From NCBI GenBank assembly GCA_034226945.1, contig CP120457.1, positions 1 to 64,000 on the forward strand: a stretch of 64,000 nucleotides of DNA, read 5' to 3'. Numbering within the stretch: the stretch's first letter is position 1; the number at the start of each line of letters is the position of its first letter. Positions 1 through 64,000 of this stretch are shown here, piece after piece. The stretch comes from Picochlorum sp. SENEW3 (Eukaryota). The position numbers were made by a program, and so were the translations under genes. The notes under the pieces are model-generated. The model had not been told where the DNA came from, made no database searches, and saw only the letters and a list, made by a program, of their open reading frames with translations.

Positions 1-25
1 GTACTTCGTTCAGTTACGTATTGCT
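1..25 (+). other. Oxford Nanopore ligation adapter remnant (technical artefact)
   Basis: GTACTTCGTTCAGTTACGTATTGCT matches the 3' part of the ONT Y-adapter top strand AATGTACTTCGTTCAGTTACGTATTGCT. Confidence 0.95.
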
Positions 26-43
26 CCCTATACCCTATACCCT
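26..43 (+). repeat. Telomere-like heptamers (CCCTATA x2 + CCCT)
   Basis: One-base variant of the plant/green-algal CCCTAAA repeat directly after the adapter; only 2.5 units. Confidence 0.4.
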
Positions 44-190
44 GTGCATACCGTCGTTCCTTGGCAGGAGGGTAATGAGGGTATATAACAACATATTCAC
101 CCCACTTCCACCACACAAACAAAAAATAAACACAATTTCTAAATTAAATAATATACAAACTACCCAAAAATAAGAAAATATCCAAAAAAT

Positions 191-1620
191 CAAAAATAAA
201 GCCAAGAAAAAACACCACCAACAAGACCAAAATACCCTAACCAAAAAAACACACCAACTAAAAAAACATCCAAAAACACCACCAAAAGAACGAGAATATA
301 CAATACAATATCAAGAAGAAGAATAAGTAGTATAATAAGCACCTATACTATATATACAAGGACAACAACGACAACAACAAAAGACACGGCACACCACAAG
401 CTCTGCTACTGCTACTGCTCCTCCTCCTCCTCCTACTACTACAACAACAACAGAAGGACACAATATTAAGTAAGTAAGTAAGTAAGAAGAATACCAATAC
501 CAATAATAATAATAATAATAATACACACCCATCATTGAAAAAAACTCCCACAACCAGTGGTGCAAAACATCAAACAGGTCTGCTGCCACATGTCTGAAGA
601 AGAAGAGGGAGCTTCTCGGAACAACAAGAATGGCGATCTTCCCATCACCCCTTGATTTGACTGGGACCACCACCAAAAATATACCAACCAATCCAAACCA
701 ATCAAAAGGGTGTTGTATAGTATTTAAAAAAAAATGCACTCATCAAAGTGTCGCACACCACGTGAAACAACTCCTCCTCCTCTGACACCACAAGATCTGC
801 TACTGCTACTACAATACAAGAGAACACACCAACAAAGAAGCAAAGCAATCAAAAGTAGAAGAAAGTAAATATCTCATAATAGTAGTAGTAATAATGATAA
901 TTAACATGCACACCAACAATCCACACGAGCAATAATACCAACCAATAATAACAGAACAGAACAAAGCATACAAGTCTCATGCACACAAGAAGAAGAACCA
1001 GGAGCTACCCTACACAGACAACATATGAGATAGAAAAGAGAGGTATCATAGTAGTAGTAGCATTTATAAAAAGAATAAATAGAAGACATGAAACAAGAAA
1101 ATGAATGAAAAAGATCGTCTCCTTCACAACAACAACAACCAAGAACCAGGCTGTGGCAAGCTCACTAGAGTGACATTGCACCATTGCTGGAGCAACTAGT
1201 ATATCAGTATCATCACCATGCATGGCATGCTTCCTTCAGTTGATTTCATGTGTTGCTGTAATTAGGGTAGCATATAAATGCGACGCTTCGTTGAAAAAAT
1301 GGGAAGATCTGGTCGTGTTTCATAGCAAAGAAAGACTGCTTTCACAGCACAGCTCTCGTCCTCCTCCTCCTGACTGCTGTGTGCTCCACATATCCAGGCG
1401 CTCCCATCAGAAGGGGTCTTCCATCGGAGTAGGAGGAAAAACAACAACGAAAAAAGAAACTACCATCATATCTCCGGTCAAATTTCCCTTGTGATGGGAG
1501 ATGAGAAAAGCACGCTGAGTGTGGCCGAACGGGTGCCTTAGAGCCGGCTCTAATACCATGGTCGCGCTTTTTTATTGTCTTCATTTACGGACGGACACTC
1601 CCGAGAGGAAGAAGGCCGGC
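191..1620 (+). repeat. Low-complexity A/C-rich block, copy A of a direct segmental duplication
   Basis: Collinear with 3555-5292, from CAAAAATAAAGCCAAGAAAAAACACCACC to CATTTACGGACGGACAC; contains CAA, AAT, CTA, CCT and AAGT microsatellites. Confidence 0.85.
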
Positions 1621-2589
1621 GTCATCAATGTCCCTGCTGTATAAATGGACCATTTGGCACCTTGCATAGTTTCTTTGGATACATTCAACACTTGGTGGTA
1701 GCACCGCAGATGTGACCCGAAACAGAAAACGCACTCAGCCACTTTCTTGCACACAACGCCTCATGTGGCCTCGGTGATCCCACACCCTTGCCACTCACCG
1801 GCAGTGCATAGCAGTATTGGTTGTTGGTATTGGATGATTGGACAAACACAACAATAATAAAAGGCTATTTCAGTCGGTGCCGAGTCGAATGGATTTCACG
1901 AACCGAATGGTCGTCGTTTCCGATCGCGTCGCGACGGTTGGGACGAAGACGCCGAGAATCGTTCCTTTGTGGGCATATGGGAGCGTCATTCTTGCTTTAA
2001 AATTATATATCAGTCGATAGAGCCGACGACTGACCACCACGGAGCACAACAGGGTTACAACAACAACCGTTCCACGGGAATGTCATGTCAACAACACTCG
2101 CAACGGTGCCAACAGGCCACGACCTCCTTCTCCCAGGTTTTCCACCCTCTAGTATCTTATATTGATATATCTTTCTCCCTCCATACATCAAAGTCACACG
2201 CGTTGCTTTGCCCTGAGATTGTTGCGAATTCTGTTGTGAACATTGGTGGTGAATGCGACGCGAAATACTCCTGACGCTGGTGAGCGGAGAAGCTCTTTAC
2301 ACTGCTAGTTCCTTCTCATCAAGTCGATATGAAATGCCTAAAGTCGGGAGACCACGGGTGAGAGCTTTCAACCTTCGAGTCTGAGGCAACTGCTTGTGCT
2401 TTGATTCCTGGCCCATTGCAAAAACATGCGGTGGCCAAGGTGGGTCCTCGCCATGTAAATGCGCCATCTGGCTCCTTGCATAGGTTTTTCGGATACATGC
2501 AAGGCTTAGTAGCACCACGGACGCTACGATATAGTGCTCACGTGCCCACAATCGTATCCCAAGCGTTGGGAAGTGACTCCCAAACACAC

Positions 2590-3521
2590 CCCTTGCTATC
2601 TGGTCGGTCGCCTCGAGTATGGCAAATCCGGGAGAAGGCATTTGAGATATTATATATACAAGCCTGCTGAATGCGACAGACCCAGAGGAAGATGTCTCAC
2701 GCGACCAGAAAAGTGACCCCAAGGGCGTTGCACTGGTCTTCTCAACCACCCCTCGCTATCTGGTCGGTCGTCGCGAGTATGGCAAATCTGGGAGAGGGCA
2801 TTTGAGATATTATATATACAAGCCTGCTGAATGCGACAGACCCAGAGGAAGATGTCTCACGCGACCAGAAAAGTGACCCCAAGGGCGTTGCAGCTGCCTT
2901 CTCAACCACCCCTCGCTATCTGGTCGGTCGTCGCGAGTATGGCAAATCTGGGAGCGGGCATTTGAGATATTATATATACAAGCCTGCTGAATGCGACAGA
3001 CCCAGAGGAAGATGTCTCACGCGACCAGAAAAGTGACCCCAAGGGCGTTGCAGCTGCCTTCTCAACCACCCCTCGCTATCTGGTCGGTCGTCGCGAGTAT
3101 GGCAAATCCGGGAGAGGGCATTTAAGATATTATATATATAAGCCTGCTGAATGCGACAGACCCAGAGGAAGATGTCTCATGCGGCCAGAAAAGTGACCCC
3201 AAGGGTGTTGCAGCTGCCTTCCCAACCACCCCTCGCTATCTGGTCGGTCGTCGCGAGTATGGCAAATCTGGGAGAGGGCATTTGAGATATTATATATACA
3301 AGCCTGCTGAATGCGACAGACCCAGAGGAAGATGTCTCACGCGACCAGAAAAGTGACCCCAAGGGCGTTGCAGCTGCCTTCTCAACCACCCCTCGCTATC
3401 TGGTCGGTCGTCGCGAGTATGGCAAATCCGGGAGAGGGCATTTGAGATATTATATATACAAGCCTGCTGAATGCGACAGACCCAGCAAAACGCCTCTCAC
3501 GCGACCAGGAGAGTGACCCCA
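2590..3521 (+). repeat. 160-bp tandem array, ~6 near-identical copies (degenerate extra copy upstream to ~2430)
   Basis: CCTCGCTATCTGGTCGGTCG recurs at 2591 (variant), 2751, 2911, 3071, 3231 and 3391; exact 160-nt period. Confidence 0.97.
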
Positions 3522-3554
3522 AGCCAAAAGTTTGAGGTTCTGAACACCCCTTTA

Positions 3555-5292
3555 CAAAAATAAAGCCAAGAAAAAACACCACCAACAAGACCAAAATACC
3601 CTAACCAAAAAAACACACCAACCAAAAAAACATCCAAAAACACCACCAAAAGAACGAGAATATACAATACAATATCAAGAAGAATAATAAGTAGTATAAT
3701 AACCACCTATACTATATATACAACAACAACAACAACAACAACAACAAAAGACACGGCATACCACAAGCTCTGCTACTACTACTGCTCCTCCTCCTCCTAC
3801 TATTACTACTACAACAACAAGAGAAGACAACAACAACAACAGCAACCAACACAAAAGAAGCAAAGCAAAACCAAAATCAAAAGATACAAATCTCATAATA
3901 ATCAGAATGACACAACAACAATCTATACTATGCTATGCATGAATGAAAAGAGTCTCTGTCCTTTTTCACAACAGCAACAGAAGGACACAATATTAAGTAA
4001 GTAAGTAAGAAGAATACCAATACCAATAATAATAATAATAATAATACACACCCATCATTAAAAAAAAACTCCCACAACCAGTGGTGCAAAACAAACAGTG
4101 GTCTGCTGCCACATGTCTGGAAGAAGAGGGAGCATCTCGGAACAACAAGAATGGCGATCTTCCCGTCATCATCACCACCCCTTGACTTCTTAAAGGACTT
4201 GACTGGGACCACCACCAAAAAATACCAACCAAACCAAGCAAGGGTGTCTAAAACAGCCACCCCACACAACAACAACAACAACAATACAATAAATCAACAA
4301 CCATCCAGCATTCACACCACCACCACTACTACTACTGCTGCTGCTGCTATAACACGAGACAACACACCAACAAACAAAGAAGCAAAGCAATCAAAAGAAG
4401 AAGAAAGTAAATATTTCATAATAGTACTAATAATGTAATAATGATTATAACATGCACAACAACAATCGACATGAGCTATAATAGCAACCAATAATAACAG
4501 AACACAACAAAGCACACAAGTCTCATGCACACAAGAAGAACAACCTGGAGCTCGACTCACAGACAACATGTGAGATAGAGAAAGAGTTTATTATATAAGA
4601 GTTAGAATAATAACTGTGAAATGAATATATAAGGAAAAGACATCATGGAACAAGAATGAAATGAAAACAAATCGTCGTCTTCACAACAAGCTGGTGCCAT
4701 GAAGTCTGTCTCCACAAAGAACAACAGCGACAAGAAGACCAGAGAGAGGTGTAATAAGAAGTATATGAAAAGAACAAATTTATAAGAGACAGGAAAGGAG
4801 AAAAAGAATGAAAGGAAATCGTCTTCTTCACAACAACAACAACAACAAGAACCAAGCTGTGGCAAGCACTAGAGTACCGTTGCAGCAGTTACAATGCTGG
4901 AGCAACTATCAGTATCATCATCATGCATGGAACGCTTACTTAATTACTTAGACTTCATGAGTTGCAATGAGGATAGGATAGTAGGATATAATTATATATA
5001 TACAATTGCGACGCTTCTTTGGGGAAGATCTCGTCGTGTTTAAAGACTGTTCCACAGCTCTATCCTCCTCCACCTGTGTGTGCTCCGTATCCAGGCTCCC
5101 ATCAGAAGAGGTGTTTGATGGAGGAGAGAACTACACTGCCGGTCAAACGTCCCTTGTGATGGGAGATGAAAAAAGCCACAAAAAGCACGCTGAGTGTGGC
5201 CGAGCGGATAAAGCGTGTGGTTTCATGGTCGTCCTTTTTTATTGTCCTCATTTACGGACGGACACGCCTCGCGAGAAAAGAAAAGAGGCCGA
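3555..5292 (+). repeat. Low-complexity A/C-rich block, copy B of the direct segmental duplication
   Basis: Diverged copy of 191-1620 with insertions. Confidence 0.85.
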
Positions 5293-6989
5293 CCTTACTG
5301 ATCGATCCAATACTCTGTCGGACCGATGCCTTCAGTCTATCTACCCCTCCCGATGGAGACAAGACCTTTGACGAGATACCTCTTCTGCTACCACACCTTT
5401 TGTTCTTCTTCTTCTCTACAACTATTACTATTACTGTCGGTTTACTAAAAACAAACAACAATAGTTACTGCTGTTGCTGCTCTAGAGGTAGAAACAACGA
5501 AACAACGAAGAGAGTAGTAGTAATAGCAATAGCACACAATGTGTGCTCACCCACCATCCACAGACTCAACCCAATTAAACAGCTTCAAACATATCTCCAC
5601 ACACACTGATTCGTGGATTCAGAAAACACAAGAATAACACGAATGATGAAAAAATATGTTCTAATCGATCTATTCTATCGTATGGTAAGTAGGACAACGT
5701 GTGAATATAAGGATGGATGTGGACACACACACTTATGCTGCACAGGGATCTGTTGGGAATCATGCAACACACCCTGCTGTCCTGACACGCGACTGCTTTT
5801 TGAGCAGTGTTTGTAGTAGTATGTCGTATCCTTGTACATCAACAATACAAGAACAAAAGATATATAACAGAATCAATCTGGTTTGGATGGAAATGATAAG
5901 TGTTGTCTGTCCACCACACACTATTAGGGAATCTGGCCACCACAGGAGCTGCTCTGACCTGGATGAATGAATGTAGGATCTACAACTACTACAGAAGAAA
6001 AAAAAGAAAGGCTTCTCTGCTACACAACGATCAACATTCAAAAGTAAAACATCGAGAACAAAGAAAATTTATTATCATGCGTTTGTATACCAGTCAACAA
6101 CATTGAACGGAATGTAATAGAACAACAATACAAAAAGAGCCTGTGACAAGAAAGGAGGTGAGCTCACCCTCAATAGGTTGGTTGTTGAATGGGGCTCTAC
6201 TAGTATTTGACACCTTGTCGAATAGTCGAAATTCAAAAGGCTGCCAAGCAACAAGAACAAGAAAAGGAGTTGAGAAGATTGGAAGAGCAGGCACAGCCTC
6301 AAACCGAGGCAAGAAAAAAAAAAGAATAAGAAGCCACGAGCCAGGCTCGCAGGACAAATCGATCCATCTGTTCGAAAAAGAAAAGAAAAATTAAGAGCGG
6401 AAAGCACACAGGGAAAGTGCAACGTTCGACGACAAACAAAGGGGCAGTTTCACCACAAGAGGCCCAGAGGTGCATCCCACAACCACCCGCTGGCTTGGTT
6501 TTCTTTCGTCTGTCGTTTCCTTGACTTGATTCGATACTATTTTTAAATGTTGGATTGACACGTGTAATGTACAATCAATACTGCGCAGAGAAATGGTGGG
6601 ACTCAGGGTCGGTCCACATGAGAGTCCACATGAGAATGGATGGATGTCCACATGCTACACAACACAATGGTCCATCTGCCCCTCAGATGGACCGTCCATC
6701 CATAGCCTTAGAATGTATGCGTACATTGCCAAACCACCACGATGACACACGATGATTGCATACATACCACTAGTAGTGGTATTTACTTACTACTAAAGGT
6801 GGTAGAAAAGACCTTGGCCATACCAACCCGACCTACAGCCATGGGCCATGACACCTCAGTGACCGAGGTAGTGCAACGAGTAGAAAAAGTCAGAGCACCA
6901 TATTTGGCATTAAATATGACCCTCATGATGTATGTAGTGAAATGATACAGGGGTATTCCCGTTTGTCAATGAGTTGAATGTCCTATCAA

Positions 6990-7400
6990 CACGAATTCCG
7001 TTCGCGTCAAGGCTGTTGAGACAAGGAAGCCTGCAGTTGTCACGAAGGGCCACGCTGATTATTTGTATATATTCACAATGAACCAAATCTATCACCACCG
7101 TATGACCACCACGTCCACAGAGTGAGAGAGAGAGTGAGAAAGGGGTCCCCAACAGGTTCACGGGAATGCCATTGACAGGTCTGGAGAGCCAAGACGAAGT
7201 TCTCCTCCGGGTGGGTTTCTGTACGAATCACTCGTTGATTGTTATTTCACAATATCGCTGAATCAAATTAAGGAGACGGCAGACTACTCCAAACCTCAAG
7301 AAAGCGAATGGTTGTGAGTGTTGCCAAGAATGCCAACGAAAGCCAAGCTTGCTAATTGCGAGCATCTGTCGTCGCCACGCAAAACTGTGGACACATAAAC
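6990..7400 (+). repeat. Dispersed ~400-bp degenerate repeat (other copies ~7983-8420 and, partially, ~1878-2130)
   Basis: Shared ordered blocks AATTCCGTTCGC, CACGG(G/C)AATGCC, GGGTTTCTG, GAGACGGCAGA. Confidence 0.7.
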
Positions 7401-7982
7401 CATGTAACATTTAATACATGTTAATGGTGGTGTTTATTACTCTTCAAGAGGAGGAGGAGTACTTGATGGGAGCGGAGTAGAGGAGAGTCTGTGTGTTGGT
7501 CTCACTGACAGTGTCCGCTCCTGGCATCCATTCGACCGGAGATATCACGCCTGGCACGCTCGTCGTCTCTGTCCGTAAAAAGACACAATAAAAAAAGGTA
7601 ACCACGCGACAAAAGTGGACAGTTCTGACACCAGCGTGGAAATTTTTGATAGCACAATGGTCCGGTCCGTCGACCCGTTGGATGGTAGTAGAATAAGTCA
7701 CTTTGACTCAACTCTACTCGTTTCTCTCCGTAAATGGGAACAATAAAAAAGAGCGACGGTGGTCCAGGGTTCGAGCCCAATTTTTTGGTCACAATTTTTT
7801 ATTGTGTTCAATTACAACAAAAACACTGGGGTGAAATCGTTAAAGTTGTCGTTAAAATTGAAAGGTCACGATTTTTTATTGTGTTCAATTACAGCAGAAA
7901 AACACTTGGGTACTTGGGAATGTGTATTTATCAGTCTGGTGTACAATTGTTGAATATGGGTTATTATACTTGCAAAAACGTC

Positions 7983-8420
7983 CTGCCGACACGGCAACGA
8001 ATGAAAGTCCCCATTAAAACACAGCTGGTCGTCGTCAATTCCGTTCGCATCACGTTAGTTGGGACGAGGAGGAGGGGCCTGTAGAGCTGTCACCCATGGG
8101 CAGGAAGAGCCATTAATATGATTCATATTCATACTAAAATAATTATACCACCCATGTATGGCTACGTCCAGAGAGAGGGGGCCCTAACCGTTCCACGGCA
8201 ATGCCTTGGCAATCACAGTGGACAGAGCCACGACGTCCAGGACCTCTCTTTCTTCTGATGGGTTTCTGCATGAATCGATGATTGCCATTCCAATCAATAC
8301 TGTTGGATCAAGCCAATGAGACGGCAGAAAAACAAAACCAAGCTCAAGCAGGCGGGCAGTGAGTGTGTCGTGCCAATAGCACGCTACTGACACGCTTGCT
8401 TGTTGAGAGTATCTGTACTT
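7983..8420 (+). repeat. Dispersed ~400-bp degenerate repeat, further copy
   Basis: Collinear with 6990-7400; shares GTCGTCG..TTCCG.TCGC and AACCGTTCCACGG with 1878-2130. Confidence 0.7.
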
Positions 8421-8546
8421 GGTTCGATTCGTTCATTTCCGAGGACGGGAGAGAGCGACCTATTCTTTTAATTGTGTACATTTACACACAGAAAATACAG
8501 AAAAAAAGAATTTCGTTTGTTGACTGTTCCAGATGATTCTGCAGAA

Positions 8547-9968
8547 TCAGGTGGTGCTTGATCGATGGATATGTGTTTCCTTCCGTAGCAGATCGGGAGT
8601 CCCTATCTCACGATCATCACCTTTTTCCCAGCCGTGGCTGGATGTCCGAGGTGGTTGAAAGGGGTCTGTGGGGGAAACCCACACATCCCTTTTGGACTTG
8701 TAAACTCTCAATCCAGCAACCACAATCAGTCCCAGGGCCATGCCACCCCCAATTAGTATCCATAAACCATATACTTGCTCGAAAGAGATTTGGCTGATTT
8801 CGTCGCCACTCATCCCTTCCTTCAAGCAAGGACTATCCTCCAGCAGAAAGTCCTCTCCGATGCGTGGTATGGTGCCATCCTCAGTGAGTTCCAGAATGGC
8901 CACGGAAAATTCGTCCACGATGCTTTGATCAATCCCTGGATTAAACGCTAGTCCATAATCAAATGGCTCTATGGTGTTAGACAGCATTCTTACCCGGCAC
9001 TCTGGAAACTTTGCGACGACATATTGAATCACCTCGGCATCTGTGAGGAATGCAGCCAGTTTACCCGAGGCCACCAAATCCGCCTCAGCTTGTATATCTG
9101 CCATCGAGTTGATCTTAGCTTCCACAGTGACCAACCCATACTTTGTAAGCAACCGTGGCTGATACACTGGCACAGCAGACACGGCAAGACCTTGCAAATC
9201 ATACACAGAGTTGACATTCCCAAAGCTTTGCAGCGTCAAAAAAGCTGCTAAATTCGCCGTGTACGATGCGCCTAAAATGAGGGCCACGAATGCAAGGAGA
9301 ATGACCACAATTCTAGCAGCAAACATGGATACGTTCATTGTTTCACCCTGGATCATCACCCACAGCGTTCTCCATATGGCTTCAGAATACCCTAGAAACG
9401 ACTCCTTCAAGGAAACCGACCTCTTGATACTCAGAAGCTCAAATGCATATATTACTATGGGAAGCACAATCACCGTGAGCCCGATGGCGAGCCACAACGA
9501 CCATGTAAATGGTTGGGTCCATGCAAATCCATTGGACGTGTCTGGGACGGCCTTTGTCATAATGCCCACCGATCCAGACCAATATGGGTATGCCCAGACG
9601 ACTCCCATTTCTGTTCGTTCTGCTGTTATTGTGGTGGATGCCATGAACGCATCGCATGTGCCGTTCAGAGGAATCACCTCCTCTTCCAAGACCGTGCCAG
9701 TCGAGGAGTCCAAGCACAGAAATTGATAGTCATCACCCTCTTCCCACCGCATTGCTCGCCGTGCCACCACTCTGAATATTTCAATGCTCAATCCAGTAAA
9801 ACTCTCCGATTCATTCCTGCCCACTGTGCAAGAAGCCATGGGCGTTCGCTCGAGCGTGCAGACGACCAATTTCCCGTCTCCCGTCTCTTGGGCCAGCCCT
9901 GGCGCCACGAGAACAGAGAGCAATAGCCATAGTATTCCAACAAAATGCACACTATACCCCAAACCCAT
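8547..9968 (-). CDS. Ionotropic glutamate receptor-like channel (GLR) lacking the amino-terminal domain
   Basis: Signal peptide, S1, M1 (PFTWSLW), pore loop, M3 SYTANLAAFLT gating motif, S2 (YGLAF), M4; 473 aa. Confidence 0.93.
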   Translation of the reverse strand: MGLGYSVHFVGILWLLLSVLVAPGLAQETGDGKLVVCTLERTPMASCTVGRNESESFTGLSIEIFRVVARRAMRWEEGDDYQFLCLDSSTGTVLEEEVIPLNGTCDAFMASTTITAERTEMGVVWAYPYWSGSVGIMTKAVPDTSNGFAWTQPFTWSLWLAIGLTVIVLPIVIYAFELLSIKRSVSLKESFLGYSEAIWRTLWVMIQGETMNVSMFAARIVVILLAFVALILGASYTANLAAFLTLQSFGNVNSVYDLQGLAVSAVPVYQPRLLTKYGLVTVEAKINSMADIQAEADLVASGKLAAFLTDAEVIQYVVAKFPECRVRMLSNTIEPFDYGLAFNPGIDQSIVDEFSVAILELTEDGTIPRIGEDFLLEDSPCLKEGMSGDEISQISFEQVYGLWILIGGGMALGLIVVAGLRVYKSKRDVWVSPTDPFQPPRTSSHGWEKGDDREIGTPDLLRKETHIHRSSTT

Positions 9969-10223
9969 TCTCCCAAACTTTGTCTATCGCCTCAAACTGC
10001 CAACATGCTTCGCACTCCCCTGTAGCCTTTCCCAAACTGTCGTTGTATCTTTCAACCAAAATAATAGGGTAATATCCGCTTGTGATAGAAAAATTGACAT
10101 CCAAGAGCAAGGTCGAGGGCAAGAGTAGTCAACATTTCAGGAGTGATTCGGAACCACTGGTTGGATTCCAGGCATCAGTGCGATGGGAGCGAACGCCAGA
10201 CTCGGCCATCGTGACAGTTCGAT

Positions 10224-10755
10224 ATGAAACTATCCGGTGCTCTACAGTATTTATCTTCGCAGGGATCAGGGATTGGCAGCCGCTGCACTAGGAATGGTAG
10301 TTCCACGCCGAGCGTGGTAGCGTTTTCGAATAGGTCGCGGAATCCCTCCTTGTTCGAGGTCAAAGATATCAGTCCTCCGCCTGAATCTTTGGGGCTGCAT
10401 TCCTTTCCACCGGTGCGTTCGTTGTCCACTCAACCGTGCAACGTGGTGCGGAAAACAGTGGTCTTTACCAATTTTTTTGATTGGTGCAGAACACGACGAA
10501 TGGGGACGTCATCACCGTGAATGGTCAAAGTTATGTGGTAAAGAGCACAGTGATTCGATATAAATTGCAACGGGGCCGTTACAGACCTTGCCATAAGAGG
10601 CTGGATGTCCTCGGCACCAGTCGGTATATTTACAACCTGTACGTTGTTTTTTTCTTTGTTTTTTCCCTAGTGATCGCACCACACGGCTCACAGTTGCTTC
10701 TTGGTAACGCTGCAGATATTTGACAAATATTTATTCTAATTCACCCATGAAGTAA
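10224..10755 (+). CDS. Small conserved green-lineage protein, probably plastid-targeted (3 exons)
   Basis: GT-AG introns ~10413-10489 and ~10639-10715 give an open ~125-aa frame (FEVKDISPPPESLGLHSFPPNTTNGDVI...YKLQRGRY..HKRLDV..TSRYIYNLYL); Ser/Arg-rich N-terminus. Confidence 0.7.
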
Positions 10756-10778
10756 TACATTATTTGACCAGTTTTCAA

Positions 10779-11554
10779 TCACTCTTCGAAAAGCAGGTCC
10801 AGAAGGGCCTGGTCATCCAGTTCCTCTGGTTCTGCGACGGACGCGAGCGCTTGAGGATCGGTCTCCTCGCGTCCTACCGGCCGCTCTGTCGCATCATTCG
10901 TCTCAGGATACTCTTCCATCGCCAGCTGGAGCAACTCGTCATCGTCATCCTGTGCTGCCTGCTCACCATCAGAGATGACAGTGTCCTCCTCAATCTTACT
11001 CACTTTGACAGCCACGTTGAGGACGTTCTCCCTCATTCCATGGAGGTCAGATTTCACTATACTACTTGTGCTCATTTTTTCCACATCTGCTATGAATGTA
11101 TCGAACGTGTGGTTGGGGCCAGCGCTGGGGAAGACCCTGTCGCCCCATCTCTTGTACAGCTCCAACAGCTTTCTGGTGTCAGATATTTCGTGTCCTCTGC
11201 CCTGAAAAGTCGCCTTCATGAGCGAAGGAAAGTTATTGTAGACATCAGGAATGCCTTTGGATTCTTTCAAGGCCTCGTATGACAGTTTCGGCCGTTTCCT
11301 GGAAGACCCCACCGTTGTTGCCCGTTCAGCGGTGCTCTCAGCCCCTACATCTCCCTGAGTTTCCTGTTCAACTGGCCTGGAAAAACAACACAAACAGATA
11401 AATATTACTGCGATTGAAAGTACGACACGTCAAGTCCGGTTGGGAAGACACCGCACCTGTCTTGAGAGGGGACACCAGTGCAATCTCTCGCCCAGTGGCC
11501 CAACTGCCCACACTTGTGGCATCCACGAGATGCCACTGCAGTTGATTGAGACAT
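10779..11554 (-). CDS. TIPIN: Replication fork protection protein Swi3/Csm3/TIPIN with N-terminal CCHC zinc knuckle
   Basis: Exon 1 encodes CHKCGQLGHWARDC; intron 11456-11377; Swi3 motif KRPKL...GRGHEISDTRKLLELYKRW...FDTFIADVEK. Confidence 0.9.
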
Positions 11555-11905
11555 TATAAGCAAAATATGGGGTGAACAAACCCGATGCTATGTTTTGTCT
11601 CCAGAGGCGATTTTGAATTTTGAATGTGTCACAACTGCCGTGTTTCTACCGTGACCAAATACCACATCCCTCGAATACAGATTTATATTGATTCATTGTG
11701 TCGTCGCACAAAATAGGGACCGACTGGCCACTCGCCAGACTGGCTCATGCGCTCTCGGATGCCCCCTTCCAGCGATTTTGCTCAGGCCGAGTCGGGATCA
11801 CCGAAATTGCCTGCGCGGCGTATTATCCGGCAGAAGATTTTCTACCTCAGAGTTTACGCAGACCAAAAGGCTTTCGTGAGCAGAAAGTCCTTTTGATGTC
11901 AACCA

Positions 11906-12768
11906 ATGTCGACTGAACAGAGGCTCAGTCTGAGCCTGGACTCTTTGATCCAACAGCAGCGAAAAGACCAAAGAAGGGTGCGTTCATGATCAACGTATTA
12001 TGTCAAGGTGGGAAACGATGTGCGTATCCAGCGCTGGTGTTGGTACTACTGCAGGGCCGTGGGTCCAGCACTGCTCGACGCAAAAGTGGAGGGAGCACTC
12101 AGCAGCACCGAGGACGCCATGTTCATGCGAGGGGCAGAGGAGGAGGAGGAGGAGGAGGAGGAGGCGGGAAATCTTTTGCTTCGATGCCGAGTAAAGGAAT
12201 GGTTCGTAAACGACAGGGGAAGGGAGGGAAGAAGGTAGACCCAAGTTCCCTCTCCTTCACTGTGAGAGTGGACGCCCACAGGGAGCCAAAAGTGTCAGAA
12301 GAGGACAGACAAGAACGGAAGGGCAAACTAGAAGGAAATGATAGGTGGGACCATGGGGGTTTCCACTCGATGGAGCGGCTGGAGCACGGTGACCCGAAGG
12401 AGCCATCTCGTCATGGAACAAAGCTCTTCATCTCAAACTTGCACGAAAAGGTCAGCACTGTCGATATTCGAGATTTGTTCCGACCAATAGGTCCTCTGGT
12501 TGCATACCAGGTACACTACGATAGCAATGATATGAGCCAGGGAACAGCACATGTCATTTTTGAAAAGCGAGAGCATGCCGAAGAGGGTTTGGAGAAATAC
12601 AATGGCGTCCTGCTCGACGACATGCCCATGAACATTGAGCTAATAAAGAAGAGACCAGCTTTATCAGGAAAGCTAACTGGGCGCCCGGGGAATATCACGA
12701 GGACGGGGGCGGGGGCTTCAACAGTGGCTTTTCAGAAGGCTTTGGCTGGAGCAACATGCATGGAATGA
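11906..12768 (+). CDS. ALY: ALY/REF (THO complex subunit 4)-like RRM mRNA export adaptor
   Basis: N-terminal LSLSLDSLI motif, intron 11978-12054, Gly/Arg-rich linker, RRM GTKLFISNL...VHYD...GTAHV.F...YNGVLLD. Confidence 0.82.
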
Positions 12769-12842
12769 TTCAAGGGGTCTCGCTTCAGTTGTCGAGCTGA
12801 CACGGTTCTAGGGTACTTATGTAAAAACAGACTAAAATCTTT

Positions 12843-13185
12843 ATGGTTCGATCGACTGCATTAAGCCTCTTATCGTCGGGACCGAAATGGTTGAACGTTC
12901 ACTCTGAGGCGATTTTGAGCCACTTCAGGCATGTGCGGGACGTGGACTCTCGGGATGCATACGAATTCTTAATTCATAAAATACACAGCAGACAGGTGCG
13001 TTGTTCTGGCACGCTTCGGGACAGTGGAAGGTTTGAGTGAGAACACCAACCACAGGTGCATTGGTCGACTGCAGGAACTTTTACTGTCCTACAACATCGG
13101 TCTTCCAGTGGACGTTCGTGAAAGGGATATGAACAAGCGAGCTGCCCAGCTGGTGGGTTTGAAGCTGCCCGAGAAAGCAGAATGA
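12843..13185 (+). CDS. FMC1: FMC1-like mitochondrial ATP synthase assembly factor (2 exons)
   Basis: Intron 12995-13074 gives DAYEFLIHKIHSRQ-ELLLSYNIG...KRAAQLVGLKLPE, matching the FMC1 C-terminal pattern. Confidence 0.68.
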
Positions 13186-13250
13186 ATTTCTACTGTTTAA
13201 AACATGTAAAATGTACATGTATTTCGATACATGTACAATGTATGTAAATA

Positions 13251-15065
13251 CTACGAGGCATTTGCCTGGCTCTGCGATGATAAATAAGTTCTGTGCATCA
13301 TCAATCGTAAATCACTGAAATCTCGCAGGCTTTGCTCTGAGGGTGGGGCTGGGCTCCTGATTTTATGCACTTCGTGAAATGGGCTAAACCTCTTCCGATT
13401 GGCGAGGACAAACCGCAACTTCCCTTCCTTGGTACCGTATGCCAACCCCCCTCCTGGGCATGGGTGGAATGCAGCTGCATTGATCTCGTCATCCGTCGAG
13501 GGAAGTGCCTGCGTGACCATCATGTCAGCCGTTCTGGCAATTTCCATGATCGTGTGCAGGGGAATCAATGAATTCTGCTGCGCGACGAGAGACCTCAACA
13601 AACTGCTGTGTTTCTTTCCATATGCTAGCAGAATGTGCTCGCCTGTTGGCGAGAACTGCACGCTTGTCAAACAGTGAGCTGCTCGGATTCTCTTGGCTTT
13701 GAGTGTCTTTCCAAAATCCAACCCATCCATTGCTATGATTCTGACTTCGAATACCACCCGTTCCGCGATAGGCATTGAAATTTGAGACTGCTGATCCCTT
13801 GTTGTTCCCACCAGCCTCTGGTTCTGGTGATCGGGGCTCCAGTCCATGGAGACTGGAATCTCTCGCAAAAAGCCAGCCTGAAATGATGACTGCATGTGGG
13901 CCCTGCACGCCATCGTGGCAGCCAAGTACCTTCCACATCGACTAAAGTCGACACCCATTTCTGAACAGAGAACAGCGTCTTGGATGGACAGCAGCAATTT
14001 GTCCCCCTCTAAATAATTGGCATGCTTGTGGGAATTGAAAGACCATATTCTCAGCCACACCCTCGGGGGTTGGTCTTCGCCAATGATGTTCCACAGCGAA
14101 TTATAGGTGGCAGCTGCAAGCTGCGCGCCTTGCCCCGGCTCTGGATCGTTGGATTGACCTGCATCTGATGGAGGGGGTGCCACGCCTGGAAGGTTCACTA
14201 CTGGTCGCACAGCACTTGGGAAAGGGACTTCCCATCCAAGCGGCACCATAGACGGCGGTAATACCGAAAGAGAGCCACTGCCTGGGTTTGTCGCGTCCAT
14301 TATCTCCTCTGGTTCGACAACAGGCCTCTCCATCCACATGGTGCTGGTGGTCACCGAGCTGGGGTCATCCTCAGAAGCAACGCCTGCATTTGATTTCCCC
14401 ACACCGCAGAATGGGCCTTGGTCAGTCAAGGTCACAGGAAGATGTCGTGTCTCTGATGGATCCATGACCTCCGCCGTGAGCACCACAGGAAGACCATGCG
14501 GGTGAAAATGCACTGCCCTCATTGATCTCCTCGTCTTGAGCACAATTTCTGGTTTGCTCCCCTGCTGCTTGTAATCCCACATGTATAATTTATGACCGCA
14601 CGCAATCGCAAGAACATCGCTTTCGTAATGGAATGATAGAGACGCTATCGGCTTTCCAAACGTGTACTTCCTGAGGCACTCCCCAGTCTCTGCATTCCAC
14701 AGCCTGACCTCGTGATCTAAAGACCCGGATGCTAGTATGTACCGCTCTCTGGGATGAAATCTGACAACCCAAGGGGTTCTTCTATGGCCCGTCAACGACT
14801 TCGTGACAGACTCACCGTCGCAGGACGTGATTTTGACGGTGTGGTCACCATGGGTCGAGGCCAACAAGGTACCGTCGCAGTTGTACGACAATGCAATGGT
14901 AGACCTTGGGGCTGGATTGAATGCTACATACTTTGCTTCGCAATATTCCAAGAAGTCCGACTCGGACCACGAGCGAATGTCTGCTTCGATGCCTGCATTG
15001 CCGGTACGAGGTACGCAGGTCTTTCGAGCACCTGTTTCCCTCTGTTGCAGCAACTCAGTCAACAT
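13251..15065 (-). CDS. AMBRA1-like WD40/DCAF protein
   Basis: RSTIA...LASTHGDHTVKI...GHRRTPWVVRFHP...LASGSLDHEVRLW; C-terminal GGGLAYGTKEGKLR. Confidence 0.88.
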   Translation of the reverse strand: MLTELLQQRETGARKTCVPRTGNAGIEADIRSWSESDFLEYCEAKYVAFNPAPRSTIALSYNCDGTLLASTHGDHTVKITSCDGESVTKSLTGHRRTPWVVRFHPRERYILASGSLDHEVRLWNAETGECLRKYTFGKPIASLSFHYESDVLAIACGHKLYMWDYKQQGSKPEIVLKTRRSMRAVHFHPHGLPVVLTAEVMDPSETRHLPVTLTDQGPFCGVGKSNAGVASEDDPSSVTTSTMWMERPVVEPEEIMDATNPGSGSLSVLPPSMVPLGWEVPFPSAVRPVVNLPGVAPPPSDAGQSNDPEPGQGAQLAAATYNSLWNIIGEDQPPRVWLRIWSFNSHKHANYLEGDKLLLSIQDAVLCSEMGVDFSRCGRYLAATMACRAHMQSSFQAGFLREIPVSMDWSPDHQNQRLVGTTRDQQSQISMPIAERVVFEVRIIAMDGLDFGKTLKAKRIRAAHCLTSVQFSPTGEHILLAYGKKHSSLLRSLVAQQNSLIPLHTIMEIARTADMMVTQALPSTDDEINAAAFHPCPGGGLAYGTKEGKLRFVLANRKRFSPFHEVHKIRSPAPPSEQSLRDFSDLRLMMHRTYLSSQSQANAS

Positions 15066-15353
15066 CACTGTATTTGCTATACTATATTTTCTGGACAGTC
15101 ATCGACGTGCAGTCACCGCACAGACTGAAACCAAGTGTACGACCTCGGAAACACAAAAGTACAGGGTTCCTCTGCTCTCTCCGCAACCTTCACTGTACAC
15201 GCATCTACCTTAACTTATAATTTATCTAAATCTACCCTCTGTGAATGGGAACTTTATCTGGAGTTGGATCCTCATCCTCATCTGCCTCTCTCACATTGGT
15301 ACATGGGGCACTCGAGACCCGGAAAGCGGTCCTAAAGAAATTGATACGATACC

Positions 15354-17163
15354 ATGTTGGACCAATTTAGCATATTCACCAGAGGTGGTATTCTTCTCTG
15401 GTCGAAAACGTTTGCTCCCGTCAAGGGGGATCCTTTGAACGCTCTGATCAGGACCTGCCTGCTGGAGGATCGAACTGGTGAGGCATCCTTTTCGTATGTA
15501 TCGTCGTTAGGAGGATCATATACCATAAAATGGGCTCTCAATAATAAATTGGGACTCGTGTATGCTGCTATCTATCAGAAAAACTTGAAAATTGGCTATG
15601 TTGAGAGCTTGTTGCAAAAAGTGGACCGGGCTTTTTCAAAAGAGTACGCAGACGAAAAGAATGTCCCTATTGGTTTCGAAGACTCGTTCATGGTCCTTTT
15701 AGAGGACGCTGAAAGAGAGAAGAAGGAGGCTGCGTTCCAGCCCAAGAAAGGCAAGCAGGAGGAGCAACAGAGGCAGCAAGAAAACGAGGCGGCTGACACT
15801 GGGGCAGAGGAGGAGCTTGTAGATGAAGTCGAAATAGGCAAGGCAGGGGAAGGTGAAGACGGCCCTGCTTTTAATGCAGAGGTACTCAAGAAGAAGATGT
15901 TGGGGAAGAAGGGTGGTGCTCCCACAATTCAGCCAAAGAAGGGTGATGCAAAGAAGAAGGGGAAAAAGGCTCGCCAATGGAATGACTTTGGTATTGAGCA
16001 GAGCGTTCCTGAAACGAATTTGGATTTCACAGAGGGCGCACCCCCAGAGGAGGCAACCATGCAGCAGCAGGTGGAAAGTTTCCAGCAGATGAGCCTCATG
16101 GACGTCGAGGAAGAGGTGAGCGATGTCGAGTTGGAAGAGGACGAACCTAGTGGGGGCAAATCATCGAGCCTTCTTTCCTCTTTTGTGCGAAATATAGGGG
16201 TGAACGTGATGGGGACCCAGGCGTTGTCGAGAGAGGATATCGATCCATCTCTGCAAGATCTCAAGAAGAAACTTATGGAGCGAAATGTGGCTGAAGAAAT
16301 AGCTAACAAGTGCGTAATTATATCGAAAAATTGTGTGTAGAACCTTGAGTAATCTTGATGTTTTCTGCAGGTTGATCGAGTCTGTAGCAGCCTCTTTGGT
16401 GGGGCAGAAATTGAGTTCGTTCACGAGGGTCTCCTCTGCGGTAAGAAAGTCCGTTGAAGAAGCTCTTGTCCGAATATTGACCCCCAAAAAGTCGATCGAT
16501 ATTCTTCGAGGCGTGAAAGAATCGAAAGCGAGGGGGAAACCTTACGTTATCGTGTTTGTGGGAGTAAATGGTGTGGGCAAGTCAACAAACTTGTCAAAAG
16601 TTGCATACTGGCTCCTTCAAAATCATCACAAAGTCATGATTGCAGCATGCGATACCTTTCGCTCTGGAGCTGTTGAGCAATTGAAAACCCATTGTACTAG
16701 GTTGGGGGTCTCGTTGTACGAAAGAGGCTATGAGAAGGACCCTGCCAAAGTTGCATTTGAGGCCACCAAGGCTGCACAGCGGGAAGGCTGTGACGTCGTT
16801 CTCGTGGATACTGCTGGAAGGATGCAAGACAATGAGCCTCTTATGCGTGCGTTGTCGAACTTGATCAGCTTCAACTCTCCGGACTTGGTCCTGTTCGTTG
16901 GGGAAGCTTTGGTAGGCAATGATGCAGTGGACCAGTTGACCAAGTTTAATAAGAGGTTGGCTGATCTTGCCTCTGACCCGGATCCCCATCTGATCGATGG
17001 CATTGTTCTGACGAAATTTGATACCATTGATGAGAAGGTTGGAGCCGCATTGTCCATGGTGTACACCAGCGGGGCCCCCATTGTGTTTGTTGGGTGCGGC
17101 CAGACATACGTAGATTTGAAGCGGCTAAACGTCAAATCAGTCGTCAACAGCCTCCTAAAATAA
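15354..17163 (+). CDS. SRPRA: Signal recognition particle receptor alpha subunit
   Basis: N-terminal SRX domain ([16 protein letters not shown]), intron 16310-16370, GTPase motifs [18 protein letters not shown]. Confidence 0.97.
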
Positions 17164-17319
17164 AAATGAATAAATTAATAACGAACGAGTTTTGAAAAAA
17201 TGAGGGAAAACACGTACACCTGTATTTATTGTTTGAAAAGTTAAACAGGCTGGATGCCCTGCAGGGCATCCAGCTGGATGATTCAAGAAAAGAAAACGTT
17301 TTTGATATCTATCTAAACT

Positions 17320-18435
17320 ATGGACAGATATTTGATAGCCGTTCATGTCGGAGCTGGGCATCACAGCAGGCGAAAGGAGGTTGGGTACAAAGCAGTCATG
17401 GCTCGGGCTTGCGATGTGGCTGCCCGTTGTTTGGAGGGAGGAGGTGGGCTTTTGGATTCTGTGAGTGCTGCAATTTCAGTTCTTGAAGATTCGCCCTTGA
17501 CAAATGCGGGGAATGGATCAAATTTGAACATGTGTGGGTGTGTTGAGTGTGATGCCAGCATCATGACGGACTTGGGCTTGTGCGGGTCAGTTGCCGCAGC
17601 AGCTGGGTTGGAAAATCCCATCAAAGTGGCTGCAGCGTTAGCCTCTCGAAGCCAAGAGGGACTCTCGCTGGGGAGAGTGCCTCCAATCATGCTGGCTGGT
17701 GACGGTGCCAGGCTCTGGGCGACACAGCATGGGGTGCAGCCCCTGGTTCAGGAGTCGAGATTACGACAAATGCACGTGACCAAATCGTCCCGTGAAAAGT
17801 TTGAGAAGTACATGGCACTGATTGCTGACCATGAGGCCTCAGAGCTGCCACCGAGAGAAGAGAATGTGCTTCTGGACACTGTCGGCTGTGTTGTCGTTGA
17901 TTCTCAGGGGCGTGTAGCCGCGGGTGTGAGCAGCGGTGGTATAGCAATGAAGGTCCCCGGGAGGGTGGGGGAAGCTTCCATCCTGGGGGCCGGAACTTGG
18001 GCCTCTTGCGATGGCAAAGGCACATCCGTGGGGTGCTCTGTGACTGGTGTCGGTGAGAGAATAACAAAGCATCTGATTGCGAAATGCTGCTGCGATTGTG
18101 TGCTGACTAGTAGAACGGAAGAAAGTGACGATATGAAGTCTTCATTTTGTGGCGAGGTGTCTAAATTGTTGGACGTAACCATGTCACAAGAGCCTTTCCC
18201 CAAGGACTGTGGTGTCCTGCTGGCAGAGTCGTGCAAAGTAAATGGGTCCGTAGGAGTAACTTTGAACGCAAGTTTTACAGCGTCTTCGTCATTTGGAATC
18301 GGATACCTTATCAGCCGAGGGAAAGGCGAAAAATGCCGAGATGAGCGAATTTTGCGTTCCGCTCAGCCAATTGTAGGCATCTCCAGGAGAAGTGCGTCAG
18401 AGTTTCAAATCGGAGCCACCTTTCTTCCCTCTTGA
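17320..18435 (+). CDS. TASP1: Taspase-1 (threonine aspartase; type-2 asparaginase/Ntn hydrolase)
   Basis: IAVHVGAG, LEDSPLTNAG.GSNL, ECDASIM, D-TVG autocleavage site, VSSGG, GRVG, TGVGE. Confidence 0.88.
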   Translation: MDRYLIAVHVGAGHHSRRKEVGYKAVMARACDVAARCLEGGGGLLDSVSAAISVLEDSPLTNAGNGSNLNMCGCVECDASIMTDLGLCGSVAAAAGLENPIKVAAALASRSQEGLSLGRVPPIMLAGDGARLWATQHGVQPLVQESRLRQMHVTKSSREKFEKYMALIADHEASELPPREENVLLDTVGCVVVDSQGRVAAGVSSGGIAMKVPGRVGEASILGAGTWASCDGKGTSVGCSVTGVGERITKHLIAKCCCDCVLTSRTEESDDMKSSFCGEVSKLLDVTMSQEPFPKDCGVLLAESCKVNGSVGVTLNASFTASSSFGIGYLISRGKGEKCRDERILRSAQPIVGISRRSASEFQIGATFLPS

Positions 18436-18486
18436 ATGAATGAATGATTACAATTGCAATTCGAATACATACCCTGTATGCATTTC

Positions 18487-19581
18487 TTATTTTTTCATCC
18501 TTAAAATCAGCTGGATAATATCTCCAAAAACTCCTGCTGCTGTCACATCTGGCCCAGCACCAGGTCCGTTCACTTTCAAGGGGGGTTCGTCGTATCGGCC
18601 AGTCCTGAACGAGACAATGTTTTCTGTACCAGAGAGATTCGAGAATGGGTGATCGCTCGAGAAACGTCGCAAAACTGCCTCGCACTTGTTTGCTACTGCA
18701 TCATACTTGCCAACAAACCTCAACACACTCCCTTGTTTTGCGGCGTCCTTGATTTCTCCATCAAGATCGGCACTGTGCTCCGCCAACCTGTCCAGAAAAT
18801 CCTCGACTGAAATAGAGGCATCTCTCAATGCTTCGGGTACGAGAGACTGAGTGGCGACATCAGACAGTTCCATCTCGCACCCACATTCTCGTGCCAGAAT
18901 AAGAATTTTTCTGGCGACATCCATTCCCGACAAATCATCTCGTGGATCGGGCTCAGTGTATCCTGCATTTTGGGCACTTCGAACTACGTCCGCGAAGCTA
19001 TCTGTGGCACCAAGATTGTTGAAAATGTATGACAATGTTCCAGAAAACACCCCCTCGATGGTCCTAATCTGATCACCAGTGTCAAGGAGAGTCTTGAGAG
19101 AAGATATGACAGGCAGCCCAGCTCCAACAGTGCCTTCGTAAAAGAACTGGGCATTAGATTGTTTCTGAATGAATGTGAGGTCTCTGTACCGTGGAAAAGG
19201 GCCAGATACAAATTTTTTGTTAGGTGTGACTATGTGCACCCCTCCTGCAGCCCAGGTGCTGTACAGTGCTGGAGCCTCGTCCCCAGCGGTACAGTCTACA
19301 ACCGCGACGTGATCGGTATCTAAAGATTTCAGGTGACTACCAAACCTGTCCAACGAGACTGGCGTGTGGCTCTCATCAAGCTGCTGCTTCCAACTGCCCA
19401 GCTGGAGGGCTTCCTGACCCAGAACCATTTTGCGGCTATTGGCAATCGCATACACCCGGATGTCGATTGCATATTTTTCAATAAGTTTGTGCGCATGTGT
19501 TTCGATTTGTTCCAACAAAACGGATCCAACTGTTCCAGGCCCGATCAAACCGAGGCCGAGAGTTGTGACTTTTTGGCTCAT
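18487..19581 (-). CDS. Monofunctional homoserine dehydrogenase
   Basis: GPGTVG Rossmann motif, VTPNKK, EGTVGAGLP, GYTEPDPRDDLSGMDVARK, GPGAGPDVTAAGV. Confidence 0.95.
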   Translation of the reverse strand: MSQKVTTLGLGLIGPGTVGSVLLEQIETHAHKLIEKYAIDIRVYAIANSRKMVLGQEALQLGSWKQQLDESHTPVSLDRFGSHLKSLDTDHVAVVDCTAGDEAPALYSTWAAGGVHIVTPNKKFVSGPFPRYRDLTFIQKQSNAQFFYEGTVGAGLPVISSLKTLLDTGDQIRTIEGVFSGTLSYIFNNLGATDSFADVVRSAQNAGYTEPDPRDDLSGMDVARKILILARECGCEMELSDVATQSLVPEALRDASISVEDFLDRLAEHSADLDGEIKDAAKQGSVLRFVGKYDAVANKCEAVLRRFSSDHPFSNLSGTENIVSFRTGRYDEPPLKVNGPGAGPDVTAAGVFGDIIQLILRMKK

Positions 19582-19623
19582 GGGTACAGGAGAATGTATG
19601 TACGCAGTTTTCTATTTTACATT

Positions 19624-21808
19624 CTATTGCATTGATGCACTACCTCCCTTCTGTGTGATATCGTACAATCGTTGAACTTCGGGTACCTTGGCGAAAATCT
19701 CTTCTGGGCGCTGTGGGGAGATCATTAGCAGGGAGCAAGCTCTCTGAACAAATTCCTTGATGTCGAGGGACAACTGCATCTCTACCAGTTGGTCTGTCGA
19801 TAGACTTGTGGAATCTTCTGCTGCAGTTGGCAGGTTCTTTCGTGACTTGAGCTTCTTTAGTGATTCCTCGGTCTTGTGAGCAGTCTCAAGGGTCTCCTTG
19901 GCCACCTCAGAGAAGCGTCTTGAAACTTTGTCAATCACCTGGATGCAGAATTTTTCTGTATTTTCTTCGCTCGAACTCACCATTTCTGATTTAAATTGTT
20001 CAAGTGGCTTCAATATCATCGTGGAGTATTGCGCTGCCGCAGTAGGAACCCTGGCTGTCATGCGGAAGGCGGCGACAATACCTCGTATCTGTCCCAAGAA
20101 CTCTGCACATCTTGCAGCAATGTGGGTGCTGCTCACATCAAGGAGGCCATCAGCATACACGCGAAGATTGGCTTCCGATTCTTTGAAGGCTTCTTCCACC
20201 AAATCGGCAGCCTTGAAGTTCCCAAGCTTGGAACGCACTTGCTGCGCGATGATTGATGCCATTGGTGTGGCACAGATTGATCCACACAGCAGGGCCATGC
20301 ATTTCGGTGCGGAAGCAGGGAGCGCGTGTTCCTCTGCAGATGCATATTCTATAATTCTTTCGACCCATGTAGCGAATCTCGATACTATTTGGAGTTGAAG
20401 GCGCACTAACTTGTCGGCTACTGGGAGGATGAATGTGGCATCACTGAGGCATTCCTCCATGGACGCAATGCAATCTTTGATGCACGTAGACCACACTGAA
20501 TTTTCTTTCTCACAACTATCAAATGCATCTCTACAACTTGGGAGCTTGCTTTCATACGTCGAAGCAATGTCCTGGAAGCAGAGAGAAAAGTATGCGGCAA
20601 AATTCCATCGTGCCTTGTTGGACTGGAAGGATTGAGAGCACCGGAATCTTGCAACTTGTGAGGCAGTGAGGCACAAACTCTCGAGATCTCCAATGAATGC
20701 TTCCATTGATCTATATGTTTGCTGAAAATCTTTTGGGTTTCCCGGAGAGTACATGGTTGGGTGACGAGACTCGACTGCCCTCACCACCTCGGGAAAGACA
20801 GCCTGGCCTGGGAAGTCGTATGGCAGAGAAGAGCTGCTCGTCGAGATAGCAACTTCCAAAAACTGCCATACTTCCTGCTTGAGAGACCTCTGTATTCTTT
20901 CCAAGCTATCTGATGGCGTGTTCGAACTCTGTACGTCGAGGGAAGAGGCACAGCAAGGTGCAATGACGCAATCTCTAATGATTCCTTCTGCAGTTGTGGA
21001 GCTCCCAATGGTGGAGTAAGCATGCAAGAGAGTTGCCAGAGAGGTCGGATCTTGTTCCTTTAGAACTTGAACAAGCGCATTCTCCAGTTTATTCTCAACA
21101 ATGCATTTTATCGAAGCAACCTGACCTTCCATGTTCCTGATTATCTGCATGTGCTTGCTGTCCTGCAAGAGGTACAGCAGCCTCCCCATCTCACTGCATA
21201 TCCTATCAAGGCTCTTGCACAGAGCCTCGTGGGACAGCAGCCCCGCCCTTGCTTTGGCTGTGGTTGTATCTTCCTCAAGAGACTGAACAAGCTTTTGGAC
21301 GTTCGACAAAGATTGAGCTGCTGCGTTGGCCAATTCTAGAGACGCCTTGAGCTCTGCCACATTATGGCGACGCTGTAGGGTCTCCTTCAGTGCAGTCGAG
21401 TGGCTCATCAGACCATGCCTAACACTTTCAATCTCCGATTTCGCTGCAAGAATGGGCTCTTCCAATCCTGAAATCGCGGCATCTACATTCACCAGTTTGG
21501 TCGACAAAGCTGCAAATTCGTCATAGTCCTCGTTCACCAACACGACCAGTTTGCCCCGCATCTCCTCCGCGTACTCCAGCAGCTTGGACCGCAGGGTTTC
21601 CAGAGGTATCTGTAAAAGTAATTTGTAAATAAATCATCCAATCAGATGGCCTCCATCAACAAGCATCAGTAGAGTGCAGGGAACGTACGTATCGCTTGAG
21701 ATCGTCGACATAGTCCTCGCTGTTGAAATTCTCTCCTTCAAATTTCGACTCTTCAAACCATATCGGAGAGACACTGGGAGCATTCCAGTTCTGAATCGTC
21801 TGCTGCAT
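19624..21808 (-). CDS. COG2: Conserved oligomeric Golgi complex subunit 2
   Basis: Exon 1 WFEESKF..FNSEDYVDDLKRY, intron ~21688-21610, LVNEDYDEFAALSTKL, WNFAAYF, TEESLKKLK. Confidence 0.9.
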
Positions 21809-22066
21809 CCTGCGATAAAAAAAATTGACGGAATTGAAAATGAAGCCACTAGGCTCATCAGGGAATCACTAGAGCAAGAGAAGACGAAGGAGAAACTGGC
21901 TGGATGCAGGCCCACTGACAAAATTCACTTTGTTTTCATCGACTTCATAGTTTCGTTGGATTGTAGAAGGGGAGAGAGATTTGGGCCCACAGCGCTGCAC
22001 TCGGCTTCTCTTTTCTCATACCCTAACTAGCAACACACCACAAAAGTAGGTATAGAGACTGGGATC

Positions 22067-23284
22067 ATGCTACGATTGCATTCCTGGATATCCAGAAGGG
22101 CCAGATCTGGTGTATGGCTGACGGACTTTGCGCCACTATTTCGTGGGGATGGTGACAATCTGCTTGGAAGAGCGTACACAGGCACAGCACAGCAAGGCAC
22201 GCCAGATGAAATGCATCAGTTCGCACAGAAGGGTCTTCCCCTTGGCAGTATCCTTGAAATCGACTGTGGAGATGCCAGGGTCGATGTCGAAACCAGGGCG
22301 GGCGGGGTGGAGGACATTGGGATCCAGCTTAGTGTGTGGCAACCACATGCCATGCAAGGGGCAATCACCCACTCCTTTCAACATGCAGTCGAGGGCGGGG
22401 ACTCAGTCCCAAGATGTACACTTAGGCTCAATACCCCCCGCAAAGGGGTGGTGGGTAAACTGGTGGCGACTATACCTCCCAGGTACTGTGGAGTTGATAT
22501 TTCCACAAGAGGGTCAATCACAGTCAATGGAGCCATTAAAGAGGCTGAACAGGTATCACTTCGAACTAGGGACGGCTCCCTGTCCTGTACATCCGCCATC
22601 TCTGCAAAGGAGATCGAATTGACGACGGAAGGCGGCCCTCTTGCCACGTCGCACCTGATGGCAAATAGATGCATCATAACTTCCTCAAGCAGCAAATCAC
22701 ACAGTGGAGCCATTCGCATCTCGGGAAGGACTGCCTGCCTCGATCTTACAATTGATGCTGGATGTGCAGATATCGATGCCGCATCAATCATATCGAATTA
22801 CTCGAAAATACTAGGCAGCAATCTGGTTATTAAAAATTTGAATGCCCTGGAAGGAAAGTCCCAACTCGTCATGGCTGGTTCTCACCTTGACGTTGGAGGA
22901 CTGGACGGCTCAGTTAAAATTGACGCGAGAAACAGTTCAAATGGGTCTACTATTAAGGTGCAAGTGAATGAAAATGGGAGAGCTCTTAGTATTCAAGGAA
23001 ATGGGGAGACAAATGTATGTATTCTGGCCACCCCACAATTGGAGCTGGAGTTGCAAACATCCGCTCCGTGCGTCTTGCAGACGGTGTCAGATCCGGAACT
23101 ACCACGGAAAATGGAATCAGGATCTGTAGTCCTCCCTGCAATCCACCCAGTAGGAACGGAGGCTGCCGCGAATAACGCCTGTCGCATCGAGGTTTGTGAT
23201 TCCGCAAAAGTTACCGTCGAGAGGCAGTCCTGGATTGACTCTTTCATCAAGAGATTTGACGATATCAAAAGTAAAGGCAAATGA
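22067..23284 (+). CDS. Hypothetical protein, beta-strand repeat (DUF4097/FAM185A-like), possibly mitochondrial
   Basis: 405-aa ORF; Arg-rich presequence-like start; repeated xxT.GG/G.I.. beta motifs. Confidence 0.55.
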   Translation: MLRLHSWISRRARSGVWLTDFAPLFRGDGDNLLGRAYTGTAQQGTPDEMHQFAQKGLPLGSILEIDCGDARVDVETRAGGVEDIGIQLSVWQPHAMQGAITHSFQHAVEGGDSVPRCTLRLNTPRKGVVGKLVATIPPRYCGVDISTRGSITVNGAIKEAEQVSLRTRDGSLSCTSAISAKEIELTTEGGPLATSHLMANRCIITSSSSKSHSGAIRISGRTACLDLTIDAGCADIDAASIISNYSKILGSNLVIKNLNALEGKSQLVMAGSHLDVGGLDGSVKIDARNSSNGSTIKVQVNENGRALSIQGNGETNVCILATPQLELELQTSAPCVLQTVSDPELPRKMESGSVVLPAIHPVGTEAAANNACRIEVCDSAKVTVERQSWIDSFIKRFDDIKSKGK

Positions 23285-23918
23285 CTGAATTCTCTCTGTC
23301 CATTTCATATCGGTGGTGGCACGGGTCACCTCTGTTGCCTTGGCCTGTCGTCTCGAAGGCTGGATGGAATGGGGATTCACCTGTAAATGGCTGTCAACGT
23401 CTGCGGGGTGTATGTTGTCCAAGAACAGCTCAACTGCAAAAATAATTGATTCATATTCGTTCAATAAGGAAAATTTCAGTCTGATACCTTGGACAGAACT
23501 GGGCATTCTTCACTCTGCGCCAGTACGCCGAGTCTGTAGTCGGAAAATTGCGTATCTTCTCGCGGCATCAAAACGCGAAGAGACCCGACCATAACCGAAT
23601 AATAATATATTAGAACGTCGTCGTGAGGTAAATCGGCTGCCAATTTGATCACCTCAGGTATTGAATTAGTTGCCTAATTGTTCGTGACCGGGGACGAGTG
23701 CACGCGTGGAACGCAAAAAACACGCTCGGTACGTTGGGGGTTGGTATGGTGGCCATAATATCTTTGAGTCTTATATTTCTATACGCTGGTGAGTAACAAG
23801 GGCTCTTTTACCGCGTCCCGGGGGGTAACGTGGTACAGCCCGTACTGTGTAGGGCAGGCATACAGGGCGACTGTAGAGAAAGACGACACATTATCAAAGG
23901 CTTTCTACTTTTGTGCAG

Positions 23919-25115
23919 ATGGAATTAAAAAACGAGGCAGTAACGAATACATCCGGGGCAGGTGGATCGCAGCCAAAGGACTTGGACGAGCAACCCACTG
24001 AGCAGCCCACTGAGCAGCCCAGAGAAAATGGCAACGAGCATGCCACTGAGACCAAGCTTATAAGCGACGAGGATAAAGCTGTGGCAGCTCTTTTGTCGGG
24101 CATGGCGAAAGAGCCTGTCAAAGAGGAAGAAAGGACAGGCAATCAAAGGACAAGGAGATCGACGAGACGCAAGAAGAACCATCTATACAAAGACTATGAA
24201 ACAGATTTCAATAAATTAGAAGCTGAGGAAGTGCAAGAAGACAACAGGGTAAGGCGGACAAAGATCGCCAAGACTCAACAACGTGACATCTCATATAATA
24301 ATAATGGAGTGCAGTCGAACCAGTTTGGGCTGCTGCAGCATCTTTTGAATGGGAGAAGTATGGCTCAGCCTAAGGCTGCCTTGCCGAATCGGAGCACGAT
24401 CGCCAAATTCATCGAGTCATTTGAGAAACAGCGCCGTGAGGCTCAGAATCGAAAGAAGAATTCTGCCTATCCTCCTGCATTCATGGGAGCCAGGCAGGGG
24501 AACAGTGCATTTTTCGTCCCACAACAAAGGCTTGGCGCTTCTCCTGCTGCGTTGACTGCACAAATGATGCAGAATGTCTCGAGACCACAGGCAGCAACTG
24601 GCGAGGCTTCTCCATTCCCTCAAAACAGTGGCATCAACGAACTGATTGAGTCTCTGAGGAACAGTCTCAGTCAGCCCCCTCAGCATGGGGGATATGAGCA
24701 GCAAGTGCTACAGTTTGCATCACAGGGAGTTCAAAGACCAATATCACAACAAGAGCCTATTAGTCAAATACAAGAGCTTTTGGGGAGGCTGCAACAGCAG
24801 CAGCAGCAACAAAACCATGTCGCTCCACGGAGCGCAAGAGCCTTTACCCCATTACGAGAATGGCAGGAAAGTCCTCCAGTCGGTGCAAATCCAAATCAAC
24901 CGTCCGTGAATCCTTTGGAAACTATGATGGCTGCAATGGCTGGGACAACGCAACCTAATGGAGAGAGAACCAGGAACCAGCCTGCCTTCACAGCCCCACA
25001 AGCTGCTGGTACTCAGACATTGCAGGGGCAGAGTGCATTGAGAGGAGACAATGTATACATGTCCAAATTCAACAGTCTTTTACAAAGCCTTGGTGCTTTA
25101 GGCGATCGCCAGTGA
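23919..25115 (+). CDS. Hypothetical Gln-rich, probably nuclear protein
   Basis: ~398-aa ORF; basic RRSTRRKK stretch, polyQ; probable 5' intron 23789-23918. Confidence 0.7.
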   Translation: MELKNEAVTNTSGAGGSQPKDLDEQPTEQPTEQPRENGNEHATETKLISDEDKAVAALLSGMAKEPVKEEERTGNQRTRRSTRRKKNHLYKDYETDFNKLEAEEVQEDNRVRRTKIAKTQQRDISYNNNGVQSNQFGLLQHLLNGRSMAQPKAALPNRSTIAKFIESFEKQRREAQNRKKNSAYPPAFMGARQGNSAFFVPQQRLGASPAALTAQMMQNVSRPQAATGEASPFPQNSGINELIESLRNSLSQPPQHGGYEQQVLQFASQGVQRPISQQEPISQIQELLGRLQQQQQQQNHVAPRSARAFTPLREWQESPPVGANPNQPSVNPLETMMAAMAGTTQPNGERTRNQPAFTAPQAAGTQTLQGQSALRGDNVYMSKFNSLLQSLGALGDRQ

Positions 25116-25135
25116 ATTCATTATTCATTATTTTT

Positions 25136-25696
25136 TTAATTCTCTTGTTTTGACACATCTTGAATGGCAGAGACGTTCAGCTCTTGGATGTTGTCTCCGA
25201 TGATGGCAATGCTTTGAATTATTGTAGTATCAGCATCATCCATATTTGATTCTACAAACACAGTCAGGCATCGCACACTCCTGAATTTGACCACTGGGAG
25301 AGGAATGGGATCACCCTGCAGTGTCTCTTCTGTCAACGTGAGGGAGTGGACCGCGGGAGATTCGGCAGCCTCTCCAAACCCGATTGTAGGCCTATTAATA
25401 AAGAACTTGATTGATTTCGGAGCTGCTCCTGGGTTCACGGTAGACTTGAAGCAGATGCGAGAGATTCTCACAGGACTTACAAAAGGCAAGTGCAACAAAA
25501 TTTGCTCGTCAACCTCTGACTTGAGGAGTAGACCACCATCGTCTCTGTATCCCTACAAACAATTCAATGGAAAAGGTGAGCAAAATACTACCAATCATGA
25601 AGGCAAACGTCCCACCTGTTTCAAAACGTTTGCAGCTCCAGTGGCATTCAGGCACTCAACAGAGCTCCAATCTATAGCCGCATTCAGGTCGCTCAT
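25136..25696 (-). CDS. PITH-domain protein
   Basis: IDWSSVECLN / GYRDD..LLLKSEVDEQILLHLPF, APKSIKFFIN, VKFRSVRCLTVFVESN; one intron. Confidence 0.9.
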
Positions 25697-25885
25697 AATC
25701 GAATCAAATTATTGACACTATGGTATGGATCTATGCATGCTGAAAGCGTCAAATCGTTTCCTGTACCCATGCCATCCATTCGGAGAAGAGACTTTTCGAA
25801 AAAAGAACTTTATGACTCGTATCATGATGTGGTTCTTGTTCCGGTGTCTGCCGACAGCTTGCGACGCGCGTATTTCAGCAAAAGC

Positions 25886-26727
25886 ATGTTGAGGCAGTTG
25901 GCGGATATTTGTCTCCAGGGCCGTTCGTTTGCGGCAGCAGAGTCGCCTGGTCTGAGAGCGGCAGTCCTCTCTTTTCAGAACTTTGTGATAGGCCCTGATG
26001 CAGTAAAGCGTTACTTTGGCTCCTCACCAGGTGCATACGAGGATGAAAATTTAGTTCGACTCAATAACTTGCGGGACAATCCAGGAGCGACTCACCAGGT
26101 GAGACTACGCGCGTGGATGGTTGTTGCTCTCTCTTTGTATCACTCGTGCTAACCCAGAGCAATGTGTGTTTGTAGTATCGCCGTGTGGGTCGTGGTATAG
26201 GCTCAAGCAAAGGGAAGACCTCTGGCAGAGGGCATAAGGGACAGAAGTCTCGGTCTGGCGGGGCACCAAAACTTGGCTTTGAGGGAGGGCAGACTCCCAT
26301 GAGATTGAGGGTTCCCAAGCGTGGCTTTCACAACCCATTCTCGAGGACATACCACCCGCTCAACTTGGATAGACTGAGTGCATGGTTGGATTCGGGGAGA
26401 TTGGATCCCTCCAAGATCATCACCATGAGGGATTTGAGAGACAGTGGTGCCGTCAGGAGGGACATTGGAAATGGTGTCAAGATTCTGGGGTCTGGTGCGG
26501 ACAGTTTCGCATGGAATGTCAAATTAGAAGTGAGTCAAGTGTCAAGCAAGGCGAAAGAAGCCATTGAAAAGGCTGGGGGAGAGGTGACGACGGTGTACTA
26601 CAACGCTTTGGGTCTGAGAGCGCTGACAAGGCCCGAGTGGTTTGAAAAGAAAGGTAGGCGCATACCCAAGCCTGCACGGCCTCCTCCCAAACTTGCTCCG
26701 AAATTCGACCGGATAGGTTCGTTATAG
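25886..26727 (+). CDS. MRPL15: Mitochondrial ribosomal protein uL15m
   Basis: LNNLRDNPGA, intron 26099-26176, RVGRGIGSSKGKTSGRGHKGQ, GFEGGQTP. Confidence 0.93.
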
Positions 26728-27444
26728 ATCATTATTTATTCTTCTGATTGCATTGTAATGCACTGGGCTCACATAGGCCAAGAAAACTTCTCCTCGAATT
26801 GACCCATCTGGGATGTATCTGACGAACCAGTGCTGTTTGTCCGAGGTTATGACAGATATCATGCAATGGAATGCTTCGCTTGCTGCCCTCAAAGTCAGCT
26901 CGTCGCCCCAGCAGCCTTCCACACTCATCTCTTTCACATACGTGTCAAATTCTGGGCCGAGGTATGGCAGAAATCTCTGCCTGTTCAGGCGGATGTACCG
27001 GACCGCTTTTGATCTGACAAGCCCGTGTTTCTCAGGATTTCTAAAAATCTGTTTCGCAAGAGAGCGAAATTGGCAGTTTCCGTCCCCTGCCTGGACATCC
27101 ACCTCAAGCCCGAGGCCTCTGAGCCTCTCTGCCAATCGCAGGTCATCATCCGGCAACAGCTCCCCGCCGCTCGAGGGATCCTTTGTATTCACTTGAATGG
27201 CTTCTTCTAGCAATTGTCGCGATTCTGTCCAATCGAGGTGCACCAGGTCTGCATCAGAGATCGGTTCAAGTTTTCTGAAGGAGACTGTCTGCTTGTCCCT
27301 GAAAGATACGTTGACCAGCAAGCTCTTCCCCACTGTCTCGGGTTTGGCAATCGATCTGAGCTTAGTGTCTAATTCCGAGCTTAATGCCGCATCCATGTAC
27401 GGTGGATCCACCTCTCTGTGCCGAAAACACCAGCACCAACTCAT
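26722..27444 (-). CDS. OTU-domain deubiquitinase
   Basis: GDGNCQFR catalytic Cys, WGDELTL, VHYN catalytic His. Confidence 0.93.
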   Translation of the reverse strand: MSWCWCFRHREVDPPYMDAALSSELDTKLRSIAKPETVGKSLLVNVSFRDKQTVSFRKLEPISDADLVHLDWTESRQLLEEAIQVNTKDPSSGGELLPDDDLRLAERLRGLGLEVDVQAGDGNCQFRSLAKQIFRNPEKHGLVRSKAVRYIRLNRQRFLPYLGPEFDTYVKEMSVEGCWGDELTLRAASEAFHCMISVITSDKQHWFVRYIPDGSIRGEVFLAYVSPVHYNAIRRINNDL

Positions 27445-27683
27445 CGTTGCTTGTGCCTCCCCCGGCCCACGCAGTGTTAAAAACGTAATGCCTATCTCAC
27501 TGCAATAAAACACATCGATTAATTATGGCATGCTCGGGGTCCCTCGATGAGAATGAGAATGTTGATCATCTGTCCAGTTGATGGACTCTACTCATCTCCT
27601 GAGATCTCTAAAAAAACTGGGTCGAATGGCAACGGCTTATTTTGTTTCAATTGTAATCAAAATACGTTAATAAATCCTCAAGC

Positions 27684-29012
27684 ATGGGAGGAGACGAGGA
27701 GATGGATAGAAGAGTTCCCGTGGAAGAGACTCCCATCCGAATGGAGCACGTTCAAAATGCGGTCGGGTTCCTGTCGCATCCCAAGGTATATCTGCAAATG
27801 TTAACAAACGTCATGTTTCTACTATCAATACTTTTGACAAGAAACAAATTCCTTGCCTGTTGTACATGTAGGTAAGAGCGAGTTCGGAGGCTTCGAAAAG
27901 GAGTTTCCTTGTTGGAAAGGGCCTCACCGAGGCCGAGATAGAAGAAGCCTTTCGGAGGGTTCCCCAGGATGGATCGAAAGATGATTCAAGTCCTCTGCAA
28001 ACTCCAGGTGTACTCCCAGGAGACCAAGGGCGACCCCAAGGGACGGTAATGCCGCAGAGCCAGCAGATGCCAGAGTCCTCCTCCAGGGGATACTCTTGGA
28101 CCAATGTGTTGTTAGGAATGGGATTCGCGGCGGCAGCAGCATACTCCATCAAAAGTATTTTCGGCCCCTCTATTGCCAGAGGATTCAAGGCCTGGAAATC
28201 TCCAGAGAAGGATGGCGATACAACTGCAAAAAGCGAGGAAGATGAAAAATCAGAATTGGTAGAAGCAGTCAGAGAGCAGACAGAGCTGATGCGAAAATCT
28301 TTAGAATCGTTACAGATATTGATAGAGTCACAAAATACAACATCATCGTACCAGGCAATGTCTGAGCTGACAGAGGAGGTGAGGCACTTGGCTCATAGGC
28401 TTGAGGGTAGGTCTGGGCGTGCAGGTACGAACACCCCACATTCGGCACACAGTCATGCGAAAGTATCTGATGCAAGTGTCATTGTATAGATTCGTCCGTT
28501 GTTGACTCTGCTAAGCATCCTGTGTCGTATATGGAAGTGTTGGAAATGTTGGAGAAGGGGGAGACTCCCCCAGGAATCAGGGTACGATGTGGGTTTACTT
28601 CAGTAACCTTGGGTATACGTGAAAGTAACAATGTGTGCGCCTGTAGGACGATATTGATGATAAACCTCCCGAGCCAGACATGTCTCCACCCGTCTCGAAG
28701 CTCAAGCCGGTTCCCAAACCGTGGCACGACCTGGAACCTGGACAGGATGCTTCGTCTTCACTTTCAGTCTCCGTGAGAAATAAAGCCGATGACACACCAA
28801 GTCGAAGAGACCTTTCTGGGGAAAGGCCGGGGTCTATCTTAGAGTCTGCGATGACGCCTCCGGAAAAGTCGCCATCAGTTGTCATGGAAAAGCAGTATAG
28901 CAAATCTCCAATGAATGAGGGCTTTGAGGGGTCAGGGTTGGGTCGCCCAACTTCGTCGGCATGGAAGCCACCTCCATTGCCTACGCCGCTCTCCTTCGAT
29001 GGAGACGAATGA
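27684..29012 (+). CDS. PEX14: Peroxisomal membrane protein PEX14 (multi-exon)
   Basis: Pex14_N motif IRMEHVQNAVGFLSHPKV...FLVGKGLTEAEIEEAF (intron 27786-27871), TM, coiled coil, SYMEVLEMLEKGETPPGIR. Confidence 0.9.
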
Positions 29013-29040
29013 AATACAAATCTGACTGAGATTTTACATG

Positions 29041-29412
29041 TTAGACATCAACAATAGTGACTTCAACGTCGACTCCTGGCTCAATAGAGATGGATGTAAT
29101 CTGCTTCACAACCTCGGCTGGGGACTGGAGATCGATCAACCTCTTATGAATTCTCATTTCAAAGCGATCCCACGTCTTGGAACCTTCTCCATTTGGCGTC
29201 TTACGTGTGGTAATCTTCAATACCTTTGTTGGCATTCTGACTGGTCCCTTGACTCGAAGAGCCTTCTCCTTGGCTCCCCTGATGAGATCAGCGCACACCT
29301 TTTCAAGGTTCTTCACATTTTTGGAAGTGAGAGTGATGCGAATGCGATGCACCTGTGGGGCCTCAGCCTCCTCAACACCGGGCTTGGTAACAGGTTTGAT
29401 TGCGGTTGCCAT
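29041..29412 (-). CDS. RPS20: 40S ribosomal protein S20 (uS10)
   Basis: [19 protein letters not shown]...GPVRMPTK...RIHKRLIDL. Confidence 0.98.
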
Positions 29413-29797
29413 ATCGTCGTATTCGTTGATTTCTGCAGTTACAATGTAGAAAAACATTTAATTAAAATGTAAAGCGACCAGATCAAAACGTAAAGAGCGT
29501 CGTAATCGACAACGCCGACTTGACTGCGTGCGGCTGCGGCCACGTACCAAAGTATTTCTATTCCCCGAGTCAGCACCGAAGTGGTAGGCCTGTCACTGAG
29601 GGATTGATCTGTATATCGAAGTTTAAGAATGCATACGTACTCAAGAGGGTGCAGGCAAAAAGGCATGGCACATTGGCCATGCCTGGAGATCTCCAGAGAT
29701 CTCCAAGCAACACGTGGGGAATTGTCAGTGTAATGGAAGCTTGTCCGGCCACTGCATTTACTTTGCAGAGAAAGATTATTAGGGTCTCCAGCAAGTC

Positions 29798-30652
29798 ATG
29801 GGTGAGGTTGCGCATGCAACGGACGAACGGGGTGGGGATCAAGGACTGCAAAACCGTGCTGGTCCGAGGTGCTCAAACCCACAGTCGGGAAAAACATCAT
29901 TGGGAAAGCGCAAAGTTATTCAAAGAAGAATCGAGATGTTCACGACGCTCGCGGATGCGTACCGAACGCAGTACTGGGAACTAGCAGACGAGTTGCTCTC
30001 TTTGAAATACACAGGTTCTGGAAAGAGCGAGGGGTCGCAGGATGAGGCAGGTTTGTCGATTCAGGAAAGTGTTGATGCGATAAAAAATGCAATGGGGACG
30101 ACCAGCAAAGAGAGCTTGCCCCATGCAATACGGCTGCAGGAATCTGTCAAGGACCTAGACCTTGGGGACAGAAAGGTGCCGAAGCGCCCGAGGCAAGAAA
30201 ATATCGCGGACAAGGGAATAGATATGATTAGTAGAGTAGAGATGAGTTCTTACAATGCCTTGTGTCGGGAAATGGATAACCATGGGGCACTTGCAATGCT
30301 ATGTGGCATGAAATACACGTACTACATCAGGAGCACTGTGGTGAGTATCGGGCGCAGGGCGGGCCCAGGAAAGCAGACGAGAGGCACTAAGACCGTGGAC
30401 GTGAATCTTGTGGAAGAAGCTGCATCATACGGTCACCAAGATGCCATTTCCAGATGCCAAGCTCGGATTTTCCTAGACGGTGATGGGTGCTTTAGGGTCT
30501 ACAATTGTGGCAAACGGGGAGTGAGTGTCGATGGATCTCAGATTGAGCCTGGCAAGTCTGCTGTATTGCAGCATCTCAGCCTGATCAGCGTCGCCGGAGT
30601 GAGCTTGCTCTTCCTCCATCGCGGGGTGGATGAAGGCCATTCCATGGAATAA
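29798..30652 (+). CDS. FHA-domain protein (microspherule protein/MCRS1-like C-terminus)
   Basis: ALAML.G...IGR...DVNL...ISRCQARI...F.V.N.GKR.V.VDG. Confidence 0.75.
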   Translation: MGEVAHATDERGGDQGLQNRAGPRCSNPQSGKTSLGKRKVIQRRIEMFTTLADAYRTQYWELADELLSLKYTGSGKSEGSQDEAGLSIQESVDAIKNAMGTTSKESLPHAIRLQESVKDLDLGDRKVPKRPRQENIADKGIDMISRVEMSSYNALCREMDNHGALAMLCGMKYTYYIRSTVVSIGRRAGPGKQTRGTKTVDVNLVEEAASYGHQDAISRCQARIFLDGDGCFRVYNCGKRGVSVDGSQIEPGKSAVLQHLSLISVAGVSLLFLHRGVDEGHSME

Positions 30653-30779
30653 AAAACATGGTGATCCCTACCCAGAAGATGATCAAGGGTACCTGTAATA
30701 GTGATAATAATAGTTTTGTATAACAGTGTAGATGGTAAACATGAGATTCTCGCCATAAAATAGCTTCGAAACTCTCACA

Positions 30780-32379
30780 ATGCAGGCGACAGTCCGTAGG
30801 TCTTGTGCCATTCACCGGTGGGCAAGGCAGGTTTTATCATCCTCATCACTAGATAATGCATTTTTACATTGTGAATTGGGACAGTATCATCAAAGCATGG
30901 CAATTCAGCCTTCAAAGTTTGAAAGTGGGTCAGCAGAGGCGATCCAGCGCTGGCGCCAAATGGGTTGGCTCAGCTGGTCTGCCCGGACGTTGACGTCTGC
31001 TGAAAGTAGTCAGTTAGAGAGCGAAAAAGAGATTGTTCCATACAGAATATCAATTGTCACGGGGGATGTGCGAGGGGCCGGGTCCTCTGCACCAGCCCTG
31101 GTGACCTTGTTCGGTGAAGGTGTGTGCATCGCTATTTTTGAACCATGTTGAAAGGTATTTCGTTCATGAATAATGTTTCATGTGGTTTGATGTAGACGGA
31201 AGCAGCGAAAGCTACATGTTGGGCGGTGACAAGAGCGAGTCTTTCGACAGGGCCACAAGGGCACAATATGTATTGTACAGTAAGTTTCTGGGCTCACTCA
31301 GAAGGATTTTGATCCAGCAATTGCCGTCTTCATGTGATAATGATGAAGATGATTCGAAAGGGTGGTATTTAGATAGAATAGAAGTGCATGGGCCTGATGG
31401 AGAGAGGTACACGTTTCCTTGCAGTTCTTGGTTTGGGTGCAACCTGGTTGGAGAGGAAACCTGTACTGAGCGCAATCTTATTGTCGCAGCTGACCATCGG
31501 GATACCCATCGATCGTCACTGCATGATCCAGCTCACAGACTGACCCAGCCATTGCTGGTGGATGCTTCAGGGTACTCCATGCCTCATCCAGACAAGGTGC
31601 GGGCTGGGACAAAGGGAATGAATCGCAAAGGTATGGGGTATGGAGGCGAGGATGCGTACTTTTACGCGTCGAATAGCAATGGGATTTGGGCTGTAGGGGT
31701 CGCTGATGGCGTATACGAATGGAGACAAGTTGGAATCGATGCTGGAGCCTTCAGCAGGCAATTGATGGAGTACTGCAGACAAGCAATAGAATTGGGAACC
31801 ATGGATGTGCTTCGCGTTTTACAGTTTGCATCAAAGCATCTGAGGCGTTGTGAGACGTTGGGATCTTCGACGGTCTGCCTGGGTATAGTGGACACACTCC
31901 AAGGACGGCTGGCAACTGCAACAATTGGGGATTCTGGGTTCATTTTGTTGGGTAGATCGAGAGAGAACTACATGTCATCGACCTTACAAGGAACATATTA
32001 CATTCGATACAGGAGCCCTCAACAGGAGCATTCTTTCGGATGTCCCTATCAGCTGGGTCACCAGGAAGGCGCCGACAACCCTGAAGATGCCATGCTGTCC
32101 ACCATGCCTCTCTATCCCGGAGACGTCCTCATCATTGGATCCGATGGACTTTTCGATAATGTGGCAGACGAAAGCATCGTAGAAATGGTCAACAAAGTTC
32201 TCGCGGAGGGTGGAAAGCCCAATGAGCTTTCGCAAGCTCTGGCATTCCACGCATTCCAGGCATCGACTGACAAGGCTGCCATGACGCCATACAGCGTTGC
32301 CGCTTCAGAAGCTTTTGAAATGATATACAATGGAGGTAAAGCGGACGACATCACCGTCGTGACGGCTGTTTTCAATTAA
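30780..32379 (+). CDS. PLAT/LH2 domain + PTC7-type PP2C phosphatase
   Basis: PLAT (YRISIVTGD..GAGS, WYLDRIEV, FPCSSW), intron 31120-31195, PP2C motifs GEDAYF, VADGV..W, GSST, GSDGLFDN, GGKADDITV. Confidence 0.9.
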
Positions 32380-32426
32380 TTAATTTGTAATTTACATGTA
32401 CATGTATGATACAAAGATGTTGGTCT

Positions 32427-32903
32427 TCAGAGTTTGTCCAATTTGGATGCTGCAACCACTGGGTTGGCCTCCGCAAGCTTCTGCCTATCAAACGCAGCAT
32501 AATCAAAACTACACTCATGACCATCTCCGGCATGCCTGTGACCAGAGCAGAACACATATCCACAGCGGCACTCAAAACCAAGCAGGCCAACCTTCTTGCT
32601 ACACTTGAAGCATCTATTGCGGTTCTTCTGTTCTACGGGTTTGCGCTTCTCATCTTCGTCACATTGTCCTTGCAATGCTGCTTTTGTGTCGGCAGGAGCA
32701 TGCTCTTCCACGTCAGCTCGTGCCTCCTCTACGAGTGCCGCAGGGGAACCTGCAGTCTCATTCTTCTTCTCCTTCTCGTTGTACTCCCTGTAACACTTGG
32801 AACACAGCTCCATAGTTGCAGGGTTACCAAAGAAACCGCAATTATTCCGGCACAATTTCGGCTCCGGCGATGCCTGTTGCTGTTCACACGAGTGCTGCTC
32901 CAT
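32427..32903 (-). CDS. A20/AN1 zinc-finger stress-associated protein
   Basis: LCRNNCGFFG...LCSKCY (A20); RCFKCSKKVGLLGFECRCG..FC..HR (AN1). Confidence 0.96.
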   Translation of the reverse strand: MEQHSCEQQQASPEPKLCRNNCGFFGNPATMELCSKCYREYNEKEKKNETAGSPAALVEEARADVEEHAPADTKAALQGQCDEDEKRKPVEQKNRNRCFKCSKKVGLLGFECRCGYVFCSGHRHAGDGHECSFDYAAFDRQKLAEANPVVAASKLDKL

Positions 32904-33305
32904 GTCCCAGTGCTGTCCAAGAATGTTCTGGAAACCAAACGTGGAAGAGGTTGACTTCAGAGTCTCGAAACTGTTTCGATATTTTCTTTAGTTGAGTTAT
33001 TCAACCGAAATAGCTAAAAGCACGGGGGTGTCGAAGAGTTTCCCTGATGAGGTACCGGTTACCCTGGAATCCGCGTGCGTATGAGAGATTGACGCAAGTG
33101 ACTACGGTGCGTCAATAATTTGCTTCTACTCTATATAGTCTGACAGAATATTTTGTGAATGGTCCGTTCGCCAAGGTTCGTGGGATACATGGCCTTCGGA
33201 ATCCCCGAAGCCTGATGAATTTTAATTCCTTTCTAAGGAGAATTCACCCACCAGCTAGAGGAAGAGTGGAACCTGTACGCCTAAAGTAACCACTGTCAAA
33301 TAATT

Positions 33306-34061
33306 ATGTCAAATTGTGAGACCAGTGTTGTGTCAAGTGTACAGGTTATAGCTGATACGAGTGCCTCGATACCCGAGTGCCTCGGCGATGCTTTGAAGAG
33401 TCTCATTCATACAGTCTTATTGAATCGTTCACTGGGGCATATTGCACCAGTGGAAAGGACAAGCGAATTAGTAGTCCTTGAGAAGGAAGAGGAATTGGCC
33501 TGGTGTGAGAACGGCGAAGAGGAGCTGCGTGATTTGGTCGATAGAGAGGTTTTTCGTATTGCACACAGGGAGGTTTTCGACTTTGTCAAGGAAAACTCGA
33601 CACAGAACAGGTGTCGGTGCTCGACTACTTTTGAGGTGGTGCTCCGATTTTTCGAAAGGAAGAAAGACCAGTCGACTGGCTGGTTTCGAAGGCCCAGCGC
33701 GAGGGAGAAACAGCTGACGTGGGAAAAGTGGGTGTTCCCCTTTGAGGTACTTTTTTTTGACAAGGCAGATTCTAGCTCTGCTCGGGTTCTCACGGCTGCC
33801 GAGGCAAAACATCTCAAAAAAGCTCAGCTTGAACTTATCAGTGGATTAAACGCGAAGAGGGAGCATCTTCCTCCGGTCGTGGCAGGGCAAGGACTGACAT
33901 TTCCGTTTGACCTTCAGGTACAGAACCTCACCTGTACTATTGTGGATACTGAGACAGGGGTAACGACCAATCGCCAAAAGTCTTCAGGAATTGCAGCATA
34001 TGGTGTGGATATAGTGAAGCGAGTTCTGTCATCCACCGAACCTCCGTCTATATTGCAGTGA
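33306..34061 (+). CDS. ATG101: Autophagy-related protein 101 (HORMA)
   Basis: LKSLIHTVLLNRSLG, F.E.K..GWF finger, WEKW, HLPPV..FPF. Confidence 0.85.
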   Translation: MSNCETSVVSSVQVIADTSASIPECLGDALKSLIHTVLLNRSLGHIAPVERTSELVVLEKEEELAWCENGEEELRDLVDREVFRIAHREVFDFVKENSTQNRCRCSTTFEVVLRFFERKKDQSTGWFRRPSAREKQLTWEKWVFPFEVLFFDKADSSSARVLTAAEAKHLKKAQLELISGLNAKREHLPPVVAGQGLTFPFDLQVQNLTCTIVDTETGVTTNRQKSSGIAAYGVDIVKRVLSSTEPPSILQ

Positions 34062-34070
34062 TTGAATCGA

Positions 34071-35048
34071 ATGATGCAACACGCCTGTGTCTTAGATTTG
34101 AAGTCGCATGTCGACGCTCGGGTTTTGAAGCGTGTGAAAGCCTGGGTATCGGCGATGAGGGAAAATCTTGCCGTACAGGACGCTTTCGTGAATCTATCAG
34201 TAAACCAAAATAGGTTGAATATGGCCTATCCTCTGTCCGATGTTTCTGGTGTTGCCATGCATTTGAACAGGTACAGAGACATCATGCCCTATGCTCACTC
34301 TCAGGTGAGCTTGCAGGACCCCGTGCGCTACAGAGATTTGCGGGGAACTTCTGATTACATAAATGCATCTTGGATCGAAGATTCTTCGGAGAATCAGAGG
34401 GAAAATCGGGTGAGATATATAGCATCGCAAGGTCCATTGAGGGCAACATCTGAATCATTCTGGAGAATGGTGTTTGAACAAGAGACACCAGTGATCGTCA
34501 TGCTGACAAACTTGCTTGAGAAGGGGAGGGAGAAGTGCTTCGCGTACTATCCGACCAAGACGGCTTCCTGCCTGGAGTTTGGTACCGTCAAAGTTCGACT
34601 TGAGGATGAAAGTGAGACCGATGGAATCATCCAGCGGGATATCTCGGTCACACTGACTTGTGCTAAAGGTACTGTGCATCGAGTGAAGCATTATCAGCTT
34701 CAAACATGGCCAGATCATGGCGTTCCAGGATCTCCAGAAGATGTTTATGGCGTTTTAGACAAGCTTTGTTGGCTCACGCCAGAAGATGGTCCCCCGGTCG
34801 TCCACTGTTCTGCAGGTATTGGCAGGACAGGTGTGGTGCTGGCACTGGATATAGTGCGACGACGAGTTGCGGCCTTGAGCCAGGCAGAGCCAGAAAATGT
34901 ATCTGATGAGATGATACAATCTGCCACCGATATCCAGGCCGTTGTTTTTGGCATGAGGCACCAGAGGGCATTCATGGTACAGACAGTTCACCAGCTACAA
35001 TTCTGTTACGATGCCTTGGCTGGGATGCTGTCCCTCGCCGCGGCGTAA
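34071..35048 (+). CDS. PTP1: Classical protein tyrosine phosphatase
   Basis: NRYRDIMPY, DYINAS, YIASQGP, WPDHGVP, VHCSAGIGRTG, MVQT..Q. Confidence 0.95.
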   Translation: MMQHACVLDLKSHVDARVLKRVKAWVSAMRENLAVQDAFVNLSVNQNRLNMAYPLSDVSGVAMHLNRYRDIMPYAHSQVSLQDPVRYRDLRGTSDYINASWIEDSSENQRENRVRYIASQGPLRATSESFWRMVFEQETPVIVMLTNLLEKGREKCFAYYPTKTASCLEFGTVKVRLEDESETDGIIQRDISVTLTCAKGTVHRVKHYQLQTWPDHGVPGSPEDVYGVLDKLCWLTPEDGPPVVHCSAGIGRTGVVLALDIVRRRVAALSQAEPENVSDEMIQSATDIQAVVFGMRHQRAFMVQTVHQLQFCYDALAGMLSLAAA

Positions 35049-35079
35049 TTATGCATAGTATTAAAAAAGAAAATGAAAA

Positions 35080-35824
35080 TTAGTTGACAAGCTGTACAGC
35101 AGCAATAGTCGGTATTCTCTCTCGCAATTTCTGAGTAACGGCCACCCTGACAGTCATGACACTGGCAGCTGGTCCGGTGATCTTGACTTTGACAATGGGG
35201 CCATCCAATTCCTCCAGCTCCAGCCCTCCCCCTCCTGTACCCACAAGATACGGTCGGATTTCGTCAAGAACCATATCCACGTTCTCCTCCGTCAAATCCA
35301 GGCCGACGTTTTCGTCCTGAACTTGCACAACATCTGCAATGTCAGGAATCTTTTCCATCAGCCTCCTCTGAATGCCCATCGTCATCGTTGTCAACGACGA
35401 TGGGCAAGATCCACAGGCGCCTTGCAACCTCAGGTACACAATGGGGCCGTCTATCTCTACAAACTCTACATTTCCTCCGTCTGCCATCAAATATGGTCGA
35501 ACTTCATCCAAGACCTGCTCCACATTCTCTTCAGTCAACTCAAGCCCCTGCTCTGCAGCACTGACCACTCTAGGACCCTGAAAAGCTGCAATATATCGAA
35601 CAGTATGATGTTAGGAAAAACATTGCTAATGATCCAATGGATCCAAAAGCATAGAACATACCTCGAATAGCCGTTCGTGTGTTGAACGCTCCATCTTTCT
35701 TCAAACCAACCGCATTAAGGCTCGAACGGGCCCCTACGTTCCTAATACGTTTAAAATGAAATGGAAACTGCATCATATGTACAGCAACAGGCAGTGATTG
35801 CCCTGCGTGCGTGCTGTTCAACAT
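35080..35824 (-). CDS. NFU: Plastid NifU-like Fe-S carrier with two NFU domains
   Basis: Transit-peptide exon; [24 protein letters not shown]; second Cys-less NFU domain. Confidence 0.95.
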
Positions 35825-36100
35825 GAGGTCAGACGGGCAACCAGTCCAACACCACTCTTCTGCTGGGAGTCCAATCTATTGTCCTTTTAGAAAGCTTCAA
35901 ATGTTATTTTAGTTCATTCCAAGACTCGTGGAATTGTTGCCACCATATCCATTTGAGCCCTGGGTGCGGAGGTATACGCTGCCCTTCAAAAAGACTGTTT
36001 GACAGGGCAATATGGCCTTTTGGATATTGGCCTAATGGATTTCAAATTCCTCTACTGTTCATGGATGTGTACTGTAATAAAAGAAATACGAGAGAAAAAT

Positions 36101-36574
36101 ATGATGAAAATCCATCCAGGTCCTGGACATCGATTGCAGGCGCCTATCGGTCACCTACATGTAGTGGTCCCGAACCAAAGACATGTCTGTCGTGTGTTCG
36201 CCAGTAGCAGCAGTAATGAAGACGTAATTCCCCCCAATTGCACTAGATATACAATTAAAGTGCCAAAACCAATCGGTATAGTGCTTGAACAGACGGCATC
36301 TGGTCTGATCAGGGTGGCAGAGATCTCTGAGACTGGTTCTGCCGCCCGTACTGGAAAAGTATCGGTAAATGACATTCTGATCGCCACATCTGGGATCATC
36401 AAGACAACAGAACAAGTCTATGGAGAAACAGTTGTCCAGGGAGGGGAGAAGCTGGTCCGAATGACGGTTCAAGGGCAAAAGTTTGACACAGTCTTGGCAG
36501 CAATCGGGTCGCACCTTGCTGGAATGGAGGTCGAAATGGAGTTCCAGCGATGCGACGAAAGCGATGACGAGTGA
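36101..36574 (+). CDS. Small PDZ-like domain protein, probably plastid
   Basis: Transit-like N-terminus; YTIKVPKPIGIVLEQ...GSAARTGKVSVNDILIATS. Confidence 0.7.
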   Translation: MMKIHPGPGHRLQAPIGHLHVVVPNQRHVCRVFASSSSNEDVIPPNCTRYTIKVPKPIGIVLEQTASGLIRVAEISETGSAARTGKVSVNDILIATSGIIKTTEQVYGETVVQGGEKLVRMTVQGQKFDTVLAAIGSHLAGMEVEMEFQRCDESDDE

Positions 36575-36602
36575 TATATATGAACGTGATTACATGTATT
36601 TA

Positions 36603-37076
36603 TTACCAATTTTTGTCAGTTTTTCTCATTTGTTTATGGTGGTCAAGCTCTTGGGATGCTCCAGCAGGAGACAAATCCTTTCTCTTTCTCGACCCGATGG
36701 ATCCAAATGTTACCGGTTCAAAAAGTACATGGTCTTGAGGATATGAATTCGAGCACGCATCCATCCTCTCTCGCAGTGGCTGTCGACTGCCTTGGTCAAC
36801 AACCATCTCCTCCATGTCTCCCGTGTCATTCGAATAGGCTTGCACCTTGGCACTGTCAGGACCATATAAAATCTGGTTGAGCCTCATGACATCTTTTTGG
36901 TGCTTCTGTCGGGCGATGTAGTAGTCCCGAACTAGAGAGTCGTACGACTCGGATGACGACTGCCAGTGAAGTGCCTCTTGCATCATGTGTAACATGTACT
37001 CTTGATGGAACTCCCACTTTTTCTTTAATTCCTCCTTCTCTTTCTGGATCTCTCGTAGGCTGATGTCTTGCAGCAT
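36603..37076 (-). CDS. Hypothetical coiled-coil protein
   Basis: ~157-aa charged ORF filling the gap between genes; no motif recognised. Confidence 0.5.
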   Translation of the reverse strand: MLQDISLREIQKEKEELKKKWEFHQEYMLHMMQEALHWQSSSESYDSLVRDYYIARQKHQKDVMRLNQILYGPDSAKVQAYSNDTGDMEEMVVDQGSRQPLRERMDACSNSYPQDHVLFEPVTFGSIGSRKRKDLSPAGASQELDHHKQMRKTDKNW

Positions 37077-37210
37077 TGAATTCTGAAATTTCAAAAAGTT
37101 TGTGTAGCTGGTGTTGAAGACAACCACCTTTGTGTATTTATTTATTTATTTAGTATTTAACTGCATGAATAGTAACAGTAAAAAATTTGATTTCTATAGT
37201 CTGCAGAGGA

Positions 37211-40200
37211 TCAGAAGTCACTGTCGGACCAAATGTCCATGGCGCCCTGGAGGAAGGCAATCTCGTCCGCCACGTTGTTGGCTGGTGGCTCATTCATGTT
37301 AGCTGGTGCAGGTGGCTCATTCATGTGGCCTGTTGATACGTCAGAGTGTTGTTTCATTCGCTTCTTCTGCTCTTCGCTCTCTATGTTTGACAACCGCTTA
37401 TTGGTTACAGTCTGTGTAACGCTGTTTTCCTTGTCCGTCCAGCTTTCTGCCATGTGTCTATACATGTCATGCATCCGAGAGAGGAGTGCTTCTCTATCTA
37501 GCGCATGCCACCCATGTTCTTTGCCATATGCTAGGGCTTTTTCATCTATCCGTTTATCTCCTTCATCAAATCTATCGCCGACTTCAGCAAATATGGCTTG
37601 AATGCCCCTTGGGATTGGTACCTTTAACGTTGCTGTCCAAGCAAATCGATCCTGGCATGATGCCTTGTTTGGGCACATTGTGACGGCGGCGAATGATTCT
37701 TCCAGTCCAACGATAGCAGCTCGAATGGCGTATTCCGAGGCACATCCACCTAATGACATCACGTGATTGCTCCAATCCTCTATATCCTGCCTCACCCATG
37801 CACTGATTGGTGCATCCTGGAGAGCAGTGTGCTCAGGTCCATCCTCTGATTCTGGCTGATCCAAGGATTCCGGCTTTTGAGCTGGTAGGCATGAGCTGTC
37901 TTCGGTGCAGCATGCAATTTCTTCTTGGCATTTTTGTGGTATTTTGCGTCCCGCCATGAGCATGGCCAAGGCATTTTTCCTTCCTGTGCCTTCCATCATT
38001 GGTGGGGGTAGGACAATTTCATCCTTCTCTTTCTTCGGATTCTCTCTTTTCTTAGCAGAGAAGAAATCTTCCAAGGACATGAGGCATTGGCCGTAGGAAT
38101 CGAAGAGGCTCAGTTTGCTTCGAATCCTGCATGGTTCCAGCAAGGGTTGTATATGAATGATCAAATCGACTTTGCAGACAACGAATCACAACAAATTAAA
38201 AAGCGTACCATCTGGATAGGCTTTGGTGGTGCCTTTGATTCTTGAACCGCTCGTCTACAAGCAGAATAGCTCCCCAGTCGTTTTTGTGGCGGATGCACCT
38301 CCCAAGCGCTTGATTCAGGGCCCTGAAAGCTTGCTGCTCATACCATGCTCCTCCTGTCAGGAGCCCCATGGACTTTGAGCATGTGTCATTATACTTTTTC
38401 TTCGCATCCACTTTGGCATCCTTCAAATTTGGAAACGGTATTCCAACGATAATGACCCCCCTGGCATTTGCATCCGAGAAATCTAATCCCTCTGAGACCT
38501 TTCCTCTACAGACAGCAAAGAATAGCCCTCCCTGGCCTGATTGAATCCCTGAATAGTACTCCTCCATCGTCTGTTTTAATGCATCTGATCCACCAGAGCG
38601 GGGCTCGAACACACAGGATTTCAGGCTCATCATTTCATCCATTGCTCCTGTTTCTTTCCATCTTGCGACTAATTTGTCCAATAGCGCATATGAAGGGAAA
38701 AAGACAAGCAACCCATCGGGGACAATCTCGCATGCTGATAGAATTATTTTCCCAACAGAATCTTGAAATGACGCTTTGCTTGTGTGCTGGTAAGTCGCGA
38801 CCAATGGCTGGCCTTGTGGGGTTGTAGAGACAACTCCAGCAAACACCTGTTTTTCCATGTTCACGACATGCGGGGCTTCCAAACTAATCTCAAATTTTGT
38901 GTCCAGCTCTGAAGTAAACGAATCCAAAGGGGCCAAAGTCCCTGAAGTGAGCACTACAGAGTGCGATTTAGACGCAATGGATTTGAAAATCACTCCAGGA
39001 TTCAGGCACCAGAGTGACATCACAATGTGTACTCCAACTGCCTCATCTGCCTGCTTTACACGCCTCCGCGAAGATCCCCGATCGAATCTTGTAGAGCGTG
39101 TCAAGACAAGGCGATAATCGCGACCACCATTTTGGCACTCGACATGCAAAATTCGAAAAATCTGCACGATTCTGGAAATGACCCCCAACGTTGCAGCGCC
39201 GATTCTCACAGGTTTGTTTTGAGAGGGCCCAGCGTCATCACCACGTCTTGTAGATCCTTTATTCTGTCGATCTTGTGCAATTAGCGCTTCATCATATTCA
39301 CGGGCAGCCAAATACGCTCCCCAGAGCAGTTCCATTCTGTCTGGCCCAAGGCCCATGGTTTGGAGATGGATCAGCAGTTGCTGACCCATCCAGATCTTTT
39401 CTTGAGATGAACCACTGCTCCTTTTGGTAGTCGCATCTTGCTGCATCATCCAGTCTTTTATCCGCTGAAGGACATCGTGCAAAGGGTCATAGACATCAGG
39501 CTTCATATTCATCTTGCAAGCTCTCTTTAGTATTATAATGAACTCGTTCAGATCGTCTAAGCTAATATCTAAAGACCCTGAATCGCGGCATACATCTTCT
39601 ATGTTGTGAGCTTCGTCGAAAATAATCACAGCATCCTCCAAGTCCACCCCCATTGACCTCCGAATCACTGGGTCCAAAAAGTAATTGTATGGGCCAAAGA
39701 TAATATCTGCATCACTCGCCATGTGTCGGCTCATATAATAAGGACACCCCTTTCTACTTTTACCTATTCTACAGAGATCTTCTATGTCATGCACATGCTT
39801 CATCGCCGAGCCAAGCAGAGCCTGCGTCCCTCTGAAGTATTGGCAATGACCATCTTTCAGGGCATCTTCGCATGCCTCCTCCAGAGATGGCTGCCGCCTC
39901 ACATGAGCGTTGACGCAGTAATGCTGTTTAGATCCAAGGATTGCCATTTTGGGCTTATACCCAGACCGTTTCAGTTCCGCAACTACCTGGGCAATCTGAG
40001 AATGTGTTCTCGTTGCATAATAAATGCGCGGAGCCCTGGTCTTCACTTCAGCGGCCATCTCCCCCTGCGCATCACCCGTTAAAAATCCTCCAGATCCAAG
40101 ATGGTCCTCTTTAGAAATTTCCGCTGGCCGAGAATCTTTATCCAATTCGGGGCGACCAAACTCTGTCACACCCTCCACGGAGGCAACCCTCCTCTTCTCC

Positions 40201-40468
40201 TTCTCCTGCCATGCCAAGGATGAACACAACAGGGACAGTGTTTTCCCAGAACCTACATCGAACGAAACAGTTTGAGTTCACAGGTGTGATGGGTCGCCAT
40301 CCATGAGCAAGAAAACACACCAGTGGGAGCCTCGAGCAAAGCGTTGTGCTTCTTCTCCAGTGCTGATATCAGTTTGCCCATAAAAGAGAGCTGCGTCCCG
40401 TATGCCGAGTGAGGAAAACAGACATCACATCCACCGATTTTGTACGAGTTGCTGTTTCCCTGCTCCAT
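37211..40468 (-). CDS. FANCJ: FANCJ/BRIP1-like Fe-S DNA helicase (XPD/DinG family), 3 exons
   Basis: LEAPTG/SGKT across intron 40320-40253, RIYYATRTHSQ, Fe-S cysteines, DEAH, LTSGTL, CRGKVSEG, QALGRCIRH. Confidence 0.92.
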
Positions 40469-40840
40469 ACTGGTGTAAGCTCTCTCTTTACAACAGTTGG
40501 TTGAAATTCAAACTCGTGAAACAAGTCCACGCCTCACCCCTCATCAAGCTCAGCGAACACAAGCTTTTGAATGGCTACTTTATTAAACTCTAGGACATTT
40601 TTATACTCCTGGTTCCCTGAAAACACCTGGCGTTTGACCATCTGATAGGGATGTCTCGGTAAAAGTATAGTGACCTATCGGCATAGCTCGCCGATCGGTC
40701 GGATGGAATCAAGCTGACGATGGGGAATTCGAAAGGACAATTTCCGGGCCTGTGATCTTTCGAAACAGTGCTATATATTGGATCAATTATTGGATCAGCG
40801 TGATTAGGTATATTTCCTATTCTACTGTAAACAGGCAAAC

Positions 40841-41582
40841 ATGTTGCAACTTGTATGTCTGCCAACAAGTGGTGCTCCGGGAAAGAGGTTCCTTTGCTCA
40901 GGTGAGGATCGCGAATGCAACCTTATGATGTGTTCTTGGTGCCGATCACTATAAAATCTTGCATTTCTCTGTAGATAAAAGGCATTGCAGTCGTTCTGTA
41001 GCTGTCCAGGCGACCCAGTCCAGGTCAGAGGCTGGAGTTCTCCTGGGAGGTTTGGCAGCGTCTTTGCTGTTGATGGGCAGTCCAATGTCACTGCATGCTG
41101 AATCAAACACGAGGCTTCCTCCCCTAGATACAGATCCAAACAGGTGTGAGAGAGCGACGGTAGGAAACACGATTGGGCAGGCAAATGCCGTCAGTGACAA
41201 AATATTGGATTTACGATTCTGCGATTTCACAAACAAGGATTTGTCGACCAAGACGTTGTCAGGGGCTCTTCTGGCGGATGCTATTTTAAAGGGTGCAAAT
41301 TTGCAGGAAGCCGTCATGAGCAAGGCATATGCTGTTGGGGCAAATTTTGCTGGAGCAGATATGACCAATGCAGTTGTGGATAGAGTTGTTTTCGATAAAG
41401 CAGACTTGTCCAATGTCAAGTTTGTGAATGCAGTAATTACTGGAGCGACATTTGACGGGGCAAATTTGGATGGTGCTGACTTTGAAGATGCACTCATTGG
41501 TAGCGAGGATGCAAAGAGGCTGTGCAGCAATCCCACAATTACAGCAGAGTCAAAAGATCAGATTGGCTGCCGAGGCAAGTGA
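40841..41582 (+). CDS. TL17: Thylakoid lumenal 17.4-kDa pentapeptide-repeat protein
   Basis: Bipartite transit peptide (intron ~40902-40974), RLPPLDTDPNRCERA.VGNTIGQAN, A(D/N)L/F pentapeptides. Confidence 0.92.
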
Positions 41583-43234
41583 TTTTTCAGTTGTAATTTA
41601 ACCCTACCCCATCTGACGGCCTCTTCTATGGGAGTCGAGTAATACGGCGGTCCGCTCGGCAAATCCAAATCGGCCCCAAACCTGCATGATAAAACATCCA
41701 TGACCTCTTGATGGCCCCACTGAGCCGCAATATGGGCAGGTCTCCACTGAGATTGGCACGCTGTCTTCTCATTAGGATTGTTGATGCCAGTTTCCAACAG
41801 CTGCCTCACAACTTTGTGTTTATTCCATTGACAAGCGAGGTGCAGAGGCATCCTTCCATCTTGATCTGCTGCCTTAAGGCATGCAACTGCCTCTCCTCTC
41901 TGACTCAGAACACGCAGTAATGCTTCGACTGAATCCGTCCAGCCGAATTGTGCGCAATAATGCATTGCGTTCTGACCACATGCTGATGTAGCGAGGAGAT
42001 CAATGCTTTGCTGCTGCGCAAGAATCTCTATGATCTCAGTATGACCACGAGCGGCAGCCCTGTGAAGAGAATTCATTTTACTCTTTGAATCGCACATGTT
42101 TGGATCAGCGCCTTGGTTCAATAAAACAGTTGCAGCTGTCACTCGTCCATATCCGCAGGCAAAGAGAAGGGGTGTCCGACCAAAATCATCTCTTAGATTT
42201 GGATCACCTCTCCCATCCTGAAAATACCTCTCAAGAGCGGCCGTGTCTCCGAGCCATGCACATCGCCATACATCTAAAACTTGTTTCTGTTGTCTAATCA
42301 TACGGTATGGTAAATTTCTCTGGAGAGCTTTGTTAGACATAATGCGTTCTTTCGGAGAGACAACTGTTTGAGTCCACTGCCTCTGGACTCCATCCTTTTT
42401 CAAGACGACCAAATGTCTCTGTAAGCCGTGTTTCTTTTCTTTCAAGAGAAACAAGATATCTAATCCAATTTCATCGATGAATTCCCGCACATGGTCTGTC
42501 ACGGCATGGGTCCACACGACGAGGCGACCTCCTGGAACAAGCAACCTCCCTGCCATCTCTGCAAGGTGCTTTAGCATGTCTGCCTCGCACGCGCACCCCC
42601 GGATCTCCTCCCTGTGGCCATATGGAATGTCTGTTACTATAGCATCAATTGAATTCTCGCGAAATCTCAAACGCATGACGTCCGCTGCCAGTCCATCTCC
42701 AATGCCTGTGGCTGACTTTGTGACCGATACATTTGCCAATTGCACATCTGAGAACAATACCTGAGTGTGATATTCTCGATGTGCAGTTATCGGAATAGAT
42801 CCTGATCCACAACATGGATCTAACACAATAGATCCTGGGAAAATATTGGCGAACTGCAATGATAGCCTTGCCAGCAAAGGATCCAATGTTGTCGGCCTCC
42901 TTTCCACCACAAATGAGCTCTGAGTATTTCCTGACGGCTCATGCAAGATGGTACCTACCATGTACCTACCATTGATTAAGAATACTGAAGACGGCTCCTC
43001 CTCCGCTCCATGAATTCCCTCGGTCAGTACCTGGGCATTTGTTGCATTGCATGCATGTTTCAGTTGCCTGTTGGCAAGCACACTGCAGTCCTCATCGACG
43101 TTATATGCATGCATCACTACTTTTCTACCCATCATAGCCCCTTTTAACGTGGTATCAATGCGGTCGATACGCACAAGTGAACTTATCAGGACAGATGATG
43201 CAACACTCTCGACGAGAGAGTCAAGTTTCTGCAC
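41558..43234 (-). CDS. Trm11/UPF0020-like SAM methyltransferase fused to C-terminal ankyrin repeats (5' end uncertain)
   Basis: PTTLDPLLA, VLDPCCGSGS, IVTDIPYG; then GRTPLLFAC, SLHRAAARGH, MPLHLAC ankyrin repeats. Confidence 0.82.
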   Translation of the reverse strand: MQKLDSLVESVASSVLISSLVRIDRIDTTLKGAMMGRKVVMHAYNVDEDCSVLANRQLKHACNATNAQVLTEGIHGAEEEPSSVFLINGRYMVGTILHEPSGNTQSSFVVERRPTTLDPLLARLSLQFANIFPGSIVLDPCCGSGSIPITAHREYHTQVLFSDVQLANVSVTKSATGIGDGLAADVMRLRFRENSIDAIVTDIPYGHREEIRGCACEADMLKHLAEMAGRLLVPGGRLVVWTHAVTDHVREFIDEIGLDILFLLKEKKHGLQRHLVVLKKDGVQRQWTQTVVSPKERIMSNKALQRNLPYRMIRQQKQVLDVWRCAWLGDTAALERYFQDGRGDPNLRDDFGRTPLLFACGYGRVTAATVLLNQGADPNMCDSKSKMNSLHRAAARGHTEIIEILAQQQSIDLLATSACGQNAMHYCAQFGWTDSVEALLRVLSQRGEAVACLKAADQDGRMPLHLACQWNKHKVVRQLLETGINNPNEKTACQSQWRPAHIAAQWGHQEVMDVLSCRFGADLDLPSGPPYYSTPIEEAVRWGRVKLQLKNHLPRQPI

Positions 43235-43617
43235 ACAGCATAGCCTTTTGAACAGATGAGATGGTCTGAGGCGACTCGTCTTTCAGAAGTTGTTTCAGGG
43301 GATTTGGTACTGCGAAACAGGTCAACAACAAAGTCCATGTGGATCTCGAAAGATCCATGGAAAAGATACGAGAAACAGCACACAAGGTGGCTGGCACAAT
43401 AGGCCCTTGCTACCTTGTTGCTGGAATCCCAGTACTGGGATAGGTAGGGTATCAACTAGTTGATCTTGATGTGAAAATTAAAATTATTGTTACATCATAT
43501 GCAAGTGGACTGAACATATATGAACTATATAGTTCGATCCATTGCAATCAAAACATTGACATATGTATGATGCATCATGGCATATGCCCGCATGGAGTGG
43601 AAAGAGAAGAAGAGATC

Positions 43618-43906
43618 TCATTCAGTCCAACCACATCGCCTCTTGAATACTGTTCTTGCTTCCTCACTCAAACCCATGGCATCAATGAGTTCCTCCATCT
43701 GCTCATCTTCGATCCCTGTATGCTCTCATCTCATGCGAAATCCACATCCCCAGATTGAACCTCCGTGGTCCATTCCCATCGCTGAGATCATACTCAGCAT
43801 TCGTTTCTGCCTCGTTCCGACGGGGAATTGCGCTGAAACCGACAGCATTCTGATGCAGTCTCCTGCGCTCCCTGAGAGCTTGACGTTTCTCTTCACGACT
43901 GGCCAT
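43618..43906 (-). pseudogene. Stand-alone inverted copy of the HA-like C-terminal repeat, frameshifted by an 8-nt deletion
   Basis: MASREEKRQALRERRRLH...GNGPRRFNLGMWISHE, shift near 43705, then EQMEELIDAMGLSEEARTVFKRRCGWTE*. Confidence 0.85.
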
Positions 43907-44801
43907 GGTTTCGTTTCGCACAAATGAAAAGGAGGAGTAGCACATGCTGCAATCAATCTTTCGTGATATTCCTCTACATATTGAGGTTATTATTCATGTA
44001 AATTATCAGAAATCAGATGGAATACGCCGCGGAACGGTTGTGATAGAATTCAGTCTGATCAACTTGATCTTGGCAAGATGTCGCTCGCAGTTCGATACGG
44101 TTGAAACCGTTTGTAGTGATAAAAACAGGTTCTAGCCAAATAAATACACCAATATGTCATATATATGTGATACTAATGACATATGATCGCACGTACACGA
44201 GTTTCGGTTGAAGGTTGACTTCCGCTGGGTTTGAATATTCTGCTCTCGATATGCTCCTCTGCTACTCTCGACGAGAAGAAAGGAGATGACGATAGACAGT
44301 TACTATTTTGAGAGAATTATTGTTTAATATATGAATTGGAGGCACGCATACTGCGTGGTATTGTAGTCTTGTCCATGCGATTTGATCGATTCCCGAATAA
44401 TGTGTCCTTCTGAACAAAGGCCGACACCTTGCATGACATTCATGCAGCAAATCAACACGAGCATCTATTACACCATCATCCACTCCAGAAGATGGTTTGT
44501 GTTTTATTTTATTATAATAATATCAATCATTTCATAGAGGCAATAATACCCTTTAAAATTATATGTATAGAAGATATCAACTGCTGCTTCCATAAGGATA
44601 GTTTGGTACGCATCTCTCTGGTTCTCGCGAAACTTCCCACAAGATGGGAAATGATGCATTATTCACAGCGTATTCTTTTGATTTTGAATAATATATTATG
44701 TTGATAATTAAACATGTATCCAATGCAGTGTACACTCGTTCGCACGCACGAGCAAGTGTGGTATCGAGCCAGCACAAAGCCACTGATTGCTTGAAATCGA
44801 A

Positions 44802-45850
44802 ATGCATCAGTCTTCAAACAGTGAAAACGCTTGGGCTACTGATGATCTTTACGATAAGATATGTTGCGGTGAGTTTGATGAACATGTGAGGGGGAAGATC
44901 TGTGACAACAGATCAGATGAGAATTCCTCCATGCAACTGAATGAGATTCGAATTATGTGTGGGCATGACTTGGAGAATCTCGTGGATATGAGGCAATTTC
45001 AGAAAGGCACGACTACTCCGCCACATATGGCATTTAAAATTGAATGTCCAGTCCCAGTCTCAGTGCAAGGGGTCAATCAAGTATTCATCGGATCGGTCGC
45101 AAAGGAGAGTCCAGATCTCGACATCTGTGCAGACAGGCCCAAGACACAGAAGAACTGCGACACAGTCATACTTTATGCGATTCATACGAGTCGCCTCATC
45201 AAGGAGATGAGGGAAGATTTTGCAAACAATGCGAAAGCTACAAACGCACTCATGTGTCTGCAAAGATGTCTCAGTAACACAGGCCCAAGTCAAAGGCTGC
45301 GACGGGTATGCCTCCTTGTCCTGCTGATGGCCTCGATCCAGCGCCATACAAGCTCTAGAGGGGAACCTCTCAGGAAGGTGTATCACTGGAGTGATGGGCT
45401 GCAAGAGATGTTGAGGACTATCCGTAGTGGCAAAGAACTTAAATGTGAGAAACTAAAGGAGGCAAGAAATGCACAGTATGATCTTTTAACAGCTTCTAGT
45501 GTGATTGAAGATCCAACAATCGAGGAATCAAATGATAAGAGATCAAAGATGGAGGAGCCTGTCAGGGAGCTAGATGATAATACAAATCCACCATGCAAAG
45601 GCAACAGTCAACCGGTGGATACCAGAGCGAATGCACCTCCTACAGATTCAGATCCTACTCACGACACGAGAGTACCTACTCGTATGGAGGGTAATAATGA
45701 TGATATTTTTTTTGGGAGGATGTGGTGGATTTGCCACAAGATGTTGATGCTCTAGATTTTGGGGATGCACCACATTTCAGAACCGATGAAACAGGGCTGT
45801 ATAGATTCGATGCTACAGATCTGAACCTCCAGAAGTCCCAAGATCCCTGA
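44802..45850 (+). CDS. Orphan hypothetical protein; apparent -1 frameshift in T8 run at 45706-45713
   Basis: Open frame 44802-45755; adding one T continues into acidic WEDVVDLPQDVDALDF...QDP* ending 45850. Confidence 0.55.
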
Positions 45851-46067
45851 GAGAGAGAAAACCCATCATGGTCATGATGGATCTTGATCAATTGGTCATG
45901 ACCATTCTTGATCAAGAATCTTGCAAGATGGTAGTGATAATCATCATCCGAGTGAGAAATCTCATGCATTCTTGTCTTTTCCCACGATCCCTTGCTATTC
46001 CATTCAATTCTGTAAAGAATAAAATACAAACTTAACGGGGAGAGCGGGGAAAAGCATCAGAATTCGC

Positions 46068-46143
46068 GGGGCTTTCTGACACTCTATTCTGCAGCGAGGA
46101 GAGATGTCACATTTGTCGTCAGCAAAGAGTGTCAGAAAGCCCC
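46068..46143. other. Hairpin with perfect 18-bp arms
   Basis: GGGGCTTTCTGACACTCT (46068-46085) and AGAGTGTCAGAAAGCCCC (46126-46143). Confidence 0.9.
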
Positions 46144-46543
46144 ATATGCGCTCGAATCTTCACTATGAGATGCATGTGTTGATATGCTATCAAAACTGAC
46201 TCGATCGTTCTCGGCCAAGAGGGTAGGCTGTGACATTCACGTCGATGTCATGGTCGCAACGAGTCTGCTTCTGTATGTCATGGTTTGTAGCATTGTGGAC
46301 CGTGTTTATGAATTTGGAGATATTGTTATGGCCGGAAACATGCGTAACATGGACTCGGAAAGGCTTCCACTTCGCTCGACGATATCTGGTCACGTTGGGC
46401 ACATCGCTGAAGGATGAAAAAGGCGAAAATGTTGCCTTTGGCATCGCGATTATATACAGGAGATTTTGAACATGTTTTTATTTCCGAAAATATTGGAGGA
46501 TGGATGGCACCTTTATTGGACATCGAGTCAACGCAGTTTGCAG

Positions 46544-46770
46544 GGATACTTGCCGGTTACTTGCCGGATACTTGCCGGTTACTTGCCGGATACTTGCCGG
46601 ATACTTGCCGGTTACTTGCCGGTTACTTGCCGGTTACTTGCCGGTTACTTGCCGGATACTTGCCGGTTACTTGCCGGATACTTGCCGGTTACTTGCCGGA
46701 TACTTGCCGGATACTTGCCGGATACTTGCCGGTTACTTGCCGGATACTTGTTGGATACTTGCCGGTTACT
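46544..46770 (+). repeat. 11-bp tandem array GG(A/T)TACTTGCC, 20 copies plus a partial copy
   Basis: Counted directly; only position 3 varies (A/T), plus one CC>TT copy at 46742. Confidence 0.98.
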
Positions 46771-47207
46771 ATTTAGGTTTAGATCTGCGATGATGCAATC
46801 GCGATATTTTGTATAGTATCGCTACAGCGGGTATTGCGCAGTCGAATTGGATGTATTTAGTATTATTTTATGTTTGCAATCACCCTGAGGGTGAACGGAT
46901 AAGCAGGTGAGTCCTGGTTGAATTGCTACGTCGCGAAACTGTCTTGTTTTCTTGATCATGTCTAAAAAGCACCTATCTTTCAATTGTATCACGCCGAATA
47001 TGTGTATATGTGCAGTAATAGAGAATTGTACTGTACAAACAGCATTGCATGCTTGGGAAGCTCAAATAGTGCTACTGCAATAGTGCCCAGAGACATCGTG
47101 GAGAAAAGGTGCGTTTGATTGCTTGTGACGATTCTTGCGAATGTTGCAAAAGATATATAGATATATAATGTATAATCAATCAAATATGTGATGTGCAGCC
47201 TATCCAC

Positions 47208-50200
47208 ATGACAAGGAAAAGGAAGCCATCTGCCAAGCCCAAGAAGAAGGAGACATCTCCCGTCCTTGGCTGTAGGGGCAATAGAGACTCCTTCAAGCGA
47301 CCCAGAGTCGCTTCCAATGCTCAAACATCTACCATGGGGGCAGAGCCAGGTGTACTGGTAAGCAATCGCCGGCAGACCAGGCGCCGTGTGGGGACCAGCC
47401 ATGGGTCACCATTTGGCACTGTGTCAACGACACAAGATGCCGTGCTTGAGGATGTCACCGATGTAGACACGGTTCCCATCACCACTCCAGAGGAGCAAGG
47501 TATGTTGTTGTATGATGTATGTTTTCGGTACATACATTGAGATGTGTATCTCTCTTGGCACGTTCATTCACATACTATTGATGCTATTGTAGATGTAGTC
47601 GGCTCTGATTTGGCATCTGGTAGTGAGGATATTCACCCATCATCAGAGGGTAACACAACAGCATCCATTCAAGAGGCATATTTATGCACATTAAATAGCG
47701 AAAGGAGAAGCATCATCGAGAAAAGTTTGAATGATCTCGATTATTTATCAGACTTTATTCGGCGCACCTGTTCTGGGAAAATAGACAATTTTAAGGACCG
47801 TCTTATCGCATGTTCGAGGAAGTTGAGACAAAGCGCTGCAGTCCAGAGACTGGTTGATGTGAATATCGTCATTTCAGCCAGTGATGCGTCAGATGAGCTT
47901 TTTGCTTCAGCCGATGAAGCCATCAAAATCCCTTTGATGGAGTATTACAAACTTAAAGAGGGATTTCTCCGAAATCAAGAATGTGTGGATGCGAAAGGCA
48001 TTCCAGAGGTGGTCAAATTCACAAAGGAGATTTGTCTGGATGACGAGTTGCAGGAATTTTCAATGGCTTTGATTGCTCTGCTTGCTTCAGAGTATGAAAA
48101 CGGCGTCGAGGGGCTCTACGATGCACTTGAGAGAGCAATCGAGCAAAAAGTAGGCAGTGAGCAAAGGACATTGGAAGACATTAGGCAATCTTTCACAGAG
48201 TGCATGGAAGATTTTTTGCAACCCCATATTGGCCCTGAATGGACAATCCGTCACTTCGAGGAGAATGAAGCCATTCCGTCAAAGTATGAACGCATCTTTC
48301 CCGAAACTATTCATCTGTATGAATTTGTTAAAGAGGGGCTGAAGATGAGTACAGAAAGGTTGCTCGGAGTGCTAGTATTTCCAGAGGCAATCAAGTTCTC
48401 CCGACAGTTGACCGCTACGGGGACGTATGCTAGTCATGTGCTCTTGCCTAGGCAATATACGACAGATGGTGGTGTTCAATGGCGCTATACGCTCCATCAG
48501 GACTTTTTTTTCGGTAGTGTGCCAACTGGAGATGATTCCCACGTGTTTGTGTCTACTGAGGGCCGGTGCATCAATTCACGAGGTAAATCTTTGGTAATTT
48601 CCGTCAGCGGGCAATTGCGCCCGAAATTTTTGATTGATGCTGAATCCAAAAAAGAAGAAGTACGCAAGAGGTTCGCAATACATCAAGTGGTAGGCATGGC
48701 AAAATATAAGTGGACTCCATCTCAATTCCTTAAGAAATGTGGGCCAGGGATGAGTACCGACCACCTCATCATCCAAGCATCCTATAATCAACCTTCCCTT
48801 TTGAGGATTGCTGATGCAAAACAACAGGCGAATAATAAACGACCACGCTCTCGGGAGACTTTTAGAGGACAAAGTGTGGAGGTTTGCTACACTCAATTTA
48901 AGCATCTGTCTAACGAGAGGAAGGCCATTGCTCAGAGATGCAAGGGCAGTTTCGAGGAGAATGGTTTGCTACTGGTGCGCCTGGAACAAGATGGAGACAA
49001 CTGGAAATTAGATGATCCGAATTTATCTGAAAAATGGGTTGACGTTGTGAGATGCACAAATGTCCTTTTCTTTGAGGAGGAACAATGCATCTGGAGGAAG
49101 TATGGTGATGGGTGGATTTTCCTGGCTGATGTCATGGACATTACACAAAGGACTAGGTACAGAGGGATGAGCATTGCGGGAGAAAGTACACTGATTTCGT
49201 GTACCATAGCATACACAAAGTTGTGCGCTGCAGTACTTGGGAAACACCATCTCTCTAAAAAATTCCTCCACAAGTTTCAACTTGAAGATATTGCCAGGCG
49301 CACAGATGAAGATGGGGTTCAGATCAAGACTGTCTGGAGACGAGATGACGGTGCCATAGAGAATCTAATGGTCGATCATATCAATGGCCAAACTGGTTTG
49401 AATCGATCAGACAATCTTCGAGTGGTAACCAATGGGGAGAATGCTGCCCTATCTCGTGGGAAAGGAAGAAGAGCAATCATTTCCAATAATGGCAAGGAAG
49501 AGACTGTCACTGGAGACACTACTAAAGAACTCGGTGGAAAAATCGTGAATACAATGCGAGAGATGGAATTTCCAAAAGAGCAAATTCCTTCTCCAGAGAC
49601 GGTCAGTAGCGAATGGATAACAAAGAGGCTAATCCCAAAACGCCTACAGGACAAGATTGTCATACAAGATGTGGATGATCAAAAAGATAATGCTGATGAG
49701 GATCGGTTTTTCCCAACTAACGTCATCTGGTTCTTGGGAACATTTGAAGACAAAGATACTGGCGAGATTCATGAGCAGGCATACTGGGGAAATGAAAGGA
49801 TGCTTGTAGGAATCAAGAAAACGCTGGGTTTGTCAGAATTGGATTCCACACGATTTGTCAATGTGGCACATATGTACGACAAGAAATATCGAAGGGAAGT
49901 CATCAGAAAAGAGTTCTCTCATATTGGAGAGGGAAGCAGGTATGTGCTTGTTGATTTGTATTCATCTCGCACTTGGACACGGGGTGTGAATTCCAAGGCT
50001 CGTGGAGGAAGGCGCGAAGAAAGACGTCAAGCTCTCAGGGAGCGCAGGAGACTGCATCATGATGATGCCGATTTCAGCGAAATTCCCATTGACAACAAGG
50101 CAGAAGGGAGTGCTAAATATGATCTCAACGATGGGAATGGACCACGGAAGTTCGGTCTAGGGACTTGGGTTGCTAGGGAGTTTGTAGCATACAAGAATGG

Positions 50201-50612
50201 AAAAAGAACAAATGAAGAAATGGAGGAACTCATGGCTGACATGGGTTTGAGCGAGGAAGCAAGAACAGTATTCAAGAGGCGATGTGGTTGGAAAGTCGAT
50301 GGTGTTCCTGCTTGTCTGAGTGCTCGCGAAGAGAAACGTCAAGCTCTCAGGGAGCGCAGGAGACTGCATCATGATGATGCCAATTTCAGCGAAATTCCCA
50401 TTGACAACAAGGCAGAAGGGAATGCTGAATATGATCTCAACGATGGGAATGGACCACGGAAGTTCAAGTTAGGGTCCTGGATTTGTAGTGAGATTAAAGC
50501 ATACAAAAAGGGAAAAAGAACAAATGAAGAAATGGAGGAACTCATGGATGACATGAGTTTGAGTGAGGAAGGCAGAACAGAATTCAAGAGGCGATGTGGT
50601 TGGACTGAATGA
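47208..50612 (+). CDS. ~1100-aa nuclear protein: NLS, two NUMOD4-like/HNH endonuclease modules, two HA-like C-terminal repeats
   Basis: Exon 1 MTRKRKPSAKPKKK, in-frame intron 47500-47592; VFVSTEGR...IHQVV...TDHL...N..LLR...QQANN; MVDHINGQTGLNRSDNLRVVTNGEN; 312-nt repeats at 50013 and 50325. Confidence 0.85.
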
Positions 50613-51776
50613 GATCTCTCCTTCTCTAGAGAAAGATCTTTCCAGTCATGTGGGCATCATATATATGTCAATGTTTTGATTGCGATATTGTATATTTACG
50701 GATCGAACTATGATCAATCCACTTGCACATGATATAAAATTTTTTTTAATATCAAGATAGAAACCCCTGACCTGTACATTGTCCTCATCTTTACAAAAAT
50801 AACTCTTTATTGTATCTCCCGATCCAAAGGGAGTTGGACTTTACAAAATCCATCTCAGCATGGGTTTGCTAGGAACTCAACTTTCAAAGTTGAGAGCAAA
50901 AGTGCTTCTTCAGTCGTGTTGGTCCTCAGAGGTGTCGATATACAGCATGAGGAGTTTTCTTATCAATTTGTCTTAGGCCACTCTTAATTAATTCTGCTGT
51001 TCCCGTCAAATCGCCTACTACTTTTGGGAGGAGAGGGGCCGAGATTTATAAATCGTCTGTTGCACAAAATCTGTAACGAATTGGACCAAATAGATGCCAC
51101 CATGCGATAGAACTCGTCGAGAGGAGTCGATTGACGGGGTTTGAGGCTCAAACTCGATCATGATGCATCGTGATTGGCCATGGCCAGTCCTGAGGGCAGA
51201 CGATCCAGTCGGCAAAAATTTGAAATTTTACAAAGATTGGCTCGAGTCAAATTCACTTGAGGGATGCAGAGGGCCTAAGAGGAAGAAGAGGAAGAATGTT
51301 TTGAATGATAACTAGCTTCAAATATGAAGATATGCTGTACAGTAGACTTAGTCAGCAGCTACTGAATAGGGTTCCCTGGTGGAGGTTGACCAACCATGCT
51401 CTCAATGACCAGAAACGGAGCCAGGTGGTGATTTTTTGGGCATGATGGCTACTCAAGAGTATTAAATGCCATATTTGATCAATAAACACATTAAAACCCT
51501 TTACAGAGTAACCCCTGCACAGGGTAAAAGATTCTCTGGTCCACGTCTCATCAAAGATCAATGGCCTTCCTTCGGTTCTTTTTTCATACTCGTTGATTAA
51601 TTCAGCTTTGCAAAACTCTGCGAGTTCTCTATGGAGCCGTGAAGGTCCCCAAACCAACAAGTGCATGGTTTCAAGTCATGCCTTTTCAACCAATTCACAA
51701 GGGTCGCTCATCACAATCAAGATCGTGCAAATACAGGTTAAAAAAATAATAAATAAATAAATAAATTAAGACATTG

Positions 51777-52907
51777 CTATCGATCATCCATCTTTTTTTC
51801 CATCATGGTCCAAACAGCTTGCTCCATTCGTTCCTTTGCTGTTTTCTGTTCCACCTGCTCATCGGCATACTTAAAGCTACGGAAGATTCGTCCTAATTCG
51901 TACAGGGCCTCCGCTCGAGATTTTCTCTCCTGGTCAGAGATATTCCTCTCCCTGAGCACATTCCGGCATACTTTGGTGAGAGTGCCATCAATATCCACAG
52001 CATTCACTGCCCACATTGTATCGAGCATGATCGGAAGGGCCTTCTCTTCTATGTCGGCCCTCGCGCTCGCTATTTCTTGTTCTGTCATTTTTTCTTTCTG
52101 ATCACTTTGGATAGCCCCAGACTTGTTCTCTAGCTGAACAAGCTCCTGCTGCGTATGCAGAGCTTTGAGTGCATAATTGATGGCTCTAAAATGACCCTTG
52201 ATGACTCTGCCTTGGCGCTTCATCGATGCAATTCCACTCGAAAAAAAATTACCTAATTCTATCTGTGCTTGGGACTGATATGCCTTGCCGATGGCATTCA
52301 GCAAGCTTGGGCCATGAGGTGCTCTAGACAGGGCAGCAGCTTCCTCCGTCATACTCATTGTGAAGCCCTCCTCATCACCACAGGTGTACCTCATTATTAT
52401 TATCTTGAGGTTCAATGTAAGATCTTCTACTCTTTTTCGCTGAGCCTCCTGCAACAGCTCCATATCCGCGTTGACCCTGACAATAGTGGCAAGTTTCAGT
52501 TCGCCTATGAGGTGGAGGAAAGAGTCGCTCCCAAACAATGCTGCAAACAACTCTGCCCCGTCCACAAAGTCCACATCCAAGCCATCCACCCCATGAGCAT
52601 CGTATTTTGCACGCAACTCTTCATTTGAGAGGACGCTGTACGCATTGCTAATGGCCTGGAATTTCGCCTTTGCCTCTTCGTCACCTGGGTTCTTGTCTGG
52701 ATGCAAATCCCTGGCTTTGACGTAGTACGCCCTCCGTATCTCACTCTGTGAAGCATTTTTGGAGACTTCCAACAAGCCATAATAGTCATGCTCGCTCCCA
52801 GGGGCCATGTACCGAGCTCTGAACCAAGCAAACTGCTTCGATTCTTCCACAAGAGCACCACTGGTCCTCCCCTGTTCACTGGTACTCTTCCCACTAAAAC
52901 TCCACAT
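51777..52907 (-). CDS. DnaJ + DnaJ-X domain chaperone (ATJ10/Djp1-like)
   Basis: [51 protein letters not shown]. Confidence 0.92.
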
Positions 52908-53168
52908 AACAATAGAATTATTGAATGTTGTTTAAGTCGAATGGTCCGTGCCATTGTGAGGCATTTGGGACGCAAGTGCTTAATAAGATTATTAAAAACC
53001 ATGGGAAAAGAAAAAATCCCACATAGATTGGCGACCTTGGAGCCACGGGCCTTATATTTAAAACTTGTGGATTTATTGAATCTGTCTCTGACCAGTTGGC
53101 TCGCAAGCAGACGTTTGATTCCAATAGTCGTTGTTAGTTGCTTGATTTCAAACTTTAACGACGTCGAC

Positions 53169-54061
53169 ATGGCCACCGAGTGTGCGGAATTCTCTGATAC
53201 GGCAATTATTCAATGTTTTTCTAGTCACGGACTAAGCATTCAGGACGATTTAAACGTGCGGTTGTTGGTTTTGATGATACGGTGTGCGCGAACGACCCTG
53301 ACGGTGAGGTGTCCTGTTTGTATTGCAGAAGCTCAAGGAGGTTTTGGTTGTCCTGGGGACTGCAGCAGGGTTTGCAAAAGTGTATGGGGATCAGGGCGAC
53401 TATGATCGTGCCTATCGCTCGGCTCTTGAAACAGTGGAGCAGTATAGAGAGCTGAAGCTTGTGTTGGATGCGTTGGTGTACTTGGGGAGCAAGGGGAATG
53501 CGCATTCTTATCGGATTGGGAGTGAGACGACGAACTTCGAGTCTTTGATTGAGGAAGCCGTGCTCACCTTGAGGAGCGAGGGGCGTGCTGCGGTTTCTGC
53601 AGCAGAGGACAGTCTCATGGAGACTTTCCGGAGTGCAGAGAGGGAAGTTGCTCCTCAGACCCAGAACGAAGTGATTGACGATGAGATTGAAATCCAAGGT
53701 GGATCAGGCAATACGAAAAATACAAAGTGCCCAATTACGATGGTAGATGTACGTGTTTTTACATAGGTTGAATGCACTGGTTCAACCCACCCAGTGCAGT
53801 GGGTGTGGTCACAACCTTCATGTCTCACAATTCATAAAACTGTGATATGTGCAGATTTACAAGCTCCAAGACCCAGTGGAAGACAAGAACGGGTTTGTAT
53901 ATGAAAAGAATGCAATCATGCTGTATATTAAAAAGGCAGGAGCTCGGCGGGTACCATCGCCAGTGGCTGAATCAAAAGACTACATAACATTGGAAGAACT
54001 CAAGCCAGCCACCCGTGTGCTTGAGGCTAGGCAGAGAGGGATGAATAATAATGCTCTCTAG
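53169..54061 (+). CDS. MMS21: NSE2/MMS21-like SMC5/6 subunit with degenerate SP-RING (3 exons)
   Basis: Introns 53256-53328 and 53749-53854; DDEIEI...NTKCPIT..I.KLQDPV..K.GFVYEKNAI..YI. Confidence 0.7.
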
Positions 54062-55191
54062 GGGGTAGAGTTGTAATGCATGAGACGCCCTGCTGCCAAT
54101 GGCGAGTACCCAGGTGGTGATGTCATATCCTGGCTCACAGATGCTGCCATGGGAATCACAATCTTTGGTTTGCTCTTCTGTTTTGTTTTCCCAGTGTAAC
54201 TTGTGATGGACTTCTCTTCATCTCGTATCACATGGGTTTGCTCGCGTTCGTTGAGGCGCCTCAATTCTTTCCACATGCTGCTGTTCTCCCGGAGAAGAGA
54301 GGAGACCTGCTCCGTATGCTGAACTCTGAGCATTCGCATCTCCTCCTCCAATGATTGCATCTGATCCTGAGCATCACGCGACATGGATGCAATCGTCGAT
54401 TTCAACGAATGTATCGTCTTTTTGTACATCTCTATGTCTCTTTCACGAGCCAAACACTCCTGACATGGAGCACGTGACTCTTGATTCTGATTTAGATCCT
54501 CACATGGGAGGGAGAAGATCGGTCCCACTGTTTCTGCGTCACGACACGAGTTCTTTCTCACACCTTCCGAAGCATTCTGTTGCGAAATATCTTCCTGGTG
54601 GCGCAATGGATCGTCCCCACTCAATGGTCTATCATCCACAGGCTTCTCTTCTCTATGCATGCTCACATGGGGGGCAACACCTTTTTCCTTGCCTCCCAAG
54701 TCTTCCTCCAAAACCTCCTTCTTGTCCTTCATCTCTAAAGCCACGTCCTCTTCAATCAATCTGTCTTGCTCCCAATTGCCTTCCTCGATCTTCTCTACTT
54801 CTATGGCCTCCTTTTCCTCTTCCTCAACAGAATTGGCACATGTCTCATCATCTGTGAAGGCATCCTCCGGAAACAAAGTTGTTATTGACTCCTCCACAGC
54901 CTTATGATCATTGAAAATCATTGCTGGATCCTGTCGTTGTGCGGGTTCATCATCCACACCGATATAATCTGATGAACTTCGACTCAAACCACCACCACAC
55001 ACTGAAAAATAGACACTGCCCTCCTCTTTGGCTGAATACGCACTCCTCAGCGTGCACCCATCATCTATCGTCATATCTCGTCCAGAAGATATTTTTCGAT
55101 GGTCACAGAGGTCGGCATCATCCGTGTATGCAAAAGCACGAATCTCGTGCTTTGCCTGGTCACCAACTGCATCCAAACCACCACTCTGCAT
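54058..55191 (-). CDS. Hypothetical acidic coiled-coil protein
   Basis: 377-aa ORF, Glu-rich middle, CxxC before a coiled coil. Confidence 0.7.
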   Translation of the reverse strand: MQSGGLDAVGDQAKHEIRAFAYTDDADLCDHRKISSGRDMTIDDGCTLRSAYSAKEEGSVYFSVCGGGLSRSSSDYIGVDDEPAQRQDPAMIFNDHKAVEESITTLFPEDAFTDDETCANSVEEEEKEAIEVEKIEEGNWEQDRLIEEDVALEMKDKKEVLEEDLGGKEKGVAPHVSMHREEKPVDDRPLSGDDPLRHQEDISQQNASEGVRKNSCRDAETVGPIFSLPCEDLNQNQESRAPCQECLARERDIEMYKKTIHSLKSTIASMSRDAQDQMQSLEEEMRMLRVQHTEQVSSLLRENSSMWKELRRLNEREQTHVIRDEEKSITSYTGKTKQKSKPKIVIPMAASVSQDMTSPPGYSPLAAGRLMHYNSTP

Positions 55192-55460
55192 TGTGCATCT
55201 GTGTCTTATTCAAACATGCACAAAACATATGCCATATATTTATATATTTATATATGTGTGAGTGTGTGTGTCTGTGTGAAGCTACAAGGGTAGCTTGTAG
55301 CTACCCTGAGCAAGTTGCATCGTTACCGTCGCCAACTTGCGCAAGAGCATGCTCTTGGCAAAGTTCGGGCGCCACCTACCCCCTGTGGAGGACAAAGGAA
55401 AAGTACACAAGTCTCTACAATTTTACATACATAAAACTATAGTGGTATTATATTTACAAA

Positions 55461-56587
55461 ATGGTGCACGATTGCAAAGGATACGCTGCCAGGGATCCCT
55501 CCGGCCAGATGAGCCCATACGATTTCGATCGTCGGGAAGGTAGGTTTGCAGGCATAGAATCGTGATGCATTTGTCAGTAAAATAATATATGTCCATTTTA
55601 AATACAGTTGGAGCTGACGATGTCCATTTGAAGATTCTGTATTGCGGCATGTGCCACTCTGATCTGCATCAGGTGAGGGGCGAGTGGGGAAACTCGACGT
55701 TCCCGATGGTTCCAGGGCATGAAATTACCGGTGTAGTCGAGAAAGTCGGCTCTAATGTGACCAAATTCAAGGTGGGAGACAAGGCTGCAGTTGGATGCAT
55801 GGTGAACAGCTGCGGGTCCTGCAAGCACTGTGTGGTGGACTGCGAACAATACTGTCCAAAGTGCATTTTCACCTACAATGCCAAGGATGTGGATGGTACC
55901 GTCACTCAGGGAGGTTACTCCACTCATGTTGTGGTGAATGAGAGGTTTGTGCTGAAATTCCCCGAGAATTTGCCGTTGGATGCTGGAGCACCCCTGTTGT
56001 GTGCTGGCATCACAGTCTACTCTCCCATGAAGTACTTTGGGTTGGACAAAGAGGGTCTTCGATTGGCAGTTGTTGGTCTTGGAGGGCTTGGTCACATGGC
56101 GGTGAAGATCGGAAAGGCGATGGGAATGCACGTGACTGTCGTTTCAACCCATGATGGCAAGAAATCCATTGCCATGGAGGGCCTTGGTGCAGATTCCTTC
56201 CTCGTGTCCAAGGATGAAGCTGCCATGCAGGAAGCTGCGGGCACTTTCGATGGTATTATTGATACAGTATCGGCAAAACACGATTTCGGCATGTACTGCT
56301 CTCTGTTGGATACAAATGGCAAGTATGTGGTGGTCGGTGCTCCCCCAGAGCCGTTTGATGTGAATGTCTTTGGCCTTCTGTTCAAGAGAATCACGCTGGG
56401 TGGATCCCTCATCGGTGGAATCAAAGAGACGCAGGAGATGCTTGACTTCTGTTCGGCCAAGAATATCGTGGCAGATATCGAAAAGGTCCCGATGGACTAC
56501 GTGAACACTGCCATGGAGAGAATGCTGGCAGGGGATGTTAAATTCCGCTTTGTTCTTGACCTGGCAACAATCTGCTACGCATTTTGA
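55461..56587 (+). CDS. CAD: Cinnamyl-alcohol-dehydrogenase-like Zn/NADP alcohol dehydrogenase
   Basis: Exon 1 GYAARDPSG, CGMCHSD, PGHE, structural Zn cysteines, APLLCAGITVYSP, GLGGLG. Confidence 0.95.
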
Positions 56588-56617
56588 ATTTGCATCTTTG
56601 TCTTTGCATACACTATA

Positions 56618-58328
56618 CTATATATTTTCAATAGCAAATTGAATGTGATTGCATTCAAGTGCAACGACATGGGCGACATCGTCTGCATGCACTGCACCAG
56701 TGTTTGACCAATTCCAAATGATTCTGATCCTCGATACCCTTTTCGATACGAGATCAACCTCGTAAAACCAGCTCAATGCCAAATCGATTGTAGATGGGTC
56801 ATTTTCAAAGAAGCATTGGCAGTGTTCGTCGATATTTTCAGGCATTTCCAGTTTCTTAGGGATTTGTTCCATGGCATCATCAAAATCATCCCCAAATAAG
56901 CCCCTGAGAAACATTTCGGCATCATCAGGGGTGAAATCCTCAATGGACTCGACTTCTGAAGGGTCGTAACTCGTTCGATTGCTTTGTGGGTCCTGATGAT
57001 CTTCTGCCGTATCACTTGGTGCGATAATCCAGTCGTTGGCAGACAAGAGGCCTTTGCAAGGTGGCACTTGTGCCCCCCCTGTGCCTGTGTAGGAGTCAGA
57101 TTCAGGCATGCTGGTGGTTTTGTAAAATTGCATACTTGTCTTTTCGTTCGAAATTGCAGGTCTTTCTTCGAACTGGGGAGATTTGTTGTGCGGAAATAGA
57201 ACTTCCGGTAAGTTTATTTCATGTTTTGCTTGCTCACTACCACCCATCCTATTGATATCCTTTCCTGCCTGCCTGCAGTACATGATGTACCAATGTGGCA
57301 CGGGAATGGATACAATCATATCATTTGTACCTTCAGAAACCAAATCGCTGCACCAGCATATCATATTTGCAGTAAATTCAACATATCAATATTCAAGTGG
57401 AACGGTACGGGAATACGTACCAATCGTCTGAAAAATCTGGAAATCTCATGAGCAAATTGGTGCATTCAACTCGGGACGCTGCCTTATCAAGGCCCTTGCA
57501 ATAATCTATAGTCTTTTGTACACCTTCAATTCGAAACCAGTTCGTCTCCAGCACGAAATCGTCAGCAAACAAACCGTATGAGTCAAGCAGCTCAATTGCT
57601 TTGGCAGCACCTCCCGACCTGTCTCCTCGTCTGATAATGTAGAGCACCCTTTCACCGAACGTATACATATCCATGATATGACTAGGAATATCTGGGGCGT
57701 GGCGAGATCTCGCATCAGGGTTCTCAGACAGTAGACCATCATCGAAATCCTCACTGTCACCCGAGCCCAACAGAGACCCTGGCTTTAGCTTTCCGTCAAC
57801 CACTTCCTTCAATAGCTTCCTAGCAGACTCAATCCTCGACAGAAATGACTCTGCAGACTCTGTCTCTTCATCGACAAACATACCTTCAGGAGGAGGTGGT
57901 AAATCTTCCCCCCGTTCGATCATTCCAGCCAATTCCTCCACAACAGATTCAGACCCCAGACTGGGTGGAATGTCCTCTGTAACCCCTAACACTGCTTCTA
58001 ATTCTTCCATTGCCATTTTGAACAACTCTTCTCGCACTCTCAAACCATCTTCTGTCCCATCAACCCGTATATCTGAAGCTTGTCGCATCAATTGCGAGTA
58101 TTGCTCTCGCAGTTGCTCTGCTTCTGACATGACCTCCTCGAGCCTGCGTTGCGCGTCCTCCTCCTTGCTTGATCGGCATGATACCTCGCCTGTTGTTCGA
58201 TTTATCCCACTAACAATGCGACTATATGCCCTGAAACCATCCTCTCTGAAGACAACTCCCACACACATGTCGCTGGGACGCCCGACACTGCAACCCCTTG
58301 GTATCCTGCAGCCCTGGATCCGATGCAT
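56618..58328 (-). CDS. Hypothetical acidic protein, probably plastid-targeted; two ORFs likely joined by splicing
   Basis: ORF 57393-58328 has a GTACGT donor at ~57420 and an in-frame CAG acceptor at ~57274 into ORF 56618-57364. Confidence 0.6.
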
Positions 58329-58495
58329 GGCTTCAATGAATATTACTCATGTATTCAAAAGGGTTCCTGAATGACAACAGCAATTTCTATTTCATGGATC
58401 AAAAGTTCCTAAGTTAAAATAAAAGTCAAACTTGACAACTTCAATACACGACGATTTGTCGGAAATTTGGCATATTTAATGAAAATGATGTATAG

Positions 58496-59568
58496 ATGAT
58501 AGAATCTAGTGTGCTAAAAGAGGCCGCCAGGGCCTATCTGTACGTTGGTCTATGGATTGTCCTGTCAGGCTCTGTCATCACGTACAACAAGTTCTTGTTG
58601 TCCGTAGCAGGTTTTCCATACCCAATTTCACTAACATTATGGTAGGATTCGTGTTGTTTGCGATTGAGAGTGAAAGACTGGTTCTTGCCATGACGTCGGG
58701 GCACCTTTTCTTTTGTTGCAGGCACATGTTCTCTTGTTCCAGCATAGCCTTTGTCCTAGTGCGGTCAGGGAAGGTGGAGTCCATCAATATGGACGTTAGC
58801 ACATATATAAGCACCATTGTGCCGATAGGAGCCTGTTATTCTGTGACATTGTGGATTGGCAATGCAGCATACTTGTACTTGAGCGTTTCGTTCATCCAAA
58901 TGCTCAAGGCACTCATGCCGGTCTCCGTCTTCACAGTGGGCTGTTTGATGGGTACTGAGAAGTTTCAGTGCTCCTCATTTTTGAATATGTGCCTCATTGC
59001 GCTGGGGGTTGCTATTGCATCATATGGAGAGCTCAATTTCAACATGTTTGGAGTGGTGCTGCAGCTGGGTAGTATTATTGTAGAGTCTATTCGACTAGTA
59101 TTAGTGCAATTACTGTTACAATCTCGGGGATTAAAATTAAATCCCATCACAACACTCTACTATGTCTCGCCATGTTGCTTTGCTTTCCTGCTGGTCCCAT
59201 TCTTCAGTTTGGAATGGTTGAAGATCATGAATGATGAGGATGTTGTTATAAACCCATTCTATATGATAACGAATGCTGCAGTAGCTTTTTGTCTAAATCT
59301 TTCCGTGTTCTTGTTGATCGGAAAGACGTCAGCCTTGACCATGAACGTGGCAGGGGTTGTGAAAGACTGGATGCTCATTGGAATATCAGTGTGGGTGTTC
59401 CACGCAGCCGTGTCGCCCATGAACATTGGTGGATATCTCATTGCCTTTTTGGCAGTATTTTGGTACAATTATGAGAAGTATAAACGATCAAGAACGACCA
59501 TGGCAGAAAAGGTTCAGCCAATTGGTAGTGAGGAAGAAGAGCCATTGGTACCTGTGATAAGGAAATAA
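58496..59568 (+). CDS. Triose-phosphate-translocator-family / nucleotide-sugar transporter
   Basis: YNKFLL..GFPYPISLTL-W-HM, GNAAYLYLSVSFIQMLKALMP, GKTSALTMNVAGVVKD; one intron. Confidence 0.93.
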
Positions 59569-59597
59569 AATAAATAGTATGTACATATATTCTCTCT

Positions 59598-60902
59598 TCA
59601 ATCGTCGCCCCAATCAAATAGATCAAATATAGAAGAAGAATCCTCTGGTTCCTCATCGGGCAAGGCTTGTCCAAAGTCGTCGTATTCTTCATACAGATCA
59701 TTACTGCTATGTCCAAAGTCGTTGTCATCTCCCCACACTTCCGAGCCATCATCTTTGCCTCTCGCTAAATCATCATATTCCTCCCAAGGACGTTGCGGTG
59801 CGGTCTCATCTTGGTTGGCAGTAGCGGGCCCATCCCCTGGTGGCACAGACTCCTGATCAGCAGAAGCTGATGGCATTGGCATTGGCATGGGTGGGTGTAT
59901 CATCGGAGACAGGATTCCAGATCCATACGAATGCCTGGAGAAGTAATCATAATCAATCGATATAGCTGCAGCAAGGGCGACCATTCTCTCGTCCACCTGA
60001 AGGGGAGATTTGACCAAGAGCTGGTTCCCACTCGTGCATGGAATGACAGCCTTTGTATCAGGGCTTAATGCGGTTTCGGGAGCTTTCAGCGTTTGCTCCG
60101 GGTACGCATTATCTAATGATCTCTGTATGAACTGGGATGCCTGTCGGGGAGTCTCGCCGAAATGGATTGCATATTTTCCTGCATCTGTGAAAATTTCCTT
60201 GCCAAATCCGGAAAAGTTCCGGTCGATGAGAGCCAACGGGCTTCCGGACTCGTCCGTCATGAGAAACTCCCAGGCTAATAGTGGGGCATCTATTCGGGCA
60301 AACTGCGTGCGATCGATGAATAAATTGTACCTCCTTCGCAATAGATGCCATTCCTGCTGCACTTCTCCAATCACAGCATCATCTGCATCTTCTATGAGCA
60401 TCGTCGATGAAATTAAATACGGAGGCCTCCTCAATTTAAAGAGTATTTCAGATCCTGTGCTGTTAAATACTGTGGCGGTGAAACCTCTCCGAGTCCTGAA
60501 CAACTGCCTCATAAACACACGCCCCAAGCCACCATGCTCCTCTGCAAGAAGGGCTACTACTTGCCCTGTCTCGTCCCTAATGCTATATTTATTCGCTTGC
60601 TCATACCCTAACAGAACTTGACCCCACTCTACATCTCGCGTGACGATCAGTGATGATCGATTGACCAGCGTAAGGGCAGACTCTGGAGCCTCTTCTATTC
60701 TATTCACTCCATATACCTGCCGCTGAAGCCCTTTTTTCTCATTCGCTCTCACTAATTTGCGAACTTTGCTCCGCGACTTTGATGCAAAGCCATTTTGAAA
60801 CAGATTGGTTTGGTAAATGCCCTCAAGAGAGTCTGGAACATGCTTCCACGTGGATTCAAAAGAAAAGATCCTTCTTACAACAGGTCGCAGTCTGTTCGAC
60901 AT
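59598..60902 (-). CDS. AIM25: Scramblase-family AIM25-like protein
   Basis: LIVTRDVEWGQVLLGYEQANKY, RQLFRTRR.F, IDRNFSGFGKEIFTDAGKY, AISIDYDYFSRHS. Confidence 0.88.
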   Translation of the reverse strand: MSNRLRPVVRRIFSFESTWKHVPDSLEGIYQTNLFQNGFASKSRSKVRKLVRANEKKGLQRQVYGVNRIEEAPESALTLVNRSSLIVTRDVEWGQVLLGYEQANKYSIRDETGQVVALLAEEHGGLGRVFMRQLFRTRRGFTATVFNSTGSEILFKLRRPPYLISSTMLIEDADDAVIGEVQQEWHLLRRRYNLFIDRTQFARIDAPLLAWEFLMTDESGSPLALIDRNFSGFGKEIFTDAGKYAIHFGETPRQASQFIQRSLDNAYPEQTLKAPETALSPDTKAVIPCTSGNQLLVKSPLQVDERMVALAAAISIDYDYFSRHSYGSGILSPMIHPPMPMPMPSASADQESVPPGDGPATANQDETAPQRPWEEYDDLARGKDDGSEVWGDDNDFGHSSNDLYEEYDDFGQALPDEEPEDSSSIFDLFDWGDD

Positions 60903-60951
60903 ACTATCAACAGCGGCCACGTATCCTTCATACAGTATATATTAAATTAAA

Positions 60952-62190
60952 TTACACAGTTTCCTCGACAGTCTTTTCGGTGTACACGCCTTTTATTTCA
61001 TCTTGCTGCATCCTTGGTTCCTTCCTCTCATCCAAAAGCATCTGTACCGCACCAAAATACTGCATCAGAGCCATGTCAGTCCAAGGAGCATCGAAGATAC
61101 CATTGTCACCAGAGCACCAGCCAAGGTGACCACCGGTAGGGGTGACGACCAGGATGCAATTCTCATTTGCCTCCAGATGTTGACTAGGGGTTGCATGGAT
61201 GGGGGCTATGGGGTCATCGTCAGCCTGAATGACCAATGTTGGCACCCTTATATCTGGTACACTCAAAGAAGAAGAGCTTTTAGCGTAATACTCGTCTACA
61301 CTAGGCCAGTCAAAGGATATTCTAGTGATGGCATCATCAAATTCTCGAATTGTCTTGGCCTTGAGAGCCTTCTCTGGATCAAACGGCTTGATTCCATCAC
61401 TGGTTGCCTTTTCAAACATGGCATGGTGCTTTGAGTAAATCTTCCGCAGGGATTTGGCCAAGTTCCAGTCGTATATTCTATTGAAGCCCTGGTTGAAGTT
61501 CTTATCAGATATAGTCAAATCAAATGGGTTGCACATGACTGCTGCAGCTTGCACAGGAGTGCGGTCTCCCTCCTCTCCCAAATATCTCGTGAGAATATTA
61601 GCACCTAGCGACCATCCAGCAGCAAAAATGTGAGATGATGGGTATTTCGAGGCAATATGTGCTACAACACATCTCATGTCCCCAGTGTATGATGCACTGT
61701 AGAATTGTGCACTCGTCACGGGTGAATTGCTGGTGCCTCTAGAGTTGAATACTATGGCTCGCACTCCAGCCTTTTTGGCATGGATGACTGCGTGTTGCAC
61801 GTATGTGTCCCCCGAACCTCCAGTCAAACCAGGCAATAATATCAACACAGGGGCATCTGGACTCAAATCTGAAGCCTCATCGTGAATTTGCGAATCCAAG
61901 GCAACTGTACCGCCATCAGGCATATGGAGAAGTTCCCTCTCGTAGGTGATGTGCGGATTCCTCCGGAACAGTGCAGCAAAAATTGTCTCAATGTGTCCAT
62001 TATTCAGCAACCTTGGCAGATGATAGGCTGCAGTCAAATGCGGACACATCCGCTCTATCTTCCTATTCCAATCAGTTTTCTTTGATTTGATCTTTGGATA
62101 AAACGTCTTCTTCATCGATGTCAGCGACACAGCTACGGATAGTGCCAAGCCACCGGCCCCTGCTATGACCACGTGTTTCAATGGTACCAT
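60952..62190 (-). CDS. ABHD1/3 (EMB8/YheT)-type alpha/beta hydrolase
   Basis: NGHIETI, DGGTVALD, PGLTGGS, GWSLG nucleophile, ADDDPI, GGHLGW. Confidence 0.93.
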   Translation of the reverse strand: MVPLKHVVIAGAGGLALSVAVSLTSMKKTFYPKIKSKKTDWNRKIERMCPHLTAAYHLPRLLNNGHIETIFAALFRRNPHITYERELLHMPDGGTVALDSQIHDEASDLSPDAPVLILLPGLTGGSGDTYVQHAVIHAKKAGVRAIVFNSRGTSNSPVTSAQFYSASYTGDMRCVVAHIASKYPSSHIFAAGWSLGANILTRYLGEEGDRTPVQAAAVMCNPFDLTISDKNFNQGFNRIYDWNLAKSLRKIYSKHHAMFEKATSDGIKPFDPEKALKAKTIREFDDAITRISFDWPSVDEYYAKSSSSLSVPDIRVPTLVIQADDDPIAPIHATPSQHLEANENCILVVTPTGGHLGWCSGDNGIFDAPWTDMALMQYFGAVQMLLDERKEPRMQQDEIKGVYTEKTVEETV

Positions 62191-62234
62191 TGACAATTCT
62201 AATGTCTGGAATATTAAATACAAAATACAAATAT

Positions 62235-64000
62235 CTAATACCGAGGTGGGGCAGCATTATTTTCACTCAGGCTCATGGCAATTGCCAAGTCAAGGTCATC
62301 GTCCACTGGAGTCATGGTGATGGGCTGACGAGTTTCTCTTTTAGAAGCTTCAATGGCTCTCCTGAATTCTGCATCATCCTCGCCTCTAGGCTGATTGTAT
62401 CTATTCAATGCTGCTGCTTGGGCTGCTACGGGGTCTTGTGGAATGTCAACTGCCCCTGCAAATGGACGAGCACCAGCAACAGGGTAGCTTGTGCCATTTG
62501 TGTACCCGTTGGTGTACCCATTTGTGTAGTGGCTGGAAAATCCATGGCCATTTCCATTTCCATTCATCTGTCCATTGTATTGGTAAGGGTACATTGCTCC
62601 GTTCATGCTGTTGGGGGGAGGCTTTTTCTTTGTTCGGCAGCAACAGCACCAGAGGATGGAGAGCAGCAAAATGCCAACAACACAGCTTGCAACAATGATC
62701 ACAATCAAGGCCCATGTGGGCAGTCCACTGCTGCTACCTTCAAGCTCAAACGTATATGGCGGGGAAGGTTCTCCTTCGTTCCCTGCGGCATCTACTCCTT
62801 TTGCCCTGAAGGTGTATGTTCCTTGGGCAAGGCCAGCATATGTGCAAGAGGTTAGCGAGCAGTTTGCCCATTTTCCCAAGTCGCCCTTTCCGAGAACATT
62901 TTCTTCAGGAGAATCAGATTTGATGGTGTGAGTCATCAGCGATTTCACTGCCGCATCCCCACTAGGGACATCGGCAGTGACTGGTGCTTGCTCAGCAACA
63001 GTGTCAGCATCCAAGGACAGATATCCTTGCCACAGAACGGGGGATCCTCCGTTTTCTATATCTGGATCTGTTATATTGAAGGTCACCGTGCCACCTGGAT
63101 TCACCTGGTCTTTTGAGGGCCCGGATGTGATGGTTGCAGTGGGCGGTACGGTATCCATCCATACACGAATGGGCTCTTGGTTTGAGACTCTGCCAGCATT
63201 GTCTGTTGCTGTGACTGAAATCTGCCATTCTCCCTCTTCCAAATCAAATGTCCACGGGGATTCACAAGGTTTCGGGGCCCACCGCTCACTATCTTCTTCT
63301 ATTTGTTGTCCGACAAGTTGGATGGGCACAACTTGGCATGTCACATTAGCAATGCCAGACCCCTGTGGTCCATCATCTACTGTGAATGTCACCGTCATTG
63401 TTGGCTCCCTCGTGCCTTGTGGATACTCCAAATTGACAACAGGCGCATCGAGATCCACAATGAAATCAAAGGTAGTGCTGTTGCCTCGGTTACCCACGGG
63501 GTCGGTTGCCGTGACCTCAAGAACATACCGACCTCCTGTCAAGTTCCTAAACTGCACTGGCCCCACACAAGGCGCCCAGTCCATACTATCATTGGTAGAG
63601 TCTATTCCAACTAATTTGCACTGAGTCTTTCCTGGTTCCGAGAGTTCAAATTGAAAAGTAGCAACAGAAGTGGAAAATATACTTGGGCTTCCCACAATAT
63701 TGACAGTGGGAGCAATTTCATCAACTGTGAAAGTCGAAAGTGCAGCACTCTCAACGGGTGCCCCAATGATGCGAGCAAAGAATGTATATTTCCCATCATC
63801 AATCAATCCATATTCCTGATATCCTGTGCAAGCTTCCCATTGCTGTGGGACGCCTGGATTCTCCAAGTCAGTGGGCCATCGAACCATCGAGCATTCCAAC
63901 TGCTGGCTCACTTCTTGAGTTCCAGCCACCAAGCTCACTGTTTTGAAGGAAACTTCAGATTTTGGGATCGTCATGAAAGGCCCGTCTTGAATATAAACAA
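62235..64000 (-). CDS. Single-pass membrane protein with repeated Ig-like domains and cytosolic UIMs (5'-partial)
   Basis: Repeats D..(A/P)P.V.I ... G.Y.F.V.A.D.AGN; TM WALIVIIVASCVVGILLLSILW; EDDAEFRRAIEASKRE and DDDLDLAIAMSLSE; ends PPRY*. Confidence 0.82.
   Translation of the reverse strand, partial: VYIQDGPFMTIPKSEVSFKTVSLVAGTQEVSQQLECSMVRWPTDLENPGVPQQWEACTGYQEYGLIDDGKYTFFARIIGAPVESAALSTFTVDEIAPTVNIVGSPSIFSTSVATFQFELSEPGKTQCKLVGIDSTNDSMDWAPCVGPVQFRNLTGGRYVLEVTATDPVGNRGNSTTFDFIVDLDAPVVNLEYPQGTREPTMTVTFTVDDGPQGSGIANVTCQVVPIQLVGQQIEEDSERWAPKPCESPWTFDLEEGEWQISVTATDNAGRVSNQEPIRVWMDTVPPTATITSGPSKDQVNPGGTVTFNITDPDIENGGSPVLWQGYLSLDADTVAEQAPVTADVPSGDAAVKSLMTHTIKSDSPEENVLGKGDLGKWANCSLTSCTYAGLAQGTYTFRAKGVDAAGNEGEPSPPYTFELEGSSSGLPTWALIVIIVASCVVGILLLSILWCCCCRTKKKPPPNSMNGAMYPYQYNGQMNGNGNGHGFSSHYTNGYTNGYTNGTSYPVAGARPFAGAVDIPQDPVAAQAAALNRYNQPRGEDDAEFRRAIEASKRETRQPITMTPVDDDLDLAIAMSLSENNAAPPRY

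Follow-up and report, generated by a model that had tools for sequence, protein, structure and literature searches.

A probable jumping island with an HNH nuclease gene splits an MTase-ankyrin gene in a Picochlorum-type green alga

The window, i.e. the whole 64,000-nucleotide stretch of DNA analyzed, contains an island of 8,279 bp that is an insertion inside the coding sequence of an MTase-ankyrin gene and is not intergenic. The initial annotation had placed the island between the MTase-ankyrin and DnaJ genes, with borders at 43442 and 50772. This position is wrong, as the MTase-ankyrin coding sequence is itself split by the island, and the borders are corrected to 43235 and 51513 from an empty-site contig and the abutting halves of the host open reading frame. 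The features of the locus are given below by position in the window.

41558..43234, minus strand: rest of the split MTase-ankyrin gene (VQKLDSL... through the stop)
43235..51513, unstranded: whole insertion, 8,279 bp, from the X13 contig and the abutting host ORF halves
43235..43242, unstranded: junction filler, 8 nt, from the X13 contig and border comparison
43243..51506, minus strand: repeated unit, 8,264 bp, from contigs of other loci (X13, X2, X4)
43244..43249, minus strand: terminal hexamer AAAAGG, whose AG is a possible 3′ splice site
43463..43909, minus strand: decayed, frameshifted inverted copy of the last HA repeat of the nuclease gene plus 3′ flank, earlier called the left TIR
44802..45850, plus strand: orphan gene, annotated 317 aa
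46065..46146, unstranded: long hairpin between the two cargo genes
46544..46770, plus strand: 20.6-copy satellite of 11 bp (GGATACTTGCC / GGTTACTTGCC), lying upstream of the nuclease gene
47208..47499, plus strand: nuclease gene exon 1, basic NLS-like N-terminus, junction in agreement with SENEW3 model P0001
47500..47592, plus strand: nuclease gene intron, GT..AG, 93 nt, joining ...EEQ to DVVGSD in frame as in P0001
47593..50612, plus strand: nuclease gene exon 2, with unknown-fold domain, degenerate DH..N, HNH_3 and two HA repeats
51498..51503, minus strand: terminal hexamer TAAAGG, which gives a possible 5′ splice site, GTAAAG, when the G before it is included
51507..51513, unstranded: junction filler, 7 nt, absent from intact alleles and other-locus copies
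51517..51666, minus strand: first 50 codons of the MTase-ankyrin gene, cut off from the rest (MHLLVW...FTLCR), matching the N-terminus of intact proteins

The host gene is interrupted between codons 50 and 51. In all seven relatives whose N-termini were examined (P0004, P0005, P0006, P0036, P0038, P0039 and P0040) it is uninterrupted at this site. An empty site is also found in public run X13, where a 17,031-nt contig (depth 27, its shorter side 255 nt long) links 43234 directly to 51513 with CCTAA between them; the host ORF is restored and the junction is the same as that of protein P0004. The DnaJ and MTase genes lie side by side in BPE23 (003347/003348) and P. renovo (004278/004277), according to locus tags. 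The X13 contig, the intact proteins and the adjacent locus tags support the view that the island is an insertion which relatives lack at this site.

Over their first ~115 aa, the seven intact proteins show indels at one place only, exactly the insertion point. The five close relatives (96–98.5% identical) display four different junctions (+2, +5 and +1 codons, and R>T). The junctions of BPE23 and renovo are taken from gene models, in which the choice of splice sites could alter a few residues. The two distant relatives (90% and 78%) have no indel at this point. A contig of X4 provides a fifth junction with three added codons, on an empty-site joint whose shorter side is 30 nt, slightly below the 31-nt threshold; its 8-nt filler plus CCC is identical to 51488–51498, inside the island's end. 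These indels are probably repair scars. The sequence CTGCAC is present twice at the site, and this short direct repeat may contribute to variability.

Although the site is empty in X13, island sequence is present in the same run, with its right end adjoining a different flank. One X13 contig spans 51104–51506, with 28 differences in 403 nt, and then passes into unrelated sequence. The depth of the X13 island contigs is 22–48, compared with 27 for the flank, contig depth not being equivalent to copy number. In all there are three unrelated flanks, which begin at 51506 (X13, 69 nt), 51505 (X2, 32 nt) and 43243 (X4, 255 nt), each represented by a single Logan contig. The right end is thus within 1 nt of the same place beside two other flanks, and this points to a unit with defined termini and not to a homology-copied cassette; the left end is placed from one junction (43243). 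The suggestion that the island is mobile is upheld by its sequence adjoining other flanks in other samples. Its absence from the site in relatives and its presence elsewhere in others mark the island as a jumping element.

On the minus strand the repeated unit begins with CTGTAAAGG and ends with AAAAGGC. The end hexamers TAAAGG and AAAAGG form a direct repeat with five of six bases alike. The pattern [AT]AAAGG is found at six minus-strand sites in the 8,279 nt, two of which sit 10 and 9 nt from the borders. There are no terminal inverted repeats at the borders, and when the opening 200 nt are compared with the reverse-complemented closing 200 nt, the best local match spans 8 nt. No host bases are doubled relative to intact alleles, and the fillers of 8 and 7 nt differ. 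The insertion borders are set at 43235 and 51513, and no target-site duplication was found. The hairpins at the ends fall short of significance (z −1.4 to +0.3). The GC content of the island is similar to that of the flanks, and no further copy of the island is present elsewhere within the 64-kb window.

The nuclease gene encodes a nuclear protein of ~1,103 aa with an I-HmuI-type HNH motif. Pfam gives a single HNH_3 match at aa 597–634 of the ORF (E = 3.9e-6, 26.8 bits against a cut-off of 24.8), and four PHROG HNH families match aa 597–641. I-HmuI is the only PDB sequence match (E = 0.015) and, as PDB 1u3e, the best structural match (Z 5.1, rmsd 3.0, 94 residues). Residues D611, H612, N620, N624 and N633 of the beta-beta-alpha-metal motif (D-H...N...N) are invariant in four of four sequences. 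The encoded protein is therefore an HNH nuclease of homing-endonuclease type, as proposed earlier. The proposed tandem arrangement is weakly supported: the upstream DH...N (aa ~397–443) is missed by Pfam and has one PHROG HNH match at E = 0.009. NUMOD4 is not detected by Pfam. The N-terminal 400-aa domain matches no known fold (best Z 3.5), so another kind of catalytic domain may hide there. Two 312-bp HA repeats are found at 50013–50604, in the C-terminal part of exon 2.

The family of this nuclease is tiny and patchy: a search of 1.84 billion representatives yields 16 proteins at E ≤ 1e-3, and no member was seen in BPE23 or renovo. In Picochlorum SENEW3 the counterpart is PSENEW3_00002397 (89% identity), which is adjacent to the counterpart of the orphan gene, PSENEW3_00002398, and the two genes form a conserved module. 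A viral source had been considered. There is no sign of it: two viral-contig scans returned no loci, and an intron of spliceosomal type interrupts the nuclease gene.

The orphan gene is annotated at 317 aa because two extra T residues in a run near 45706 shift the frame; its relatives P0077 and P0078 are 348–353 aa. The protein has no Pfam, PHROG, NCBIfam or Atlas match. It is an orphan in the sense of having no database family, but not in the sense of having no ortholog, since PSENEW3_00002398 is ~98% identical. The orphan gene could be the real mobility factor. In keeping with the earlier observation that no transposase is visible, no DDE, Rep or recombinase was found by Pfam, the ORF listing, fold searches of the nuclease protein and a motif scan. 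Pfam shows no transposase, Rep or helicase in the ten proteins scanned, six of which are island ORFs, and a stop-to-stop listing of the island has two long ORFs only. No DDE/RNase H fold appears in fold searches of the nuclease protein. A six-frame scan for Rep motifs gives two GYxxK matches; the ORFs that hold them are 53 and 13 codons long and have no H-U-H triplet, the one motif II pattern used in the scan.

The island also displays several internal repeats. Positions 43463–43898 and 50758–50324 are inverted with respect to each other (77.8% over 450 nt), as are 43626–43900 and 50292–50010 (79.9% over 283 nt). The left arm carries, on its minus strand, one frameshifted C-terminal repeat of the nuclease gene and about 146 nt of 3′ flank, and has 62–69% protein identity to every HA copy compared. 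The self-derived inverted copies of ~450 bp described initially do exist, but they are internal, 228 nt and about 750 nt from the borders, and not being at the termini they do not act as terminal inverted repeats. Other features reported earlier are present as described. The hairpin at 46065–46146 has a dG of −25 kcal/mol (z −6.4) and none of 200 shuffles folds equally well. The 11-bp array has 20.6 copies at 46544–46770, and summed contig depth peaks over it in four of four runs. The island has 20 perfect palindromes of at least 10 nt where the window mean would predict 11.6, with clusters at 43426–43588 and 45893–45929.

Comparison with known elements gives partial likenesses. The island lacks the marks of a TIR (DDE) DNA transposon, having neither terminal inverted repeats nor a fixed-length target-site duplication. 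Nor does it look like a Helitron: its ends read CTGTAAAGG...AAAAGGC (or the complement) and not 5′ TC and 3′ CTRR, there is no significant hairpin, and no helicase or Rep is found by Pfam. Introners (PMC9860276, PMC12130899) are transposons removed as introns and are mostly short and non-autonomous. The island is introner-like in being a mobile insert in a coding exon with ends that read GT...AG. There are 15 in-frame GT/GC..AG pairs near the borders, one of which has a good consensus (GTAAAG ... GTGTGCAG), and a predicted in-frame splice from 51504 to 43229 would give back a host protein close to normal. Unlike introners, however, the island is 8.3 kb long, its own terminal GT/AG pair would be expected to shift the frame, and no further copies inside genes are seen within the 64-kb window.

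The nuclease invites comparison with I-HmuI, a 174-aa enzyme encoded in a phage group I intron. Like I-HmuI and the phage HNH_3 homing endonucleases, the island protein has an HNH motif and is modular with DNA-binding modules. It differs in its size (~1,103 aa), nuclear location, spliceosomal-type intron, 400-aa unknown-fold domain and HA repeats, and in sharing an 8.3-kb unit with another gene. Homing elements in general have a homing-family nuclease and occupied as well as empty alleles in related genomes, and both are found here. One cognate site with a homology-delimited insert is not found, as the same ends lie beside three unrelated flanks.

The WHO elements of Torulaspora/Lachancea yeasts (Coughlan et al. 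2020, PMC7282813), for which gene conversion or NHEJ carries out the repair, show likenesses to the island: a free-standing nuclease gene in a nuclear genome inside a protein-coding host gene, coexistence of occupied and unoccupied alleles, and occasional copies at other loci. WHO nucleases, however, are intein/LAGLIDADG-derived whereas the island nuclease has an HNH_3 motif, and according to the same text WHO replaces the 3′ end of FBA1 and leaves the host gene whole, whereas the island simply splits its host. The island, whose nuclease is predicted to cleave DNA, differs further in its fixed ends with direct hexamers. A site-specific homing element of the WHO kind, whose HNH nuclease would cut the unoccupied MTase-ankyrin allele, with other-locus copies as rare ectopic events, is quite unlikely. 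Repair in a diploid would then proceed by copying from the occupied homologue or by end joining that yields cleavage-resistant in-frame indels. The type of nuclease, the intact host sequence on both flanks with no target-site duplication, the in-frame indel alleles exactly at the site in close relatives with the site unaltered in distant ones, and the precedent of WHO elements, which home into a nuclear protein-coding gene and have also transposed elsewhere (PMC7282813), agree with it. The fixed right end (51505, 51506) beside two other flanks indicates defined termini instead, 7–8 nt of filler at both junctions is unexpected from homologous repair, and the island, in contrast to WHO, supplies no substitute for the stretch of host gene that was lost.

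Replitrons, whose hallmark is a Rep HUH endonuclease with SUTU, HUQ/HUH and GYxxK motifs, are like the island green-algal, without terminal inverted repeats, and with short direct terminal repeats and extra end bases (Craig 2023, PMC10288648). The island differs in showing no Rep/HUH gene, in having filler at both ends and in its length (8.3 kb against 3.6 kb). The scars at its site suggest that it can be lost from there, while excision was not observed for Replitron-1. The island might be non-autonomous cargo moved in trans by a single-strand (HUH/Rep) transposase such as those of Replitrons or Helitrons, with the HNH and orphan genes as passengers, but this appears unlikely. The minus-strand unit starts (C)TG-TAAAGG and ends AAAAGG-C, and TAAAGG is the direct terminal repeat of Chlamydomonas Replitron-1, which likewise is without TIRs and has extra "fuzzy" bases at one end (PMC10288648). 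The island also has neither TIRs nor a clear target-site duplication. However no island ORF pairs GYxxK with an H-U-H triplet, no Rep domain is found by Pfam, the end hairpins lack significance (z −1.4 to +0.3), and Picochlorum Replitrons are named neither in the paper text nor in seven of its supplement files (PMC10288648). Replitron-1 is described there as inserting precisely after RG (left end) and as never seen excising, in contrast to the filler at both junctions and the scars here.

That a two-gene segment was passively pasted once into a chance break, the HNH gene being an ordinary lineage-specific host gene, is quite unlikely. The filler at both junctions with no target-site duplication, the low copy number with no second copy in the 64-kb window, the flank-like GC content and the orphan gene, whose ~98% identity to its SENEW3 ortholog indicates constraint, are compatible with such an event, but it does not account for identical end positions beside three different flanks in other samples, an empty site in X13 where the island is nevertheless present, recurrent indels at exactly the insertion codon, or the patchy distribution of both genes. 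An assembly error that put the island inside the gene is hardly credible: X2 shows no bridging piece, but the gene halves run in the same direction and are parted at one codon boundary, the break is at the very place where relatives vary, and the X4 flank contig stops exactly at 43234, as at a graph branch.

The reading we favor, tentatively and at a little under an even chance, is a low-copy mobile element of a Picochlorum-type green alga that uses its own HNH nuclease together with host break repair. The unit 43243–51506 has been inserted into the MTase-ankyrin coding sequence with 7–8 nt of filler at each junction, carrying as plus-strand cargo the orphan gene (348 aa) and the ~1,103-aa nuclease gene, as well as the relic fragment, the hairpin and the satellite. 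The element's own HNH nuclease may cut DNA at the direct-repeat ends and/or at unoccupied target sites. Host end joining would then insert or remove the unit, leaving filler and small scars, and homologous repair could copy it between homologous chromosomes. Against this reading, known I-HmuI-type enzymes drive homing and are not known to drive fixed-end transposition. The island is a jumping element that matches no known transposon family, and its HNH protein, judging from sequence, may be the engine of its movement.

The contigs of four public sequencing runs (Logan contigs of X2, X4, X13 and X17) were compared with the window over positions 40001–54000. A 17,031 nt contig of X13, at depth 27, follows the window from 41600 to 43234, continues with five other letters and then runs from 51513 to 54000, i.e. 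it skips 8,278 bases. X4 displays a comparable joint with eight other letters (depth 13), its shorter side being just 30 nt. A skip joint was not found among the contigs of X2 and X17; rare variants drop from contigs, hence this is no evidence of absence. The initial annotation had set the borders of the island at 43442 and 50772 and its location between the MTase-ankyrin and DnaJ genes. The joint of the empty allele puts the borders at 43235/51513 instead, and the island is found within the MTase-ankyrin gene itself. Positions 51666–51517 of the minus strand code MHLLVWGPSRLHRELAEFCKAELINEYEKRTEGRPLIFDETWTRESFTLCR. The intact methyltransferase-ankyrin proteins P0004, P0005 and P0006 have this N-terminus, as does P0007 (37% identical), and the remaining host gene begins at 43234. 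Thus the island is inside the coding sequence, between codons 50 and 51. The annotated window protein (P0037) is 525 aa and begins at an internal Met. Inserting either the X13 or the X4 filler joins the two window pieces into a single open frame, and the X13 filler gives CRVRVQKL, the same junction as in P0004. This region of compact nuclear DNA comes from a Picochlorum-type green alga, and it is most improbable that a misassembly put the island into the gene.

The empty site, for which the initial annotation had proposed a search, is present in the X13 contig, and all seven related proteins whose N-terminus was compared are uninterrupted there (two are Picochlorum sp. BPE23 entries, one each comes from P. 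renovo, an MMETSP transcript and a Logan contig, and the other two are from more distant lineages). Aligned over their first ~115 residues, these seven intact proteins have a single block of indels, which falls exactly on the insertion point. Five close relatives, 96–98.5% identical to the window protein, show four junctions, CRVRVQ, CRVGSCRVQ, CTVQ and LTTVVQ, and a fifth, CRVLMVQ, comes from X4 DNA. The eight-letter X4 filler together with the next CCC is identical to positions 51488–51498, just within the island end. The distant lineages (90% and 78% identity) have plain CRVQ and CRIQ. Every junction at the site is in frame; some derive from gene models. Such a pattern would be expected from repeated breakage and repair, or from several losses of the insert through end joining, with selection keeping the frame open.

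The genes neighbouring the island share clusters with Picochlorum sp. BPE23 and P. renovo proteins. The DnaJ and MTase genes carry consecutive locus tags in both (M9434_003347/003348 and NNA_004278/004277, respectively), and the second BPE23 entry shows an equal tag distance to the next-but-one gene. For neither island gene was a BPE23 or renovo member present among the clusters and matches found. A SENEW3-named MTase-ankyrin or DnaJ protein was not present among the protein relatives searched. A 371 aa open reading frame (P0098) on a 1,190 nt Logan contig joins a DnaJ-X C-terminus to a methyltransferase domain and probably reflects read-through between the neighbouring DnaJ and MTase genes; the absent SENEW3-named proteins might be due to a fused model of this kind.

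Sequences of the island are also found at other loci, the evidence consisting of single contigs. X13, whose site is empty, has island contigs at depths of 22–48 vs. 27 for the flank. An X13 contig covers 51104–51506 (403 nt, 28 differences), followed by 69 nt of unrelated sequence, X2 has a different unrelated continuation from 51505, and an X4 contig has 255 unrelated letters before its match starts at 43243. These three breakpoints therefore delimit a unit at 43243–51506. In X2 the summed depth over the island is 3–9 times that of the flanks, which is at most suggestive; summed contig depth is not equal to copy number. Many contigs of all four runs break or diverge at 50720–51100, and X13 skips 51008–51206; the stretch between the 3′ flank of the nuclease gene and the right end differs among strains.

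At the window junctions there are 8 and 7 extra bases that are absent from the unit and from intact alleles. The 8 nt left filler is the reverse complement of 51331–51338 and the 7 nt right filler matches the complement of the satellite unit, however copying of the fillers from the island interior was rejected because matches of 7–8 nt within 8.3 kb are expected by chance. The ends of the unit show no terminal inverted repeats (the best end-to-end match is 8 nt) and no significant terminal hairpins, and there is no target duplication at the junctions. On the minus strand it starts CTG-TAAAGG and finishes AAAAGG-C, with the unit as delimited above. The motif [AT]AAAGG occurs at just six sites on the minus strand of the 8,279 nt insert, two of which are close to the borders, at distances of 10 and 9 nt. 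The ends also read like those of an intron, GTAAAG...AAAAG. Among the 15 in-frame GT/GC..AG pairs close to the borders is one of good consensus (51504 to 43229) whose splicing would yield ...CRGYSKLD..., a nearly normal host protein.

The unit carries two genes, an orphan gene and a nuclease gene:

44802–45850, plus strand, orphan gene, frameshifted in the window by two extra T
47208–47499, plus strand, nuclease gene exon 1, basic N-terminus
93 nt, plus strand, GT..AG intron between exons 1 and 2
to 50612, plus strand, nuclease gene exon 2; overall product ~1,103 aa

The orphan protein is 348–353 aa in SENEW3 (PSENEW3_00002398, which adjoins the nuclease gene there) and on one JGI contig, and displays no family match and no Atlas match. 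A T-run at ~45700–45712 in the window has 2 T beyond the frame of the orphan-gene relatives P0077 and P0078, which gives a protein of 317 aa. The extra T may reflect a true inactivation or an assembly error in the homopolymer.

The open reading frame at 47544–50612 has 89% identity to the hypothetical protein PSENEW3_00002397 of SENEW3. The initial annotation described a tandem-HNH gene. One HNH_3 domain was found, the upstream "first HNH" has a PHROG match (E 0.009) as its sole support, and a NUMOD4 domain was not detected. The HNH motif is I-HmuI-like. I-HmuI is the sole PDB sequence match (E 0.015) and the best structural match of model residues 472–639 (Z 5.1, rmsd 3.0, 94 residues), and the D-H...N...N residues are invariant in all four sequences. 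At the C-terminus are two HA-type repeats with weak Pfam matches. Amino acids 40–400 are confidently modelled and resemble no known fold. The N-terminal domain model (aa 40–450; pLDDT 75, pTM 0.79) has no Foldseek match at E ≤ 0.001 and a best VIA Z of 3.5, which is not proof of a new fold. The whole protein likewise gave no Foldseek match at E ≤ 0.001 and none in NCBIfam; the Atlas gave weak leads only (0.89–0.90), to HNH_3/NUMOD4 clusters. An X17 contig skips 47288–47510 with 17 letters in between, and the SENEW3 nuclease is without ~74 residues coded there; thus the disordered N-terminus varies by indels.

The nuclease family is tiny: a search of 1.84 billion representatives gave 16 proteins at E ≤ 1e-3. 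Its members are on ENA/JGI contigs, plus a truncated copy on a green-algal-type metagenome contig, L001. With the protein alone as query, none of 37 pattern matches in metagenome contigs was a relative; with the family alignment (A1), one locus was found, L001 8627–9853, where a 408 aa open reading frame represents the N-terminal 400 aa only, at 38% identity, and is flanked by prolyl oligopeptidase and RGP genes. L001 contains green-algal-type housekeeping genes (PAP_fibrillin, RGP), and unannotated 602 and 270 aa open reading frames are beside the family member. Viral contigs gave no loci in either of two scans.

Several repeats described in the initial annotation were recovered. The inverted repeat pairs 43463–43898 with 50758–50324 (77.8% over 450 nt), and the left arm (43463–43909) has a second register against an upstream tandem copy, there being a 312 bp tandem duplication at 50013–50604 with copies 91% identical. 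The description of self-derived inverted ends holds as to a gene-derived inverted copy, but not as to a functional end. The left arm, old and frameshifted, copies one HA repeat and its 3′ flank in inverted orientation and has no terminal position; it is 62–69% identical to all HA copies and closer to none, and is therefore a relic. The 11 bp array has 20.6 copies at 46544–46770, ~440 nt upstream of the nuclease gene start. In each of the four runs, contig depth summed over the satellite (46539–47005) is 6–9 times the flank value; in these genomes the array probably extends further or also occurs at other places. The hairpin at 46065–46146 is strong (z −6.4; 0 of 200 shuffles fold equally well), and the palindrome excess is modest (20 vs. 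11.6 expected). Palindromes are densest per kilobase in the window at 17240–17290 (7 of at least 10 nt), where a long GC-rich palindrome within a short A/T-rich intergenic stretch is probably a shared terminator.

That the island is mobile is well supported, and a passive one-off variant is quite unlikely. We tentatively favor an element driven by its own predicted HNH nuclease together with host repair, a reading with a little under an even chance, because this is the sole nuclease found and is of homing type, and because the junctions resemble end joining and the site has repair scars. Mobilization in trans by an HUH-type transposase is unlikely. The terminal TAAAGG is shared with Chlamydomonas Replitron-1, where it is the direct terminal repeat according to the Replitron paper (PMC10288648), but the island has no Rep-like open reading frame and Picochlorum is not named in that paper or in the supplements examined. 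Pure homing in the manner of WHO elements is as doubtful as a passive variant.

The yeast VDE is a nuclease-driven selfish element in a nuclear protein-coding gene, of which to our knowledge very few cases are known. Yeast WHO elements are another such case, and the closest known systems are these elements (PMC7282813), phage HNH homing endonucleases, Replitrons and introners. Every one of these families that is testable here has one or more defining features that the island element lacks. In the literature searched, an HNH-driven transposon or nuclease-driven selfish element was not found described for green algal nuclei. We know of no eukaryotic transposon class that uses an HNH enzyme. It is conceivable, if improbable, that the element is an autonomous member of a new eukaryotic DNA transposon class. 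Its HNH nuclease would act as the "transposase", perhaps as a strand-specific nickase at direct (T/A)AAAGG ends; the ends would double as GT...AG splice signals, making the element a giant self-carrying intron in genes; and host end joining would complete insertion and loss, leaving the in-frame scars of sister strains.

Natural variation between occupied and empty sites, together with scar alleles and copies at further loci, is found in culturable, transformable algae with compact genomes, and the mechanism is thus directly testable. If the target of the enzyme is long and specific, it would also offer a nuclease scaffold that is new, and a gene-drive-like system occurring naturally in a microalga used in biotechnology.

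Follow-up and report, generated by a model that had tools for sequence, protein, structure and literature searches.

A tandem-HNH gene in the window (the whole 64,000-nucleotide stretch of DNA that was analysed) is a genuine nuclear gene, expressed and spliced, in a trebouxiophyte green alga that is Picochlorum-like, and it encodes a protein of about 1100 residues that carries two I-HmuI-type modules in series. On the sequence evidence, and at slightly above an even chance, we read this protein as a host-resident nuclear nuclease or nickase that descends from a mobile tandem HNH endonuclease and belongs to a small family without a name.

The first-pass annotation had proposed an ATG at 47208 and a first exon that joins the second in frame through a 93-nt GT-AG intron, and all of these elements were found in their places (Table 1). 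The intron was also confirmed directly by intron-less contigs, which join 47497 to 47591 (skip 93, GT..AG, cut +2) in three of the four runs, from three studies, with side lengths of 255 (X1), 28 (X5) and 89 (X6). Contigs of the metatranscriptome run X12, which covers 25 of 30 bins, did not bridge the coding intron. An alternative joint, 47287 to 47591, was present in run X5, and exon 2 displayed no further joints in the contigs of the four runs. Contig cover ended at approximately 50682-50683, with zero depth beyond this point in all four runs. Within the leader, an intron at 47109-47198 was indicated by a joint from 47106 to 47197 (skip 90, GT..AG, cut +2; X1 only, side 27), and another at 46907-47015 was deduced from a loose contig end before 47012 that corresponds to the window at approximately 46873-46902 (runs X1, X5 and X6). 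The TGA of the upstream ORF in the leader, whose reading frame was read off the sequence, overlaps the main ATG as ATGA. The product of exon 1 has a basic N-terminus that is probably disordered, and the NLS-like tract previously claimed for this exon is present as a basic stretch. The length of exon 1 differs between strains, and the model of the counterpart in Picochlorum sp. SENEW3 (P0003) diverges in the N-terminal region.

Table 1. Features of the tandem-HNH gene and its surroundings, in window coordinates.
Feature	Position	Strand	Basis or remark
Solo HA-like unit, inverted, decayed	43603..43915	-	tblastn and repeat search; 8-nt shortening, premature TGA
5' leader	46852..47211	+	two introns and an upstream ORF
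ATG of the tandem-HNH gene	47208	+	read from sequence
Coding exon 1	47208..47499	+	ends in phase 1
NLS-like basic tract RKRKPSAKPKKK	47214-47249 (residues 3-14)	+	sequence
Spliceosomal intron, 93 nt, GT..AG, phase 1	47500-47592	+	sequence and intron-less contigs; in-frame stop inside
Coding exon 2, 1005 codons and stop	47593..50612	+	open throughout; TGA 50610-50612
Family-specific N-terminal domain	47700..48470	+	conserved in P0004-P0007, P0011, P0113 and P0118
Module 1, diverged I-HmuI-like HNH	48480..48860	+	motifs quoted earlier at 48543-48836
Module 1 Asp389-His390	48759-48764	+	alignment
Module 1 Gln411, in place of the metal-binding Asn	48825-48827	+	alignment
Module 2, canonical HNH_3 domain	49029..49460 (HNH_3 match 49371-49442)	+	Pfam, PHROG, I-HmuI alignment, model
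Module 2 Asp594-His595	49374-49379	+	alignment
Module 2 metal-binding Asn616	49440-49442	+	alignment
Post-HNH family-conserved region	49461..50012	+	alignment A2; W-[FY]..F, Y.GK and LVDLYSS motifs
Two HA-like units	50013-50324 and 50325-50609	+	recent 312-nt tandem duplication, 1.9 copies, 91% identity

Module 2 had been described as carrying an intact HNH_3 signature, and this description was borne out. HNH_3 (PF13392) matched above its cut-off of 24.8 bits both in the whole protein (26.9 bits) and in the isolated piece (29.1 bits), PHROG HNH families matched the module with an E-value of 3.3e-5, and the catalytic Asp-His...Asn...Asn set is complete. When the family profile was compared with PDB sequences, the sole match was to residues 70-97 of I-HmuI, whose Asp74, His75 and Asn96 pair in the profile alignment with the Asp-His and the final Asn of module 2. 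The Asp-His and the terminal Asn are conserved in all 11 family rows, at an overall identity of 22-49%. The beta-beta-alpha fold that had been named as a check on the assignment is present in the model of the module (model residues 313-345: one strand at 313-320, a second at 333-337 and a helix at 338-345; block pLDDT 84-92), which rests on an alignment containing HNH_3 proteins.

The fold model of the two modules together reached a mean pLDDT of 81.3; an earlier one, built on nothing but 12 family rows, had been poor, with a mean of 51. Searching BFVD with Foldseek yielded 46 matches at E<=1e-3, the top ones being giant-virus HNH endonucleases aligned across both modules. The virus-like tandem arrangement put forward in the first-pass annotation is thus recognisable by fold, and since BFVD contains viral proteins only, these top matches do not show a viral origin. 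In the corresponding Foldseek search of the PDB, no structure reached E<=1e-3 (the best, I-HmuI, had E 0.018), and a sequence search of the PDB with the two-module piece returned chance matches only (E ~1).

Judged by its sequence, module 1 is a family-conserved variant rather than the product of simple decay. In all 11 family rows the Asp-His, Gln and Asn-Lys positions are invariant, and the position of the structural Asn is occupied by Gly in most family members. The isolated piece had no Pfam match even at E<=10 and a single weak PHROG HNH match (phrog_3593, E 0.0086), hhalign found no significant similarity between the family profiles of the two modules (probability 0.7%, E 0.083), and module 1 scored just -1.8 to 12.3 bits against HMMs derived from 44 tandem proteins outside the family. 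The HMM of module 1, applied to a test set of 90 unrelated HNH_3 proteins whose selection had itself relied on a profile containing module 1, matched 87 of them, with the best match on the HNH core in 77 of the 87 and with forward scores of median 5.3 and maximum 19.8 bits, compared to a reversed-sequence maximum of 2.9 bits. A beta-beta-alpha motif was modelled in module 1 as well; the model leans to an I-HmuI-like fold at this site because genuine first HNH_3 domains were laid there in the alignment. The earlier label of "degenerate", if it means simple decay, is not upheld in view of the invariant key positions.

The regions flanking the modules are largely particular to the family. The N-terminal domain had no Pfam match and no usable ESM Atlas match, and the post-HNH region, which is shared by the short proteins P0009, P0012 and P0014, matched nothing in Pfam. 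NUMOD4 (PF07463), which had been assigned to both modules, was not detected in the whole protein or in its pieces at E<=10, and this assignment is not supported at the family threshold; in the predicted model, the beta-strands preceding each HNH core superpose on the N-terminal sheet of I-HmuI. As regards the HA-like repeats, the tandem duplication is real, and the resemblance to HA (PF03457) is sub-threshold, the whole protein scoring 20.5 bits and the individual units 14.2 and 15.6 (cut-off 28.4). Two units are found here, one in SENEW3 and none in P0004, and P0009 and P0012 had no HA match. A five-unit HA-like profile retrieved no HA chain from the PDB and only chance matches to cytochrome c4, and the C-terminal repeats had no usable ESM Atlas match. 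The solo copy upstream of the gene and the C-terminal units form inverted repeats of 78-91% identity. Comparing 43.2-47.3 kb and 50.6-51.8 kb with the family by blastx recovered only this solo copy and the leader, and the ORF at 44787-45755 was rejected as a family member, being unrelated by blastx.

The SENEW3 counterpart has 89% identity over nearly the full length, and paralogues are found in Picochlorum (P0009, P0112 and P0113). Approximately eight divergent full-length relatives also carry the N-terminal and post-HNH domains; in an exhaustive search the non-HNH regions were common to 12 of the 99 matches, and the relatives sharing them are only 22-40% identical. Protein length across the family is 900-1460 residues, and most members come from contigs of 3.6-8 kb. 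A word-indexed search with alignment A2 had P0003 and P0118 among the matches listed. Metagenome contigs contained no confirmed relatives among 218 (A1) and 228 (P0114) pattern matches, which says little about absence, as either scan relied on between two and six short peptide patterns. HNH_3 is the sole Pfam family above cut-off in the protein, in agreement with the earlier statement that the whole architecture belongs to no named family, and NCBIfam gave no match. The accessible parts of the literature on Picochlorum HNH proteins, on HNH/AP2 proteins in green algae and on giant-virus HNH transfer hold nothing on the tandem-HNH family.

The protein evolves fast. Among 40 of the 202 strain differences, which fall in 37 codons, 13 were synonymous and 24 non-synonymous (21% synonymous expected at random), corresponding to a rough dN/dS of ~0.5. 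As would fit a host gene, identity falls off alike in a neighbouring gene (96, 89 and 76%, then 37 and 36%) and in the tandem-HNH gene (89%, then 40 and 38%).

According to the preferred reading of a resident nuclease or nickase, the protein consists of a family N-terminal domain, two I-HmuI-type (HNH_3, His-Me finger) modules, a family post-HNH domain and a variable C-terminus, the last being made up in Picochlorum of HA-like units that are doubled in the present strain. The basic N-terminus would allow entry into the nucleus, and module 2, with its full Asp-His...Asn...Asn site, would act as a divalent-metal-dependent DNA nickase or nuclease. Module 1, as in the tandem HNH endonucleases of viruses, may be a paired, DNA-contacting pseudo-nuclease or a second active site of reduced strength, and the target would be bound by the flanking domains and the HA-like units. 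The tandem module itself would most likely go back to a mobile endonuclease of the kind found in phages or giant viruses.

The strongest competitor, which we nonetheless consider unlikely, is that the protein has been domesticated for DNA binding or regulation and is not catalytic, the HNH modules serving only as recognition folds and the HA-like units supplying extra binding. AP2/ERF domains that travel with HNH_3 endonucleases have been proposed to act in DNA recognition, and HNH_3+AP2 proteins (P0020, P0022) are among the nearest outside matches. The deviation of module 1 from the HNH_3 consensus, the large additional domains and the nuclear-type N-terminus are in line with such a role, as is the grouping of an ERF-type factor with I-HmuI in the His-Me classification as presented by Jablonska et al. 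2017 (PMC5714182). However, module 2 has kept its Asp-His, its two Asn residues and the terminal Asn in lineages with only 22-49% identity, which is hard to explain without catalysis, and module 1 too has retained its Asp-His throughout the family rows.

Clearly less probable than a non-catalytic role is an old family, in green algae and perhaps other protists, in which a tandem HNH homing endonuclease of giant-virus type was made into a large nuclear enzyme with one canonical and one re-tooled Asp-His...Gln site. Such an enzyme could be site- or modification-specific, for instance in a restriction-like antiviral defence, and its target-binding ends would be fast-evolving, as suggested by the duplication of the HA-like unit and the indels in exon 1.

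A shade less probable again is a recent capture from a giant virus or chlorovirus, or a nuclease that is still selfish or mobile, with intron, NLS and repeats lately gained and possibly forming a cassette between the inverted HA-like copies. The fold matches to Nucleocytoviricota tandem HNH endonucleases, including PBCV-1 Q98474, are in line with such an event, as are the several Picochlorum paralogues, the fast evolution with its shifts of copy number in the repeats and exon 1, the slightly reduced GC at 44-52 kb and the inverted repeats that bracket a 6.4-kb block (arms of ~300 nt at 43603-43900 and 50324-50627). These arms are, however, the coding sequence of the HA-like unit, one of them decayed, and are unlike typical terminal repeats. 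The gene moreover has three spliceosomal introns, those of the leader counted, a near-full-length counterpart in SENEW3, and non-HNH domains in common with highly divergent relatives. Its neighbours encode an XPD-type helicase, an ankyrin-methyltransferase, DnaJ, ADH, TPT and a scramblase, and among 12 neighbouring ORFs scanned, seven had ordinary cellular Pfam domains, five were without match and none was viral. The GC3 of the gene (0.436) is at, or marginally under, the lower limit of the host range (0.44-0.58). Two scans of IMG/VR viral contigs gave no confirmed relatives in 75 (A1) and 42 (A5) pattern matches, which is weak evidence of absence since each scan used two to six short peptide patterns, and a tblastn search of 50,697 phage records with the modules as queries had nothing at E<=0.01. 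An endogenous giant-virus element is not supported, given the lack of viral neighbours and the host-like composition. The suggestion in the first-pass annotation that a viral nuclease had gained an intron, an NLS and repeats is therefore only partly upheld: the virus-type fold, the intron and the NLS-like tract are present, whereas the closest relatives are algal, the neighbours are host genes and IMG/VR yielded nothing. Conserved algal genes as closest homologues had been named as an outcome that would speak against it, and the findings go part of the way, with the SENEW3 counterpart and the Picochlorum paralogues as closest homologues and conservation seen within Picochlorum. Sequence and context together suggest that the gene now most likely behaves as a resident host gene and not as a recent insert.

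Very improbable is a site-specific nuclear endonuclease for antiviral defence or recombination/repair in which both active sites work and cut both strands, with Gln411 as a metal ligand; the invariant module 1 residues, the tandem architecture common to viral endonucleases and a weak homing-endonuclease match in PADLOC (14.4 bits, E 0.0064) would suit it, but PADLOC matched no defence-system family, the gene context is not defence-like and, in module 1, most members have Gly where the structural Asn would be expected.

HNH_3/I-HmuI-type endonucleases are overwhelmingly viral and bacterial, judging by the group counts of Jablonska et al. 2017 (PMC5714182), which comprise 795 viral, 3288 bacterial, 13 archaeal and 28 eukaryotic sequences. 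A spliced and expressed nuclear family with a tandem HNH_3-type pair in a protein of this size is unusual, and a resident nuclease of this kind would clearly exemplify how host biology can incorporate a mobile nuclease. If active, it would represent a compact nuclease of eukaryotes whose two active sites form a naturally asymmetric pair. The function of the tandem-HNH protein can be tested, since Picochlorum is amenable to genetics.

Compared to known systems, the C-terminal units carry the LG.W...Y..GK....E....L pattern of the HA domain and match positions 26-59 of its 64-position profile, but differ from HA domain systems in their sub-threshold scores and in having no attached helicase. I-HmuI (PDB 1u3e) of Bacillus phage SPO1, a member of His-Me finger group 2 in the account of Jablonska et al. 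2017 (PMC5714182), is an intron-encoded nickase of 174 residues with a single module and NUMOD/HTH tails, whereas the algal protein is the product of a spliced nuclear gene, with about 1100 residues, two modules, unrelated N-terminal and post-HNH domains and no NUMOD match. Metagenomic tandem NUMOD4/HNH_3 and HNH_3+AP2 proteins (P0013, P0015-P0018, P0020 and P0022, with NUMOD4 carried by P0015) have HNH_3 cores that match module 2 with 33-49 bits, and the first and second domains of the tandem ones align to modules 1 and 2, respectively; these proteins are 150-500 residues long, have a canonical first domain and share nothing with the algal family beyond the HNH cores. The tandem HNH endonucleases of Nucleocytoviricota (PBCV-1 Q98474, Pithovirus, Marseillevirus and EsV-1-119) are also smaller, at 330-580 residues, and are without the flanking domains of the algal family, and TM-scores of just 0.2-0.3 indicate that the domain orientations differ. 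They likewise carry two serial HNH modules, and the Foldseek alignments to them extend over 360-400 columns and so take in the two-module model in full, at E-values of ~1e-6.

The HNH gene is best read as a resident nuclear gene that belongs to a small uncharacterised family. Its start codon, GT..AG intron and in-frame continuation were all read in the sequence as the first-pass annotation had described them (see the table). When contigs from the public sequencing runs X1, X5, X6 and X12 were aligned to 47000-50800, an intron-less joint (47497->47591, skipping 93 nt, GT..AG, cut +2) was observed in X1 (side 255), X5 (side 28) and X6 (side 89), which represent three studies. The intron is missing from contigs of runs whose RNA nature is a guess, and the joint is formally compatible with an intron-less DNA copy as well. 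X12, a declared metatranscriptome, covered 25 of 30 bins and did not bridge the intron. No further joint was found within exon 2 in contigs of the four runs, and cover ended near 50682 in every one of them.

Features of the HNH gene, with the family plan from the family alignment (A2), and of its surroundings
Feature	Position	Strand	Description
Low-GC segment	1-6000		GC 0.41-0.48, strong AT skew (0.20-0.27), unlike the remaining window
Solo HA-like unit copy	43603-43915	-	inverted; own ATG at start
ORF	44787-45755	+	322 codons, between solo copy and HNH gene
Microsatellite	46544-46770		11-nt unit (GGATACTTGCC), 20.6 copies, 92% matching; directly upstream of leader
Leader intron	46907-47015	+	inferred from loose ends in X1, X5, X6
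Leader intron	47109-47198	+	joint seen in X1 only
Coding exon 1	ATG 47208 to 47499	+	97 codons and one spare base; begins MTRKRKPSAKPKKK
Intron	47500-47592	+	93 nt, GT..AG, in-frame stop inside
Coding exon 2	47593 to TGA 50610-50612	+	product P0001, 1005 residues
N-terminal domain	47700-48470	+	plan part 1
Module 1	48480-48860	+	plan part 2: EGRCI ... MAKY ... G.s.DHL ... QQ..NK.P
Linker		+	plan part 3: MVRLE, FE.E.CIW
Module 2	49029-49460	+	plan part 4: DHING.TGDNR..NLR.V...N
Post-HNH region	49461-50012	+	plan part 5: W[FY]..F, Y.GK, LVDLYSS
Tail (here two HA-like units)	50013-50324, 50325-50609	+	plan part 6: variable

The 5' leader (46852-47211) carries two introns beyond the coding-region one, together with an upstream ORF of approximately 54 codons; its stop and the start of the main frame overlap in ATGA. 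In P0003, the SENEW3 model, this ORF is fused in frame with the protein, probably through choice of a different donor site. A further joint in X5 (47287-47591, skipping 303 nt with ACA inserted between) corresponds to a strain with an exon 1 about 70 codons shorter, like the SENEW3 protein. The disordered N-terminus, whose basic residues would mediate nuclear import, varies in length between strains, and contigs and P0003 show length variation in both exon 1 and the repeat region.

A word-indexed search with the protein returned two relatives, P0003 (a Picochlorum sp. SENEW3 hypothetical protein of 1094 aa, 89% identity) and the ENA protein P0004 (40% identity). These matches place the window in a Picochlorum-like green alga. 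When 1.84 billion representatives were searched exhaustively with a profile, 99 matches reached E<=1e-3. Twelve of these (P0004-P0012, P0014, P0019 and P0098) have regions in common with the protein beyond the HNH core as well; among the cluster mates are two gene models of Picochlorum renovo and a further SENEW3 gene. The remaining 87 match the HNH_3 core alone (33-49 bits); most are 150-500 residues long and contain two HNH_3 domains, with NUMOD4, I-HmuI-type NUMOD or AP2 present in some. Most relatives lie on contigs of 3.6-8.3 kb almost filled by the ORF, which look like transcripts. The tail consists of HA-like units in Picochlorum (P0003, P0009, P0012), is without them in P0004, and extends for about 500 more residues in P0005, P0006, P0109, P0014 and P0098. 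P0011, P0112 and P0113 (Picochlorum renovo and an ENA contig) form a second paralogue line in Picochlorum, 26-27% identical to the window protein, in which the family N-terminal domain is followed by the beginning of module 1. The gene models of this line break off inside the module; truncation of the models or decay of the genes may account for this. The whole protein falls under no named family, and literature searches found no paper on this one.

Module 2 belongs to HNH_3 by its sequence, as proposed, scoring above the Pfam cut-off of 24.8 bits at residues 580-617 (26.9 bits in the whole protein, 29.1 as a piece) and matching phage HNH endonuclease families in PHROGs (best E 3.3e-5). Even very divergent members keep its catalytic set unchanged, and on this ground it is predicted to act as a metal-dependent nickase or nuclease. 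A rival reading, against which this invariance counts, is a non-catalytic DNA-binding protein. The HA-like units may bind DNA. These C-terminal repeats are real, being a 312-nt tandem duplication (50013-50292 and 50325-50604, 91% identical), but their assignment to HA stays below the Pfam cut-off of 28.4 bits (20.5 overall, 14.2 and 15.6 per unit). The NUMOD4 modules claimed earlier were not recovered by Pfam in the whole protein or in pieces, nor did module 1, the N-terminal 295 residues or residues 643-806 give a Pfam match; module 1, NUMOD4 and HA fail sequence thresholds and are named "-like" only.

The rival reading of a viral gene captured recently, or still mobile, was weighed against the surroundings of the gene. 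Seven of twelve neighbouring ORFs scanned have cellular domains (XPD-type helicase, pentapeptide, ankyrin-methyltransferase, DnaJ, ADH, TPT, scramblase), five have no domain match, and none is a viral gene. GC3 is 0.436, compared with 0.44-0.58 in 17 other ORFs. Identity to relatives falls from 89% to 40 and 38%, resembling the neighbouring ankyrin-methyltransferase (96, 89 and 76%, then 37 and 36%). Two scans each of IMG/VR and of metagenome contigs, using few short patterns, gave no confirmed relative. The protein evolves fast: among the best-supported 40 of 202 strain differences, 13 codons were silent and 24 non-silent (random expectation 21% silent). On the side of mobility, the solo HA-like copy (78-91% DNA identity to the gene's repeats, 8 nt shorter, premature TGA) and 50324-50627 form inverted repeats of about 300 nt flanking a 6.4-kb block, and loose ends in other strains' contigs resemble the solo copy. 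The ORF between solo copy and gene has no Pfam match and no likeness to the HNH family.

Module 1 had been called degenerate, a description that fits its missing Pfam match and the invariant Gln where I-HmuI has a metal-binding Asn, but not the constraint on this Gln, on Asp389-His390 (kept in 11 of 11 family rows, or about eight lineages below 50% identity) and on the following Asn-Lys; most members have Gly in place of the structural Asn. In A4, the alignment of 78 rows including outside proteins, outside tandem proteins place their first domain on module 1 and their second on module 2. A module 1 HMM matched 87 of 90 outside HNH_3 proteins, chosen with a profile that already included module 1, with the best match on the HNH core in 77 of the 87 (forward median 5.3, maximum 19.8 bits; reversed maximum 2.9 bits). 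HMMs from 44 outside tandem proteins scored module 1 at -1.8 to 12.3 bits, the first-domain HMM exceeding the second-domain one in 9 of 12 rows. PHROGs gave one weak match (phrog_3593, E 0.0086), and hhalign of module 1 against module 2 was colinear and not significant (probability 0.7%, E 0.083). Module 1 is a constrained variant: a pseudo-site that contacts DNA, or else a second site in modified form. A further rival, a two-site double-strand cutter for defence or repair, would have the invariant Asp-His, Gln and Asn-Lys in its favour and the Gly at the structural Asn position of most members against it.

The two-module piece (377 residues) was modelled poorly from 12 family rows (mean pLDDT 51); from A4, mean pLDDT was 81.3 and pTM 0.57. 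The expected beta-beta-alpha motif was predicted in both modules (model residues 111-140 and 313-345), in a model that owes much to the many true HNH_3 domains in its alignment. The viral-protein database BFVD gave 46 matches at E<=1e-3 (top E about 1e-6, 360-400 columns covered), headed by HNH endonucleases of Pithovirus, PBCV-1 (Q98474), Hyperionvirus, Terrestrivirus, EsV-1 and Marseillevirus, with TM-scores of only 0.2-0.3. Given the HNH_3-rich alignment and the virus-only database, these matches show likeness of architecture, not descent. Against the PDB, Foldseek found no match at E<=1e-3 and ranked I-HmuI (1u3e) first (E 0.018, probability 0.98). I-HmuI was also the sole sequence match of the family profile in the PDB (residues 70-97), its Asp74-His75 and Asn96 falling on module 2, and the tandem I-HmuI-type core was probably inherited from a mobile endonuclease.
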